This document shows positions 1 through 64,000 of a DNA stretch of 64,000 nucleotides, piece by piece (position 1 is the stretch's first letter; the number at the start of each line of letters is the position of its first letter). This stretch comes from Alphaproteobacteria bacterium. GTDB lineage: Bacteria > Pseudomonadota > Alphaproteobacteria > UBA828. The position numbers were made by a program, and so were the translations under genes. The stretch is taken from contig CAXXMU010000001.1 of assembly GCA_963667785.2 (NCBI GenBank), positions 640,001 through 704,000 of the forward strand, read 5' to 3'. Below the pieces are notes generated by a model, which was not told where the DNA came from, made no database searches, and saw only the letters and a list, made by a program, of their open reading frames with translations.

Positions 1-771
1 CTCCTGGTCCGCGCGCGCGGCCTGCACGTCGCGGAACGACGCGATCACGGCCTCCGGCGGCGCGATGTCCTGCGGCTCGACCTGGGTGATCTCGATGCCG
101 GCGCCGTAATAGTCGAGGATCGACTGCGTGAGCTCGTGCGTCTGCTGGGCCAGCAGCAGGCGTTCCTCGGCCAGCGCCGACTGCAGCCGCGACTTGCCGA
201 TCACCTCGCGCATGGCGCTCTCGGCCGCGTCCTTCACCGTGCGCTCCGGCGCCTGGATGTTGAACAGGTACTGGCCGGCGTCCTGGATGCGCCAGAAGAC
301 GGTGAACTTCACGTCGATGATGTTCTCGTCGCCGGTGAGCATCAGGCTCTCGTCCGGCACCGCCCGCGTGAAGGCGCCCCGCTGGGAATCGACCAGGGTG
401 CGATAGCCGATCTCGGCCCGGTTGATCTTCGTCACCTTGGGCCTGATGACCGTTTCGAACGGCCAGGGCAGGTGATAGTTGAGGCCCGGCTGGGTGGTCT
501 TGGTCCACTCGCCCCAGCGCAGCACGACTCCCTGCTCGTCGGGCTCGACCCGGTAGAACCCGGTCAGCAGCCAGATTCCGATCACCACCAGAAGGAGCAG
601 GATCAGCCCGCGGCCGCCGCGCAGCCCGGGCATCCATCTGCGGAAGCGGTCCTGTCCGCGCCGCAGCATCTCTTCGAGATCCGGCGGAGGGGGTTGCTGT
701 CCACGGCGACCGCCGCCCGGCGAGCGACCCCAGGGTCCGCTCCCACCGCCGCCGCCACTAGACCAAGTCAT
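1..771 (-). CDS. hflK: FtsH protease modulator HflK (3' end beyond window)
   Basis: Manual translation from ATG at 771: MTWSSGGGGGSGPWG...PPPDLEEMLRRGQDRF, then a TM helix and an SPFH domain (MLTGDENIIDV). Not in the ORF track because it runs off the window. Confidence 0.92.
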   Translation of the reverse strand, partial: MTWSSGGGGGSGPWGRSPGGGRRGQQPPPPDLEEMLRRGQDRFRRWMPGLRGGRGLILLLLVVIGIWLLTGFYRVEPDEQGVVLRWGEWTKTTQPGLNYHLPWPFETVIRPKVTKINRAEIGYRTLVDSQRGAFTRAVPDESLMLTGDENIIDVKFTVFWRIQDAGQYLFNIQAPERTVKDAAESAMREVIGKSRLQSALAEERLLLAQQTHELTQSILDYYGAGIEITQVEPQDIAPPEAVIASFRDVQAARADQE

Positions 772-901
772 GAATCGGCCTTCCCGCCAAGGCTATGCAA
801 GCTGCCATCGGCGCCTTATAAGTCATGCGGTTGCCGCACGCAACGGCGCGTATACGCGCGTAAAGCTGGCCGCGGCACGGCCCCCGGGGCGGAGCGGAAC
901 G

Positions 902-2050
902 ATGGCGTCGGTCACCAAGGAACAGGTTCTGGCTGCGCTCGCCGATGTCGCGGACCCCGACAGCGGGCAGAACGTCATCGCGGCCGGCCTCGTCAGCGGC
1001 GTCGTCGTGCGCGACGGCAACGTCGGCTTCGCTCTCGAGGTCGACCCGGACGACGGCGCGGCGAAGGAGCCGCTGCGCAAGGCGTGCGAGACCGCGGTCG
1101 AGCGGCTGCCGGGCGTGCTCTCGGTCACCGCCGTGCTCACCGCCGAGAAGCCGGCCGGCCCCGCCCGCGCACAGGGGCAGGCACACGGCCACACCCACGG
1201 CGGGCAGGCCGGGGCGGCGGGGCAGGCGCAGCCGGGCGCCCAGCTCCTGCCGGGGGTGAAGAGCGTCATCGCCATCGCGTCCGGCAAGGGCGGCGTCGGC
1301 AAGTCGACGACCGCCGTGAACATCGCCACTGCCATGGCCTCCCAGAACGTGCGGGTGGGCCTTCTGGACTGCGACATCTACGGCCCCTCGATCCCGCGCA
1401 TGCTCAACCTCAGCGGGCAGCCCGAGGTGGTGGGGGAGCGCACCCTGCGCCCGATGGCCAACTACGGCATCAAGTGCATGTCGATCGGCTTCCTGGTCGC
1501 CGAGGACACCGCCATGATCTGGCGCGGACCCATGGTCATGCAGGCGCTCGAGCAGATGATGCGCGACGTCGAATGGGGCGAGCTCGACGTGCTGCTCTGC
1601 GACCTGCCGCCCGGCACCGGCGACGCGCAGCTCACCATGGCGCAGCGGGTGCCGCTGACCGGCGCGGTGATCGTCTCCACTCCGCAGGACATCGCGCTGC
1701 TCGACGTGACCCGGGGCATCAACATGTTCCAGCAGGTCAACGTGCCGATCTTCGGGGTGGTGGAGAACATGAGCTACTACGTCTGCCCGGAATGCGGCCA
1801 CCGCGCCGAGCTCTTCCACCACGGCGGCGCGCGCGAGACGGCGCAGCGGCTCGGAGTCGATTTCCTGGGCGAGATACCGCTCGACATGGCGATCCGCACG
1901 ACCTCGGATTCGGGCCACCCGATCGTGGTCACCCAGCCGGAGAGCCCGCATGCGGCCGCCTACCGGCGGATCGCCTCGGGCCTGGTCGACAAGGCGAGCG
2001 CGGCGGTGGGCGGCGCGGGGCGGGCGCAGCCACGCATCGTCATGATGTGA
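902..2050 (+). CDS. mrp: Mrp/ApbC Fe-S cluster carrier ATPase
   Basis: IASGKGGVGKST P-loop, WRGPMV, DLPPGTGD, ENMS-CPECG motifs. Start trimmed to MASVTKEQV. Confidence 0.95.
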   Translation: MASVTKEQVLAALADVADPDSGQNVIAAGLVSGVVVRDGNVGFALEVDPDDGAAKEPLRKACETAVERLPGVLSVTAVLTAEKPAGPARAQGQAHGHTHGGQAGAAGQAQPGAQLLPGVKSVIAIASGKGGVGKSTTAVNIATAMASQNVRVGLLDCDIYGPSIPRMLNLSGQPEVVGERTLRPMANYGIKCMSIGFLVAEDTAMIWRGPMVMQALEQMMRDVEWGELDVLLCDLPPGTGDAQLTMAQRVPLTGAVIVSTPQDIALLDVTRGINMFQQVNVPIFGVVENMSYYVCPECGHRAELFHHGGARETAQRLGVDFLGEIPLDMAIRTTSDSGHPIVVTQPESPHAAAYRRIASGLVDKASAAVGGAGRAQPRIVMM

Positions 2051-2062
2051 GGCGGGCCGCCG

Positions 2063-2746
2063 ATGGCGCGCAGGTCGAGCGACGACGTCATCCGGACTTT
2101 GGCGGCTCGTCTGGGCCGCAGGCGGTGGATCGGCGCATGCCTCCTCGCCCTCCTCGTCGCGCTGCTCGCAGCAGGCTGCACCCCCTCGGTGCCGGACCGT
2201 CAGCAGGACGTCTGCGCTGTCTTCGAGCAGCATCCCGACTGGTACGACTACGCCAGCGACGCTGCCGACGAATGGGGCACGCCGATCCACGTTCTCATGG
2301 CCTTCGTGCAGCGCGAATCGAGCTTCCGCAGCGACGCCAGGCCGCCCCGCAAGTACGTGCTGTGGTTCATCCCCTGGGGCCGGGTCTCGTCGGCCAAGGG
2401 GTATGCCCAGGCGCAGGACCCGGCCTGGGAGGACTACACCAGGGATCGGGGCTCGTGGTTCCGCAGCCGCGGGGACATGGAGGACGCCCTCGATTTCATC
2501 GGCTGGTACAACGACGGGACGGCGCGCGAGCTGGGGATCGCCAGGGACGACGCCTACAACCTCTATCTCGCCTATCACGAGGGGAGGGGCGGCTACCGGC
2601 GCGGCACCTGGAAGAAGAAGCCGGAGGTGCAGGGCTACGCGCGGCGGGTGGCGGAGACGGCGCAGAGCTACCAGGCGCAGCTCAAGCGCTGCGAGGAGGA
2701 TTACCGCTGCGATTCCTGGTACCAGCTATGGCCCTTCTGCAGCTAG
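2063..2746 (+). CDS. Lipoprotein with lytic-transglycosylase-like (SLT) domain
   Basis: Lipobox LAAGC; ESSF motif, [20 protein letters not shown]. Confidence 0.75.
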
Positions 2747-3778
2747 CCCCAGCACGGCCATGAGCTCGCGCCATTCGCGCCTGGAAAGGCCGCTCGACTC
2801 CTGATCGACCGCATCGCCGGCGAGCATGCGCCTGACCACGTCGAGCCCGCCGGAAGACAGCGACGCCGCGTTCATCGCGTAGTCCCGGAAGGCCCGGCAG
2901 GTCTCCGGCACCCAGCGCGAGACGATCCTGTCGAGGATCACGTCGGCATAGGCGCGGATCTCGTATTGGGCGTGGGCGTCCGCCCGGAGCGAGAGGAAGT
3001 GCAACAGGTTGTGCAGGTCGATCTTCCAGTAGAACTGGGTGTAGTAGTTGACCGGCAGCGCGGCGCGCGCGAGCTCGCGGGCGAGGCCGGCTCGGTCGGG
3101 ATGCTTCTTCTCGCCGCTCTCGAGTTCGTTGAGCAGGTTCTCGTAGACGCCGTAGGCGCGGGTCGAGACCCAGTTGATGCGCGACAGCGCCTCCCGGGCC
3201 TCCTCGTCCGCCAGGTCGTCGTCCCGGCCCTGCTTGTTGCTCCCGGACTGCGCGGCCAGCTCCTCGCGCTCCGCCGCCGCCTCCCGCCACCCGAACAGGT
3301 CGTCCATGCCGCTGCTGCTGGCCCGCTGGCGCGCGATCTGCTCTTCCAGGACCGATTGGAGATGGGTCGGGTCGGGCACGTAGAACTCGCGGTCGAGCCT
3401 GGAATAGCGCGCGGAATACTCGTTCACGCTGGCGGTGCGGTGGCGGAGCCACTGGCGGGCGACGAAGATGGGCGCCTTGATGTGCAGCTTGATCTCGCAC
3501 ATCTCGAAGGGCGTGGTGTGGCGGTGGCGCAGCAGGTAGCGGATCAGCGCCCGGTCCTCCCGCACCTTGCGTGTGCCCGCGCCGTAGGAGACCCGAGCCG
3601 CCTGAACGATCGCCCCGTCGTCCCCCATGTAGTCGATGACGCGGACGAAGCCGTGGTCGAGCACGTCGAAGCGCTCGTAGAGGACTTCCTCCAGCGCCGG
3701 CACCGTGACGCGCCTGGTCCTCTCCCAGGCGGCGCGCTGGGCCTCGATCTCCGCCCGCTTGTGGTCGTCGATCGGCAT
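2726..3778 (-). CDS. thyX: Flavin-dependent thymidylate synthase ThyX
   Basis: [14 protein letters not shown] (RHRx7S), [27 protein letters not shown]. Start at 3778 or 3790. Confidence 0.95.
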
Positions 3779-3904
3779 GAAGAGGGGCATCCCCGGCGAG
3801 GTGAAGCGGCGGATCGCGCCCGCAATCATACCGCGCTCCCGCTGTCGCGTGCAGGGGCGCCGGTGCGGCTTCCCATGCGGGCCGCGAGCACCTATATTGA
3901 CGGG

Positions 3905-4183
3905 GTCGGCGGGAGACCGTCGACTATGGCGATAAACGCCGTTCGAAATAAGCGTTGCGGACCCGGGGGCAGTACCCGGCGCCTCCACCACCCGGCCGGC
4001 AGACCGGATCACGGGGGCGAACCAGGATCGACGTGCGTGGTAAAGGTGCGGTCTTCGCCCGGCATGGTACCGCCGTTATCGGGCCAACTCAGAGGTGCGA
4101 ACGACAACGAAGTCGCACTCGCTGCCTAGCATCGCTAGGTAAGCGCGGCTCGGGGGGCGCCGGGCAACAGAAGCCCCCCACTC
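3905..4183 (+). ncRNA. ssrA: Two-piece (circularly permuted) tmRNA; tag reading frame ANDNEVALAA*
   Basis: Acceptor 3' end ...CCCGGCGCCTCCACCA (ends 3990) precedes the 5' end GGGGGCGAACCAGGATCGAC (4013). Tag codons 4097-4129; -10 TATATT at 3893-3898. Outer ends approximate. Confidence 0.93.
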
Positions 4184-4320
4184 AGGCCAGCCCTGCGCAG
4201 GACGCACGCCCGGAAGCGATGCGGGCCGTGACCCCGCCGAAGCATCCGCGCTAAGCTGCCCTGCATCGCCGGGCCGAGACGAGCACGGCCTCGGGCACGG
4301 ACAGAGGCGCGGGCGCGATC

Positions 4321-4902
4321 ATGGGCGCGGATTCGGGCAAGGATCTCATCGGCTACAACGCGCTGGTCGAGAACGGGCTTCGCACGGTCGTCCGCGAGGC
4401 GCTCCGCCGCGTTGCCGAAGAGGGCTGGCCCGGCACCCATCACGCCTACCTCACCTTCAGGACCGGCGCCCCCGGCGTCGCGGTCCCCGACTTCCTGCGC
4501 CAGCGCTATCCGGAGGAGTTGACGATCGTCCTGCAGCATCAGTTCTGGGGCCTGGAGGTGGGCGAGGAGTCGTTCTCGGTAACGCTGAGCTTCAACAAGG
4601 TGGGCCAGCGCATCACCGTGCCCTTCGCCGCGCTCACGAGCTACGCGGACCCCTCGATCAAGTTCGGTCTTCAATTCGGGCAGGCCCTGCAGCCGGGCAG
4701 GAAGGCCGGCGCGAAACGGCGGCGGCCCGCGGCGGCGGACGCCCCGCCCGATGCACGCGGAGAGGAGTCCGCGCCAGCGGCGCGTGGAGAGAGGGTCGAG
4801 CCGGAGACGTCGGCAGAAGAGCCGGACGCGACGCGGGAAGCCAACGGAGAAGAGGCAGGCGGCGACAAGGTCGTCGCGCTGGACCGGTTCCGCAAGAAGT
4901 AG
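4321..4902 (+). CDS. sspB: Alphaproteobacterial ClpXP adaptor SspB
   Basis: YPEELTIVLQHQFW, DPSIKFGLQF, C-terminal VVALDRFRKK; adjacent to ssrA. Confidence 0.9.
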   Translation: MGADSGKDLIGYNALVENGLRTVVREALRRVAEEGWPGTHHAYLTFRTGAPGVAVPDFLRQRYPEELTIVLQHQFWGLEVGEESFSVTLSFNKVGQRITVPFAALTSYADPSIKFGLQFGQALQPGRKAGAKRRRPAAADAPPDARGEESAPAARGERVEPETSAEEPDATREANGEEAGGDKVVALDRFRKK

Positions 4903-4912
4903 GCGGCCTCGC

Positions 4913-5686
4913 CTATTCCTCCCACTCGAGATTGCCGCAGACGCCGATCAGCTGGCCCGTGATGTTGCGGGCCGCGTCCTGCGCCAGGAAGAACGCCGCT
5001 TCCGCGACCTCCTCGCAGTCGATGAGCGAGCGCGTGGAGATGAAGCTCACGTAGCGCTCGTGCGCCTCCTGGACCGTCTGCCCCCGCTCGGCCGCGAGAT
5101 GCGTGATGAGCCGCCTGCCGCGCGGGTTGTCGATGATGCCGGGCAGGATGGCGTTGCAGCGAATGCCGAAGGGGCCGAGCTCGCGCGCGAGGTTCCGGGT
5201 CATGCCGTCCACGGCGCACTTGGAGGTGACGTAGGAGGTCCTGAGCGGCATCCCCACCCGGGTCGACGCGGTGGAGATGTTGATGATCGCTCCCGCCCCT
5301 CGCGCCTTCATGACCGGCACGGCGCGCTTGATGCAGTGGAACATCCCGTGGAGGTTGACGTCGATCACCCGGTACCACTCGTCGTCCTCGATCTCCTCCA
5401 CCGGCGCCCGGGGTCCGCTGATGCCGGCGTTGTTCACCAGCACGTCGATGGTCCCGAGTGCCGACAGCCCTTCCTCGAACCAGCGCCCGACCGCGTCGGC
5501 CGAACCCACGTCGGCGATGCTGCCGGACATGCCGGGATTGGCGGCGAGCGCGACCTCCAGGCTCTCTTCCGTGAGGCAGCAGATGTGAACGCGGGCGCCT
5601 TCGGCGCAGAAGCGCTCGGCGACGGCCTTGCCGATGCTGCGGCCGGCGCCGGTGACCATCACGGCCTGCGGCGTCTCTTTCGCCAT
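4913..5686 (-). CDS. SDR family NAD(P)-dependent oxidoreductase
   Basis: TGAGRSIG, NNAG, YVTSK (YxxxK). Start trimmed to MAKETPQ after GAGGAGG. Confidence 0.9.
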   Translation of the reverse strand: MAKETPQAVMVTGAGRSIGKAVAERFCAEGARVHICCLTEESLEVALAANPGMSGSIADVGSADAVGRWFEEGLSALGTIDVLVNNAGISGPRAPVEEIEDDEWYRVIDVNLHGMFHCIKRAVPVMKARGAGAIINISTASTRVGMPLRTSYVTSKCAVDGMTRNLARELGPFGIRCNAILPGIIDNPRGRRLITHLAAERGQTVQEAHERYVSFISTRSLIDCEEVAEAAFFLAQDAARNITGQLIGVCGNLEWEE

Positions 5687-5810
5687 GGCACCCTCCTCGT
5701 CCTTGCTCGCCGACGGCGCGAGGATAGGCCGCGCCGACGCCTCACGCCAAACGCTCCGCCTGCTGCCGCCGGTGTGGTAAGGGAAACCGGCAACCGGAAG
5801 GGGCACGGCC

Positions 5811-7217
<1,407 letters not shown>

Positions 7218-7221
7218 CCCC

Positions 7222-9243
7222 CTAGAGCGCCGCGGTCGCGGTGCGAAGCCAGGCCAGCGTCGCCTCGTCGCCCGCCAGCAGCGGCACGAGCGTCTCCGCC
7301 ACGCGCGCGTGATAGCCGTCGAGCCAGGCGCGCTCGCCTTCCGTCAGCATGGCGGGCTCGATGAGCGCCCGGTCGATGGGCGCGAGCGTGAGCGTCTCGA
7401 AACCGAGGAAGCCGTCGTCGTCGCCATCGGCAGGCGCGACCGCCACCAGGTTCTCGATGCGGATGCCGTAGGCGCCGGTCTCGTAGTGGCCGGGCTCGTT
7501 GGAGACCACCATGCCGGGCGCGAGTGCGGCCGCGCTGCCGAGGCGGGAGATGCGCTGCGGGCCCTCGTGCACGTTGAGGTAGGCACCCACGCCGTGGCCC
7601 GTGCCGTGATCGTAGTCGAGGCCCTCCTGCCAGAGGAACTGGCGGGCGAGCGTATCGAGCTGGGCGCCGGTGGTGCCGCGCGGGAAGCGCGCCGTCGCCA
7701 GCGCAATGTGTCCGCGCAGCACCCGGGTGAAACGATCGCGGTGCTCGGGCTCCGGCGGGCCGATCGCGACGGTGCGGGTCACGTCCGTGGTACCGTCGAG
7801 ATACTGCCCGCCTGAATCCACCAGATAGAGGAAGCCCGGCTCGAGGGTCCGGTTGCTCTCGGCCGTGACCCGGTAGTGAACGATGGCCCCGTTGGGGCCG
7901 GCGCCGGAGATCGTGTCGAAGCTCGGACCCCGGTAGTGCTCGCCGCCGGCGCGCATGGCCGCGAGGCGGTCCGCCGCATCGAGCTCGCTGACGGAGCCGG
8001 GCGGCGCGGCCGCGAGCCATGCCAGGAAGCGCACGAGCGCCGCGCCGTCCCGGCGATGGGCTGCACGGATGCCGGCGAGCTCGACTTCGTTCTTGCACGC
8101 CTTGGGGAGCGCGCAGGGATCGGCGCCACGCACCACCCGGGCGCCCCCTTCGGCCAGGCGGTCGATCATCCAGACCGGCGTCGCCGCCTCGTCGACCAGC
8201 ACCGCCTTGCCCGCACCGGCGAGGCGATCGAGGACGCCCGCCAGCGCTCCCGGCGGCCGTACCCGCACCGCATTGCCGAGATGGGCAGGCACCTCGGGCA
8301 GCAGCTTGCGTGCGTCCACGAACCAGTCCACGCCGCCATCGCCGTCGACGACCGCGAACGAGTGCGGCAGCGGGCTGTTGGCGACATCGGCGCCGCGCAC
8401 GTTGAGCAGCCAGGCGATCGAATCGGGCGCGCTCAGGATGGCGGCCTCCGCCCCTTTCTCTGCGAGGCGGCCGGCGACGGCGTCGCGCTTCTCGCTCGCA
8501 TCCCTGCCGGCGAAGCGCACCGGGTGGGGCGCGATGGGGCCGAGCGGCGGCGGTGGCTGGTCCGCCCACAGCGCGTCGATGGGGTTCTGCTCGCAGGCGA
8601 CCAGGCGTGCGCCGGCGGCCTCGCACGGCGCCGCCAGCCGGTCGCGCTCTCGCGCGCCGTGCAGGGCAGGGTCGTAGCCGAGCGCCGCACCCTCCGAGAG
8701 ATGCTCCTTGAGCCACGCATCGGCCGGCGCGTCGGTCATGTGGCGATGCTCGTAGAGGGAGCCGTCCACCTGCGCCGCCGCCTGCAGCACGTAGCGCCCG
8801 TCGACGAAGAGCGCCGCCCGTTCCCCGAGCACGATCGCCATGCCGGCCGAGCCGGTGAAGCCGGTCAGCCAGGCGAGGCGCTGCGCCCGGCGCGCGACGT
8901 ACTCGCCCTGGTGCTCGTCGCTGAGGGGGACCACGAAGCCGTCGAGGCCGCGCCTCGCGAGCTCCGCCCTGAGCGCCGCGAGCCGCGCCGCCGGCTCGGG
9001 CGCATCGATGCCGTCGGCTGCCTCGGCGCAAGATCGGCGCAACTCCTCGAGCCGGTCGGCAAGCGCGCCCGTGGCCTGGGCATCGGGCAGGATCAGGCGC
9101 AGCCAGCCCCGGTCCCGCACGTCCGCCGCGGCGACGCCCTGCACCAGCGCCTCGACCTCTCCTGCGGATCTCTCGATCCCGGCCGCGGCGAGCGCCTGCG
9201 CCAGCCCCTCGCGCCGGCCCGTTGTCGTGGTGTCCTCCGGCAT
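7222..9243 (-). CDS. Xaa-Pro aminopeptidase (M24B) with N-terminal extension
   Basis: DSGGQYLDGTTDVTRT, HGTGHGVG, VHEGP, SNEPG, GIRIEN metal ligands. Confidence 0.93.
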   Translation of the reverse strand: MPEDTTTTGRREGLAQALAAAGIERSAGEVEALVQGVAAADVRDRGWLRLILPDAQATGALADRLEELRRSCAEAADGIDAPEPAARLAALRAELARRGLDGFVVPLSDEHQGEYVARRAQRLAWLTGFTGSAGMAIVLGERAALFVDGRYVLQAAAQVDGSLYEHRHMTDAPADAWLKEHLSEGAALGYDPALHGARERDRLAAPCEAAGARLVACEQNPIDALWADQPPPPLGPIAPHPVRFAGRDASEKRDAVAGRLAEKGAEAAILSAPDSIAWLLNVRGADVANSPLPHSFAVVDGDGGVDWFVDARKLLPEVPAHLGNAVRVRPPGALAGVLDRLAGAGKAVLVDEAATPVWMIDRLAEGGARVVRGADPCALPKACKNEVELAGIRAAHRRDGAALVRFLAWLAAAPPGSVSELDAADRLAAMRAGGEHYRGPSFDTISGAGPNGAIVHYRVTAESNRTLEPGFLYLVDSGGQYLDGTTDVTRTVAIGPPEPEHRDRFTRVLRGHIALATARFPRGTTGAQLDTLARQFLWQEGLDYDHGTGHGVGAYLNVHEGPQRISRLGSAAALAPGMVVSNEPGHYETGAYGIRIENLVAVAPADGDDDGFLGFETLTLAPIDRALIEPAMLTEGERAWLDGYHARVAETLVPLLAGDEATLAWLRTATAAL

Positions 9244-9267
9244 GGGGCGTTTCTGCCAGCGCGCCGC

Positions 9268-10173
9268 TCATGCCGTCAATATCAGCGTGACCCAGTCGCC
9301 CACCGGAACGCGGCGCCGGAGCCTGAGACGGGCGGCACGGCAGGCGGACAGCACCAGTCGCTCCTCGGCGGCGAGAATGCCCGAAAGGACCGCCGCGCCG
9401 CGCGGGCGCAAGCGCCGGGCGAGGGCCGGCGCCATCGCCGCGATCGGCCGCGCCCTTATGTTGGCGCAGATCAGGTCGGCCCGCCCGCCCCCGACCGCAT
9501 GGCCGGCGGGGAGGCCCACCGCCTGCACCACCGTCACCCGGCGGGAGAGCGCGTTCCGCCGCACCGTCGCCCGCGCCGCGGCCACCGCCAGCGGATCGAC
9601 GTCCGTCGCGATGATCCGGGCCGGCCAGAGCCGCGCCGCCGCCACCGCGAGAATGCCGGAGCCGGTGCCGATATCGAACGCGAGCCGCACCCGCTGGCGT
9701 CGTGCCAGCCAGTCGAGCGCGAGCAGGCAGCCCCGGGTCGTCTCGTGGCGGCCGGAGCCGAAGGCGGGCCCAGCGTCGACGGCGAGCGCGAGGCGCCGGT
9801 GTGGCACGGCCTCGTGCGTGCCCCGGATGTTGAGCCGGCCCACGGATACGGGCGGAAACGAGGCGAGCGACTGCGCGGCCCAGTCGACGGCCGGCACGGG
9901 CTGCACGGCCTCGGTCTCGGGCGCGACGCCGGCCGCTTGCAGCAGCGCCAGCAGCCGAGCGGGCCGCGCATCGCCCGGCAACGGGCCGGCGCCGATGAGT
10001 GTCGCGCGCAGCCGGTCCTCCGGCGCCTCCCGGACCGGATGGGCGGCCTCGATCATCTCGGCCACCACGGCGTCGGCATTCTCGGCGAGCGCCGGCTCCA
10101 GCGCCTCGAAGGCGGCGCGCGTGAGGGTGAGCGAGAGCCGCCAGCCTGCGGCCTCCTCGCCGCCCGCGCTCAT
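9268..10173 (-). CDS. prmA: Ribosomal protein L11 methyltransferase
   Basis: AFGSGRHETTRGCL, DIGTGSGILA, ANI, LSGIL. Confidence 0.9.
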   Translation of the reverse strand: MSAGGEEAAGWRLSLTLTRAAFEALEPALAENADAVVAEMIEAAHPVREAPEDRLRATLIGAGPLPGDARPARLLALLQAAGVAPETEAVQPVPAVDWAAQSLASFPPVSVGRLNIRGTHEAVPHRRLALAVDAGPAFGSGRHETTRGCLLALDWLARRQRVRLAFDIGTGSGILAVAAARLWPARIIATDVDPLAVAAARATVRRNALSRRVTVVQAVGLPAGHAVGGGRADLICANIRARPIAAMAPALARRLRPRGAAVLSGILAAEERLVLSACRAARLRLRRRVPVGDWVTLILTA

Positions 10174-10244
10174 CGCAAGCGCCCCCGGTGCGGCGCAATC
10201 CCGGCTATGATGGGGAGGCGGACAAGCACCGTCGGAGAGATGTG

Positions 10245-10949
10245 ATGCCCGAGATACCGGACTGGCAGCGCTTCCTGAGCGAAGACGACAGGACCACCAT
10301 CGAGAGCGGCCGCTGGGCGCGGCGCGTCGGCTTCGGCGCCCGACCCGCCGTCATCCTCATCGACGTGCAGAACTACATGGTGGGGGAGGAGGGCAATCAC
10401 GACCTCGCCGCCTACCCCTATAGCTGCGCTACCGGCTGGGCTGCGGTACGGCAGACCGCGCGCATCGTCGACACGGCGCGGGCCGCGCGCGCGCCGGTGA
10501 TCTACACCCGCTTCGCCATCGACCGCACGGTGGGCGATGCCGGGCTCTTCGACGCCAAGATCGGCGCGGAGGCGGGCGAGAACGTCTATTTCGAGGGCAC
10601 CCACGGCGGCGAGATCGTGGCGGACGTGGCGCCCCGGCCGGAAGACCTGGTCTTCACCAAGAAGAAGCCGAGCTCGTTCCACGGTACGCCTCTCCTGCCC
10701 TATCTGATCGACCGCAGCATCGATACGCTGATCGTCACCGGCGGCGCCACCTGCAACTGCGTGCGCGCGACGGTCTTCGACGCCTTCTCCTACAACTATC
10801 GCACCATCGTACCGGCGGATGCGGTGTTCGACCGCCTGCCGATCTCCCACGAGATCAACCTGTTCGACATGAACCGCTGCTCGGCGGATGTGACGGACAC
10901 GGACGCCGTGCTCGCCTACCTCGGCGACATGGCCCAGCGCGCGGCCTAA
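10245..10949 (+). CDS. Isochorismatase-family cysteine hydrolase (N-carbamoylsarcosine/maleamate amidohydrolase-like)
   Basis: D-K-C triad: LIDVQ, KKKPSSF, TGGATCNCVRAT. Confidence 0.85.
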   Translation: MPEIPDWQRFLSEDDRTTIESGRWARRVGFGARPAVILIDVQNYMVGEEGNHDLAAYPYSCATGWAAVRQTARIVDTARAARAPVIYTRFAIDRTVGDAGLFDAKIGAEAGENVYFEGTHGGEIVADVAPRPEDLVFTKKKPSSFHGTPLLPYLIDRSIDTLIVTGGATCNCVRATVFDAFSYNYRTIVPADAVFDRLPISHEINLFDMNRCSADVTDTDAVLAYLGDMAQRAA

Positions 10950-11127
10950 ACTCAGACTCACGTATCCCTCAGTCGCCGGGCGCTCGCTCCGCGAGCTTGG
11001 CTTTCGCGCCATTCGGCGCGCGGCGCGGTTGCGCCGTCCGGGCCTGCGGCCCGGTCCTCCCACAATCTCACTCCCTGCGTTGACCGGCCGCTGATGCCGG
11101 CGACGGCGCCACCTGCTATAGTGGGTG

Positions 11128-11225
11128 CGGGAGGTCGGCGGCGGACGGCTTTCTCGCCAACCCGGTCAGGTCCGGAAGGAAGCAGCCGTAACGAGCTTCA
11201 AGCCGGGTCGTCCGCCGGCCTCCTG
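11128..11225 (+). ncRNA. ffs: Signal recognition particle RNA (4.5S)
   Basis: Domain IV motif GTCAGGTCCGGAAGGAAGCAGC at about 11165-11186, complementary ends, -10 TATAGT at 11117, upstream of dnaX. Confidence 0.93.
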
Positions 11226-11294
11226 CCGCCAAGCCGACGCACCGCCCGCCACGCGCCCGCTGCGCACCGCGAGCCCGAGGACGACAATGCTCCC

Positions 11295-13058
11295 ATGAGC
11301 GAGGACGCCGCCGCCTATCGCGTGCTCGCGCGCAAGTACCGGCCGGCGAGCTTTGCCGGCCTGATCGGCCAGGACGCCCTGGTGCGCACGCTGAGCAACG
11401 CGATCGCGATGGACCGCCTGGCGCACGCCTGGCTGCTGACGGGCGTGCGCGGGGTGGGCAAGACCTCCACGGCAAGGATCATCGCGCGCGCGCTCAACTG
11501 CATCGGCGCGGACGGCGCCGGCGGCCCGACGCCCGAACCCTGCGGGACCTGCGATCACTGCGTCTCCATCGCCGAGGACCGCCACGTCGACGTGATCGAG
11601 ATGGACGCGGCATCGCGCACCGGCATCGACGACGTGCGCGAGCTGATCGAGAGCGTGCGCTACCGCCCGGTATCGGCGCGCTACAAGGTCTACATTATCG
11701 ACGAAGTGCACATGCTCTCGAAGCAGGCCTTCAATGCGCTGCTCAAGACGCTCGAGGAGCCGCCGCCCCACGTCAAGTTCGTGTTCGCGACCACCGAGGT
11801 CCGGCGCCTGCCGGTGACGGTGCTCTCCCGCTGCCAGCGCTTCGACCTGCGCCGGGTCGACATGGAGACGCTGGTCGCGCATTTCGCCGGGATCGCCGAG
11901 GCCGAGGGGGTCGAGGTGGAGCCGGCGGCGCTCGCGCTCATCGCCCGGGCCGCCGATGGCTCGGTGCGGGACGGGCTTTCCGTGCTCGATCAGGCGATGG
12001 CCCACGAGGGCACGCGCGTCGCCGAGGAGGCGGTGCGTGCCATGCTGGGGCTCGCCGACCGGACTCGGCTCTTCGACCTCTTCGACATGCTGATGCGGGG
12101 CGCGATCAAGGACGCGCTCGACTGCTTCGCGGAGCTCCACGACGCAGGCGCCGAGCCCCAGGCCCTGCTGCAGGACCTGCTGGAGCTCTGCCACTGGCTG
12201 ACTCGGCTGAAGCTGGTGCCCACTGCTGCGGACGACCCCGCGGTGCCGGAGGCGGAGCGCACGCGTGGGCGCGCCATGGCGGATGCGCTGGCGGTGCCGT
12301 CGCTCACCCAGACCTGGCAGATGCTGCTCAAGGGGCTGGAGGAGGTGGGCCAGGCCGCGCGGCCGGCGCTCGCGGCGGAGATGACCCTGGTGCGCATCGC
12401 CTATGCCGCCGACCTGCCGAGCCCGGCGGACGCGCTCCGCGCCCTCGGCGCGGGAGGTGCGCAGCCGAGGGCCGACGGCGCGGCAGAGACGGCGGCGGCG
12501 CCCGCGTCCACCCCCGTCGATGTGCCTCGCGGGGGCGCTGCGGCGGCCGATTCCGCTGCAGCGGAGCCGGTACCGGCTGCGACGCCGTCGCCGGCGACCG
12601 CTCCGGCCCCAGCGCCGACTCCTGCGCCGACATCCGCTCCGACCGCCGAGGCGGCCCCCCGGCCGCGCCCCGAGTCCTTGCGCGCGATCGCCGCGCTCGC
12701 CGAGGAGCGGCGCGAGCCGATCCTGAGCGCGTGGCTCAGGACCGAGGTGCGCCCGGTCCGCGTGACCGCCGGCACCGTCGAGATCAACTGCGTGCGCGCG
12801 CCCGACGGCAGGATGCTCGACCTGCTCCGGGACAGGCTCGAGGAATGGACGGGCGAGCGTTGGATGATCGCGCTGACGGACTCGGGCGGCGAGCCCACGC
12901 TTGACGAGCAGGCCCACGCCGCGCAAGAGGCAGCCGACAGGGCGGCGGCGGATCATCCGCTCGTGCGCCAGGTGCTCGATGCCTTCCCCGGCGCGCGCGT
13001 GCGCACCGTTCACCGGCCGGTGCCGGACAGCGGAAACGACGGAGACCCTTCCCCATGA
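11295..13058 (+). CDS. dnaX: DNA polymerase III subunit gamma/tau
   Basis: YRVLARKYRP, GVRGVGKTS, IIDEVHML, SRC motif, Pro/Ala linker. Confidence 0.97.
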   Translation: MSEDAAAYRVLARKYRPASFAGLIGQDALVRTLSNAIAMDRLAHAWLLTGVRGVGKTSTARIIARALNCIGADGAGGPTPEPCGTCDHCVSIAEDRHVDVIEMDAASRTGIDDVRELIESVRYRPVSARYKVYIIDEVHMLSKQAFNALLKTLEEPPPHVKFVFATTEVRRLPVTVLSRCQRFDLRRVDMETLVAHFAGIAEAEGVEVEPAALALIARAADGSVRDGLSVLDQAMAHEGTRVAEEAVRAMLGLADRTRLFDLFDMLMRGAIKDALDCFAELHDAGAEPQALLQDLLELCHWLTRLKLVPTAADDPAVPEAERTRGRAMADALAVPSLTQTWQMLLKGLEEVGQAARPALAAEMTLVRIAYAADLPSPADALRALGAGGAQPRADGAAETAAAPASTPVDVPRGGAAAADSAAAEPVPAATPSPATAPAPAPTPAPTSAPTAEAAPRPRPESLRAIAALAEERREPILSAWLRTEVRPVRVTAGTVEINCVRAPDGRMLDLLRDRLEEWTGERWMIALTDSGGEPTLDEQAHAAQEAADRAAADHPLVRQVLDAFPGARVRTVHRPVPDSGNDGDPSP

Positions 13059-13378
13059 AGAACATCGGCAAGATGCTCAAGCAGGCCCAGGAAATGCAGA
13101 CCCGGATGGCCGAGCTGCAGGAGAGCCTGGGCGCGCTCGAGGTCGAGGGTGCGGCCGGCGGCGGCCTCGTGCGGGTCACGCTCACCGGCAAGGGCGAGAT
13201 GCGCCGCCTCTCCATCGACCCGGCGCTGGTGAAGGGCGACGAGGTGGAGGTGCTGGAGGACCTGATCGTCGCCGCCTTCAACGACGGCAAGGCCAAGGTC
13301 GAGCAACTCGTTCAGGAACGGATGGCGGAGGTCACCGGCGGCCTCAAGCTGCCGCCGGGTCTCGACCTGGGCCTCTGA
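13055..13378 (+). CDS. ybaB: YbaB/EbfC nucleoid-associated protein
   Basis: [20 protein letters not shown]; between dnaX and recR. Confidence 0.95.
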
Positions 13379-13397
13379 GCCCGCCTGGCGGCGCGCG

Positions 13398-13994
13398 ATG
13401 ACGAGTCCGGCGATCGAGCGGCTGGCGGGCCACCTCGGCAAGCTTCCCGGCCTCGGGCCGCGCTCGGCGCGCCGCGCTGCGCTCCACCTGCTGGAGCGTC
13501 GCGAATCGCACTTGGAGCCGCTGCTGAGCGCGCTGCGCACGGCCGCCGAGAGCGTCCGCCCCTGCTCCGTCTGCGGCAATCTCGACGCCCAGGATCCCTG
13601 CGCGATCTGCGCCGATCCGGAGCGCGACGGCGGCGCCATCTGCGTCGTCGAGCAGGTGGCGGACCTGTGGGCGCTGGAGCGCACGCTGATGTTCCGCGGC
13701 CGCTATCACGTGCTGGGGGGCCTCTTGTCCGCGCTAGACGGCATCGGACCGGAGGATCTCGCCATCGCCGGCCTCGTCGCCCGCGCCGGCGCGCCCGAGG
13801 TCGGCGAGATCATCCTCGCCACCAGCGCCACCGTGGACGGGCAGACGACCGCACACTATCTGACCGACCGCCTGGCCCAGAGCGGCGTTGCGATCTCCCG
13901 TCTCGCCCACGGCCTGCCGGTCGGCGGCGAGCTCGACTATCTCGACGACGGCACGCTCGGCACCGCGCTCAAGGCGCGCCAGCGTCTGCTCTGA
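13398..13994 (+). CDS. recR: Recombination mediator RecR
   Basis: LPGLGPRSA HhH, CSVCGN..CAIC zinc finger, Toprim, GGELDYLD. Confidence 0.97.
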
Positions 13995-14086
13995 GCCCGT
14001 CAGCACGGGAACGGGCGGCCGCATGAGACGACCGCCCGCGGTTGATCCCACGCCTCCCTGATGGCGCGTTCCTATCGCTCCCGCGT

Positions 14087-15373
14087 TCAGAACTTGATGC
14101 GGGCGCCAACGCCGGTGATGGTGATGTCGTTGGTCGACATGCCCACGATGTCGGCGCGGTAGACCCCGTAGATGGCGTAGAGCTCGGTCCCGAGGTCCTC
14201 GATCTTCTGCACGAAGGCGAGGTCGTAGTAGCTGCCCGCGTTGCCCTCTCCTCCCTGGTTCTCGGTGTCGCCGATTCCGAGCGAGAGCGCCCTGCTGCCT
14301 TCGAGCTCCTGGCCCAGCTTGAGGTAGGTGAAGGTCGGGTCCGCGCCGGCGCCGCCGCTCGTGGTCGAGTAGGCCCCGGTGACGCTCGTGCCCGACGGGG
14401 CGAGGAACGAGACCGAGCCGCCCTGACCCGTGGTGTCGGCGTTCTTCTGCCAGGTCGAGGCGGCGGCGGCGGCCTCGAAGTCGCCGAGCTCGGCGCCGTA
14501 GCGGAGCGCAAGGTCCCACGCGCCGGATTCGACGCCGTCCTTGTAGCGGCCGCCGAGGAAGGACGTCGAGACCTGGAAGCCGTTGAGGCTTGGCGAATCG
14601 TAGCGGATTCGGTCCTTCCGGCTCAGCCCGCCCTGGTTGCCGAAGAGATCGTTGACAACCACGCCGGAGCCCACGCGCCCGGCCATGTCGGACCGGATGA
14701 ACTCCAGCGATGCCCCGGTGCCGCTGAAGCCGGCGCCGGTGATCACGCCGGTGCCGGAGAGGTCCTCCTCGATCGTGCCGTCGGAGGCGGTGCTGCCCTG
14801 GCCGAGCGAGATCTTGCCCGCGTCCCCGTTCTCGAACCAGACCTCGAGCTTGCGCTCCTTGAGCGAGGCCTTGTTGGAATCGCCGCCTTCCTTCGGGTCT
14901 TCGATCGCCACGCTGCGGGAAGAGTTCGACTCGAGCTCGGCCTCGAAGGTGGTGCCGGCGGTCCAGCCGCCATCCATCTTCGCCTTGCCCTCGAGGCGGA
15001 AGCGTGTCGAGGACTGGTCGTTGTCCGCGAAGAAGTTGCGGCTCTCGTTGCCGTCATCGGCCATGAGGATCATCCGGTTGACCTGGCCGGAGAGCGAGAG
15101 GCTCACATTGCCCTTGCCCGAGGTGACCATCTTGGCAGGCGCTTGGGGCTCCGCAGCTTCCATTACCTTCTTGCCCTGCTCGATCACCATGTTCTTGAGG
15201 ATCTGCACTTCCTGCTGCAGGTCCTCGATCATGGCGCGGAGCTCGGCATTCTCCGATTCGAGATGGCTGTCGCCGAGCGCCGGGCCCGCCAGGCCGATCA
15301 GAAACGTCGTCCCGAGAAGCGCTGCGGCAAGGGATCGCCCCCCGACGCTGCGCCGAATCCGCTTGAATTCCAT
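14087..15373 (-). CDS. Outer-membrane porin with N-terminal coiled coil
   Basis: Signal peptide, heptad segment (ENAELRAMIEDLQQEV), LSGQVNR, RIRYDSP, C-terminal GARIKF beta-signal. Confidence 0.82.
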   Translation of the reverse strand: MEFKRIRRSVGGRSLAAALLGTTFLIGLAGPALGDSHLESENAELRAMIEDLQQEVQILKNMVIEQGKKVMEAAEPQAPAKMVTSGKGNVSLSLSGQVNRMILMADDGNESRNFFADNDQSSTRFRLEGKAKMDGGWTAGTTFEAELESNSSRSVAIEDPKEGGDSNKASLKERKLEVWFENGDAGKISLGQGSTASDGTIEEDLSGTGVITGAGFSGTGASLEFIRSDMAGRVGSGVVVNDLFGNQGGLSRKDRIRYDSPSLNGFQVSTSFLGGRYKDGVESGAWDLALRYGAELGDFEAAAAASTWQKNADTTGQGGSVSFLAPSGTSVTGAYSTTSGGAGADPTFTYLKLGQELEGSRALSLGIGDTENQGGEGNAGSYYDLAFVQKIEDLGTELYAIYGVYRADIVGMSTNDITITGVGARIKF

Positions 15374-15536
15374 GATGCTCTTCCTTCCCTCTGACACACG
15401 TCGAGCCCGCGCAGGCGGCTCCCTCCGCCCTCACGCTAGGCGGGCGGCATGAAGCGTGTATTGCGCTTGTGTGACGAATGAATGTCATCGCCGGGCGCCC
15501 TACACCGGACTCGTTGGGCGACGCCGTCACCTTAAT

Positions 15537-15568
15537 GCAACTAAGAATCATTATTGATTAGTTGTCAA
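15537..15568 (-). promoter_or_regulatory. Porin promoter: TTGACA -35 overlapped downstream by a Fur-like box
   Basis: TTGACA on minus strand at 15568-15563; GCAACTAAGAATCATTATT (15537-15555) resembles a Fur box, in an AT-rich patch. Confidence 0.6.
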
Positions 15569-15887
15569 GGGGAGGCGGTATCAAAGGGAGTCAGCGTCGA
15601 GGGATGCCGGGAGGTGTCTGGAGGCGATCGATCCGCGACGACCAGGGCCCGAGCCGCGGCGGGAAGGGGGAGTCCCAGGAGGCGGTCGGGTCGGCCGCGC
15701 GGCGGCGCCCGTCTACCGCGGCCGGCTGCACCGATACTGCCAGGAGTCCGCGGGCGACCCGTCAGGCCGCGGCCCACGGACGGGGAGCGCGTCGCCCCGA
15801 ACGACCGGAAGCCGCTCGGGGCGCAGCGCGTTCACGCCGCTCGGAGGGGAGAGAATTGCTCCCTTGTGACGGCGATCTCGGCCGGGA

Positions 15888-16379
15888 CTACTCCAGGACC
15901 TGCCAGCGCGTCCCGCCTCTCGATGTTCTCTCGAGGCAAGAGAGCAGAATCCGCTTGGTCTCCTCGGCGGTCTCTTCCGCGCCGCTCGCAAAGGCACTGA
16001 AGACGCCGGCGAGTATGCCGGCCGCCGCGCCGATCCCTGCGCCTTCGAGGGCGTCGGTATCGAAGCCGGCGCTATTCAGAATGTTGTTGAATTCGAGCCC
16101 GGCGGCTGCGCCCGTGCCGGCGCCTTCGACCGCGCCGGTCAGGGTCTTCAGTTGTGCTTCCTGCGCGGCGGTCGCCTGGCGGTTCGCGGCCACCTGTCGG
16201 CACAAGCCCAACGCCTGCTGGTACTCACCCTGGAATTCCGGCTCGACGTAGACCGCCGGCACGTACTGGCCGGCTCCCAGACCGCTCTGGTCGGCCAGAC
16301 CGGAATAGGCCGATCCGCACCCCGCCAGCAAGGCGGTGAGACCGACCGCGGCAACGACATTTCGGACGTTCTTCTTCAT
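15888..16379 (-). CDS. Glycine-zipper lipoprotein, unknown function
   Basis: MKK..LLAGC lipobox; GAGTGAAAG and GAGIGAAAG zippers; two further Cys. Confidence 0.7.
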   Translation of the reverse strand: MKKNVRNVVAAVGLTALLAGCGSAYSGLADQSGLGAGQYVPAVYVEPEFQGEYQQALGLCRQVAANRQATAAQEAQLKTLTGAVEGAGTGAAAGLEFNNILNSAGFDTDALEGAGIGAAAGILAGVFSAFASGAEETAEETKRILLSCLERTSRGGTRWQVLE

Positions 16380-16547
16380 GGCGCGAATCTCTCCCCGGCA
16401 GTGAGAGGGACCTAATGTCCCATGCGGTACGGTGCCCCATTGCCTGGGCCAAATCAATAGTTCTGGCAGGGGGGAGCGTACGCCATAACTTGTTCGGATG
16501 CGTGACCGGTCGTCGGCGACCCGATCCGGTCGGATCGGCCTCCGCTG

Positions 16548-17957
16548 CTAGTCCGGCAGGGCGTTGAGCGCGGTCCGCACCACCGCGTGCTCATCGCTGC
16601 CCGGCTGAAGCAGGGCGAGCAGGCGCTCCCAGCGCGCACGCGCCGTGGCGACCTCGGCATTTTCCGACGCAGCGAGGCCCGTGACCCAGAGCGCGACCCG
16701 ATCGTCAGGGGCAAGCGTGAGAATGCGCTCGTAGACCGCCACGGCGTCCGCCGCCGGCGGCTCCGGCAGGGCGGCCTCGGTGAGCGCGTCCGCATAGGCA
16801 CGAAGCGTCTCGAGGTCGTCGGGTGCCAATTCCGCCGCCCGGCGGAGCGCGTCGGCCGCCTTCTCGTGCTCGCCCAGCACGCCGTAGGAGCGGGCCAGCC
16901 GGCGCCAGCCCTCTGCGTCGTCCGGGTTCTCCTCGAGGCGGGTGGCGAGGCTCTCCACCATGCCGCGGATCATCGCCATGCGCTCGTCCGGCGTCATCTC
17001 GGCCGCCGCCGCCATGTCCTCGGCAGACGGCCCCGGGGGTGCCTCGGCGCGGGCAGGCGCGCTCGGGACGGTCCCGGGTGCGATGCCGAGCATCTCGGCG
17101 GCCTGGCGGATCAGGCTCCCCAGATCGCCGCGCCAGGGCGCATCCGCAGGCGTGTCGGCGGCGAGCGCCAGCCACATCTCGTAGGCGTCGCGCACCTCGC
17201 CGGCCTGCGCGCGGGCCAGCGCGAGGTGGTAGCGGGCAGCGGGGTCGTCCGAGCGTGCCTCCATTACCCGCTCGAAGACCCGCACCGCCTCCGGCACCAC
17301 CGTTCCGTCGCTCGCCCAGACGATCGTCTCGCCCAGCATGGAGAGTATCTCGGGATTGCCGCCGGAGAGCAGCGCCGCCTGCCGCAGCGCGCGGGTCGCC
17401 TCTGCGTACTGCTGCAGGACGAGATGGGAGCGCCCCAGCAGGAGCCAGCCTTCGAGGTCGTCGGGCTCTCTCTCCAGCCGCGCTTCGAGCCGCTCGACCG
17501 CGTCGTCCATGATTGCCGCCGTCGCTGCATCGGAGGCGGGCCGGGCGGCCTCGTCGAAGGGTCGGCCGGGGAGTCCGGGGGTGCCGAGGCTCGCATAGAT
17601 GCCGGCGGCGAGCGCCGGCACGCAGAGCCCGAGCGCCAGCGCCGCCGCGCGCCGCCGCCAGGGCGGCCGTGTGCCCGCGCCCGGCGCCCGCCCAGCCCCG
17701 AGTGCGGCCTCTGCTTCCTCGCGCGCCCGCGCCGCGCGCAGCATGCGCCGCTCGATCTCGGTGCGCGCCGCCTCGACCTGCTCCTCGCTCACCAGTCCGC
17801 GGGCGCGGTCGCTCTCCAGCTCGCGCAGCTGATCGCGGTAGACGGCGAGGTCGTAGTCCGCCCGCGCCGGACCGCGCCGCTCCCGGCGCAGCACGGGAAC
17901 CAGCAGCACCGCCACGGCAAGCGCCGTAAGCCCGGCGGCGGCGAGCGCGAAGACCAT
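16548..17957 (-). CDS. ccmI: Cytochrome c biogenesis TPR protein CcmI/CycH
   Basis: DLAVYRDQLRELE, YASLGTPGLP, TPR repeats, MIRGMVESLATRL. Confidence 0.9.
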   Translation of the reverse strand: MVFALAAAGLTALAVAVLLVPVLRRERRGPARADYDLAVYRDQLRELESDRARGLVSEEQVEAARTEIERRMLRAARAREEAEAALGAGRAPGAGTRPPWRRRAAALALGLCVPALAAGIYASLGTPGLPGRPFDEAARPASDAATAAIMDDAVERLEARLEREPDDLEGWLLLGRSHLVLQQYAEATRALRQAALLSGGNPEILSMLGETIVWASDGTVVPEAVRVFERVMEARSDDPAARYHLALARAQAGEVRDAYEMWLALAADTPADAPWRGDLGSLIRQAAEMLGIAPGTVPSAPARAEAPPGPSAEDMAAAAEMTPDERMAMIRGMVESLATRLEENPDDAEGWRRLARSYGVLGEHEKAADALRRAAELAPDDLETLRAYADALTEAALPEPPAADAVAVYERILTLAPDDRVALWVTGLAASENAEVATARARWERLLALLQPGSDEHAVVRTALNALPD

Positions 17958-17967
17958 GGGCGCCCGT

Positions 17968-18468
17968 TCAGCTGTCGTCGTCGAGAAGAGCGTCGAGCCG
18001 CCGTCGCTCCTCGGCGGAGAGCGGCGCCGGCCCGCCGGCCGCGCCGCCCGCAGCGCCCGCGCCGCTCCGGGCGCGGCGCAGCAGCACGTAGACGAGACCC
18101 GCACCGGCGACGAGGACGGCGGCCGGCCCGAACCAGAGCGCATAGGTCTCCGGTTTCACCGGCGGGTCGAGCAGGACGTAGTCGCCGTAGCGCTCGACGA
18201 GGAACCCTCTCACCGCCGCGTCGCTTTCTCCTGCGGCGAGCCGTTCGCGGACGACGGCGCGCATGTCCTGGGCCAGGCCCGCATTGGAATCGGCGATCGA
18301 CTGGCCCTGGCACACGAGGCAGCGGAGCTCCGCGTGCAGCGCCCGGGCGCGGGCTTCGAGCGCCGCGTCCGCCAGCGGCTCGTCGGGCGAGAAGGCCCAG
18401 GCGTTCGCCGCCAGTGCGAGCCAGAGGGCGGCCGCTGTCCCCAGCAGCGCGCGCCGCGCGCCCTTCAT
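17968..18468 (-). CDS. ccmH: Cytochrome c biogenesis protein CcmH/CycL
   Basis: LRCLVCQGQSIADS, RYGDYVL. Start trimmed to MKGARRA. Confidence 0.93.
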   Translation of the reverse strand: MKGARRALLGTAAALWLALAANAWAFSPDEPLADAALEARARALHAELRCLVCQGQSIADSNAGLAQDMRAVVRERLAAGESDAAVRGFLVERYGDYVLLDPPVKPETYALWFGPAAVLVAGAGLVYVLLRRARSGAGAAGGAAGGPAPLSAEERRRLDALLDDDS

Positions 18469-19070
18469 CCCCGAAGGTCCTCGATCAGCGGCAGGATCGT
18501 CCCGTCGAGATCCTGCGGCGCGAGCACGCCGACGTGGCGGTGGCGGATGCGGCCCTCGCCGTCCACCACGAAGGTCTCGGGCACGCCGTAGACGCCCCAC
18601 TCGATTCCGGCGCGGCCGTCGACGTCGGCGCCCATGCGCGCGTAGGGGTTGCCGAGGCGCCCCAGCCAGCGCTCGGCGTCGGCGGGCGTGTCCTTGTAGT
18701 TGATGCCGTAGATCGGCACGGTGCCGGCCTCGGCGAGCGCCATGAGCAACGGGTGCTCCACGCGGCAGGGCCCGCACCAGGACGCGAAGACGTTGACGAG
18801 CGCGATCTCGCCCTGCCCGAGATGGGCGGTTTCGAACCCGCCCACCTCCTCGAAGCCCTGGACCGCAGGCAGCGAAAACGTCGGCACCGGCTTGTCGATC
18901 AGCGCCGACGGCACCTTGCCGGGCTCGCCGGTCAGAAGCTGGACGCCGAGCGCCGCGGCCAGCGCCACGAACAGGAAGACGGGCACGAGATAGCGCAGCC
19001 GGAGGGCAGGGGAGACGGGCTTCGCCGCCGCCTGGTCCTCCGCCGGCGTTCGGGTGCTCTCGTCCGCCAT
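18465..19070 (-). CDS. ccmG: Thiol:disulfide interchange protein CcmG/DsbE
   Basis: VNVFASWCGPCRVEHP, GVYGVPETF; C-terminal part of ORF 18465..20414. Confidence 0.93.
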   Translation of the reverse strand: MADESTRTPAEDQAAAKPVSPALRLRYLVPVFLFVALAAALGVQLLTGEPGKVPSALIDKPVPTFSLPAVQGFEEVGGFETAHLGQGEIALVNVFASWCGPCRVEHPLLMALAEAGTVPIYGINYKDTPADAERWLGRLGNPYARMGADVDGRAGIEWGVYGVPETFVVDGEGRIRHRHVGVLAPQDLDGTILPLIEDLRG

Positions 19071-19075
19071 GTCTC

Positions 19076-21058
19076 TCAGTCGCCTGCCGTGGCCGCGGCC
19101 GGCACGGCGCGGCGGCGGGCGGGCGCGCCGACGCGGTGGCGGCGGTCGGTCAGCGAGACGGCGCCGCCCGCCACCATGACGAGCGCGCCGATCCAGATCC
19201 ACGGCACCAGCGGGTTGTGGTGGATGCGGACCGCCGTGCCGCCGCCGGGCGCGTCCTCGCCGACGACGACGTAGAGGTCGGCGAGCCAGGTGGTGTGGAT
19301 CGCCGCCTCGGTGGTCCAGGTGTCCTGCACCGGATAGTGGCGGCGTTCGGGCAGGAGGAGCGCGATCTCCTCGCCGCCGTCGCTGACCTGCACCCGCCCC
19401 TGCCGCGCGAGGTAGTTGGGGCCGGGCACGTCGCCGATGTCGAGAAGCTGGAAGTCGTAGCCGGCAAGCGCGACCGAATCGCCCGGCCGCATTACCTGCT
19501 CCCGCTCGCCCGCCCAGTTGCCGGCGCCCACCGTGCCCACCACCAGCACCGCGACTCCGAGATGGGCGATGCTCATCGCCCAGGCCGACCGCGGCAGGCC
19601 GGCGAGCCGGCGCGCGCTCTCGCCGAGAGGCACGCGGAAGAGCCGGATCCGCTCCGCCAGCTCCGTCAGCACGCCCGCCGCCACCCAGCCGGCGAGCGCC
19701 ATGCCAAGCACCGCGCCCCACGGGCCGCCGCCGCTGGCTGCCACCGCGGCCGCCACCGCCGCGGCGCAGACCAGCGGGACCGCGAGGCGCGGGAGAACGG
19801 CGCCGGGGCCTGCGCGCTTCCAGGCCATCAGCGGCCCCGCCGCCATCATCAGGAGGAGCGGGATCATCAGGGGCACGAAGGTCGATTCGAAGAAGGGCGG
19901 GCCGACCGAGACCTTCTGGTCGGCGAGCGCGTCGAGAACGAGCGGATAGAGCGTGCCGATGAAGACCGTCGCACAGCCCACCGCCAGCAGCAGGTTGTTC
20001 GCGAGCAGCGAGCCCTCGCGCGAGAGCGGGCGGAACGAGCCGCCGGCCCGCATCCCCGGCGCCCGCCAGGCATAGAGCGTGAGCGAGCCGCCGACGACGA
20101 CCACCAGGAAGACGAGGATGTAGACCCCGCGCGCGGGATCGGAGGCGAAGCTGTGCACCGAAGTCAGCACGCCCGAGCGCACCAGGAAGGTCCCCAGCAG
20201 GCTGAGCGAGAAGCCGAGGATCGCCAGCAGCACGGTCCAGCTCTTCAGGGAATCGCGCTTCTCCGCGACGATGGATGAGTGCAGCAGCGCCGTCGCCATC
20301 AGCCAGGGCATGAACGAGGCGTTCTCCACCGGATCCCAGAACCAGTACCCGCCCCAGCCGAGCTCGTAGTAGGCCCACCAGGAACCCAAAGCGATGCCCG
20401 CCGTGAGCGCACACCAGGAGAGCAGCGTCCAGGGCCTCACCCAGCGTGCCCAGGCCGCGTTGACCCGGCCCTCGATCAGTGCCGCCACGGCGAAGGAGAA
20501 GGCCGTCGACAGCCCGACATAGCCGAGATAGAGCAGCGGCGGGTGGAAGGCGAGGCCGGGATCCTGCAGCAGCGGGTTGAGGTCGCGCCCGTCGAAGGGC
20601 GCCGGGTCGAGGCGCAGGAAGGGGTTGGAGGTGGCGAGGATGAAGACCAGAAACCCCAGCCCGACGAACGCCTGCACGGCCAGCACCCAGGCCCGGAATC
20701 GCGGCGGCAGGTTGCGCCCGAAGGCCGCCACCAGGGCGCCGTAGACCGCGAGGATCCAGACCCAGAGCAGCATCGAGCCTTCGTGATTGCCCCAGGTGCC
20801 GGTGAACTTGTAGAGCAGCGGCTTGGCCGAGTGCGAGTTGTCGGCCACCGTCACCACGGAGAAATCCGAGACGACGAAGGCATGCATCAGGCAGGCCAGC
20901 GCAGCCGAGATGAAGAGGAACTGGGCCGCCGCCGCCGGCCGCGCCAGCGCCATCAGGGTACCGTCGCCGAGCCGGGCGCCGAGCGGCGGCGCCACCGCCT
21001 GCACCAGCGTCATCGCCAGCGCGAGCACGAGGGCGTAGTGGCCGATCTCCGCGATCAT
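19076..21058 (-). CDS. ccmF: Heme lyase CcmF
   Basis: WAYYELGWGGYWFWDPVENAS, HPPLLYLGY, SVHSFA. Confidence 0.97.
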   Translation of the reverse strand: MIAEIGHYALVLALAMTLVQAVAPPLGARLGDGTLMALARPAAAAQFLFISAALACLMHAFVVSDFSVVTVADNSHSAKPLLYKFTGTWGNHEGSMLLWVWILAVYGALVAAFGRNLPPRFRAWVLAVQAFVGLGFLVFILATSNPFLRLDPAPFDGRDLNPLLQDPGLAFHPPLLYLGYVGLSTAFSFAVAALIEGRVNAAWARWVRPWTLLSWCALTAGIALGSWWAYYELGWGGYWFWDPVENASFMPWLMATALLHSSIVAEKRDSLKSWTVLLAILGFSLSLLGTFLVRSGVLTSVHSFASDPARGVYILVFLVVVVGGSLTLYAWRAPGMRAGGSFRPLSREGSLLANNLLLAVGCATVFIGTLYPLVLDALADQKVSVGPPFFESTFVPLMIPLLLMMAAGPLMAWKRAGPGAVLPRLAVPLVCAAAVAAAVAASGGGPWGAVLGMALAGWVAAGVLTELAERIRLFRVPLGESARRLAGLPRSAWAMSIAHLGVAVLVVGTVGAGNWAGEREQVMRPGDSVALAGYDFQLLDIGDVPGPNYLARQGRVQVSDGGEEIALLLPERRHYPVQDTWTTEAAIHTTWLADLYVVVGEDAPGGGTAVRIHHNPLVPWIWIGALVMVAGGAVSLTDRRHRVGAPARRRAVPAAATAGD

Positions 21059-21498
21059 TCGGCGTCCTCGCCCTTCCAGTTGCCGGACTTCTTCAGTGCA
21101 TCCGCCACCTCGCGGGGCATGTAGTTCTCGTCGTGCTTGGCGAGCACCTCGTCGGCCTCGAACACGCCGCCCTTGAGATAGCCCTCGGCCACGACCCCCT
21201 GCCCCTCGCGGAAGAGGTCGGGCAGGATGCCGCGGTAGGTCACCGGCACGGTATGGGCGAGATCGGTGATGACGAAGCGCACCGTCAGCCCGTCGTCGGC
21301 GCGGACCACGCTCTCCTCCTCCACCAGGCCGCCGACCCGCAGCCTCTGCTCCGCCGGGAACGCGCGCTCCTTGAGCGTGCTCGGGTCATGGAAGAAGACC
21401 AGCGTGTCGTCGAGGGCGGTCAGCACCAGGCCGGCGGCAAGCCCGAGCGCTCCCAGCCCCGCACCGAGAAAGACCAGGCGCCAGTGCTTGCGCTTCAT
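21055..21498 (-). CDS. ccmE: Heme chaperone CcmE
   Basis: LPDLFREGQG, LAKHDENY. Confidence 0.97.
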   Translation of the reverse strand: MKRKHWRLVFLGAGLGALGLAAGLVLTALDDTLVFFHDPSTLKERAFPAEQRLRVGGLVEEESVVRADDGLTVRFVITDLAHTVPVTYRGILPDLFREGQGVVAEGYLKGGVFEADEVLAKHDENYMPREVADALKKSGNWKGEDAE

Positions 21499-21707
21499 GC
21501 CGGGGCGTTCCGCTCCCCGTCATGGTCACGGTCTCCGTCGCCGGTGCCGCGCCGCCGGCGGGCTGTCGCCTCCAGGGTCCTCAGCGCCGCCTCGCGCGCG
21601 CGCATGGCGCGAAGGCTCTGCACGAGCAGCGCGATCATGATCGCAGCGGCAGCGCCGAATGCCGGCCATACGTAGGCGGCGTAGCCGCCCATCTCGAAAA
21701 ACGACAT
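21495..21707 (-). CDS. ccmD: Heme exporter protein CcmD
   Basis: FFEMGGYAAYVWPAFG plus TM helix and basic tail; overlaps the ccmE start. Confidence 0.9.
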   Translation of the reverse strand: MSFFEMGGYAAYVWPAFGAAAAIMIALLVQSLRAMRAREAALRTLEATARRRRGTGDGDRDHDGERNAPA

Positions 21708-21835
21708 CGCCCCGCGCCCGCCCGCTGCCGGCGGCGCTCCAAAGCGCGCGCCCGGCCGCTCGTGTCATCCGGCCATAGTGTGGGGCCGTCATGCGCCGAT
21801 ATCAAGGCGCCGCCCGGCCTCGAGCCTACGCCCTG

Positions 21836-21869
21836 CGCCGACCATGACCTTGGTGGGAAATGCGGGCTA
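21836..21869 (-). repeat. Solo copy of the MITE terminal repeat
   Basis: 31/34 identical to the reverse complement of 61528-61561. Confidence 0.75.
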
Positions 21870-21909
21870 GACTGGCCGGCAGGCGAGTCGTCGATTGGGG
21901 AGGCGCGGA

Positions 21910-22323
21910 ATGGCCTACTGGCTCTTGAAGTCGGAACCCGGATGCTGGTCGTGGGACGATCAGGTGCGCGAGGGCGTCAGCGAGTGGGACGGCGTGCGCA
22001 ACCATCAGGCCAACAACAACATGAAGGCCATGAAGAGCGGCGACCGCTGCTTCTTCTACCACTCGGTCAACGCCAAGGAGATCGTCGGCGTCGTCGAGGT
22101 GGTGAAGGAGCACTATCCCGATCCGACCGATGCCAGCGGGCGCTTCGGCATGGTCGACGTCAAGGCCGTGGTCCCGGTGGACCAGCCGGTCTCGCTGAAG
22201 CAGATCAAGGAAGACCCGCTGCTGCGGGAGATGCAGCTCGTCCGCCAGTCGCGGCTCTCGGTGTGCCCGGTGAGCGCGGCCGAGTGGCGGCGCATCTGCA
22301 CCCTGGCCGGGATCGCCGCCTGA
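21910..22323 (+). CDS. EVE domain protein
   Basis: YWLLKSEP, WDGVRNHQA, FFYHS, SRLSV. Confidence 0.93.
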   Translation: MAYWLLKSEPGCWSWDDQVREGVSEWDGVRNHQANNNMKAMKSGDRCFFYHSVNAKEIVGVVEVVKEHYPDPTDASGRFGMVDVKAVVPVDQPVSLKQIKEDPLLREMQLVRQSRLSVCPVSAAEWRRICTLAGIAA

Positions 22324-22342
22324 CTCCGGGCGCTTTCCGCGC

Positions 22343-23383
22343 TCAGGCGCCCTGCCTGCGCGCAGCCCGCGCGACGCGGAGAAGGGCCTGCCAGCAGATG
22401 GCGGCGGGCACGCTGCCGGCCACCTTGCAATCGCGCTCGGCACGGGTCAGCAGCCCCAGTGCGCCGGCCGCACGCGCGCTCGGCCAGCGCGTCATCTCGT
22501 CGGCGAAGGCGGCCTTCTCCCTGGCGAAGACCGGCGGCTTGAGAGCACCCATCGCGTCCGCCCGGCTGGCACCGCGCTCATGGGCGGCAACGGCGAGGTG
22601 GAGGCGGGCGAAGCGGCGACCGGCGGCGCGGAGGATCGTGACCGGTTGAACGCCGCCGTAGAACGCGCGGGTCAACGCCCGGTCGAGCCGCTCGAGGTCG
22701 CCCGCCGCCGCGAATCGCGCGACCATGTCGGCCGATGCGTCTGTCGCATCGCCGATGCAGGCCTCGGCCGCCTCGGCCGTGAGCTCGGCGCCTTCCTGTC
22801 CGGTATCGCCGAGATAGACCGCGAGCTTCTCGATCTCGCTCTCGATCTGGCGGCGGTCGCTGCCGAGCCGCTCGGCGAGCCAGCCCGCGGTCTCGGGCGC
22901 GACGCGCAGGTTCCGCTCCCCGCAGAAGGTCTCGATCAGCCGCGCGGCGCCGTCTGCGCTCTCGTCGTAGCAGGGGATGGCGGCAAGGCTCGCCTCCTGC
23001 TCGCAGAGGCGCCGCAGGCCCGAGCGCGGGGTGAGCGGGCCCGCCTCCGCGATCACCAGGCTGTCTGTGGCCGGCAGCGCGAGGCAGGAGCGGATCGCCG
23101 GCACCACCGCCTCGCTTGCCCCGCGCAGACGTACGGCGCGCCGGCCGCCGGTCAGCGAGAGCGCCGCCGCCTCGTCGGCGAGCCGGCCCGGCTCGTCGCG
23201 CAGCAGCGCCGGATCCAGGCTGGTGACGCGGAACGGGTCGTTCGGATCTTCGGCGACGGCGCGCACGCAGGCCTCGGCGCGGGCGCGCACCAGGCCCTCG
23301 TTGGCACCGTAGATCAGAACCAGCCGGACGCCCGCATCCGGCGCGGCGCAGAAGCGATCGGCGCGTGCCGCCGGAACCTTCAC
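22343..23383 (-). CDS. holA: DNA polymerase III delta subunit
   Basis: VLIYGANEGLV, IPCY, SEIEKLAVY, PPVF; downstream of leuS-lptE. Confidence 0.9.
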   Translation of the reverse strand: MKVPAARADRFCAAPDAGVRLVLIYGANEGLVRARAEACVRAVAEDPNDPFRVTSLDPALLRDEPGRLADEAAALSLTGGRRAVRLRGASEAVVPAIRSCLALPATDSLVIAEAGPLTPRSGLRRLCEQEASLAAIPCYDESADGAARLIETFCGERNLRVAPETAGWLAERLGSDRRQIESEIEKLAVYLGDTGQEGAELTAEAAEACIGDATDASADMVARFAAAGDLERLDRALTRAFYGGVQPVTILRAAGRRFARLHLAVAAHERGASRADAMGALKPPVFAREKAAFADEMTRWPSARAAGALGLLTRAERDCKVAGSVPAAICWQALLRVARAARRQGA

Positions 23384-23420
23384 GGCGTCCCGCCCGTCGG
23401 AAGGCGCGACCGCCGGCGCC

Positions 23421-23966
23421 TCATGGCACGAGGTGCAGCAGCACCAGCGTGGCGATTTCCTCGCTCAGCACCCGTGCCGCCTCGTCGGCGGCGTCTCGCT
23501 CCGCCGTCACGGTGGCGAAGCCGGACACGGAGACGTTGAAGCTGCCGATCGACTTGGCGGTGCCGCTGTAGATCTCGTGCCCATCCCGGTCGGCGAGGGA
23601 GAACGAGGCCCGGAGCGTCAGATTGAACCGGGTCGCGTGGTCGTCGAGCTGGATCAGGAGCGGCGTCTCGGTCTGCTCGACCGCGAGCGTCAGCCGGTAC
23701 TCGGGCCATGCCGGCGGCCCATCTGGGGTGAACCTGTCGATCAGGTGGTTGCGCACGACGTGGGCGATTCGCTCCTTGACCGGCACGACTTCGATCCCCG
23801 CCGCGCGGGCGTGCAGGCCGCCGCTGTCGCGGCGGGCATAGAGCGGCTCCAACGTGCAGGCGCCGAGAACGGCGCCGAGGAGCAGGACGGCGAAGACGAC
23901 GGTGAGAAGCGGCCCGTGACCTGCGCGCGCCGGGCGCCCGCGCCCGGCCCGCTCAGGTGACGACAT
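23421..23966 (-). CDS. lptE: LPS assembly lipoprotein LptE
   Basis: LGAC lipobox followed by EPLY; conserved leuS-lptE-holA position. Confidence 0.82.
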
Positions 23967-26520
23967 TGACGATCCGCCCGGGGACGACGATCACCTTGCG
24001 CACGGCGCGGCCGGCCAGTGCCCGGCGCACGCCGCCGTCGGCCATCGCCGCGTTCTCCGCCTCCGCCCGGTCGTGATCCGCCGGAAGCGAGATGGTCGCG
24101 CGCTTGCGACCGTCGACCTGGACGGCGACGACCACGACGTCGTCGGCAAGCAGCGCGGCCTCCGCTTCGGGCCAGGGCTCGCGCGCAAGCCAGCTCTCGT
24201 GCCCGAGCCGGCGCCAGGCCTCCTCGGCGAGGTGGGGCACGATCGGGGCCAGCAGGCGGACGGCGCTCTCGAGGCCCTCGCGCATCACGTGGCCTGCGCC
24301 GGGCCGGTCCTCGATGGCCGAGAGCGCGTTGGTCAGCTCCCTGATCCGCGCCACCGCGCGGTTGAAGCGGAAGCGCTCCAGATCCTCGGTCACGCCCGCG
24401 ATGGTCTTGTGGGTCGTCCGACGTAGCTCGCGCAACTGCGGATCGAGAGCGCCGGGGCCCGGCATCGCGGCGCCGACGGGCGAGAGGGCGACAGGCGGGG
24501 ACGCGACCAGGCGCCAGAGCGCCGCGATGTAGCGCCACGCCCCCTTGACGCCGGTGTCGGTCCATTCCAGGTCGCGCTCGGGTGGGCTGTCGGAGAGCAT
24601 GAAGAGCCGCGCCGTATCGGCGCCGTAGGCCTCGATGATCGCCTCGGGATCGACGGTGTTCCGCTTGGACTTGCTCATTGCCTCCGAGCGGCCGGCGACG
24701 ACCGGGCGCCCGTCCTCGCGCGCCACCAGCTCGCCCGCGCGGGTCTCGACCTCGTCCGGGTAGTACCAGCGGCCGTCGGCGTCGCGATAGGTCTCGTGGC
24801 ACACCATGCCCTGGGTGAAGAGGCCGGCGAACGGCTCGTCGATGTCGAGATAGCCGCAGAGCTTGAGCGCCTTGGTGAAGAAGCGGGAATAGAGCAGGTG
24901 CAGCACCGCGTGCTCGATGCCGCCGATATACTGGTCGACCGGCAGCCACGGCGCGACCTCGTCCTCCGGCAGCGGGACGTCGGCGCGGGCCGCGCAGAAG
25001 CGCGCGAAATACCAGGACGAATCAACGAACGTGTCCATCGTGTCGGTGTCCCTCGCCGCGGCGGCGCCGCAGCGGGGGCAGGCGGTATGCTTCCACGCGG
25101 GATGGCGGTCGAGCGGGTTGCCGGGCACGTCGAAGGTCACGTCCTCCGGCAGGCGCACCGGCAGCGCCTCGCGCGGCACCGGCACCACGCCGCAATCCTC
25201 GCAGTGCACCACCGGAATCGGGCAGCCCCAGTAGCGCTGCCGCGAGATGCCCCAGTCGCGGAGCCGATAGCTGACGGAGACGCCGCCCAGGCCCCGCTCG
25301 TCGAGCGCCGCGACCGCCCGCGCCTTGGCGTCCTCGACCGCGAGCCCGTTGAGGAAGTCCGAGTTGATCGCCGTGCCGTCGCCCGTGTAGGCCTCGTCGC
25401 CGATCGTCACCGCGTCGACCTCCGTGTCCGGCGGGCACACCACGGGGATGACCGGCAGCCCCTGGCTGCGGGCGAAGTCGAGATCGCGCTGGTCGTGGGC
25501 GGGACAGCCGAAGATCGCGCCGGTGCCGTAGTCCATGAGCACGAAATTGGCGACGTAGAGGGGCAGCGTGCGGTCCGTCTCGAAGGGATGACGGACCTTG
25601 ACCCCGGTGTCGTATCCGCGCTTGCCCGCCGCCTCGATGTCGCGCTCGCCGATGCCGGCCAGGTTGCACTCGGCGATGAACGCGGCGAGCGCCGGATCGG
25701 CGCCGGCGAGCGCCGTCGCCAGCGGGTGGTTGGGTGAGAGCGCGCAGAAGGACGCGCCGAACAGCGTGTCGGGGCGGGTGGTGAAGACCTCCAGCGCCTC
25801 GTCGCGGCCCTCGATGGGGAACAGGATCCGCGCACCCTCGGAACGCCCGATCCAGTTGCGCTGCATCAGCCGCACCTTGTCGGGCCAGCGCGGCAGCTCG
25901 TCCAGCGCCTCCAGCAGCTCGTCGGCGAAGCGGGTGATGCGGAAGAACCATTGCGCCAGCCGCCGCTTCTCCACCACCGCGCCCGAGCGCCAGCCGCGCC
26001 CGTCGACCACCTGCTCGTTGGCCAGCACGGTCCCGTCGACCGGGTCCCAGTTGACCCACGCCTCCTTGCGCTCGACCAGCCCCGCCTCGAAGAAATCGAG
26101 GAAGAGCGCCTGCTGATGCTCGTAGTAGCCGGGGTGGCAGGTGGCGAATTCGCGCTCCCAGTCGATGGAGAGCCCCATCAGCTGCAGCTGCCCGCGCATC
26201 GTCGCGACATTGGCGTAGGTCCACTCGGCGGGATGGACGCCGCGCTCGAACGCCGCGTTCTCCGCCGGCAGGCCGAAGGCATCCCAGCCCATGGGATGCA
26301 GCACGTCGTATCCCCGGGCGCGCTTGTAGCGGGCGACGACGTCGCCCATCGTGTAGTTGCGCACGTGCCCCATGTGGATGCGGCCCGAGGGATAGGGGAA
26401 CATTTCGAGGACGTAGTAGGTCGGGCGCTCGCCGCTGAGCTCCGCCCGGAACAGCCCCGCCTCCTCCCAGGCGGCCTGCCACCTGGCCTCGACGGCCTGC
26501 GCGTCGTAACGCTCGCTCAT
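23953..26520 (-). CDS. leuS: Leucine--tRNA ligase
   Basis: [13 protein letters not shown] (HIGH), AMSKS (KMSKS), editing domain. Confidence 0.98.
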
Positions 26521-26633
26521 CGGCCCCGCTCGCTCCTTTGTCCCGGCCGGTGTCGGAGGGCGGCGCCCCTATAGCATGACGGGAGGATCGGTGCAGCCGC
26601 GCCGCATGCGCCAGGCGGCGGGGGCCCCGGCCT

Positions 26634-27152
26634 CTACTCGAGGAGCGAGACGGTGCGCAACTGGCGGGCGCGCTCGAGAATCTTGTTTTCGAGGCTGAGC
26701 GCGGTGTCCGGGCTCGTGGAGCTGTCCTCCCACTGGCCGCCGTCCGCGCGCTCCTGACGGAAGACGGAGACCCGCACGGCATCCGCGCGCAGCGCCCGGT
26801 CCAGGATGTAGACGGTCATCTTGAAGCGCTCGTCGGGAGTCTCCGGCGGGGCGTACCAGTCGGTGATGATGACGCCGCCGAAGGGATCGGCCGAGAGCAG
26901 GGGCATGAAGGCGATGGTGTCGATGCTCCCGCGCCAGAGGAAGCTGTTGACCCCGAGCCCGCTCACTGGCTCATCGTCCGGGGCGCCCAGCAGCGTGATG
27001 CCGCCGGGGCCGAAGATGCTGCCGCTATCCTGCGGGACACGGGGATCCCTGGTCGGGTCTTCGGGCGTCGTGCCGCCCTCGCAGCCCGCCACCGCCAGAG
27101 CCAGAACGAGGGCCGCCGCGCACGGCCCCGCACCGCTAAAGAACCGCTTCAT
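26634..27152 (-). CDS. DUF3576-family lipoprotein
   Basis: VAGC lipobox; GVNSFLWRGS..FMPLLSADPFGGVIITDWY; typical leuS neighbour. Confidence 0.85.
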   Translation of the reverse strand: MKRFFSGAGPCAAALVLALAVAGCEGGTTPEDPTRDPRVPQDSGSIFGPGGITLLGAPDDEPVSGLGVNSFLWRGSIDTIAFMPLLSADPFGGVIITDWYAPPETPDERFKMTVYILDRALRADAVRVSVFRQERADGGQWEDSSTSPDTALSLENKILERARQLRTVSLLE

Positions 27153-27271
27153 GTCAACTGCCTGCATCGAACGCACATGGCCGGCCCTTGTAGCACGAGG
27201 CGCGCGGACGCCGCAGCAGATTCGGGAGAAAACGCCGGAACGGCGGCGCGGGACGCATCGTCGCCGCGTCG

Positions 27272-28828
27272 CTAGGCCGCGCCCACCCACTCGGCCACCC
27301 GCTCGGCGATCAGCGTCACGGTCGCCGCCGTGTTGGCCCGGACGATCGTGGGCATGACCGAGGCATCGGCGAGCCAGAGCCGCCCGATCCCGTGAACCCG
27401 GCAGCGCGCATCGACCACCGCGCCGTCGTCCGCCGGCCCCATGCGGCACGAGCCCGAGGCATGGGCCGCCGTCACCGACGCCCGTAGCCAGCGATCAAGC
27501 GCCTCGTCGCTCGCCAGCGTCTCGTCATCCGGCGCGACCCGGGCTGCGACGTGCGCGCGGTAGGCGGGCTGCTCGGTAAGCTCGATCCCGAGCCGCACGG
27601 CTTCGCGCATGCGCGCGAGGTCCCACGCATCGTCCAGAAACCGGAAGGCGATGGCCGGGTCGGCATCCGGGTCCGCCGAGGCGAGCGACACCCGGCCTGC
27701 CCCGCGCGGGGCGCGGAGCGACACCGCGACGTTGGTGCCTACGAAGGGCTCGTCGCCGAAGCCGTACTGGCTCGCATCGGCGCTCACCGGCGAGAACGGC
27801 AGGTAGTGGAGATCGAGGCGCGCGTCCGATCCGGGTGCCGTTGTCCTGAGCCCGACCTGCAGCACCGGCGCCGTGTCGTCGGGCGTGGTCTCGCTCGACC
27901 GGAACACCAGGTTGACCAGCGGGTGGTCCTGAAGGTTCTCGCCGACGCCGGGCAGGTCGCGGACCACCGGTATGCCAAGCGGCTCGAGTTCCGCCGCGGG
28001 CCCGATGCCGGAGAGCATCAGAAGCTGCGGGGTCGCGAAGGAGCCGGCGCAGACGATGACCGCGCCCGCATCGAAGCGGACCGATTCCCCCGCCACGAGC
28101 GCCTCCACGCCCTGCGCCTCGCCGCCGGTCACGACGATCCGCCGAACCTGCACGTCGCCCTTGACGGTCAGGTTGGCGCGGCCGCGCGCCGCCGCCAGAT
28201 AGCTCGTCGCCGTGCTGACCCTTACGCCGTCCACGACGTTGAAGGGGAAGCAGCCGACGCCGCCGGTCGAGCGGGGGCTGTTCATGTCCGCGTCGTGGGC
28301 GAACCCGGCGGTACGGCAGCTCTCGCCGAAGGCGGCCTGGATCGGGTGGAGGGACGCGGCGGGATGACGCCGGACCGGCAGGGGGCCGGCCGTGCCGTGG
28401 TCCTCGTCGGGGAAATCCAGGTCGGTTTCCATCCGCCGCAGATAGGGCAGCACGTCGGCGAAGCCCCAGCCTTGGCAACCCTGCGCGACCCAGCCGTCAT
28501 AGTCCTCCGGCAGGCCGCGCAGGTGCACGCGGCCGTCGATCGCCGCGGTGCCGCCGACCAGCTTGCCGCGCGGGAAGAGCACCATCTCGTCCCGCTGCGC
28601 GTCGTTGGGAACGGCCGCATGCAGCCAGACCAGCCCGCTGCGGATGGCGAGGCCGGAATTGTGGCCGTTCCTGATCTCCGCCGGCAGCGCGTCCGGGTCG
28701 GGGAAGTCGGGGCCGGCCTCGAGCAGCAGCACCGAGCGAGACGCGTTCTCGGAAAGGCGCGCAGCGAGGACGCACCCCGCCGTCCCACCGCCGACCACGA
28801 TCGCGTCGAAGCCCGTGCCGCCGCTCAC
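27272..28828 (-). CDS. GMC-family FAD oxidoreductase (choline dehydrogenase-like)
   Basis: GGGTAG Rossmann, GVGENLQDH, AHASGSCRMG, DASVMP..RANT. Confidence 0.9.
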   Translation of the reverse strand: MSGGTGFDAIVVGGGTAGCVLAARLSENASRSVLLLEAGPDFPDPDALPAEIRNGHNSGLAIRSGLVWLHAAVPNDAQRDEMVLFPRGKLVGGTAAIDGRVHLRGLPEDYDGWVAQGCQGWGFADVLPYLRRMETDLDFPDEDHGTAGPLPVRRHPAASLHPIQAAFGESCRTAGFAHDADMNSPRSTGGVGCFPFNVVDGVRVSTATSYLAAARGRANLTVKGDVQVRRIVVTGGEAQGVEALVAGESVRFDAGAVIVCAGSFATPQLLMLSGIGPAAELEPLGIPVVRDLPGVGENLQDHPLVNLVFRSSETTPDDTAPVLQVGLRTTAPGSDARLDLHYLPFSPVSADASQYGFGDEPFVGTNVAVSLRAPRGAGRVSLASADPDADPAIAFRFLDDAWDLARMREAVRLGIELTEQPAYRAHVAARVAPDDETLASDEALDRWLRASVTAAHASGSCRMGPADDGAVVDARCRVHGIGRLWLADASVMPTIVRANTAATVTLIAERVAEWVGAA

Positions 28829-28888
28829 GGGCCGCGCCCGTTCGGATGCGGCGCCGGCGGGCGAGGCGGCGCTGGTTCAGGGAGAAAC

Positions 28889-28962
28889 TGGAGGCCGAGG
28901 CCGGAATCGAACCGGCGTACACGGATTTGCAGTCCGCTGCATAGCCACTCTGCCACCCGGCC
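28889..28962 (-). tRNA. tRNA-Cys(GCA)
   Basis: GGCCGGGTGGCAGAGTGG...CTGCAAA...GGTTCGATTCC...CCA; 74-nt cloverleaf. Confidence 0.97.
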
Positions 28963-29123
28963 CAAAGGCTGATGCCCTCAGTTGCAGTCTCCGCCTCAAT
29001 TAGGCGCCGCGCGGCGGCACGGTCAACCGTCTTGATGCCGCTCCCGGACCGGACTGGCCGTGGCTGGCGGCCGGCCGGCCCGCCCGTTACACTCGGCGCC
29101 GGTTCACGGTGGGAGGGAGCAAG

Positions 29124-29834
29124 ATGACGGCCGATCAGTCACGCGACGAGGAGGTCAGGCGCGCGCTGGAGACGATCTTCGCCGCCGATTCGGAGATCTA
29201 CCAGACGCGGGGATTCCAGCGTCGCATCGGCTTCGGCACCCGGCCGGCGCTGCTCATCATCGACCTCGCCAACGCCTGGACCCGGCCCGGGCACAATTTC
29301 ACCTGCGACAACATGGAGGTCATCATCCCCGCCAATCAGAAGCTGCTGGCGGCCGCGCGGGAGAAGAACATCCCCGTGATCTACACGACCACGGCCTACC
29401 AGGACCCGACAGGGCCGCGCGCCGATACCGGGCTCTGGCACCTGAAGATTCCGGTGGAGACGCTTCGCGAGGGCTCGCCGGAGGCGGAGATCGACGAGCG
29501 TATCGCGCCGATGCCGGCGCGCGGCGAGCAGGTGATCGTCAAGAAGCGCGCGAGCGCCTTTCACGGCACCTATCTGGCGGGCTACCTCCGCGCCCAGCGG
29601 GTCGACACGGTGATCATCACCGGAGTCACCATGGCCGGGTGCGTGCGCCACTCGGCCGAGGACGCCATCGCCGAGGGCTTCCGCCCGATCGTGGTGCGCG
29701 AAGGGGTCGGCGACCGGGTGCCGGGGGTCGTCGAGTGGAACCTGTTCGACATCGACGCCAAGTTCGGCGACGTGGAGCCGGTGGAGCGCGTCCTCGCCTA
29801 CCTCGAGGAGCTCCAGGCCTTCAGCAACGAATAG
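29124..29834 (+). CDS. Isochorismatase-family cysteine hydrolase
   Basis: LIIDLA, KKRASAF, TGVTMAGCVRHS triad. Confidence 0.87.
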   Translation: MTADQSRDEEVRRALETIFAADSEIYQTRGFQRRIGFGTRPALLIIDLANAWTRPGHNFTCDNMEVIIPANQKLLAAAREKNIPVIYTTTAYQDPTGPRADTGLWHLKIPVETLREGSPEAEIDERIAPMPARGEQVIVKKRASAFHGTYLAGYLRAQRVDTVIITGVTMAGCVRHSAEDAIAEGFRPIVVREGVGDRVPGVVEWNLFDIDAKFGDVEPVERVLAYLEELQAFSNE

Positions 29835-29868
29835 GTAACGAGTTAGGCAACGGACAGGAGCGTCTCGC

Positions 29869-31293
29869 ATGGGCGCTGCCGACCTCGACCTCTGCTACAT
29901 GAGCGCCCTCGACGCGCTCGCAGCATTCAGGGCGCAGACGCTCTCGCCCGTCGAGCTGATGAAGGCGGTGATCGCCCGCTGCGAGGCGGTCAACCCGGCG
30001 CTCAACCTGGTGACCTACAGCCATTTCGACCGCGCGCTGGAGCAGGCGAAGGCGGCCGAGGCCCGCTACGGCAAGACCGACGGGAGGCTGCGCGCGCTGG
30101 AGGGGCTGCCGTTCGCGAGCAAGGACTATCACGCGATCAAGGGCGAGATCACCACCATCGGCTCCAGGATCATGGAGCACAACCGCCCGGATCACACCTA
30201 CCCGGTCACCGAGCGCCTCATGCGGGCCGGCGCCATCCTCCATATCCGCACCACGACGCCCGAGTTCGGCTATGCCGGCACCACCCACAGCCCGCTCTGG
30301 GGCGTGAGCCGCAATCCCTGGAACGCCGACTACACGCCGGGCGGCTCGTCCGGCGGCAGCGGCGGCGCCGTCGCCGCCGGCATGACCACGATCGCCGACG
30401 GCGGGGACGGCGGCGGCTCGATCCGCATCCCCGCCTCGGTCAACGGCATCTTCGGCTTCAAGCCGCCCTACGGGCGCAACCCGAACGACACCACCGCGCC
30501 CCACGCCTTCCTGGTGCAGATCGGCGTGCTGACCCGCACGGTGGCCGAATCCGCCCTGCTGCAGAATGTCGTCTCCGGGCCCCACCGGGCGGACATTGCC
30601 TCGCTCAGGACGCGCGTCCGCCTGCCGCTCTCCCACGAGGGCATCGAGGGCTGGCGTATCGCCTACTCGCCGGATCTCGGCTACGTCGAGGTCGATCCGG
30701 AGGTGCAGGAGAACGCGAGGAAGGCGGTCGACGTCTTCCGCAGCCTCGGTTGCGAGGTCGAAGAGGTCGATCTCGGCTGGACCTCGGGCGTGCTGAACCA
30801 GTATCTGCGGCTGTTCGAGGTCTTCTTCGCCAGCGGCCTGCAGGACTTCCTGCCGGAATGGCGCTACGAGATGGACCCGAGGGTCGTCGATCTCGTGGAG
30901 CGGGGCACGCGGGTCAGCGCCGTCGAGTTCGAGCGGGTCAGCCGCACGCGCGGCTGGATGTACCAGAAGCTCGCGCCGATCCTCGACGACTACGACGTCC
31001 TGATCTGCCCGACGCTTGCGGTGCCCGCGGTCAAGGCGGACCACACCAACATGGATCCCGGCTTCACCATCAACGGCAAGCCGGTCGAGCCGCATCTGGG
31101 CTGGCTGCTCACATACCCCTTCAACATGATGAACCAGTGCCCGGCCGCCAGCGTGCCGACCGGGTTCGCGCACAGCGGCGTTCCCACCGGCCTGCAAATC
31201 GTCGGCCGTACCTACGATGACGCCCGCGTGTTCCGCGCAGCGGCCGCCTTCGAGGCGGCGACGAACTGGAGCCGCCATCGCCCGCCGGTATAG
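29869..31293 (+). CDS. Amidase-signature family amidase
   Basis: SKD catalytic Lys, GGSSGGS, DGGGSIRIPAS, PTGLQIVG. Confidence 0.92.
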   Translation: MGAADLDLCYMSALDALAAFRAQTLSPVELMKAVIARCEAVNPALNLVTYSHFDRALEQAKAAEARYGKTDGRLRALEGLPFASKDYHAIKGEITTIGSRIMEHNRPDHTYPVTERLMRAGAILHIRTTTPEFGYAGTTHSPLWGVSRNPWNADYTPGGSSGGSGGAVAAGMTTIADGGDGGGSIRIPASVNGIFGFKPPYGRNPNDTTAPHAFLVQIGVLTRTVAESALLQNVVSGPHRADIASLRTRVRLPLSHEGIEGWRIAYSPDLGYVEVDPEVQENARKAVDVFRSLGCEVEEVDLGWTSGVLNQYLRLFEVFFASGLQDFLPEWRYEMDPRVVDLVERGTRVSAVEFERVSRTRGWMYQKLAPILDDYDVLICPTLAVPAVKADHTNMDPGFTINGKPVEPHLGWLLTYPFNMMNQCPAASVPTGFAHSGVPTGLQIVGRTYDDARVFRAAAAFEAATNWSRHRPPV

Positions 31294-31360
31294 TCCGCGT
31301 TTCCGCAGGGCGCGTGCAGCCGCGTCGCCCGTTCGCGCGCTCCAGCCTGTATAATGAGGC

Positions 31361-32485
31361 ATGCAGCGCTACCAGCGTTACCTTCTGCGTCAGCTTGTGG
31401 GCCCCTTCGTTCTCGTCGCGCTGGGGCTCACGGCGGTCGTCTGGCTGTCGCAGTCGCTGCGCATCATCGACTTGATCGTCAACAAGGGCCTGTCGCTCAG
31501 CGCCTTCATGCTGATGAGCATGCTGGTGCTGCCGACGTTCCTGGGCGCGATCCTGCCGATCGCGTTCTTCTGCGCGCTGCTCTTCACCTACAACAGGCTC
31601 AACATCGACAGCGAGCTGGTCAGCCTGCGCGCCGCCGGCGTCAGCCAGTGGTCACTGGCGAAGCCGGCGCTGCTGATGGCCACTGCTGTCGCCGCCGTGT
31701 CCTACGCGATCGTCATGTACGTCATGCCGGTCAGCCACCAGGAGTTCAAGGAGCGCCAGTTCGTCCTGCGCGGCGACCACTCGTTGCTGCTCCTGGAGGA
31801 GGGCACGTTCAACACGCTCTCCGACGGCGTCACCGTCTACATCCGCGGGCGCGAGGGAAACTCGCTCAACGGAATCCTCGTGCACGACGCCCGCGACCCG
31901 GAACGGCCGGTCACGATGATGGCCGAGAGGGGCGTTCTGCTCCGCACCAGCCAGGGGCCGCGCTTCACCCTGATCAACGGTCACCGCCAGCGGGTGGATC
32001 GCGACACGTCGCGCCTCTCGCTCCTCAATTTCGAGCGCTACACCATCGACCTGGGCGACTTCGTCCAGTCCGGCGGCTCCCGCCATCGCGAGCCGCGCGA
32101 GCGCTTCATCGACGAGCTGCTCAGCCCCGACGCCGAAGGGGTCGAGACGATGCGCGGCAAGTTCCTCTCCGAGGCGCACAGCCGCATCGTCACGCCCCTT
32201 TTCGCCTACGTGCTCATGGCGATCGCCATGGCGGCGCTGCTCTCCGGCAACGTCGACCGGCGCGGATACTGGCGGCGCATGCTCGTCGCCATCGCGGCCG
32301 CGGTGCTGTTCGAGGCCCTGGCGCTCTTCCTGGTGAATGCGAGCGCCAAGAACAGCCAGCTCATCCCGCTCATGTACCTGAACCCCGCGCTCGTGATCGC
32401 CGTCGCGGTCGTCTTCATGCGCCGCCGCCTGCTGCGGCTGCTCGGCGGCCGCACTGCGGCGCTCGGGCCCGGCGCGCAGGGATAG
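31361..32485 (+). CDS. lptF: LPS export permease LptF
   Basis: WLSQSLR, DSELVSLRAAGVS, EGTFN; first gene of lptFGD. Confidence 0.9.
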   Translation: MQRYQRYLLRQLVGPFVLVALGLTAVVWLSQSLRIIDLIVNKGLSLSAFMLMSMLVLPTFLGAILPIAFFCALLFTYNRLNIDSELVSLRAAGVSQWSLAKPALLMATAVAAVSYAIVMYVMPVSHQEFKERQFVLRGDHSLLLLEEGTFNTLSDGVTVYIRGREGNSLNGILVHDARDPERPVTMMAERGVLLRTSQGPRFTLINGHRQRVDRDTSRLSLLNFERYTIDLGDFVQSGGSRHREPRERFIDELLSPDAEGVETMRGKFLSEAHSRIVTPLFAYVLMAIAMAALLSGNVDRRGYWRRMLVAIAAAVLFEALALFLVNASAKNSQLIPLMYLNPALVIAVAVVFMRRRLLRLLGGRTAALGPGAQG

Positions 32486-32495
32486 GGCACGCGCG

Positions 32496-33590
32496 ATGCG
32501 CCTCTCCGGCACGCTCTCACTCTACATGGGCAGGCAGTACCTGCAGCACGTCGCGCTCGTCTTCCTGCTCGTCATCCTGACCATCCTCATCGCGGACACG
32601 ATCGAGCTGCTGCGCCGTGCCTCCGGGTCCGACAAGACCGCCACCCTCGAAATCGTCCTCCGGATGGCGTCGCTGCACATTCCCTTCATGGCCCAGAAGG
32701 CGCTGCCCTTCGTCGTGCTCGTCGGCGGCATCGTGACCTTTGCCAAGCTGACGCGGAGCCGCGAGCTCGTGGTCGCGCGGGCGGCGGGGGTCTCGGTATG
32801 GCAGTTCATCCTGCCGGTGCTCATCATCTCCGCGCTGCTCGGCGGCCTCTTCATGATGGTCATCAACCCGCTCGCCTCGGCCACCACCGCGCGCTTCGAG
32901 CAGATGGACGCGACCCACCTGCGTGGCAGCTCCAGCCTCATGGCTCTGTCCAAGTCCGGGATCTGGCTCAGACAGGGCGATGCGGAAGGACAGTCGGTGG
33001 TTCACGCCGAGCGGATCGATCAGGACACGACGACCCTGCATGACGCCATCATCTTCCTGTACGCAGAGGAGGATCACTTCGTCGGTCGCATCGATGCCGC
33101 CGAGGCCCGGCTCGAGGACGGATACTGGAACCTCACCGACGCCCTCTTCAGCGCCCCGGACGAGCCCGCCCGGCATCGGGCGAACGCCCGCATCCCGACC
33201 GATCTGACCCTGGAGCGCATCCAGAACAGTTTCTCGCCACCGGAGACGCTCTCCTTCTGGGCCCTGCCGGGCTTCATCGACGTGCTCGAAGAGTCCGGCT
33301 TTTCGTCCGTCAAGCACCACCTGCACTGGCATTCGCTCCTGGCCGGTCCGCTGCTGCTGTGCGCCATGGTCCTGATCGCGGCGACCTTCTCGCTGCGTTT
33401 CACGCGGCGCGGCACCTGGGTGCTGGTCGCGGGCGGGCTGCTCACGGGCTTCCTCTTCTACTTCCTTTCCGACCTCGTGCTCGCCCTCGGCATTTCCGGC
33501 AAGCTGCCGCCCATACTCGCGGCGTGGACGCCGGCGGGCATCTTCACGCTGGTCGGCGTCGCGGGGCTCTTCCACCTCGAGGATGGCTAG
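32496..33590 (+). CDS. lptG: LPS export permease LptG
   Basis: ELVVARAAGVSVWQF, GIWLRQ, LAAWTP, HLEDG. Confidence 0.92.
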   Translation: MRLSGTLSLYMGRQYLQHVALVFLLVILTILIADTIELLRRASGSDKTATLEIVLRMASLHIPFMAQKALPFVVLVGGIVTFAKLTRSRELVVARAAGVSVWQFILPVLIISALLGGLFMMVINPLASATTARFEQMDATHLRGSSSLMALSKSGIWLRQGDAEGQSVVHAERIDQDTTTLHDAIIFLYAEEDHFVGRIDAAEARLEDGYWNLTDALFSAPDEPARHRANARIPTDLTLERIQNSFSPPETLSFWALPGFIDVLEESGFSSVKHHLHWHSLLAGPLLLCAMVLIAATFSLRFTRRGTWVLVAGGLLTGFLFYFLSDLVLALGISGKLPPILAAWTPAGIFTLVGVAGLFHLEDG

Positions 33591-35757
33591 CGCCCGCATC
33601 ATGAGGGTCGTCTTGTGGCTGGCGTTTGCGGGCCTTCTCGGGCTGTACGCGCCGGCGGCGGGTGCACAGCAGGCCGGCGACGAGCCCGGCCTGCGCGAGG
33701 CGTTCGTCGGCGACGTCCTGATGACCGCCGACGAGCTGGTCTATGAGGACGACGCCGACACGGTCATCGCGTCGGGCAACGTCGAGGTGGCCCAGGGCGG
33801 GCGGGTGCTGCGCGCCGCCCACATCCGCTACAGGCGCGGCGACGGGGTGGTGACGGCATCGGGCGATGTTGCGCTGCTGGAGCCGGGCGGCGAGGTGATG
33901 TTCGCCGATTCCGTGGAGCTCACCGGCAACCTGCGGAACGGCGTGATCCGTCGTCTCAGCGCGCTCCTGACCGACGATTCGCGGCTCACCGCGAGCAGCG
34001 CCCGGCGCACGGACGGCAACCGCACGGCGATGCGGAAGGCGGTGTTCTCTCCCTGCGAGCTGTGCCCCGACAATCCCGAGCGGGCGCCGCTCTGGCAGAT
34101 CAAGGCCGACGCCGTGATCCACGACCAGGAGGCACGCTCGCTGACCTACAACGACGCCTGGCTCGAATTCTTCGGCACGCCCGTCCTGTACACGCCCTAT
34201 TTCCGCCACCCCGACCCGACCGTGGACCGCCAGACGGGATTCCTGGTCCCGCGCTACCGGAGCTCGACCGCCCTCGGCGTGGACGTGACGGTCCCCTACT
34301 ACTGGGCCTTGGCTCCGAACCGGGACCTGACCTTCTCGCCGCGCTTCACCTCCGAAGAGGGCGTGGTGCTGGCGAGCGAGTACCGCGAGCGCACGCGGGA
34401 CGGCCGCTTCAGCATCGATGCCAGCCTCACCCGGGCCAACACCCCGTCCGAGGACAACCGCAGGATGCGCGGGCATCTCTTCGGCGAGGGCGCGTTCGAT
34501 ATCGACCGGGAATCGCGCTGGGGCTTCACCCTGGAGCGAGCCCTCGACGACACCTATCTGAACCGCTACGACATCTCGTCGAAGGACGATCTGATCACGA
34601 ATCTGTTCGCGGAGCTATACCGGCAGCGCAGCTACGTGGCCGGCAACGGCTACGCCTTCCAGAGCCTGCGCGCCGGCTACCAGGGCGACCGCACCCCGAT
34701 CGTCCTCCCCCTGCTCGAAGCGAGCGTCGTGAGCGCGCCGCGCTACGCCGGCGGCTACACCACGCTCGACGCGAACCTCATGGTGCTGGAGCGGCTGGAA
34801 GGGAACGACAGCCGGCGCTTCTCGATCACCGGCGGCTGGCACCGGCCGGCCATCCTGGCAGGCGGCCACGTCGTCCGGCTGGATGCGAGCGTGCGCGGCG
34901 ACATCTACCACGCCTACCTCTCCGACGCCGTCTCGCGGCTGCTCGACAGGCCGCAAAGCGAGACCGCCTGGCGGCTGGTGCCCGAGTTCGCCACCGAATG
35001 GCGCTTTCCGCTCGTCGCCCGCATCGGGACGATCCGCCAGCTCGTGGAGCCGATCGTGCAGGGTGTCTTCAGCCCCTACGGCGTCAACCCCGGAGAGATT
35101 CCCAACGAGGACAGCCGGGACCTCGAGTTCGACCACACCAATCTGTTCAGCACCAACCGCTTCCCCGGCTTCGACCGCATCGAGACCGGGCTGCGCGTGA
35201 ACTACGGGGTTCGCCTCGGATTTTTCGGTCAGAACGGCGGCCGCGTGAGCGCCATAGTCGGACAAAGCGCTCGCGCGAAGGACGACAGGCAATTCTCTGA
35301 CGGCAGCGGGCTCGAACGCGAGCTCTCCGACGTCATCGGCCGTATATTCGTGCAGCCGTCGCCCTTGCTGGACCTTTCCTTGCGGTTTCGCCTCGACCAC
35401 CGCAACTTCGCCACCAGGCGCAACGAGATCGACCTCGACGCCGGCCCGGAGTGGCTGCGGGCGCGAATCGGTTTCGCCGACCTGGAACGGCAGCCCGAGA
35501 GCATCATTGGGGAGTCCGTCGGCGGCAGGGAGGGCGTGCTCGGCGTCACGTCGGGTCTCGCCGGCGGCTGGACGCTCTCCGCCGAGACCCGTCGCGACCT
35601 CAAGGACGATGCCAGCATCGACTGGAGGGCGGCTCTCGCCTATGAAGACGAATGCATCCGAATCAGCACCGGCATCTCGCGGTCCTTTACCCGCGACCGG
35701 GACATCCAGCCGGATACGGTCTTCCACCTGGCCGTCAAGCTGAGGCCTGCGGGGTGA
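33583..35757 (+). CDS. lptD: LPS assembly protein LptD
   Basis: OstA-like N-terminus, SPCELC, PLWQIKA, PNEDS, YEDEC. Confidence 0.92.
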   Translation: MASARIMRVVLWLAFAGLLGLYAPAAGAQQAGDEPGLREAFVGDVLMTADELVYEDDADTVIASGNVEVAQGGRVLRAAHIRYRRGDGVVTASGDVALLEPGGEVMFADSVELTGNLRNGVIRRLSALLTDDSRLTASSARRTDGNRTAMRKAVFSPCELCPDNPERAPLWQIKADAVIHDQEARSLTYNDAWLEFFGTPVLYTPYFRHPDPTVDRQTGFLVPRYRSSTALGVDVTVPYYWALAPNRDLTFSPRFTSEEGVVLASEYRERTRDGRFSIDASLTRANTPSEDNRRMRGHLFGEGAFDIDRESRWGFTLERALDDTYLNRYDISSKDDLITNLFAELYRQRSYVAGNGYAFQSLRAGYQGDRTPIVLPLLEASVVSAPRYAGGYTTLDANLMVLERLEGNDSRRFSITGGWHRPAILAGGHVVRLDASVRGDIYHAYLSDAVSRLLDRPQSETAWRLVPEFATEWRFPLVARIGTIRQLVEPIVQGVFSPYGVNPGEIPNEDSRDLEFDHTNLFSTNRFPGFDRIETGLRVNYGVRLGFFGQNGGRVSAIVGQSARAKDDRQFSDGSGLERELSDVIGRIFVQPSPLLDLSLRFRLDHRNFATRRNEIDLDAGPEWLRARIGFADLERQPESIIGESVGGREGVLGVTSGLAGGWTLSAETRRDLKDDASIDWRAALAYEDECIRISTGISRSFTRDRDIQPDTVFHLAVKLRPAG

Positions 35758-35767
35758 GGCGGCGGTA

Positions 35768-36733
35768 ATGCGTCGTCCGATCGTCCGCGCGGCTCTGCTT
35801 ATGCTCGCGCTCCTGCCGCTCGCCTTAGGCCCGGCCGATGGCGCGCGTGGCCAGGAGGTCGTGCGAATCGCCGCAGTGGTCAACAACGAAGCGATCTCCG
35901 TTCCTGATCTCGTGGCGCGGATCGACGTCGCCATCGCCTCGTCCCGCCTGCGTGCCGACGACGAGCTGCGGCGCCAGCTTGCGCCGCAGGTGCTCCGCGC
36001 GATGATCGACGAGCGGCTGAAGCGGCAGGAGGCGGAGCGCCGCGAGGTGACGGTCGGCGAAGAGGAGATGGCCGGCGCGCTCAGGACCCTTGAGCAGCGC
36101 AACGGTATTCCCGAAGGCGGCTTCGAGGACTTCCTGAGAGACCAGGGTCTCGACGTGTCCTCGGTCAGGGAGCAGATCCGCGCCGAGATCCTGTGGGCCA
36201 AGCTGGTGCGTCGCCGCCTGGGGGCATCGGCCGCGGTCGGCGAAGGCGAGATCGACGAGGCGATCGCCCGTCTGGAGGCCAATCGAGGGCGTCCCGAATA
36301 CCGCGCCGCCGAGATCTTCCTCGCGGTGGACTCCGGTGAGGGCGAGGAGGAGGTGCGTGCCGCTGCGGCGGGCCTCTACGAGCAGCTTGCGGCGGGCGCG
36401 AGCTTCACTCAGATCGCCCGCCAGTTTTCGCAGAGTGCGACGGCCGCAGTCGGCGGCGACATCGGCTGGGTCGTCGAGGGGCAGCTCCCGAGCGAGATCG
36501 ACGATGTGCTTGCGCGCATCGAGCCGGGAGACATCGCCCCGCCGGTGCGGTCGTTCGACGGCTACTACATCATCTCCTTGATCGATCGCCGCACGGTGCT
36601 CTCGAGCGCGTCCTCCGCCGGCCCGGATCGGGAGGAGATCCGGCAGGAGATCGCAGGGCGGCGCATGGAAATGCTCGCCCGGCGCTACGTGCGCGACCTG
36701 CACCGGTCGGCCTTCATCGACATACGCATTTGA
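35768..36733 (+). CDS. surA: SurA-family peptidyl-prolyl isomerase/chaperone
   Basis: IAAVVNNEAIS, ARQFSQSATAAVGGDIGW parvulin domain. Confidence 0.88.
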   Translation: MRRPIVRAALLMLALLPLALGPADGARGQEVVRIAAVVNNEAISVPDLVARIDVAIASSRLRADDELRRQLAPQVLRAMIDERLKRQEAERREVTVGEEEMAGALRTLEQRNGIPEGGFEDFLRDQGLDVSSVREQIRAEILWAKLVRRRLGASAAVGEGEIDEAIARLEANRGRPEYRAAEIFLAVDSGEGEEEVRAAAAGLYEQLAAGASFTQIARQFSQSATAAVGGDIGWVVEGQLPSEIDDVLARIEPGDIAPPVRSFDGYYIISLIDRRTVLSSASSAGPDREEIRQEIAGRRMEMLARRYVRDLHRSAFIDIRI

Positions 36734-37611
36734 GCGGCGGCGGCGTCCCCGATGCGGCCGGCGGCGAGCGAGAGGGCCCGCTGGCGCCGCTCTCCGCCGT
36801 CATCGCCCGCCACGGGCTCCGGCCCAGACGCGCGCTGGGGCAGCACTTCCTCCTCGACCCCGGGCTCTGCGGCAGGATCGCACGGGCGGCCCGGCCCCAC
36901 GCGGCGAGCGCCATCCTGGAGGTCGGCCCCGGGCCGGGCGGCCTGACGCGGGCGCTGCTCGCCGCCGGCGCCGCCCGCATCGTCGCGGTCGAGAAGGACC
37001 GCCGCTGCGTCGCCGCGCTGCAGGAGCTCGCGGCCCGCTTTCCCGGCCGGCTCGAGATCGTTGAGGGCGACGCGCTGGCCTTCGACGTGGCGTCCGTCGC
37101 GCCTGCCCGGATCGGGATCGTCGCCAATCTTCCCTACAATATCGGCACACGGCTGCTGCTGCGCTGGCTGGATCGGGCCGAGCGCATCGACAGCATGACG
37201 CTGATGTTCCAGAAGGAGGTGGCGACGCGGCTCACCGCGACCGGCGGGCGGGAATACGGCGGGCTATCGGTGCGCGCACAGTGGCTCTGCGACTGCGAGC
37301 GGCTGTTCGACGTGAGCCCCGGCTCCTTCCAGCCGCCGCCCGCCGTGACCTCGACGGTGGTGCGCCTGGTGCCGAGAGCGGAGCCGTTGGCGCCGGCGGA
37401 GCCTGACGCGCTGGACGACGTGACGCGCGCGGCGTTCGGCCAGCGGAGAAAGATGCTGCGCAGCGCCCTTCGCAGGCTCACCCGAGACCCGCATGCCCTG
37501 CTGGAAGGCGCCGGCATTGCGCCGGAGGCGCGGGCCGAGACGCTCTCGGTCGCGGATTTCTGCGCGCTGGCGCGGACCTGGGCCGCCATGCGGCGGGCGG
37601 AGGAGCCATAA
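36730..37611 (+). CDS. rsmA: 16S rRNA dimethyltransferase RsmA/KsgA
   Basis: LGQHFLLD, EVGPGPGGLT, NLPYNI, FGQRRKMLR. Confidence 0.96.
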   Translation: MSGGGVPDAAGGEREGPLAPLSAVIARHGLRPRRALGQHFLLDPGLCGRIARAARPHAASAILEVGPGPGGLTRALLAAGAARIVAVEKDRRCVAALQELAARFPGRLEIVEGDALAFDVASVAPARIGIVANLPYNIGTRLLLRWLDRAERIDSMTLMFQKEVATRLTATGGREYGGLSVRAQWLCDCERLFDVSPGSFQPPPAVTSTVVRLVPRAEPLAPAEPDALDDVTRAAFGQRRKMLRSALRRLTRDPHALLEGAGIAPEARAETLSVADFCALARTWAAMRRAEEP

Positions 37612-37656
37612 TTCCGCTTGCCAACGGGCCCGGCACGCCTTAGTCACCCTGCCGTC

Positions 37657-37695
37657 ATGCCAGTCAATGCTCGCCTGCGACGACGAGACGCCTGA
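37657..37695 (+). promoter_or_regulatory. Candidate leader peptide MPVNARLRRRDA*
   Basis: uORF with CGA-CGA-CGA, followed by a 10-bp hairpin (37698-37720), upstream of the GNAT gene. Confidence 0.45.
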
Positions 37696-37761
37696 CCCCG
37701 CCGCGCCACCGGCGCGGCGGCTGCTCCACCCAGCCCGTCCGTCGTCGAGAGCCGAGCCATC

Positions 37762-38277
37762 ATGACTCCCATCCGTCCCGAGGGGCCGCAAGACGGCCCG
37801 CATATCGAAGCCCTGCTCGACCGCGCCTTCGGCGCGGACCGTCACGCCCGTCCCTCCTACCGCCTGCGCGACGGCATCCGACCGATTGAGAGCCTCTGCT
37901 TCGTCGCGGAGGCCGAGGGCCGGATCGTCGGCACGATCCGTCACTGGCCTGTCCGCATCGGCGATGCGGGGCGTGCGCTGCTGCTGGGGCCGATCGCGGT
38001 CGAGCCTGCCCGCGAGCGCCAGGGGATCGGCGGCCATCTGGTGCGGACAGGCCTGGATCGGGCCGCAGCCGCAGGGCACGAGGCGGTCGTCGCGGTCGGC
38101 ACGCCGGCGTTTCTCGGCCGCTTCGGGTTCGCGGCCGCGGGGCCGTTCGGGATCACGCTTCCCGGACTGGACGATCCGCGCCGGCTGCTCGCCCTGCCGC
38201 TCGTCCCGGGCGCGCTCGAAGGCGCGGGCGGTGCGGTCCGCCGCTTCAGTCCGCCGGCGGTTCCGCCCCCTTCGTGA
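37762..38277 (+). CDS. GNAT N-acetyltransferase (YhbS-like)
   Basis: AFG..R...SYRLR, LLGPIAV, RQGIGGHL acetyl-CoA motif. Confidence 0.88.
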   Translation: MTPIRPEGPQDGPHIEALLDRAFGADRHARPSYRLRDGIRPIESLCFVAEAEGRIVGTIRHWPVRIGDAGRALLLGPIAVEPARERQGIGGHLVRTGLDRAAAAGHEAVVAVGTPAFLGRFGFAAAGPFGITLPGLDDPRRLLALPLVPGALEGAGGAVRRFSPPAVPPPS

Positions 38278-38932
38278 GGCCCGCCACGAAGTCGTCGAGT
38301 CCTCTCAGGCGGCCGCGGCGCAGCCGTTCCGCGCGGAGGATCGAGCGCACGTCGATGACGGCCTGCTCCAGCGCGGCGTTGACCACGACGTAGTCGTACT
38401 CGTCGTAGTGCCGCATCTCGTCGCCGGCCCGGCTCATGCGCTGGGCCACCACGGCCGCGCTGTCCTGCGCGCGGCGCTTGAGTCGCTGCTCCAGCGCCTC
38501 CAGCGACGGCGGCAGGATGAAGATGCGGACGAGGTCGCCGCGCACGGCCTCGGCGAGCTGCTGGCTGCCCTGCCAGTCGATGTCGAAGATCACGTCGCGG
38601 CCGGCCTCGACGGCGCTTTCGACCGGATCGCGTGCGGTGCCGTACCAGTGGCCGAAGACCTCGGCGTGCTCGAGAAACGCCCCGCGATCCCGGAGCCGCG
38701 CGAAGCCGGCCTCGTCGACGAAGTGGTAGTCGCGGCCGTCGATCTCGTCCGGCCGCTTCGGCCGCGTAGTGTGGGAGACCGAGATCGTGACCTCCTCGCC
38801 CTCCAGCTCGACCAGGCGGCGGGTGATCGTCGTCTTGCCGGCGCCCGAGGGCGAGGAGAGTACCAGCAGGAGGCCCCGGCGTCCGAGGCGCCCGAGGCGT
38901 TCGAGGGTAGCGTCACTGCCCGCGGTGCCCAT
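38246..38932 (-). CDS. gmk: Guanylate kinase
   Basis: SSPSGAGKTT, SHTTR, DGRDYHF, FDIDWQG. Confidence 0.97.
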   Translation of the reverse strand: MGTAGSDATLERLGRLGRRGLLLVLSSPSGAGKTTITRRLVELEGEEVTISVSHTTRPKRPDEIDGRDYHFVDEAGFARLRDRGAFLEHAEVFGHWYGTARDPVESAVEAGRDVIFDIDWQGSQQLAEAVRGDLVRIFILPPSLEALEQRLKRRAQDSAAVVAQRMSRAGDEMRHYDEYDYVVVNAALEQAVIDVRSILRAERLRRGRLRGLDDFVAGLTKGAEPPAD

Positions 38933-38935
38933 GGC

Positions 38936-39832
38936 CTACTCGACGTTCTGCGCCTGCTCGCGGAAGCGGTCGATGGCCGCCTTGAGCGCGAGGCCGGTGT
39001 CCGTGAGCGCGGCATCGGAGGCCTTGGAGCAGAGGGTGTTGGCCTCCCGGTTGAACTCCTGGGCGAGGAAATCCAGCTTGCGCCCGACCGCGCCGTCCGC
39101 CTCGAGGTAACGCGCCGCCGCGGCGCAGTGAGACGCGAGCCGGTCGATCTCCTCGGTCACGTCGATCTTGACCGCGAGCAGCGCAAGCTCCGCCGCCAGC
39201 CGCTCCTCCGGCATCGGCGCGCCGGCGTCGAGCAAGGCCGCCACCTGCGCGCGCAACCGCTCGCCATGCGCTTCGAGGCGCGTGGGCGCCAGGGTCTCCG
39301 CCCGCCGGGTCAGGGCCGCGATCTCCTCGATCTGCTGCGCGAGCGCCGCAGCCATCGCCGCCCCCTCCGCCCGTCGCTCGCGCACGAGCTCGCCGAGCGC
39401 GGCATCGAGGGTCTCCAGCATGGCGCCGTCGTCCCCGGTGGCGTCTTGGTCGTCGCTCGCCTCGGCGGACTCGATGACGCCGCGCAGCGCCAGCAGGCCG
39501 TCGAGGCGCGGCGGGGCGATGCCCTCGTGCGCGCGATAGTTGGAAGCGAGCGCGACCAGCTCGTCGAGCCATGCCCTGTTGACGCGCATGGCCGCCTCCC
39601 CCGGCGCTTGGCCGAGCCTGAGGCCCACCGTGACGCTGCCGCGCCGGAGCCGTGCCGCCACCGCGCTGCGGACCGCCGGGTCGAGCCGCTCCATGCCGGC
39701 CGGCAGGCGGCAGCGGATATCGAGCGAGCGCCCGTTCACGCTCCTGACCTCCCAGCTCCAGACGCTCGCGCCGGCACCGCCGCTCGCGCGCGCGAAGCCG
39801 GTCATGCTGGAGAGGCCCGCAGCGCCGCCCAT
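38936..39832 (-). CDS. yicC: YicC/YloC family endoribonuclease
   Basis: SMTGFAR, RSVNGR, GRKLDFLAQEFNREANTLCSK, REQAQNVE. Confidence 0.95.
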   Translation of the reverse strand: MGGAAGLSSMTGFARASGGAGASVWSWEVRSVNGRSLDIRCRLPAGMERLDPAVRSAVAARLRRGSVTVGLRLGQAPGEAAMRVNRAWLDELVALASNYRAHEGIAPPRLDGLLALRGVIESAEASDDQDATGDDGAMLETLDAALGELVRERRAEGAAMAAALAQQIEEIAALTRRAETLAPTRLEAHGERLRAQVAALLDAGAPMPEERLAAELALLAVKIDVTEEIDRLASHCAAAARYLEADGAVGRKLDFLAQEFNREANTLCSKASDAALTDTGLALKAAIDRFREQAQNVE

Positions 39833-39845
39833 TCGCGCTCTCCCG

Positions 39846-40841
39846 CTACTGCCCGTCCGTCGCCCGCTGCGCCCGCCAGCGTGCGACGTTGCGGTTGTGC
39901 TCGTCGAGGGTCTCGGCGAAGGCGTGCCCGCCGCTGCCGTCGGCGACGAAGTAGAGGGCGGTGCTTTCCGCCGGCTGCATGACGGCGGCAAGCGCCGCGC
40001 GACCGGGATTGGCGATGGGCCCCGGCGGCAGGCCGCGCACGCGGTAGGTGTTGTAGGGGCTGTCGACGCGGAGATCGGACCGGGTCAGCGCCCGGCCGAG
40101 CGGACCCTCGCCGCCGGTCAGCGCGTAGATGACGGTCGGGTCCGATTGCAGCCGCATGTTCTCGCGCAACCGGTTGAGGAAGACGGCGGCGATCACCGGC
40201 CGCTCGTCGGCGACGCCGGTCTCCTTCTCCACGACGGAGGCCAGCACCACCGCCTGCTGCGCGTTGTCGAGAGCGAGCGTCGGGTCGCGCGTCTGCCACA
40301 GCTCCTCGACCAGCCGGGTCATGGCGTGCTGCATGCGCTCGACGAGGCCGGCGCGGCTGTCGCTAAGCGCGTAGTGATAGGTCTCGGGCAGGAGCGAGCC
40401 TTCCGGCGGCATCGCCGCGATCTCGCCCTCGAGCCTGGACGTCGCGTCGAGCGCGGCCACGATCTCCGCACTGGTCATTCCCTCGGCGACGGTGAAGCGG
40501 TGCACGACGGTATCGCCGGCCACCAACTTCTCCTTCACGCCGCGCGGCGTGACCAGCGCCTCGAACGCGTACTCGCCCGGCTTGAGCGCGTGCTGCTCGT
40601 CCTCGATCCAGAGGCCGGCGACGAAGAGGACCGGATCGTCGATGACCCCCGCCTCGGCCAGCCGGTCGGCGATGTCGAAGGCGCCCAGCCCCGGCGGCAG
40701 GACGAGGGTGTGCGCCTCGCGCAGCGGCCCCGGCGTGTCGAACTGGCCGTGGACGTAGAGCCAGCCGGCGATGGCGAGCACGACCGCAAGGCCGAACGCG
40801 ACCGCGAGCCCCGTCAGCGGCCACAGGACGGCGCGCCTCAT
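39846..40841 (-). CDS. mltG: Endolytic transglycosylase MltG
   Basis: EGSLLPETY, LASVVEKET, RLQSDPT, SPYNTY..GLPPGPIANPG. Confidence 0.96.
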   Translation of the reverse strand: MRRAVLWPLTGLAVAFGLAVVLAIAGWLYVHGQFDTPGPLREAHTLVLPPGLGAFDIADRLAEAGVIDDPVLFVAGLWIEDEQHALKPGEYAFEALVTPRGVKEKLVAGDTVVHRFTVAEGMTSAEIVAALDATSRLEGEIAAMPPEGSLLPETYHYALSDSRAGLVERMQHAMTRLVEELWQTRDPTLALDNAQQAVVLASVVEKETGVADERPVIAAVFLNRLRENMRLQSDPTVIYALTGGEGPLGRALTRSDLRVDSPYNTYRVRGLPPGPIANPGRAALAAVMQPAESTALYFVADGSGGHAFAETLDEHNRNVARWRAQRATDGQ

Positions 40842-40849
40842 CGCACCCC

Positions 40850-42121
<1,272 letters not shown>

Positions 42122-42190
42122 CCACGTCTCTCCGGCTGTCGCGGTCTCGCACAGGCCGCGTCTGCGCCATCGGCCCCTCTGGCCGCCCGG

Positions 42191-42430
42191 TCAGGTGATC
42201 TGCTCGATGTGGTCGATGGCGTCCTTCACCGTGAGGATCTTCTCGGCGGCGTCGTCGGGAATCTCGCAGCCGAACTCCTCCTCGAAGGCCATCACGAGCT
42301 CGACCGTATCGAGGCTGTCCGCGCCCAGATCGTCTATGAAGCTCGCGTTCTCGGTCACCTTTTCCTCTTCGATGCCAAGGTGATCGACGACGATTTTCTT
42401 GACGCGCGCGGCGATATCGTTATCGCTCAT
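42191..42430 (-). CDS. acpP: Acyl carrier protein
   Basis: [14 protein letters not shown]. Confidence 0.97.
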
Positions 42431-42673
42431 GTAACCTTCCCTCGTCGGACTGCGTGAACGGCTTCGCCGGTCTGAACCAGCGGACAGCGGCCTCGCGCGG
42501 CTCGCGCACCCCAAGCGGGCCGGCCCGCGCGGACGGACGGGGCGCTAGGTAACACATTTTCAGGCGATACTCCATACGCTCGCACGGCGGCATCCGAGAG
42601 AGTGTCGATTCGAGCCCGAGGCCGGGCCGAGAGCCATGAGAGAGACACCGAATCCGCCGCCAGGCACGCGTCC

Positions 42674-43576
42674 ATGACCGATCGTCAGTCGCAACTCGCC
42701 GCCCCGCCCGGACGCCGGCGCGTGCTGCTGGGCTCCGCGCTCGTCGCGGCGTCCGGACTGATGTTCGCGCTGGCCGGCATGGGCATCAAGATGGCCGAGG
42801 AGAGCCTCTCCAGCTTCGAGGTCCTCTTCTGGCGCAACGTGCTGAGCCTCGCGATCCTCGCGCCGTGGGTGCTCTGGCACTGGCCGCGCTCGCTGCGTCC
42901 GGCCCATCGCGGCCTCATGGCGATGCGGGGCGTGGCGCTGGTGGCGGCGCTGCTCTGCTACTACCACGCAGTCAGCGTGCTGCCGCTTGCCGAGGCGGTG
43001 CTGCTCAACTTCAGCGCGCCCATCTTCGTGCCCGTCCTGGGTTTCCTGCTGTTCCGATTCGCGCTCGACGGCAGGGTGCTGGCGGCGGTGCTGATCGGCT
43101 TCGCGGGCGTCGCCCTGATCCTGAAGCCCGGAACCGAGTTCTTTCAGCCCGCAGCCCTGATTGGGGCTGCCTCCGGCGTGCTCGGCGGGCTGTCCGCCGT
43201 CGCCATCTGGAAGATGCCGACCGAGGAGAATCCGATCCGCATCGCCGTCTACTTCGCCCTGATCGGCATTCTCGTCACGCTCGCGCCGGTGCTGATGAAC
43301 CCGACCGTGCCCCCTGCGGAGGCCTGGCCCGGGCTGGTCATGCTGGGCGTCTTCTCCACCGCCGCGCACGTCCTCTTCGCGAAGGGCAGCCTCATCGCGC
43401 CGACCGACCGGGTCGGCACCTTCATCTACACGTCGGTGCTGTTCGCCGCCCTGTTCGGCTGGCTGTTCTGGGACGAGGGCCTGGACTGGCTCATGGCAGG
43501 CGGTGCGGTGCTGATCGTCGCAGCCGGCGTGATCGCCATCCGCGCCGGCCGACCCGGACGGGAAAACGTTTCCTGA
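42674..43576 (+). CDS. DMT/EamA family transporter
   Basis: About 10 hydrophobic helices, two EamA repeats. Confidence 0.87.
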   Translation: MTDRQSQLAAPPGRRRVLLGSALVAASGLMFALAGMGIKMAEESLSSFEVLFWRNVLSLAILAPWVLWHWPRSLRPAHRGLMAMRGVALVAALLCYYHAVSVLPLAEAVLLNFSAPIFVPVLGFLLFRFALDGRVLAAVLIGFAGVALILKPGTEFFQPAALIGAASGVLGGLSAVAIWKMPTEENPIRIAVYFALIGILVTLAPVLMNPTVPPAEAWPGLVMLGVFSTAAHVLFAKGSLIAPTDRVGTFIYTSVLFAALFGWLFWDEGLDWLMAGGAVLIVAAGVIAIRAGRPGRENVS

Positions 43577-43609
43577 GGTGCGTACCGGCGAGGGGCGGGC
43601 GCGCCGGCC

Positions 43610-44347
43610 TCAGATCATCGCCATGCCGCCGTTGACGTGGAGCGTCTGCCCGGTGACGTAGCGGGCCTCCTCGCTCGCCAGATAGACGCACGCGGCGGCG
43701 ACGTCGCCCCCTTCGCCGAAGCGGCCGGCGGGAATTGCGCCGAGCAGCGTCTCCTTCTGGGCATCCGGCAGTGCGTCGGTCATCGCCGTCTCGATGAACC
43801 CCGGAGCGACGCAGTTGGCGGTGACCCCGCGCGCCGCCGCCTCCGCCGCGAGCGCCTTCACCATCCCTGCGAGGCCGGCCTTGGAGGCGGCGTAGTTGGC
43901 CTGGCCGGCATTGCCGGTCGTGCCCACCACCGAGGTGATGAAGATGAGCCGCCCCCAGCGCTGGCGGATCATGCCGCGCAGGCAGGCGCGCGCCAGCACA
44001 AAGCCCGCGCTGAGATTGACTTCCAGGACCTCCTGCCAGTCCTCGTCCTTCATCCTGAGGGCGAGGCCGTCGCGGGTGATGCCGCCGCAATGCACCAGGA
44101 TGGCGGGCGCGCCCAGCGCGTCCGCCGCCCGCTCGGGCAGCGCCGCGAGCGCATCGCGGTCGGCAAGATCGCAGGGCAGCGCGCACGCCCCCTCGCCGAG
44201 CCGCCCGGCGAGCCCCTCCAGCGCATCCGCCCGTCGGCCCGAGAGCGCCACGGCCGCACCCTGGCTGTGCAGGGCCTCGGCGATGGCGCCGCCGATGCCG
44301 CCCGAGGCGCCCGTTACCAGCGCTACCTTTCCCGACAGATCGAACAT
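43610..44347 (-). CDS. fabG: 3-oxoacyl-ACP reductase
   Basis: TGASGGIG, GQANYAASKAG, GQTLHVNGGM. Confidence 0.96.
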   Translation of the reverse strand: MFDLSGKVALVTGASGGIGGAIAEALHSQGAAVALSGRRADALEGLAGRLGEGACALPCDLADRDALAALPERAADALGAPAILVHCGGITRDGLALRMKDEDWQEVLEVNLSAGFVLARACLRGMIRQRWGRLIFITSVVGTTGNAGQANYAASKAGLAGMVKALAAEAAARGVTANCVAPGFIETAMTDALPDAQKETLLGAIPAGRFGEGGDVAAACVYLASEEARYVTGQTLHVNGGMAMI

Positions 44348-44382
44348 CCCTCGCCGCTCCCCGCTCTTGCCGTCCGCTGCCT

Positions 44383-45327
44383 CTAAGCCGCCTGTTCCAG
44401 CAAAGCCTCGACCTCCGCGACCGTGCCGACCGAAGAGGCGCCGAGCCCCCGGTCGATACGCCGTGCTAGGCCGCTGAGCACCTTCCCGGCGCCGACCTCG
44501 ATCAGCGTGTCCGCGCCGTCTTCCGCCATGTTCAGCACGCTCTCTCGCCAGCGCACCATCGCCGTCACCTGGCGCACGAGCAATGCCGGCACCTCGGCGG
44601 CGTCCGTCACCGGCCGGGCGGTGACGTTGGCGACAACCGGCACCGCGAGCGGCATGAACTCGACCTCCCGGAACGCCGCCGCCATGGTCTCTGCCGCAGG
44701 CGCCAGCAGCGGCGAGTGGAAGGGGGCGCTGACCGGCAGCATGACGGCGCGCCGCACGCCGTGGTCCGGAGCCAGCGCGACCGCGCGCTCCACGGCCGAG
44801 GCCGTGCCGCTGATCACGACCTGCCCCGGCGCGTTGTCGTTGCCGATCACGCAGACCTCGCCTTCGGCAGCCGCCCCGGCGATCGCCTCGGCCTGGGCGA
44901 GATCGGCACCGAGCAGCGCGGCCATGGCGCCGGCGCCGACCGGCACGGCCCGCTGCATCGCCTCGCCGCGCAGGCGCAGCAGGCGCGCCGCGTCGCCGAG
45001 CGCGAGGCAGCCGGCGGCGGCGAGCGCCGTGTACTCGCCCAGCGAGTGGCCGGCGACGAAGGCGGCCTTCTCGTCGAGGCGCCAGCGGCCCTCGGCCTCA
45101 AGCGCGCCAATGGCCGCAAGCGAGACCGCCATGAGCGCCGGCTGCGCGTTCCTGGTCAGCGTGAGCTCGTCTTCGTCGCCCTCGAACATGAGCCGCGAGA
45201 GGGGCTCGCCGAGGGCGTCGTCGACCTCCTCGAACACGGCGCGGGATGCCGGGAACGCGTCGTGAAGGTCGCGGCCCATGCCGACCGCCTGGGAGCCCTG
45301 TCCGGGAAAGACGATGGCTGTCTTCAT
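44383..45327 (-). CDS. fabD: Malonyl-CoA:ACP transacylase
   Basis: FPGQGSQ, GHSLGEY, SAPFHS. Confidence 0.97.
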   Translation of the reverse strand: MKTAIVFPGQGSQAVGMGRDLHDAFPASRAVFEEVDDALGEPLSRLMFEGDEDELTLTRNAQPALMAVSLAAIGALEAEGRWRLDEKAAFVAGHSLGEYTALAAAGCLALGDAARLLRLRGEAMQRAVPVGAGAMAALLGADLAQAEAIAGAAAEGEVCVIGNDNAPGQVVISGTASAVERAVALAPDHGVRRAVMLPVSAPFHSPLLAPAAETMAAAFREVEFMPLAVPVVANVTARPVTDAAEVPALLVRQVTAMVRWRESVLNMAEDGADTLIEVGAGKVLSGLARRIDRGLGASSVGTVAEVEALLEQAA

Positions 45328-45464
45328 CCGAGAGACCGTCGCGCGTCCGAGAGATGTCCGCGTGCGCGGCGCTACTCACCATGCGGCCCGGCACCTGTCA
45401 AGCGAGGCCGCTTCGAGGTCGTCTCCTGCATCGCGTCTTGGCGGCGGGGTTCCCGGCGGGCGTC

Positions 45465-45492
45465 TTGCGCGGCGGGAGCGATGATGTATAGT
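45465..45492 (+). promoter_or_regulatory. Sigma70-type promoter of rpsF-rpsR-rplI
   Basis: TTGCGC-N16-TATAGT. Confidence 0.55.
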
Positions 45493-45578
45493 CCGCCGCC
45501 TGGGTCCGCCGCCCCGCCGCGCTGCAGGGCGGGCGGGCTGTCACGCGCCGCGACCGATACTCAGGAGAACAGCGCCGC

Positions 45579-46139
45579 ATGCCGCTCTACGAGAGCACCT
45601 TCATCGCGCGCCCAGATATCTCGTCCCAGCAGGTGGACGGCCTTGCCGAGCAGTTCCGCGAGATTCTCACGGACGCCGGCGGCGCCGTCGCCAAGACCGA
45701 GTATTGGGGGCTGCGCAGCCTGGCCTACCGCATCAAGAAGAACCGCAAGGGCCACTATTACTTCATGAACATCGATGCGCCGGCGGACGCGATCGCCGCG
45801 ATGGAGCGCACGATGCGCATCAACGAGGATGTGATCCGCTACCTGACAGTGCGGGTGGAGGAGCACGATCCCAACCCGGCGCCGCTGACCCAGTCGCGCG
45901 GACGCGGACGCGACGGGCGCTCCGGCCGCGGCGGCAGGTGGGAAAGCCGCGGCGGCGAGGGCCGGCGCCGCGACGATGATGGCGAGCGCGGCGACCGCGG
46001 CGAGCGCGGTGAGCAGGGCCGCGAGCGGCGCGACGCTAAGCCGCAGGACGCCGCCGCGCCGGCGGACGCAGCGAGCGCTGCCGGCGAGGGCTCGTCCGGC
46101 AGTGGCGAAGGCGGCGGCGAGGAGAAGAGCGATGGTTGA
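45579..46139 (+). CDS. rpsF: 30S ribosomal protein S6 (long C-terminal tail)
   Basis: [23 protein letters not shown]. Confidence 0.96.
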
Positions 46140-46515
46140 GGGCGAACGGACCGAGGGCGCCGCACAGCCCGCCGGCGAAGGCCGGCCGCCACCGCCTGGC
46201 GGCGCGCGCGGCCGGCCGCCGCACGGCGCCCCGCGCCACGGCGGCCCCGGCGGCGGCCGCGGCGGCGGTGGCGTGCCCGTGGTGTCGTTCCCCAGGCGGC
46301 CCTTCTTCCGGCGCAAGAAGTCGTGTCCGTTCAGCGGGCCCAACGCGCCGAAGATCGACTATCGTGACGTCAAGCTCCTCCAGCGCTTCCTCTCCGAGCG
46401 CGGGAAGATCGTGCCGAGCCGCATCACCGCGGTGTCGGCCAAGAAGCAACGGGAGCTCGCGCGGGCGATCAAGCGCGCGCGCCATCTGGCGCTTCTGCCC
46501 TACGTCATCAAGTAG
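46132..46515 (+). CDS. rpsR: 30S ribosomal protein S18
   Basis: [33 protein letters not shown] at 46132 follows GGAG and overlaps the rpsF end; start uncertain. Confidence 0.95.
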
Positions 46516-46585
46516 CATCGGCTAGCCGGACCTCGCCCAGCGCCAGCGGCGCGGCCGGGCGATCCGCCAAGCGGGGAACAGGGGC

Positions 46586-47275
46586 ATGGAAGTCATCTTG
46601 CTCGAGAGGATCGAGAAGCTCGGCGGGATGGGCGACGTCGTCGGGGTGAAGGACGGCTACGCCCGCAACTTCCTGCTGCCGCGCAAGAAGGCCCTTCGCG
46701 CCACGCCCGAGAACATGGAGCGCTTCGAGCGGGAGCGCGAGGCGCTGGAGAGGCTGAACGGCGACCGGCGCGACGCGGCGCGCTCGGCGGCAACCCGGCT
46801 GGAGGGCGAGAGCATCATCCTCATCCGCCAGGCGAGCGACACGCTCCAGCTCTATGGCTCGGTCAGCGCGCGCGACATCGCCGAGGAGATGAGCGGGCGC
46901 GGTGCCGAGGTCAGGCGCCAGCAGGTGCGCCTCGACCGCCCGATCAAGGCGCTCGGCGTTCACGAGGTGCGGATCGCGCTGCACCCGGAGGTGACGGTGA
47001 TCGTCAAGGTCAACGTCGCGCGCTCGCCGGAGGAGGCCGAGATCCAGGCCCGTGGCGGCACCATCCTCGACGACGTCGACGACGAGGCGGATGAGGCTGC
47101 CGACGAGGCTGCGGATGCCGGCGAAGGCGGCGAGCCGTCTGCGGCGGTGGCGAGCGAGGGCGATGACGCCCCGGAGGCGGAAGCCGCGGCCGACGAGGCC
47201 GAGGCCGGGCCCGAGGACGAGAGCGGGCCTGAGAGCGAAAGCGCCCCCGAGGACGAAGGCGCCCCCCGCGACTAG
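46586..47275 (+). CDS. rplI: 50S ribosomal protein L9 (acidic tail)
   Basis: MEVILLE, VKDGYARNFLLP, LYGSV, LHPEV. Confidence 0.97.
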   Translation: MEVILLERIEKLGGMGDVVGVKDGYARNFLLPRKKALRATPENMERFEREREALERLNGDRRDAARSAATRLEGESIILIRQASDTLQLYGSVSARDIAEEMSGRGAEVRRQQVRLDRPIKALGVHEVRIALHPEVTVIVKVNVARSPEEAEIQARGGTILDDVDDEADEAADEAADAGEGGEPSAAVASEGDDAPEAEAAADEAEAGPEDESGPESESAPEDEGAPRD

Positions 47276-47299
47276 GAAGGAAGCCCCGGACGACACGCC

Positions 47300-48514
47300 G
47301 TGCTGGTCGCGCCCCTTCTGCGGACACTGATGAAGCGGGGCTCGCTCCGCGTGGTGGACGCGCGCGGCAAGCTCCATACGTTCTCTGGCGAGCCGGGGCC
47401 GACGGTCACCATCCGACTGCACGATCGCTCGCTGCACTGGAAGCTGCTCTTGAACCCGCGTCTCGCGGTCGGCGAGGCCTACATGGACGGCACGCTGACG
47501 CTGGAAGACGACGCGACCGTGCGCGACTTCCTGCACCTGGTCGGCGCCAACATCCACCTGCTCGACGAGAACACCGTCATCAAGGCGCGCAACTGGCTCG
47601 CGCAGTGGGTTCGCCCGCTCCAGCAGCACAACCCCATCGGCCGCGCGCGGCAGAACGTGGCCCACCACTACGACCTGTCGGACGATCTCTACGACCTCTT
47701 CCTCGACCCGGACAGGCAGTACTCCTGCGCCTATTTCGACACCCCCAACCACACGCTGGAGCAGGCCCAGCACGCCAAGAAGCGGCATCTCGCGTCCAAG
47801 CTCCTGCTCGAGCGACCGGGGCTCTCCGTGCTCGACATCGGCTCGGGCTGGGGCGGGCTCGGCATCTATCTTCACCAGGAGACCGGCGCGAGCGTGACCG
47901 GGCTCACGTTGTCGCGCGAGCAGCAGGCCTACGCCACCGAGCGCGCGAAGACGCTCGGCATCGAGGAGCAGGTCGCCTTTCACCTCCGCGACTATCGCCA
48001 GGACACGGGCAGCTATGACCGGATCGTCTCGGTTGGCATGTTCGAGCACGTGGGCGTCAAGCACTATCCCGAGTTCTTCCGCAAGGTGGAACGGCTCCTG
48101 AAGGAGGACGGCGTCGCGCTCCTCCACACCATCGCCCGCTGGGACGGCCCGAGCGTCACCAATCCGTGGCTGCGCAAGTACATCTTTCCGGGCGGCTATT
48201 GCCCCTCGCTCTCCGAGGTGTTCGCCGCCATCGAGCAGACCGGCCTCAAGTCGCTGGACGTCGAGCTGCTCCGCCTCCACTACGCCGACACGCTCAAGCA
48301 CTGGTCGCGCAACTTCGCCGCGAGCCGCGAGCGGGTGAAGGCGATCTACGACGAGCGCTTCTGCCGGATGTGGGAGTTCTACCTCGCCGGGGCCGAGGCG
48401 GCGTTCCGCCATCAGGACCACATGGTGGCCCAGATCCAGCTCGCCCGGCGCCAGGACGCGGCCCCGCTCACCCGCGACTACATGGTGGACTGGGAGCGCG
48501 CCCACCCGGCCTGA
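47300..48514 (+). CDS. cfa: Cyclopropane-fatty-acyl-phospholipid synthase family methyltransferase
   Basis: HHYDLS, QYSCAYF, LDIGSGWGG, VSVGMFEHVG, YIFPGG, RMWEFYL. Confidence 0.9.
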   Translation: MLVAPLLRTLMKRGSLRVVDARGKLHTFSGEPGPTVTIRLHDRSLHWKLLLNPRLAVGEAYMDGTLTLEDDATVRDFLHLVGANIHLLDENTVIKARNWLAQWVRPLQQHNPIGRARQNVAHHYDLSDDLYDLFLDPDRQYSCAYFDTPNHTLEQAQHAKKRHLASKLLLERPGLSVLDIGSGWGGLGIYLHQETGASVTGLTLSREQQAYATERAKTLGIEEQVAFHLRDYRQDTGSYDRIVSVGMFEHVGVKHYPEFFRKVERLLKEDGVALLHTIARWDGPSVTNPWLRKYIFPGGYCPSLSEVFAAIEQTGLKSLDVELLRLHYADTLKHWSRNFAASRERVKAIYDERFCRMWEFYLAGAEAAFRHQDHMVAQIQLARRQDAAPLTRDYMVDWERAHPA

Positions 48515-48534
48515 GCGCGCCGGGCTTTCGGCGG

Positions 48535-48727
48535 TTCTTCACATCCGCGCTGCGCCGCCGATCGGCGCCCTGCACCGGGAAGCGCCCGCTTCCCCCGCAT
48601 TCCACGGGGTGTGGAAAAACCCTTTCCCCGCTTTCCCCACGTCCCCCGCCTTTCACCGTTTTCGACATCCCGAGTGGCGGCACGGCGCTCGGGTCCGTGT
48701 TCTCCCCGGTATCCCCGCGTTCCCCCG
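48535..48727. promoter_or_regulatory. Cluster of DnaA-box-like 9-mers upstream of dnaB
   Basis: Consensus TTTTCCACA (minus strand, 48610-48618), TTCTTCACA (48535) and several degenerate nTwTCCCCr-type 9-mers. Confidence 0.45.
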
Positions 48728-48773
48728 CGTTCCAGGCGTGGAGCGAACGGTTGCACGCGTGTATATCGAGGGC

Positions 48774-50273
48774 ATGGCCACGCGCGTCCCCCTCGAGGAA
48801 GCAACGACCGAGACGCCGGGCTATCGCTCCCCGCCGAGCAATCTCGAAGCCGAGCAGGCGCTTCTCGGCGCCCTGCTGGTGAACAACGAAGCCGCCAGCC
48901 TGGTCAGCGCCTTCCTGCTGGCGGAGCATTTCCTGCTGCCGGTGCACGGTCGCATCTACGACGCGGTCCTCCGCATGATCGAACGCGGGCAGATCGCCAA
49001 CCCGGTGACGCTGAAGCATTTCTTCGAGCGTGACGAGGCGCTGGAGGAAGCCGGCGGCGGCCAGTACCTGGCGCGGCTCGCGGCGTCCGCCGTGACCGTG
49101 ATCAACGCCGAGCACTACGGGCGCGCCATCCACGATCTCGCGCTGCGGCGCGCGCTGGTCGGCATCGGCGAGGACGTGGTGAACGAGGCTTACGACGGGC
49201 CGCCGGACCAGCCGGCGTCCGAGCAGATCGAGGAGGCCGAGCACAAGCTCTACCAGCTCTCCGAGGAGGGCAGGGTCGACCCCGGCGGGCAGGACTTCGC
49301 GTCGCCGCTCGCCAGCGCCGTCGAGATGATCGAGCGGGCCTACAAGCGGGACACCCATCTGACCGGCGCGCCGACCGGCTTCAACGATCTCGACCGCCTG
49401 CTGGGCGGGCTGCATCCATCCGACCTCGTCATCCTGGCCGGCCGCCCCGGCATGGGGAAGACGGCGCTCGCCACCAACATCGCCTTCAACGCCGCCTCGC
49501 GCTTCCACAAGGGCAGCGACGGGCCGGACGGCAAGCGGCCGGGCGACGGCGCGAGGGTCGCCTTCTTCTCGCTCGAAATGTCGGCCGAGCAGCTCGCGAC
49601 CCGCATTCTCGCCGAGCAGACCGGCATCCCGTCCGACAAGCTCAGGCGCGGCGAGGTGCGCGACGCGGACTTCGGCGAGATCGTCAAGGCCAGCCGGGAG
49701 ATGGAGGTGCTGCCGCTCTTCATCGACGATTCGCCGGCGCTCACCATCGCCGGCCTGCGCGCCCGCGCCCGCCGACTGAAGCGCCGTCACGGCATCTCGC
49801 TGATCGTCGTCGACTACCTGCAGCTCATGCGGCCGACCACGAGCATGCGCCTCAACAACCGGGTGCAGGAGGTATCGGAGATCACCCAGGGCCTCAAGGC
49901 GCTGGCCAAGGACCTGAACCTGCCCGTGCTGGCGCTCTCGCAGCTCAGCCGCGCCGTGGAGAGCCGGGACGACAAGCGGCCGCAGCTCGCCGACCTGCGC
50001 GAATCCGGCTCGATCGAGCAGGATGCGGACGTGGTCATGTTCATCTACCGCGAGCAGTACTATCTCGAGCGTCGGGAGCCTGCCGTGGACAACGCCACCG
50101 ACCATGCCGAGTGGCAGGAGAAGATGGAGAAGGTCCACAACAAGGCGGAGATCATCATCGCCAAGCAGCGCCACGGCCCCACCGGCAAGGTGGACCTCTA
50201 CTTCAACGCCCTGCTGACCAAGTTCGACAATCTCGACTCCGTCCACACCTCAGACGAGGCCCCCCCGTTCTAG
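48774..50273 (+). CDS. dnaB: Replicative DNA helicase
   Basis: AGRPGMGKT, FSLEM, VDYLQL, LSQLSR, DLRESGSIEQDAD, KQRHGP. Confidence 0.98.
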   Translation: MATRVPLEEATTETPGYRSPPSNLEAEQALLGALLVNNEAASLVSAFLLAEHFLLPVHGRIYDAVLRMIERGQIANPVTLKHFFERDEALEEAGGGQYLARLAASAVTVINAEHYGRAIHDLALRRALVGIGEDVVNEAYDGPPDQPASEQIEEAEHKLYQLSEEGRVDPGGQDFASPLASAVEMIERAYKRDTHLTGAPTGFNDLDRLLGGLHPSDLVILAGRPGMGKTALATNIAFNAASRFHKGSDGPDGKRPGDGARVAFFSLEMSAEQLATRILAEQTGIPSDKLRRGEVRDADFGEIVKASREMEVLPLFIDDSPALTIAGLRARARRLKRRHGISLIVVDYLQLMRPTTSMRLNNRVQEVSEITQGLKALAKDLNLPVLALSQLSRAVESRDDKRPQLADLRESGSIEQDADVVMFIYREQYYLERREPAVDNATDHAEWQEKMEKVHNKAEIIIAKQRHGPTGKVDLYFNALLTKFDNLDSVHTSDEAPPF

Positions 50274-50300
50274 GCGCCGCGGGCGCTTGCGCGCGGGAAT

Positions 50301-50333
50301 GTTCTTGTAATGTTCTCGTCGACGGCGTAGCCT
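50301..50333 (+). promoter_or_regulatory. Alphaproteobacterial LexA (SOS) box overlapping a promoter
   Basis: GTTC-TTGTAAT-GTTC (50301-50315); -35 TTGTAA (50305) N17 -10 TAGCCT (50328). Confidence 0.75.
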
Positions 50334-50339
50334 GCGAGG

Positions 50340-51404
50340 ATGAAGGACGCGCGCAAGGGGCGCGGGGCAGCGAGCAACCGGAGCGGGCGCTACGAGCGCC
50401 ACCGGCACGAGGCGTTCGACGACGGCTGGGGCACCATCGACGAGGAGCCGGCACCGCTCGGGACCGAGGTGCGCCCGGACGCGAGCCGCACGGTGATCGC
50501 GCGCAACGCCTCGCCCGACCTCGGCTTCGACCGCTCCATCAACGTCTATCGCGGCTGCGAGCACGGCTGCGTCTATTGCTACGCCCGCCCCACCCACGCC
50601 TTTCTCGGCCTGTCGCCCGGCCAGGACTTCGAGAGCCGAATCTTCGCCAAGCACGATGCCCCCGCCCAGCTCGAACGCGAGCTCGCCCGCCCGGGCTACG
50701 CCTGCCGCATGATCGCCATGGGCACCAACACCGACCCCTACCAGCCGACCGAGCGGCGCCTCGCGCTCACGCGGGGGGTGCTCGAGGTGCTGGAGCGCTG
50801 CGAGCATCCCGTCGGCATCGTCACCAAGTCGGCGCTGGTCGTGCGCGACGCCGACATCCTCTCCCGCATGGCCCGGCGCCGGCTGGCCACCGTGTCGCTC
50901 TCGGTCACGACGCTGGACCGCGATCTCGCCCGCACCATGGAGCCGCGCGCCTCGACCCCGGCCAAGCGGCTGGAAGCGATGAAGGCGCTCGGCGCGGCGG
51001 GCGTGCCGGTGGGGGTGATGGTGGCGCCCATCGTGCCGGGCCTCACCGACCACGAGATGGAGGGGATCCTGGAGGCCGCGCATGCGGCGGGCGCGGGCCG
51101 CGCGGGCTATGTCCTGCTGCGGCTGCCGCGCGAGGTGCGGGAGCTCTTTCTGGAGTGGCTCTCCGTCCATGCGCCGAACAGGGCCGGGCGCGTCGTCTCG
51201 CTGCTGCAGGGGATGCGCGACGGCGCGCTCAACGACCCGCACTTCGACTCCCGCATGACAGGCAAGGGGCCCTATGCCGCATTGCTGGCCGCGCGTTTCG
51301 CCAGGGCGACGCAGCGGCTCGGCCTCGCGCGCCGCGGGCCCGGCCTCGATACCGAGCGCTTCCGCCCGCCCTCGCGCGATCCGGCCCAGCTCGCTCTCCT
51401 CTGA
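50340..51404 (+). CDS. PA0069/Rv2578c-family radical SAM protein (SplB-like)
   Basis: RGCEHGCVYCYARP CxxxCxxC, GTNTDPYQP, C-terminal QLALL clamp-binding-like motif. Confidence 0.9.
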   Translation: MKDARKGRGAASNRSGRYERHRHEAFDDGWGTIDEEPAPLGTEVRPDASRTVIARNASPDLGFDRSINVYRGCEHGCVYCYARPTHAFLGLSPGQDFESRIFAKHDAPAQLERELARPGYACRMIAMGTNTDPYQPTERRLALTRGVLEVLERCEHPVGIVTKSALVVRDADILSRMARRRLATVSLSVTTLDRDLARTMEPRASTPAKRLEAMKALGAAGVPVGVMVAPIVPGLTDHEMEGILEAAHAAGAGRAGYVLLRLPREVRELFLEWLSVHAPNRAGRVVSLLQGMRDGALNDPHFDSRMTGKGPYAALLAARFARATQRLGLARRGPGLDTERFRPPSRDPAQLALL

Positions 51405-51428
51405 CCGGCGCCCGTGCTAGAAGGCGCC

Positions 51429-52079
51429 ATGGCAGGGAGGCGCGCGCCGCGGGCACGGCCCGATCTTTCGCTGGAAGCTGCGGTGGGCGTGCGCGTGGCC
51501 GGGGTCGACGAGGCCGGCCGCGGCCCCTGGGCCGGGCCCGTGGTGGCGGCCGCGGTGGTCTTCGCGGCGGACGGCCCGCCGCCGTCGCTGAGGGTCGCCG
51601 TCACCGATTCGAAGCTGCTGACGGCGGAGCGCCGCGCCGCCCTTCATCCGGCGATCCTGGCCTGCGCCGATGCCGCCACGGGCCTCGCCAGCGTCGCCGA
51701 GATCGACGCCATGAACATCCTCCAGGCCACCCTGCTCGCCATGCGCCGCGCGGTCGCCCGGCTGGCGGAGACGCCCGACGCCGTGCTGGTCGACGGCAAC
51801 CGGGTTCCGCGCCTGCCCTGCCCGGCACGGGCGGTGGTGGGCGGCGACCGGCTGAGCCTCTCGATCGCCGCCGCTTCCATCGTCGCCAAGGTCACGCGCG
51901 ACCGGCTGATGGCGGAGCTCGCGGCGCACCACCCGGGCTATGGCTGGGAGCGCAACGCGGGCTACGGCACGGCGGAGCACCGGGCCGGCCTCGCGCGCCT
52001 CGGGCCCTGCGCGCACCACCGGCGCTCCTTCCGCCCGATCCGGGCGCTGGTCGACGGGGCGGCGAAGGCATCTCCGTGA
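51429..52079 (+). CDS. rnhB: Ribonuclease HII
   Basis: [39 protein letters not shown]. Confidence 0.96.
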
Positions 52080-52615
52080 GCAGGGCGCGCGCCGACGACC
52101 TCGTCGTCCGCCCGCCGGGCACGCTCCGCTGGCGCGGGCGCCGCTTCGCCTGCGCGATCGGCTGGGGCGGGGTACGCGCGGACAAGCGCGAGGGCGACGG
52201 CGCGACGCCAGCCGGCCGCTTCCCGCTGCGCCGCGTCCTCTACCGGCCGGACCGCCTGGCCCCGCCCCGTACCGCGCTCCCCATCGCGCCGCTCGGCCCG
52301 CAGGACGGCTGGTGCGACGATCCCGGCCACCCCCTCTACAACCGGCCGCTCGGCCTGCCCCATGCGGCCCGCCACGAGGCGCTGTGGCGCGAGGATCACG
52401 TCTACGACCTGATCGTCATCCTCGGCCACAACGACGACCCCGTCGTGCCGGGCATGGGCAGCGCGATCTTCCTGCACGTGGCCGGGCCGGACTATGCGCC
52501 GACCGCCGGCTGCGTCGCGATGGCACAGGGCGATCTGCTGACGATCCTGGCCGGCATCGGCCCGCGGGCCTGGCTCCGCGTGCCGCCAGCACCAGGTGCG
52601 ACGCGCTTGAGCTAG
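52076..52615 (+). CDS. L,D-transpeptidase family protein
   Basis: [22 protein letters not shown]...TAGCVA; GTG start overlaps the rnhB stop; C-terminal part of ORF 50111..52615. Confidence 0.88.
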
Positions 52616-52680
52616 AGCGAGGCTGTCCTAGACGGACTCGCGACAGGCCGCGACCGCGGCCCGCCGCTTATGCGGGGCGC

Positions 52681-52716
52681 CCGCATCGTGCGCTCCGCGC
52701 GCGTGGACGCGCGACG
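52681..52716 (+). repeat. 36-bp intergenic repeat shared with the MITE interior
   Basis: Exact reverse complement of 61715-61750. Confidence 0.85.
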
Positions 52717-52753
52717 GCGCCGGCTGAAGGCCGGCTGCCGTGAGCGACAAAGA

Positions 52754-52790
52754 CCTGAAGCGTTTCGGTGTGAAGCGGAAACGCTTCAGG
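52754..52790. terminator. 13-bp-stem palindrome between convergent genes
   Basis: CCTGAAGCGTTTC-N11-GAAACGCTTCAGG; includes the yggS stop codon; no U-tract. Confidence 0.5.
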
Positions 52791-53499
52791 GAGCGGGCCG
52801 GGGGCCGAAGATCGCGGTGCCGACCCGGACGTGGGTGGCGCCGGCGGCGACGGCGGCCCGGTAGTCCGCCGACATGCCCATGCTGAGGTGCCCGAGTCCG
52901 TGGCGCGCCGCGAGCTCGCGCAGCAGCGCGAAGTGGGGCGCGGGGTCTTCCGTCGCCGGCGGGATGCACATGAGGCCGCTGACGGGCAGCATCAGGGCGT
53001 GCCGGCACTCCGTCACCAGGGCGTCGAGCCCCGCCGGCAGGACGCCCGCCTTCTGCGGCTCGGCGCCGGTATTGACCTGGATGAAGCACGCCGGGCGGCG
53101 GTCCTGGCGCTCCATCTCGCGGGCGAGCGCCGCCGCCAGCTTCAGCCTGTCGATGGCGTGGATGGCGTCGGCGACGGCCACCGCGTCGCGTGCCTTGTTG
53201 GTCTGCAGGGCGCCGATGAAGTGGAGCGCCGCGTCAGGCCATGCGGCGCGGAGCGCGGGCCACTTCTCGCATGCCTCCTGCACCCGGTTCTCGCCGAAGA
53301 CGCGGTGACCGGCGGCGAGCGCGGCCTCGATGCGGGACGCGGGGTGTCCCTTGGAGACCGCGATCAGCGTAATCTCGTCCGCTGCGCGCCCTGCGGCGCG
53401 CGCCGCCGCCTGGACCTCGGCCCTCACACGGGCGAGATTGGCCGCGATGTCGACGACGGACGGGCCGTCTGCAGCGGGGGCAGGGGGTGCGTTCGCCAT
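52786..53499 (-). CDS. yggS: YggS PLP homeostasis protein
   Basis: LIAVSK, FGENRVQE, HFIGALQTNK, GLMCIPP, LSMGMS, VRVGTAIFG. Confidence 0.96.
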   Translation of the reverse strand: MANAPPAPAADGPSVVDIAANLARVRAEVQAAARAAGRAADEITLIAVSKGHPASRIEAALAAGHRVFGENRVQEACEKWPALRAAWPDAALHFIGALQTNKARDAVAVADAIHAIDRLKLAAALAREMERQDRRPACFIQVNTGAEPQKAGVLPAGLDALVTECRHALMLPVSGLMCIPPATEDPAPHFALLRELAARHGLGHLSMGMSADYRAAVAAGATHVRVGTAIFGPRPAP

Positions 53500-53521
53500 G
53501 GGAACCTGAACCGGGCGCGTG

Positions 53522-54145
53522 ATGGGAACGCTAGCAGAGGCGGCGGCGAGCCTCAAACGGGCGGCGGGCAGCACCCTGCCCGCGCTCGTGCTCATGACCG
53601 ACGAGGCGCGTCTGCCCGATCCCCTCCCGGCGGCAGGCGCGCTGCCGGCGGGCAGCGCCGTCATCCTGCGCCACTATGGCGCGCCCGGCCGGGCCGCGCT
53701 CGCCCGCCGCCTCGCCGCGATCGCGCGCCGCCGCGGGCTGCTGCTGCTGGTGGGCGAGGACCCGGCGCTGGCGCGGCGCGTCGGCGCGGCCGGGGTTCAC
53801 CTGCCGGAACGCGCGCTCCGGCGCGCTCGTGCCGTGCGCTGGCGCGGGGGATGGCTGGTCACGGCCGCCGCCCATTCGCACGCCAGCCTGCATGCTGCCG
53901 CCGCCTGCGGTGCCGATGCCGTGCTGCTCTCGCCCGTTCTTGCCACGGCGAGCCACCCGGATGTCCGCCCCCTCGGTCCCCGCCGCTTCGCCGCGCTGGC
54001 GCGGACGAGCCCGGTGCCGGTCTATGCGCTGGGTGGCATCGACGGCACGCACGCGCGCATCCTGCGGGGCAGCGGCGCCGTCGGCATCGCCGGCATCGGC
54101 GGGCTCATCCCGGAGCGCCCGGATCCTCCGTCGACTCCTCCCTGA
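53522..54145 (+). CDS. Thiamine phosphate synthase/TenI-like protein
   Basis: GVHLPE, AAHS, LSPVLATASHP, VYALGGI. Confidence 0.82.
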   Translation: MGTLAEAAASLKRAAGSTLPALVLMTDEARLPDPLPAAGALPAGSAVILRHYGAPGRAALARRLAAIARRRGLLLLVGEDPALARRVGAAGVHLPERALRRARAVRWRGGWLVTAAAHSHASLHAAAACGADAVLLSPVLATASHPDVRPLGPRRFAALARTSPVPVYALGGIDGTHARILRGSGAVGIAGIGGLIPERPDPPSTPP

Positions 54146-56255
54146 GCTCCGCAAGGGTGAAGTGCCGCTCCACGTAGTCGACCAACGCCCTGAGCGACTG
54201 CTCGACCGGGCGGTCCCCGGTATCGACCGTGAGCTCTGGCACTTCCGGCGCTTCGTAGGGGGCCGAGACGCCGGTGAAGTCCGCGATCTCGCCGGCGCGC
54301 GCCCGCCGGTAGAGGCCCCTGGGATCGCGCTGCTCGCAGACGGCGAGCGGTGCGCGGACGTAGACCTCGTGGAAGCCCTTCGGGCTCGAGCGCTCGGCCG
54401 CCGCCCGCGCCCGCGCGCGGTCCGAGCGGTAGGGCGAGATGAAGGCGGTGACCACGATGAAGCCGGCATCGGCGAAGAGCGCCGCCACCTCGCCGACGCG
54501 CCGGATGTTCTCGGCCCGGTCCTCGGGCGAGAAGCCGAGGGTGGCGTTGAGCCCGTGGCGGACATTGTCGCCGTCGAGCGCGTAGACTTGGTAGCCCTTG
54601 CGGAAGAGATGCTCCTCGGCGGCGATCGCGAGCGTCGACTTGCCGGCGCCCGAGAGGCCGGTGAGCCAGATCACCCCACCCGCATGGCGGTTGCGCCGGG
54701 CGCGGGCGCCGCGGCTGACGCCGTGGTCGATGATGGAGACGTTGCTCGCGCGGCCGGTGATGAGGGAACGCTGGTCCGGATAGCCTTCCATGCTGACGAG
54801 CCCGCCGCCGGCGATCCCGTTCCCGTCGACGAGGACGAAGCGCCCGGTGCGCGGGTTGGCCGTGTGCTCGTCGAGCGCCAGCATCGCGCCGGAGCGCAGC
54901 ACGGCCTCGGCGATGCGACCGTGCCCGATCTCCGCCTGCGCCTCGCCTTCTTGTGGCCCGTCCGGCCCGCTCGGATCGATGACGCGGTCGATGGACTGCA
55001 CCTCGACGGGGTGGGCGGCGGTGCAGAGCTGGAGGGTGCAGCGCCGGCCGGGTCTGAGCGGCGTGCGCCCGAGCCAGAAGAGCCGCGCGCGGAAGACGTC
55101 GGTCTCGATCGGCGGCCTCGCCTCGTGGCTCACCGTCTCGCCCCGCTCGACCGGGAGCCGCTGGTCCAGCGTGAGGCCGACCGAGCGCCCGGCGGTGGCG
55201 TGCGCGAGCGGTGCCGGCGCGTTCCACGTCTCGATGCTGACGACGCGCGCGGTTCTGTTGGACGGCGAGAAGAGCACCCGGTCGCCCGCGCTTACCCGGC
55301 CGCTCTCGATGCGGCCCGCGACGATGCGCCGCTCGTCGAACGCGTAGACCCCTTGCACGGACATGCGGAAGGGTAGCGCCTCACGCTCCTCCGTCGGCTC
55401 GCTGGCAGAAAGCGCGCCGAGCAGACGCCCGACCGGGTCCCCTGCCTCGCGGTCCGCGTCCCGGCCGGCGCCCGCGGCTCTGCCGGTCATCTCCAGCTCG
55501 GCGACGATCTCCTCCACCGTGGCGGCATCGCTCTCCACCGATTGGGCGACGTCCTGGTCGCCGACGGAGCGGTGGCGCCTGCGGTCCTGCGCGAAATAGA
55601 GGGGCACCACCGGGATGCCCTCCCGCGCTGTGTAGCGCCAGACGTCGATCTCCGACCAGCGCAGCAGGGGGTGGACGCGCACATGCCCGCCGGCGGGCAC
55701 GGTGCCGTTGTAGTGGTCCCAGAACTCGGGCGGTTGGTAGCGGTAGGCCTGCGCGCCGTCGCCGCCGCGCGGGCTGAACACGCGCTCGTTCGCGCCCGTG
55801 CCCTCCTCGTCGCGTCGGTTGCCGGCGAGAAGGCCGGTGAACCCCTCCCGTGCGATCACCGCCTCGAGGCCGGCGGCCACGCGCGCCGCAGACCGCGCCG
55901 CCGGCGGCAGCGAGGGGTCGCTGGCGGAGTCCGGCGGGCAGGGGGCGGGGACGAGCCGCAGATCCCATGCCGCGGCCTGGTGATCGCGGAACGCGTACGT
56001 CTCCGCGAACGCGCGCCCGGTATCCACGTGGACCACGGGGAACGGCACATGACCGAAGAAGGCCTTGCGGCAGAGCCAGAGCATGACGGTGGCGTCCGCG
56101 TCGAGCGACCAGAGCAGCGCCGGCCGGTCCAGCATCGCGTGGGCCTCGCGGATGATGTGGATGCTCTCGGATTCAAGGGCATCGAGATGCGTGTCCGCCG
56201 TGGTATCGGCCACAGGAGTCGCTGCCGGCCCCGTCCGGTCCGCGGGCGCGCTCAT
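54105..56255 (-). CDS. cysC: Fusion: degenerate CysD/NodP + CysN domains II-III (no GTPase domain) + intact adenylyl-sulfate kinase CysC
   Basis: N-terminal LDALESESIHIIRE, RRDE..ERVFSPR, QPPEFW, VRVHPLLRWSE (CysD); then PFRMSVQGVY..AGRIESG and TGRFVLVD (CysN C-domains); then WLTGLSGAGKST, LDGDNVRHGL, FISPY, FTGVSAPYE (CysC). Confidence 0.88.
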   Translation of the reverse strand: MSAPADRTGPAATPVADTTADTHLDALESESIHIIREAHAMLDRPALLWSLDADATVMLWLCRKAFFGHVPFPVVHVDTGRAFAETYAFRDHQAAAWDLRLVPAPCPPDSASDPSLPPAARSAARVAAGLEAVIAREGFTGLLAGNRRDEEGTGANERVFSPRGGDGAQAYRYQPPEFWDHYNGTVPAGGHVRVHPLLRWSEIDVWRYTAREGIPVVPLYFAQDRRRHRSVGDQDVAQSVESDAATVEEIVAELEMTGRAAGAGRDADREAGDPVGRLLGALSASEPTEEREALPFRMSVQGVYAFDERRIVAGRIESGRVSAGDRVLFSPSNRTARVVSIETWNAPAPLAHATAGRSVGLTLDQRLPVERGETVSHEARPPIETDVFRARLFWLGRTPLRPGRRCTLQLCTAAHPVEVQSIDRVIDPSGPDGPQEGEAQAEIGHGRIAEAVLRSGAMLALDEHTANPRTGRFVLVDGNGIAGGGLVSMEGYPDQRSLITGRASNVSIIDHGVSRGARARRNRHAGGVIWLTGLSGAGKSTLAIAAEEHLFRKGYQVYALDGDNVRHGLNATLGFSPEDRAENIRRVGEVAALFADAGFIVVTAFISPYRSDRARARAAAERSSPKGFHEVYVRAPLAVCEQRDPRGLYRRARAGEIADFTGVSAPYEAPEVPELTVDTGDRPVEQSLRALVDYVERHFTLAELREESTEDPGAPG

Positions 56256-57136
56256 CGGCCGGCTCCGGCGCCTTCCGCGGCCTCGACCTCGCCCGCGTCC
56301 TCGTAGCCTGCCGGCACGTAGCCGAAACGCGCCATCTGGGTGTGGTGGTGCTCGACCACCCGGCGCACCTGGGCATCGCTGAGGGCCTCGCGCCAGCCGC
56401 CCGCCTTGCCGGAGCGGAAGAAGCGGTCCTGCACCGGGGTGCGCTCGACGAAGCCGGTGCGGTCCTCTTGCGCGCGCAGGGCGCGGAACGAGGAGTGACG
56501 CATCGCGCGCTCCAGGCGCTCGCGCGGGGGCTTCAGCCCGAGGAAGGCGGCGACGGCGCGGAAGGTCGGCCCCGGGCGGCTGCTCATGTCCTCGAAACGC
56601 ATGACGTGGAGCTTCTGGTGCGCCCGGGCCGTCCAGCTCGCGACATGAGTGGACCAGTCCTCGTGATGCTCCGGCACGAGCGTCTCCAACGCGGGCGTCG
56701 CGAAGCCCGATGTCTCCATGAGCGCGATCACGTCGTCCAGCGGCTGCCCCAGGTGATGGGCGTAGGAGACCACCACGTCCAGCGGGTTGCGCACCACGTA
56801 GATCGCGCCGGCGGTGAGATTCTGGCTGATCATGGGCACGCCGGCGACCTCGATCAGCGCGTTGTGGGTCTTGACCATGACGGTGTCGCGCGCGCTCTCG
56901 CTGATGAGCGCGTGCACCCTGGGCCTGAGCTGCGCCAGATCATCCCGGCTGAGCTCCGCCGGCGGGCGCGGGTCGAGGCGCCTGAACCAGTGCGCCTGGC
57001 TGTCGCCCGCCGTGAGCTCCGACATCCGGTTGATGTCGAAGGGCTCGCGCGGGTTGCGCAATAGGTTGTGCAGGAAGGCGCGCAGCCAGGTGTTGCCCGA
57101 CTTGGGGTAGGAGGCGAGCCACAGGATGCCGCTCAT
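56252..57136 (-). CDS. PAPS-dependent sulfotransferase (Sulfotransfer_1-type)
   Basis: 5'-PSB SYPKSGNTW, KTH, 3'-PB VRNPLDVVVS, FFRSGKAGGW. Confidence 0.92.
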   Translation of the reverse strand: MSGILWLASYPKSGNTWLRAFLHNLLRNPREPFDINRMSELTAGDSQAHWFRRLDPRPPAELSRDDLAQLRPRVHALISESARDTVMVKTHNALIEVAGVPMISQNLTAGAIYVVRNPLDVVVSYAHHLGQPLDDVIALMETSGFATPALETLVPEHHEDWSTHVASWTARAHQKLHVMRFEDMSSRPGPTFRAVAAFLGLKPPRERLERAMRHSSFRALRAQEDRTGFVERTPVQDRFFRSGKAGGWREALSDAQVRRVVEHHHTQMARFGYVPAGYEDAGEVEAAEGAGAGR

Positions 57137-57175
57137 CGCTTCGGCCCGGCCGAGGGAAGGAGGGGCGAGCGCATC

Positions 57176-58393
57176 CTAGAGGGGCGGTGCCGCGCCTTCG
57201 AGCGGGATGATCTCCACCGCGGACCCGCGCGGCAGCGCCGGCGCGTGCGGCGGCCGGACGACGAGGCACTGCGCCTTCACCAGAAGCGACAGCATCGAGC
57301 TGTCCTGCCGGGCGAAGGGGGTGGCCACCAGCGCGCCGCTCCCGTCGCGCCCGAGCGTTGCGCGCAGATAGTCCTGGCGCTCGTCGTTCTCCGCCACGTC
57401 CGCGCCGAGGCTCGCCTGCTGCGCGGCCGGCGCGGCGCCGTCGCGCTCCCCGAGCATCGCCGCGATCGCAGGCCTCAGGAAGACCAGCGCGCAGACGAGC
57501 GAGGAGACCGGGTTGCCCGGCAGGCCGAGCAGCCGGGTGCCGCCCACGGAGCCGAACATCAGCGGCTTGCCGGGCCGCATGGCGATCTTCCAGAAGTCGA
57601 GTGCGAGCCCTTCGTCCGCGAGCGCGTCGCGGATCAGGTCGTGCTCGCCCACCGAGGCGCCGCCGGTGGTGACCAGGAGGTCCGCGCCGCGCGCGCCGGC
57701 GGCATGGTCGACGAGGGAGCGGGCGTCGTCCCGTGCGATGCCGAGGTCCAGCGCCTCGCCGCCGCAGCCCTGCACCACGGCCCGGAGCGCGTGCGTGTTC
57801 GAGCTCACGATCTGGTTCTCGCCGCGCGGCTCGCCCGGCATGACGATCTCGTCGCCGGTGGCGAGCAGCGCGATGCGGGGCTTGCGCCTGACCGAGAGCC
57901 ACGGCTGGTCCATGGCGGCGGCGAGCCCGATGGCGCGGGCGTCGAGCCGGGTGCCTGCCGCGACTCCCACCTCGCCGGCGCTGAAATCGAGCCCGGCGGG
58001 GCGGATGTAGCGGCCCTCCGCGGCGCTCGCGTGCACCGTGATCGCATCGCCGTCCGCGCTCGTGTTCTCCTGGATCACGATGGTGTCGGCGCCGTCCGGC
58101 ACCGGCGCGCCGGTGAAGATACGCACCGCTTCGCCGGGGCCGAGGCTGCCCTCGAAGCGCGCGCCGGCCGGCACGCTGCCGATCTGCCTGAGGGTCGCCG
58201 GCACGCGCGCGACGTCGGCGGCGCGTGCCGCATAACCGTCCATCGCCGAGACGGCGAAGGGCGGCTGCGTGAGGCGCGCGATTACGTCCTCCGCCAGCAC
58301 GCGGCCGTGGGCCTCCGCCAGCGGCACGGTCTCCGCCGGCAGCGGGGAGAAGGCGGCGGTGATGCGGGCGACCGCCTCTGCGACCGGGATCAT
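57176..58393 (-). CDS. moeA: Molybdopterin molybdotransferase MoeA
   Basis: SAMDGYA, IFTGAPVP, TGDE, TGGASVG, RPGKP, LPGNP. Confidence 0.96.
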   Translation of the reverse strand: MIPVAEAVARITAAFSPLPAETVPLAEAHGRVLAEDVIARLTQPPFAVSAMDGYAARAADVARVPATLRQIGSVPAGARFEGSLGPGEAVRIFTGAPVPDGADTIVIQENTSADGDAITVHASAAEGRYIRPAGLDFSAGEVGVAAGTRLDARAIGLAAAMDQPWLSVRRKPRIALLATGDEIVMPGEPRGENQIVSSNTHALRAVVQGCGGEALDLGIARDDARSLVDHAAGARGADLLVTTGGASVGEHDLIRDALADEGLALDFWKIAMRPGKPLMFGSVGGTRLLGLPGNPVSSLVCALVFLRPAIAAMLGERDGAAPAAQQASLGADVAENDERQDYLRATLGRDGSGALVATPFARQDSSMLSLLVKAQCLVVRPPHAPALPRGSAVEIIPLEGAAPPL

Positions 58394-58396
58394 CGC

Positions 58397-58873
58397 CTAG
58401 GGCGCCCTGAACTCGCCCGACCTGCCGCCCTCCTTGTGGGTGAGCCGCACGTCCGTGATGCGCATGCCGCGATCGGCGGCCTTGCACATGTCGTAGACGG
58501 TCAGCGCCGCGACGCTGGCTGCGGTCAGCGCCTCCATCTCGACGCCGGTGCGCGCCGTGATCCGGCAGCTCGCCTCGATGTCGACGGCGCCCGCCGCCTC
58601 GTCGCAGCCAAGCGTCACGTCGATGGCGGTGAGCGCCAGCGGATGACAGAGCGGGATCAGGTCGGCGGTGCGCTTGGCCGCCATGATGCCGGCGAGCCGG
58701 GCAACCCCCAGCACGTCGCCCTTGGCGACGCCGCCCTCCGCGATCAGGCGCACGGTCTCGGGCTTCATCAGCACGCGCGCCCGCGCCGTCGCCCGGCGCT
58801 CGGTCACCTCCTTGTCGCTCACGTCCACCATGCGCGCCTTGCCGTCCGCATCGATGTGGGTCAGCCGTGCCAT
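58397..58873 (-). CDS. moaC: Cyclic pyranopterin monophosphate synthase MoaC
   Basis: [28 protein letters not shown]. Confidence 0.97.
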
Positions 58874-58876
58874 GGC

Positions 58877-59695
58877 TCAGCCCTCCGCCGCCCGGGCGCC
58901 CGGCTCGGTCGCCAGCAGCGCCGCCGTCGCCGCCGCCACGTCGGCCTGGCGCATCAGCGATTCGCCCACCAGGAAGCGGCGGACGCCGAGCGCCGTCATG
59001 CGCGCGAGATCGGCGGGCGTGTGGAGCCCGCTCTCGCAGACGATCGGCGGGCCGTCCGCCGCCAGCGGCACGAGGCGCTCGGTGGTCGCGAGATCGACAG
59101 CGAGGGTCTTGAGGTTGCGGTTGTTGATGCCGAGCAGCGAGGCGTCGAGTGCGAGTGCGCGGGCAAGCTCCGGCTCGTCATGGACCTCGACCAGCGTGTC
59201 CATGCCGAGCGCCGCTGCCGCCGCCGCGAGCTCGGCCGCCTGGCCGTCGCCGAGGGCGGCCATGATGAGCAGGATGCAGTCCGCGCCGAGCGCGCGCGCT
59301 TCGATCACCTGATAGGGGTCGAGCATGAAGTCCTTGCGCAGGACGGGCAGCGGCACCGCCGCGCGCGCTTCCTCCAGGAACCGGTCCTCGCCCTGGAAAT
59401 AGGGCTCGTCGGTCAGCACCGAGAGGCAGGCCGCGCCGCCGGCTGCATAGGCGCGCGCCAGCACCGCAGGCTCGAAGTCGGCGCGAATCAGGCCCTTGCT
59501 CGGCGAGGCCTTCTTGAGCTCGGCGATGAGCGCCGGCCGGCCGGCCCCGGCCACCGCATCCAGCGCCCGGGCGAAGCCGCGCGGCGCCGGTGCGGCGTGC
59601 GCCTGCTCGGCGAGCGCCGCCTCGGGCACCGCCTGCTTGCGGGCGGCGACGTGGCGCCGCTTGTCGTCGCAGATGCGGGCGAGCACGTCGCTCAT
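58877..59695 (-). CDS. trpC: Indole-3-glycerol phosphate synthase
   Basis: [33 protein letters not shown]. Confidence 0.97.
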
Positions 59696-60750
59696 TGGCC
59701 GGCACCGCTCCCGGCCTCGGCAGCCGCGCCCCGTCCACTGATCTCGACGAGCCGGTCGAGCGTGGCGCGTGCGCTACCGCCGTCGATCGCCTCGGCGGCG
59801 AGGGCCGCGCCCTCCCTGAGATCGCCGGCCCGGCCCGCGACGACGAGCGCCGCGGCGCTGTTCAGCAGCACGATGTCGCGTGCAGGCCCCGGCTCGCCGG
59901 CCAGCATGGCGCGGACGATGGCGGCGTTGGTCGCGGCATCGCCGCCGGCGAGATCGTCGGGCGCGGCGCGCGCGAGGCCGGCATCCTCCGGCGTGACCTC
60001 GAAGTGGCGGATCGTGCCGCCGTCGAGCTCCACCACCGTGCTGGGCCCCGTCGTGGTCAACTCGTCGGTGCCGTCGCCGCCGTGCACGACCCAGACTCGC
60101 TCCGAGCCCAGATTGCGCAGCACCTCGGCCATGGGCGCCGTCCACCTGGCGTCGAACACGCCGATGAGTTGGCGCCTGGCGCCTGCCGGGTTGGCGAGCG
60201 GGCCGAGCAGGTTGAAGACGGTGCGCGTGCCGAGCTCGATGCGGGTCGGCCCGACATGGCGCATGGCGCCGTGGTGCCGGGGCGCCATGAGGAAGCCGAT
60301 CCCGGCCTCCCAGAGGGACGCACGCACCAGCGCCATGTCCGCGTCGATGGTGACGCCGAGTGCCGCCAGCATGTCGGCCGAACCCGAACGCGACGAGAGC
60401 GCCCGGTTGCCGTGCTTGGCGACCGGCACGCCCGCGCCCGCAGCGACGATGGCCGCGGCGGTCGAGATATTGAAGGTGCCCTTCGCGTCCCCGCCGGTGC
60501 CGCAGGTGTCGATGGTCCCCTCCGGCGCTTCGATGCCGAGCGCCCGCGCCCGCATCGCCTGCGCGCCGCCGGTGATCTCGTCCACCGTCTCGCCCCGCAC
60601 CCGGAGCGCCATGAGGAAGCCGCCCATCTGCGAGGGCGTCGCCCTGCCCTCCATCATCGCGTCGAAGGCGGCCCGCGCCTCGTCGACGGAGAGCGACGCG
60701 CCGCTCGCGACACGCCCGATGAGCGCCTTGAAATCGGTCGGGTCCGTCAT
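59692..60750 (-). CDS. trpD: Anthranilate phosphoribosyltransferase
   Basis: [28 protein letters not shown]. Start trimmed to MTDPTDF. Confidence 0.97.
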
Positions 60751-60906
60751 GGAGACACGCTCGCCCACGCAGCGGCCGGCGGGCGGGCCGCCGGGCCGGA
60801 TCGCCCCCGTGTTATAGCCGGTTCTCGACGAAACGCCATGCGGCGCGGTGTCCCCCGCCGTCATTGACACTGGCCTTCGGCGCCCGACTCGGATTTCCTG
60901 TCCGCC

Positions 60907-61530
60907 ATGACCGCCGGCGACCCACGGGCGACCTATCGGCGCATCGCGCCCTTCTACGACTTCCTGGACGGGCCCTTCGAGCGCGGCCGCTACGCGCAGC
61001 TGCGCGGCGGGCTCTTCGCGGGCCTGGAGGGGCGGGTGCTGGATGCCGGCGTCGGCACCGGCCGCAACATCCCGCACTATCCGGCGCACGCGGACGTGAT
61101 CGGCATCGATCTCTCGGCGGCCATGCTGGTCCGCGCCAGGCGGCGGCGCGACGCGTGCGCCCGGGACGTGCCGTTGGCGGCGATGGACGTGCTCGGCACC
61201 GGCTTCGCCGACGCGAGCTTCGACGCCGTGGTCGCGAGCTTCCTCTTCTGTGTGATCGGCGCCGGGCAGCAGCAGGCGGCGCTCGTGGAGCTCGGGCGCA
61301 TCGTGCGGCCCGGCGGCGAGATCCGCCTGCTGGACTATTCGCTCTCGAAGCGCCCGGTGCGGCGCTTCGTCATGGGCCTCTGGGCGCCCTGGGTGCGCTG
61401 GGCCTACGGCGCGGGCTTCGACCGCGAGACCCACCGCCACGTCGAGCCCGCCGGCCTCGTGCTGGCGGAGAACCGCTTCCTGATCGACGACATCCTGAGA
61501 TACGTGGTCGCGCGCCGGCCGCCGGGATAG
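60907..61530 (+). CDS. Class I SAM-dependent methyltransferase (PmtA/UbiE-like)
   Basis: [33 protein letters not shown]. Confidence 0.85.
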
Positions 61531-61841
61531 CCCGCATTTCTCACCAGGGTCATGGTCTGCGCGGCGCTGTCCGGCCGACAGGGTAGGAGAGGCGCGCAGC
61601 GCGTCGCGCGGGTACGCGCGCCTTCGGCGCGACGCGGGACATCGGGCAAGCGTCTCGACGCACACTGTCGGCCGGAGAGCGTCGCCCTTCGGGTCGCGCC
61701 CAGGCGCCCGCCCGCGTCGCGCGTCCACGCGCGCGGAGCGCACGATGCGGCCCTCAACCGTATTCCCTGATACGCTTTTCGGCCCGCTCCTAGCGGATCG
61801 AACGCTTGGTGCGCGACGCAGGCCGTGACCCTGGTGAGAAA
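61528..61841. mobile_element. MITE-like non-autonomous element, about 310 bp
   Basis: 25-bp terminal inverted repeats 61537-61561 and 61817-61841 (23/25), nested 12-bp inverted repeat, no credible ORF. Confidence 0.7.
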
Positions 61842-62031
61842 CCATAGTGAGCCACTTGTGCCTCCTAGTTCCCTGATGTTCCTGAAACGGCCTGGATGTT
61901 GATTTTGTTGTGATATTCGAATGGCCTATCCGGCCTCAAGCGGCCGGGAGGAGCCCCGAGCAGTCCTGAAGCTACTTCCATGTGTTGTGGCAGGTGTTGA
62001 TTTGTATGTCTCGTCATGACACAATCCATGC

Positions 62032-63300
62032 ATGTCAAATATATCCGGAAAGCGCGTCGCACGCGTCAAGCTCACAGTCGCCAAGCGCGCCATCGACAGC
62101 CTCAAGCCAGCCGAGAGGCCATGGATCGCGTGGGACGACAAACTCACAGGCTTTGGCGTCCAGGTCCACCCCTCCGGCGTCAAGTCGTATATCGTCAACT
62201 ACCGGCCCGGTTTGGGAGGCAGGGCGGCGCCCAACAAGCGCCTCGTCATCGGACGCTGCGACAGGATGGCGGCCGAGCACGCGCGTCGCGAGGCCCACAG
62301 GCTGCTCGGTATGGTCGCAGTCGGCGAGGACCCGGCGGCGGATCGCGCCAGGAGCCGGCGCATGCCGCTCCTCGGGCAGGCCTTCGAGGAGTACATGAAG
62401 GCCAATCCCAAGCGGAAGGCGCGCACCAACGAGCACTACCGCGATCGGTTCGAGCGGCCTCTCGCGGACTGGCTCGGCCGTCCCCTCGACGCCATCACGC
62501 GTAGCGACGTGGAGGACCGTTTCAACCGCATCACCGAGAAACACGGCTGGGCGACCGCGAATCAGTGCATCTCCCTGCTGCGCTCGGTCTATCGCCGGCC
62601 CTGCGTGGACCACGAGGGATTGGCCAATCCCGTCGATCTCTGGCTCGCGGGCGGCGGCAGGTTTCATCCCAAGCCGCGCCGCAAGATCCCGCCGCCGGCC
62701 GAGGTGCTGCCGTGCTGGCGGAAGGGCATAGAGGCCGTGGTGAGCAACCCCGCCCTTCGGGACGTGTTCTGGTTCGGCATGTACACCGGGATGCGGCGCG
62801 GCGAGGTGATGCCGCTCCGCTGGGATCGTGTCGACAGGGAGGCAGGGGTCTTCCGTTTGGACGAGACCAAGACGGGCACGCCGCTGGAGTTGCCGATCAC
62901 CCGGCAGCTCGCAGCCATCCTCGATCGCCGCTGGGCCGCGAGCGGCCATCTGAAGGGCGGCTGGGTGTTTCCCTCCGCCTCCAGCCGCACGGGCTACTTC
63001 GTGAAGCTGACCTATTTCCATCGCCGCATCAGCGAGGCCGGGGGTGCGAAGTTCTGGTTCCACGGGATGCGCAATTGCTTCATCACGGTGGCCGAGCGCG
63101 AGCTGATGCTGCCGCACGCTCTGACAAAGCGGCTGGTGAACCATGCGCCGCCCAACGACGTTACAGAGGGCTACGCCGCCGACTGGACCATCGGGCAACT
63201 CCGAGAGCCCGCTCAGCGCATCGCGGATCGCATCGAGGCGTTGATGGGAGCCGAGGCCCGCCATGTCATCGGGGGAAGGGCAGTGCTCGGGCAATCATAG
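62032..63300 (+). CDS. Tyrosine recombinase/integrase with N-terminal arm-binding domain
   Basis: WDDKLTGFGVQV arm domain; catalytic R (GMRRGE), K (TKTG), HGMR, NH, GY. Confidence 0.92.
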   Translation: MSNISGKRVARVKLTVAKRAIDSLKPAERPWIAWDDKLTGFGVQVHPSGVKSYIVNYRPGLGGRAAPNKRLVIGRCDRMAAEHARREAHRLLGMVAVGEDPAADRARSRRMPLLGQAFEEYMKANPKRKARTNEHYRDRFERPLADWLGRPLDAITRSDVEDRFNRITEKHGWATANQCISLLRSVYRRPCVDHEGLANPVDLWLAGGGRFHPKPRRKIPPPAEVLPCWRKGIEAVVSNPALRDVFWFGMYTGMRRGEVMPLRWDRVDREAGVFRLDETKTGTPLELPITRQLAAILDRRWAASGHLKGGWVFPSASSRTGYFVKLTYFHRRISEAGGAKFWFHGMRNCFITVAERELMLPHALTKRLVNHAPPNDVTEGYAADWTIGQLREPAQRIADRIEALMGAEARHVIGGRAVLGQS

Positions 63301-63337
63301 CCTGAAAAACGCAGGTTCAAGTCCTGCCCCGCAACCA
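63295..63337 (+). pseudogene. Degenerate 3' half of tRNA-fMet (att site remnant)
   Basis: TCATAGCCTGAAAAACGCAGGTTCAAGTCCTGCCCCGCAACCA versus the usual initiator tRNA end TCATAACCTGAAGGTCGCAGGTTCAAATCCTGCCCCCGCAACCA (recalled); no 5' half. Confidence 0.78.
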
Positions 63338-63341
63338 CTGA

Positions 63342-63383
63342 AAACGGCGCTAACTTAATGAGTTAGCGCCGTTTCTCGTTTTC
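63342..63383 (+). terminator. Intrinsic terminator-like hairpin after the tRNA fragment
   Basis: AAACGGCGCTAACT-N5-AGTTAGCGCCGTTT, 14-bp stem, followed by CTCGTTTT. Confidence 0.7.
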
Positions 63384-63495
63384 AACTCCCTGTAATTCTT
63401 CCAGACTGGCAAACTATTGGCAAACGTTTTGGATCAATCTCCAGGCCTCTCCAGGCGGCTAAGGGCCGTTTTCGCTCGTTCACCGGATGAAGAAT

Positions 63496-64000
63496 TGTAA
63501 GCGATGGAGTGGACGCCCCTCCCGACGGCATCGCGACGTGCCATGTTGGCGGTGGTGTTAACGCCAAGAGAGGAAAGGGGCGCCCATGGACCAAGCTACC
63601 ATGATCGGGATCGATCTTGCGAAGAACAGCTTTCAACTGCACGGCGCATGGGCCGACGGATCGGTGGCGTTTCGCAAGAAGCTGAGCCGGGGGAGAGTAC
63701 TGGAGTTTCTGGCATCCCAGCCGAGTTGCGAGGTGGCGATGGAGGCCTGCGCCGGCGCTCATTACTGGGGTCGGGAGATCGGCGATCTGGGTCACACGGT
63801 GAGGTTGATCCCACCGCAATATGTCAAGCCTTACGTCAAGCGTCAGAAGAACGACACCGCGGATGCAGAGGCGATCTGCGAAGCGGCGTCTCGTCCAACG
63901 ATGAATTTCGTGGCGGTCAAGACGGCGGAGCAGCAGGGTCGGGTGATGCTGTTCCGGACACGCGATCTGCTGGTGCGTCAGCGCACCCAGACGATCAACG
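63496..64000 (+). mobile_element. IS110-family (IS1111-like) insertion sequence, left part
   Basis: Short left non-coding end with ATGGAGTGGACGCCCC, followed by the transposase; left boundary approximate. Confidence 0.8.
63586..64000 (+). CDS. IS110-family transposase/recombinase (truncated by window end)
   Basis: Manual translation MDQATMIGIDLAKNSFQLHG..AMEAC..YVKRQKNDTADAEAI shows the DEDD RuvC-like tetrad. Confidence 0.93.
   Translation, partial: MDQATMIGIDLAKNSFQLHGAWADGSVAFRKKLSRGRVLEFLASQPSCEVAMEACAGAHYWGREIGDLGHTVRLIPPQYVKPYVKRQKNDTADAEAICEAASRPTMNFVAVKTAEQQGRVMLFRTRDLLVRQRTQTIN

Follow-up and report, generated by a model that had tools for sequence, protein, structure and literature searches.

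What can a single protein that joins a CysD-like module to a CysN without its GTPase and to an APS kinase contribute to sulfate activation, and how did it come to lie directly behind a sulfotransferase gene? This is the question raised by a 716-residue open reading frame found in the 64,000-nucleotide stretch of DNA that was analyzed as a whole (the window). The features of the locus are collected in Table 1.

Table 1. Features of the fused gene and the adjacent sulfotransferase gene, in coordinates of the window
Feature	Position	Strand	Basis
Whole 716-aa open reading frame (CysD-like module, CysN domains II-III, APS kinase)	54105..56255	-	ORF list, Pfam, NCBIfam
CysD-like (PAPS_reduct fold) module, residues 19-272, with degenerate catalytic motifs	55440..56201	-	PRK05253, 1zun_A
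PP-loop remnant SLDADA (SxGKDS in relatives and in 1zun_A)	56091..56108	-	Translation, alignment
GTGANER, remnant of the GTRAKER motif	55782..55802	-	Translation, alignment
Deletion junction and linker	55371..55472	-	Comparison of canonical cysD ends and cysN sequences preceding domain II
CysN domains II and III (EF-Tu/EF-1alpha beta barrels), without G domain	54786..55370	-	Pfam, NCBIfam, 1zun_B
APS kinase (CysC) domain, under strong purifying selection	54162..54746	-	PF01583, TIGR00455, PAPSS1
Kinase P-loop GLSGAGKST	54633..54659	-	Translation, alignment
PAPS-dependent sulfotransferase (Sulfotransfer_1), first gene of the cassette	56252..57136	-	ORF list, Pfam

Anatomy of the fused protein and its junction

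The ORF list contained one frame opening with ATG, uninterrupted as an earlier sequence-only reading of this DNA had claimed. Pfam recognized PAPS_reduct at residues 45-234, GTP-eEF1A_C at 388-487 and APS_kinase at 526-678; on domains II-III, PF22594 scored 46.5 bits, above its cut-off, and GTP_EFTU_D2 (PF03144, residues 310-375) scored 26.2 bits, below the cut-off of 30.3. The same search gave no match to GTP_EFTU (PF00009) in the protein, and the NCBIfam CysN/CysC profile PRK05506 was matched only over positions 224 to 628 of 632 (331.3 bits, cut-off 715), its first ~220 positions being the G domain that has no counterpart here; the proposed loss of the G domain was thus corroborated. TIGR02034 reached 91 against a cut-off of 336.1. 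The CysD module passed the cut-off of PRK05253 (256.2 bits, 195 required) and stayed below those of TIGR02039 (204.6 against 396.6) and NF009214 (206.6 against 413). In the Pseudomonas syringae CysD:CysN complex (PDB 1ZUN), chain A aligned to this module (E 2.6e-51) over residues 22-226, more weakly to 271, and residues 230-432 of chain B aligned to domains II-III; the counterpart of the GTPase, chain B residues 1-229, is missing. The three parts of an AlphaFold2 model of the whole chain (mean pLDDT 78.8, pTM 0.71) matched 1zun_A, 1zun_B and APS kinases in a structure comparison, superposing on both chains of 1ZUN. The modelled CysD fold gave a TM of 0.86 with 1zun_A and a pLDDT mostly of 87-97, with low confidence at residues 149-155.

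Both motif changes read earlier from the letters are present, SLDADA standing opposite 'sigkds' of 1zun_A and GANER opposite 'raker'. The CysC motifs are indeed intact: GLSGAGKST, LDGDN and ISPY occupy alignment columns that do not vary among 12 relatives, and they line up with human PAPSS1, whose kinase domain matched the APS kinase domain with E 1.4e-59. The latter domain scored 219.6 bits with PF01583 (cut-off 21.1), 241.1 with TIGR00455 (138.7) and 253.6 with PRK03846 (163).

At the junction, where pLDDT fell below 50 (residues 261-284), a CysD tail reading ...REAGDPVGRL (canonical tail in the order, ...HEAEDSFERLRADGYM) is followed by the final helix ahead of CysN domain II (LGALSAS...) and then by LPFRMSVQ. 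The join had been placed at 55400-55445, which corresponds to residues 271-286 and falls on this junction. The accompanying claim that the C-terminal CysD motif is lost held in part, since GY has gone with the last ~6 residues and ER reads GR, but the tail is otherwise present.

A frame of this kind might result from faulty assembly or gene calling, and the source genome is a 14-contig assembly with an estimated contamination of 6.6%, some database relatives (P0017, P0020, P0021) being plainly frameshifted. Nevertheless, an independent 3777-nt metagenome contig of run X3, from another study than the best-matching run, covers 54105-57121 and so takes in the entire gene together with its neighbour; it differs by 115 letters, and its indels preserve the frame on balance. 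A 292-nt contig of run X1 is identical over 55327-55618. Contigs of both runs cross the junction, which is thus not an assembly artefact. The same architecture recurs in 23 clusters among the 120 best in the database, and orthologues without a G domain occupy the same locus in five other genomes, two of which are assemblies of 1-2 contigs. An artefactual origin therefore retains a practically negligible probability.

Sulfate-activation genes and the sulfotransferase operon

The 716-residue protein provides the only APS_kinase match of the source genome, in agreement with the dedicated APS kinase postulated earlier. The predicted kinase activity is indirectly supported by this sole genomic copy and by the omega of 0.10-0.20 of the APS kinase domain among forms lacking the G domain (0.35-0.52 in domains II-III); the kinase domain is probably the only working part of the protein. 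An alternative source of APS, through Sat or a reversed APS reductase, had been suggested, and a search for sat, aprAB or a second cysDN located sat at C5:147249-147974 beside aprA at C5:148700-150496 (966 bits, cut-off 641.75). No other CysD was found in the source genome and, at an estimated completeness of 98%, no CysN G domain either (best tblastn match, 36% identity). cysQ was detected with 282 bits (cut-off 228.8). The genome has two PAPS_reduct matches, the second of which is not CysH, and no CysH was found in it. CysH is absent in the genus, and the cassette appears to serve the sulfotransferase rather than cysteine synthesis. This parallels nodPQ-nodH as described in PMC1780047.

The stop codon of the sulfotransferase gene overlaps the start codon of the fusion as ATGA, with GGAG 7 nt upstream. 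SULT1A1, Teg12 and StaL are the nearest solved relatives of the sulfotransferase, an enzyme of the SULT/Teg/StaL-like kind that acts on small molecules. The operon sulfotransferase, cysD, cysNC is conserved order-wide: the sulfotransferase gene lies upstream of cysD in 7/9 canonical loci examined, and upstream of a short form of the fusion (see below) in 2/4, and the three genes adjoin tenI and yggS in 5/9 canonical loci examined. G039 and G032 contain the three genes, with neither tenI nor yggS in the stretch retrieved, and G045 and G047 contain cysD-cysNC with tenI and yggS and gave no match to the sulfotransferase. This synteny sustains the earlier proposal that a nodPQ-type pair collapsed in place into one chain. 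The locus shares with nodPQ-type cassettes a sulfotransferase in the same operon, as the ATGA overlap indicates, but it is not a cassette that would make its own APS, the CysD motifs being destroyed, the GTPase absent and Sat encoded elsewhere in the genome. A predicted complex of the sulfotransferase with residues 281-716 scored 0.00 in both runs, which is informative neither way.

Sat was present in all six genomes of the genus that carry G-less forms; of the 25 genomes in the order that gave a canonical two-part match, 14 had it. Both Sat and aprA are missing from G032 and G039, the two canonical genomes that are complete. The notion that futile cycling with Sat/AprBA compels the loss of the canonical enzyme was discarded, since canonical cysDNC, Sat and aprA coexist in seven genomes of the order, and Sat is thus permissive at most. 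Elsewhere in the genus, Sat and CysC are encoded side by side or as a fusion (G031, G033, G041, G043).

We consider it likely that an in-frame deletion within the operon gave rise to a dedicated APS kinase that is fed by Sat/AprBA and carries a dead, drifting CysD leader. The deletion within sulfotransferase-cysD-cysNC would have run from ~6 codons before the end of cysD through the spacer and taken out the entire G domain of a nodQ-type cysNC, leaving the 716-residue frame. The Sat-type ATP sulfurylase encoded beside aprA would supply APS, the C-terminal kinase would convert it to PAPS for the translationally coupled sulfotransferase, and CysQ would recycle PAP, the enzyme activities and the direction of flux being those that we infer from the genes present. 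The CysD module would drift, and CysN domains II-III would be a relaxed vestige.

Loss of catalytic motifs and relaxed constraint in the CysD module

The CysD module is predicted to be catalytically dead because its PP-loop and its RAKER motif are both destroyed: G52D, K53A and S55A in the former and R154G in the latter affect positions that do not vary among 23 reference CysD sequences, of which 9 are canonical and 14 are G-less with intact motifs. The protein retains 58/64 of such positions, the changes affecting 4/7 of those within the motifs versus 2/57 elsewhere (Fisher p = 0.0008, with motif windows picked post hoc). The losses thus cluster on the catalytic motifs, which suggests that the CysD fold itself is still constrained, and the 55/57 invariant positions kept outside the two motifs fit a fold that is still needed.

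Along the branch to G000, the source genome, omega was 0.57 for CysD (bootstrap 0.35-0.95, an interval that stays below 1 and also averages the time before inactivation), 0.47 (0.29-0.70) for domains II-III and 0.30 (0.16-0.52) for CysC, the values for the branch to the canonical G042 being 0.16, 0.16 and 0.18, respectively. The two closest variants, P0001 and P0002, differ by 31 substitutions in the 272 positions of CysD, 9 in the 200 of domains II-III and 4 in the 175 of CysC. When pairs were matched for CysC identity (80-92%), CysD was 86.5% identical in canonical pairs (n=3), 83.3% in intact G-less pairs (n=30) and about 71% in pairs with a degenerate form (n=43). A rough count from contig totals and protein differences (40 of 475 differences listed) put the recent omega near 0.9 over residues 173-293 and near 0.23 over residues 286-716; a metagenome scan for the nucleotide sequence of P0002 gave nothing above 61% identity. 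The four members of the degenerate group have four loops, SLDADA, SLDADS, SLDAES and SLGAVS, which is a pattern of drift. One of them, P0011, shows 70% identity in CysD and 88% in CysC and combines the similar SLDAES loop with a full-length module, suggesting that a dead module can persist for long.

The sequence-only reading had taken the targeted loss of catalytic residues without frameshifts as a sign of selection. The targeting stands, but the open frame is explained by polarity, since the kinase would now be translated from the cysD start codon as part of one chain, which would keep the CysD part open and folded, and any frameshift there would cost the kinase as well. The indels of the CysD part relative to the X2/X3 variant, all net in-frame, suggest that this part is read, and polarity accounts for them too. 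We do not think that CysD has acquired a new role; it appears to drift under relaxed constraint.

Relatives and alternative explanations

Four states of the locus occur in the genus: canonical (G032, G039, G042), fused (G000 only, 1/49 genomes of the order), a ~445-residue form without the CysD body, and a short form that has also lost the sulfotransferase. Short forms without a CysD match were found in G025, G027, G029, G030 and G035, with the sulfotransferase kept in G025 and G035 and lost in G029 and G030. The ~445-residue 'adenylyl-sulfate kinase' of these sisters (for example P0035 in G025, P0054), which has 448 residues in G025, is encoded at the orthologous locus and has the same domains II-III and kinase, with 72-78% identity over the shared part, but its CysD body, retained in the 716-residue protein, is gone. 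The short forms begin at a Met of the CysD tail and retain the same junction, ...RL followed by L.AL, and those of G025, G029 and G030 have TGAGCCATGGAT in common at the protein start; the short forms thus descend from a fused ancestor. The states would form a reductive series from the canonical operon through a G-less fusion, a fusion with dead CysD (the 716-residue protein) and the ~445-residue form to deletion of the sulfotransferase.

The earlier proposal of a pseudo-enzyme scaffold under retained selection would have the dead CysD and domains II-III hold APS, organize the kinase or dock the sulfotransferase. The selective loss of catalytic positions with persistence of the others, the confident CysD fold and whole-chain pTM, the translational coupling within a gene order conserved across the order and an omega below 1 can all be read in its favor. 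However, CysD, normally the most conserved part, now evolves fastest, its omega being 3-4 times that of the canonical sister and its substitutions between the closest variants far outnumbering those of the kinase. Moreover, five sister species do without the CysD body, two of them (G025 and G035) keeping the same sulfotransferase beside a ~445-residue kinase, which speaks against docking or channelling to the adjacent sulfotransferase, and in G029 and G030 the kinase persists without this sulfotransferase. A selected scaffold is thus unlikely. Even less probable is that the CysD part escapes translation altogether, an internal start such as Met256 or Met298 leaving the upstream 770 bases as a pseudogene leader. 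That a protein beginning in the CysD tail can be viable is seen from the sister short forms, and change is fast in the first 22 residues and in the tail of CysD, with 9/47 and 10/47, respectively, of the P0001/P0002 substitutions. Yet the Met of the short forms is missing here (GRD versus AMD), the first ATG overlaps the upstream stop behind its GGAG, all indels of this stretch relative to the X2/X3 variant are net multiples of three with no stop having arisen, and most invariant positions are retained. That the protein still acts as an ATP sulfurylase without GTP, its altered loop binding ATP otherwise and the fused kinase pulling the reaction, is highly improbable: SxGKDS persists in 14/24 G-less fusions examined, and the architecture may therefore be active in some relatives, but the PP-loop Gly, Lys and Ser and the RAKER Arg are all replaced here, the loops of the degenerate group differ as expected from drift, and the genome has a separate Sat.

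The intact-motif fusions (P0003-P0016) are ENA-only sequences whose genomes lie outside the 49 of the order. Because most G-less fusions keep SxGKDS and their CysD conservation is near that of canonical pairs, they could represent a working class of GTP-independent PAPS synthases, in which APS formation would be pulled by the fused kinase in place of GTP hydrolysis and from which the 716-residue lineage would have lost activity; we regard this reading as tentative and rather doubtful. A literature search found no paper describing the CysD-CysN(II-III)-CysC architecture. Of 160 GTDB loci fetched, 133 combine a CysD part with a domain-II part, and none of these is G-less. Five apparent fusions (L149, L152, L159, L194, L220) were rejected, as all have G-domain-sized gaps; L194 reads canonical cysD, a stop codon and then cysNC in the same frame, and the HSP pattern of the other four is the same. 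P0021, a 902-residue 'triple fusion', was dismissed as an ancestor because it looks like a cysD frameshifted into cysNC. An estimate of eight or more independent deletions was also abandoned, since most junction types are derivable from type C by further deletion and two primary events suffice. Type A has kept ancestral residues that type C lacks and vice versa, and by this comparison of sequences at least two independent primary deletions would have made the G-less architecture; the inner forks of a FastTree tree of the forms were mostly without resolution.

The 716-residue protein combines the same three families in the same gene order as NodP/NodQ of Sinorhizobium and CysD/CysNC of Mycobacterium tuberculosis, with the APS kinase likewise fused behind CysN domains II-III. 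Unlike these systems, it has CysD and CysN in one chain without a G domain, and with the ATP-binding motifs of CysD destroyed its APS must come from another enzyme. It also resembles the Sat-CysC fusions and the animal PAPSS1/2 in carrying a sulfurylase-type module and an APS kinase in a single chain, here with the sulfurylase first, an EF-Tu-type spacer and the kinase last, but its module stems from the unrelated CysD (PP-loop) family and appears to be dead.

Taken together, the locus offers a dated, stepwise natural example of how a multi-subunit enzyme may be dismantled once another enzyme covers its function, through a deletion that fuses its parts, inactivation of the catalytic site followed by drift, and removal first of the dead module and then of the client enzyme, with all stages preserved at one orthologous locus in one genus. 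The finding is also a warning for annotation, since such proteins carry the labels 'adenylyl-sulfate kinase' or 'bifunctional CysN/CysC' and would mistakenly enter pathway reconstructions of uncultured alphaproteobacteria, which are here associated with sponge metagenomes, as ATP sulfurylase. The relatives with intact motifs, in turn, raise the biochemical question of whether CysD can work without its GTPase.

Anatomy, assembly support and distribution of the G-less fusion

The fusion ORF is preceded by GGAG 7 nt ahead of its ATG. A Pfam profile search gave no match to GTP_EFTU anywhere in the 716-aa fusion; with NCBIfam, the match to the bifunctional CysN/CysC profile begins only at position 224 of 632, and positions 4-214 of 301 of the CysD profile PRK05253 are matched. 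When solved structures were searched, 1ZUN CysD aligned with residues 22-226 (E 2.6e-51, with a weak extension to residue 271), 1ZUN CysN residues 230-432 with residues 282-487, and the human PAPSS1 kinase domain with residues 502-695. SLDADA and GANER stand opposite 'sigkds' and 'raker' of 1zun_A, and the kinase P-loop, GLSGAGKST, is intact. The AlphaFold2 model, built from a 63-row alignment, contains three confident domains (mean pLDDT 78.8, pTM 0.71) and low-confidence stretches at 149-155, 261-284 and 492-511; parts of it matched 1zun_A, 1zun_B and APS kinases in Foldseek. The sequence-only reading had placed the ORF, its motifs and its junction correctly, but the CysD C-terminal loss that it claimed amounts to about the last six residues, the tail being present up to ...GRL.

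Features of the fusion locus (window positions) and Pfam domains of the fusion protein (residues)
Feature	Position	Strand	Remarks
CysD-CysN(II-III)-CysC fusion ORF	54105..56255	-	716 aa, ATG start, one single ORF
Upstream ORF	56252..57136	-	294 aa; stop overlaps fusion ATG as ATGA
PAPS_reduct	residues 45-234		match
GTP_EFTU_D2	residues 310-375		slightly below its cut-off
GTP-eEF1A_C	residues 388-487		match
APS_kinase	residues 526-678		match

Contigs from four public sequencing runs were compared with positions 54105-57136. Run X3, labeled sponge metagenome like X2 and X4 and coming from another study than the best holder, gave a single 3777-nt contig over 54105-57121 with 115 other letters and indels that are net multiples of three, and X1 gave a 292-nt contig identical across 55327-55618. 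Both contigs span the junction, and the 716-aa fusion is real, not an assembly product.

The architecture is not unique to the window: 23 of the best 120 clusters in a 5.8-billion-protein search carry PF01507, PF22594 and PF01583 without PF00009, at identities to the window protein from 100% down to 51%. About 30 further clusters (408-478 aa) have neither CysD nor G domain, and the N-terminus printed for 18 of them starts at the CysD-tail Met. The fused family is nevertheless narrow, because P0037 is the only one of the best 150 matches in a library of 50%-identity representatives to span CysD and kinase. None of the 133 loci holding both a CysD part and a domain-II part, among 160 CysD-relative loci fetched (80 metagenome and 80 GTDB genome), was G-less. 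A full-text literature search found no paper describing a G-less CysN or this architecture; the arrangements covered in passages of PMC1780047 and PMC4342817 are limited to CysD plus CysN and the CysN-CysC fusion. For many 540-585-aa representatives among the best 150 (e.g. P0125-P0134), the match begins only at query residue ~250-290 and at residue ~130-170 of the representative; these may be contig-edge fragments or CysNC proteins whose G domain is partial. P0021 (902 aa), which looks like a triple fusion of CysD, CysN and CysC that includes a G domain, has an Arg/His-rich stretch in place of the expected CysD tail and was rejected as probably a frameshift reading cysD into cysNC.

CysD motifs and selection per domain

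The CysD motifs were surveyed in 24 fusions, the 23 clusters plus the truncated P0020. SxGKDS is kept in 14 and reads PCGKDS in P0004; Lys alone is lost in five (SLGTDS in P0003, P0009, P0010 and P0012; SLGVDS in P0037), and the degenerate group comprises four, including the window's protein, with loops that all differ (SLDADA, SLDADS, SLDAES, SLGAVS). Most relatives of the window fusion therefore have non-degenerate CysD motifs.

Omega was calculated from Nei-Gojobori counts in our own scripts. CysD omega in canonical pairs was 0.21-0.29; among the G-less forms of the window's genome (G000), G025, G029 and G030, omega was 0.10-0.20 for CysC and 0.35-0.52 for domains II-III. At a CysC identity of 80-92%, CysD identity was 86.5% in canonical pairs (n=3), 83.3% in intact G-less pairs (n=30) and ~71% where one of the pair was degenerate or both were (n=43); P0017, P0020 and P0037, whose C-termini are cut or frameshifted, were left out. 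P0001 and P0002 differ at 31/272 CysD, 9/200 domain II-III and 4/175 CysC residues, and a rough omega from contig and protein differences was ~0.9 for residues 173-293 and ~0.23 for residues 286-716, with small numbers and a variant that is not exactly P0002.

Omega on the branches to the window's genome and to a canonical genome (three-taxon method with bootstrap)
Domain	Branch to G000	Branch to canonical G042
CysD	0.57 (0.35-0.95)	0.16 (0.08-0.32)
CysN domains II-III	0.47 (0.29-0.70)	0.16 (0.09-0.29)
CysC	0.30 (0.16-0.52)	0.18 (0.07-0.41)

The window's protein changes 6 of the 64 CysD positions invariant in nine canonical and 14 intact G-less sequences (G52D, K53A, S55A, R154G, G225R, L231V), namely 4/7 in motifs versus 2/57 elsewhere (Fisher p = 0.0008, with motif windows picked after seeing the data). 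This clustering counts against pure drift of the CysD module. The retained selection on a pseudo-enzyme scaffold proposed from the sequence alone is not supported, as the module is relaxed relative to its canonical counterpart; in favor of that proposal, CysD omega stays below 1 and the losses cluster on the motifs.

Locus and probable reductive series

Searching 13 fetched regions of the order with the window's genes (tblastn) showed sulfotransferase-cysD-cysNC adjoining tenI and yggS in 5/9 canonical regions; G039 and G032 had no tenI or yggS match within the fetched stretch, and G045 and G047 no sulfotransferase match. A match over residues 1-716 was found only in G000 among 49 genomes of the order. 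Three genomes of the genus (G032, G039, G042) carry the canonical two-gene form, and in five (G025, G027, G029, G030, G035) a single match begins at residue 260-268 and CysD is unmatched. A sulfotransferase lies directly upstream of this short form in G025 and G035; in G029 and G030 moeA is upstream, with no sulfotransferase there. Tandem sulfotransferase paralogues, 64% and 48-54% identical to the enzyme of the window, precede cysD in some canonical operons (L047 of G002, 11010-12685; L048 of G020, 10364-12076; L049, L050), and G015 and G011 have another copy a few kb off. In G-less genomes the cassette is directly downstream of trpC-moaC-moeA (window 57176-59695), which had no match within the 18 kb fetched from canonical G042, G039 and G032 (L044-L046); the upstream region was therefore rearranged in the lineage losing the G domain.

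Canonical CysD of the order ends ...MDHEAEDSFERLRADGYM. The type A join, ...ERL|L.AL..., is found in the window, in all short forms and in the majority of close fusions; because the short forms start at the CysD-tail Met with this join, three of them sharing the start TGAGCCATGGAT, they descend from a fused ancestor. The C-terminal 15-50 residues of the G domain are retained in P0014, P0015, P0009/10/12, P0016, P0007, P0023, P0024 and P0033. Since junction types A and C each retain ancestral residues missing in the other, at least two primary deletions took place, and the remaining types could be later erosion. Away from the junction P0008 and P0015 share 99-100% identity, yet they carry mutually non-derivable joins, type A versus type D; either recombination between alleles or a second, very recent deletion would account for this. 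The cysD 3' ends and the cysN codons preceding domain II in L044-L046 show GC-rich microhomology at both type A breakpoints (GAGCGCCT.CGCGC versus GAGCCTGC.CG.CGCGC), which could favor recurrent deletion at this site.

Sulfur metabolism and the probable role of the fusion

The window's genome (98% complete) has one APS kinase, the 716-aa fusion, and no CysN G domain was found in it. The genome has one Sat-type ATP sulfurylase (C5:147249-147974) adjoining aprA (C5:148700-150496, 966 bits; loci L004, L053). There are also a NIR_SIR sulfite-reductase-type gene (C2:375629-376909), cysQ (above cut-off), and one strong and one weak Sulfotransfer_1 match; the window's sulfotransferase resembles the small-molecule enzymes SULT1A1, Teg12 and StaL. 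Besides the fusion, PAPS_reduct matches one ORF of up to 517 aa (G000:C1:929174-929731, L002:784-2337), which is not CysH and matches only uncharacterized NCBIfam families (<=56 bits versus cut-offs >=290); similar weak matches occur in G025 and G035. No strong CysH-like match was found in four sister genomes or in canonical G039, so in this genus the cassette serves sulfation rather than cysteine synthesis. With a sat-aprA pair, a NIR_SIR gene and no CysH-type reductase, G000 may assimilate sulfate through AprBA, or the pair may oxidize sulfite.

Sat occurs in 6/6 G-less genomes of the genus versus 14/25 of those in the order whose match has the canonical two parts, a consistency rather than a statistical test because the genomes are kin. 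Both Sat and aprA are absent from the complete canonical G032 and G039 and present in G042; Sat is permissive, not sufficient. The G042 Sat match (G042:C6:568009-568731) is split, one piece covering profile positions 3-178 and the other 170-210, which may reflect an insertion or a disrupted gene.

The sequence-only reading had proposed a dedicated APS kinase that draws its APS from Sat or APS reductase, with the CysD scaffold perhaps docking the sulfotransferase. The lone APS kinase, Sat beside aprA and a putatively dead CysD argue for the former. Docking as the reason for keeping the scaffold is not supported, because sister species, including some that retain the sulfotransferase, do without the CysD body and so show CysD to be dispensable. 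The selected part of the fusion is the kinase; the CysD module is relaxed and probably dead but would still have to fold, and it must keep the reading frame open, since translation of the kinase would run through it. The more interesting question is posed by the relatives that keep intact CysD motifs despite the missing GTPase.
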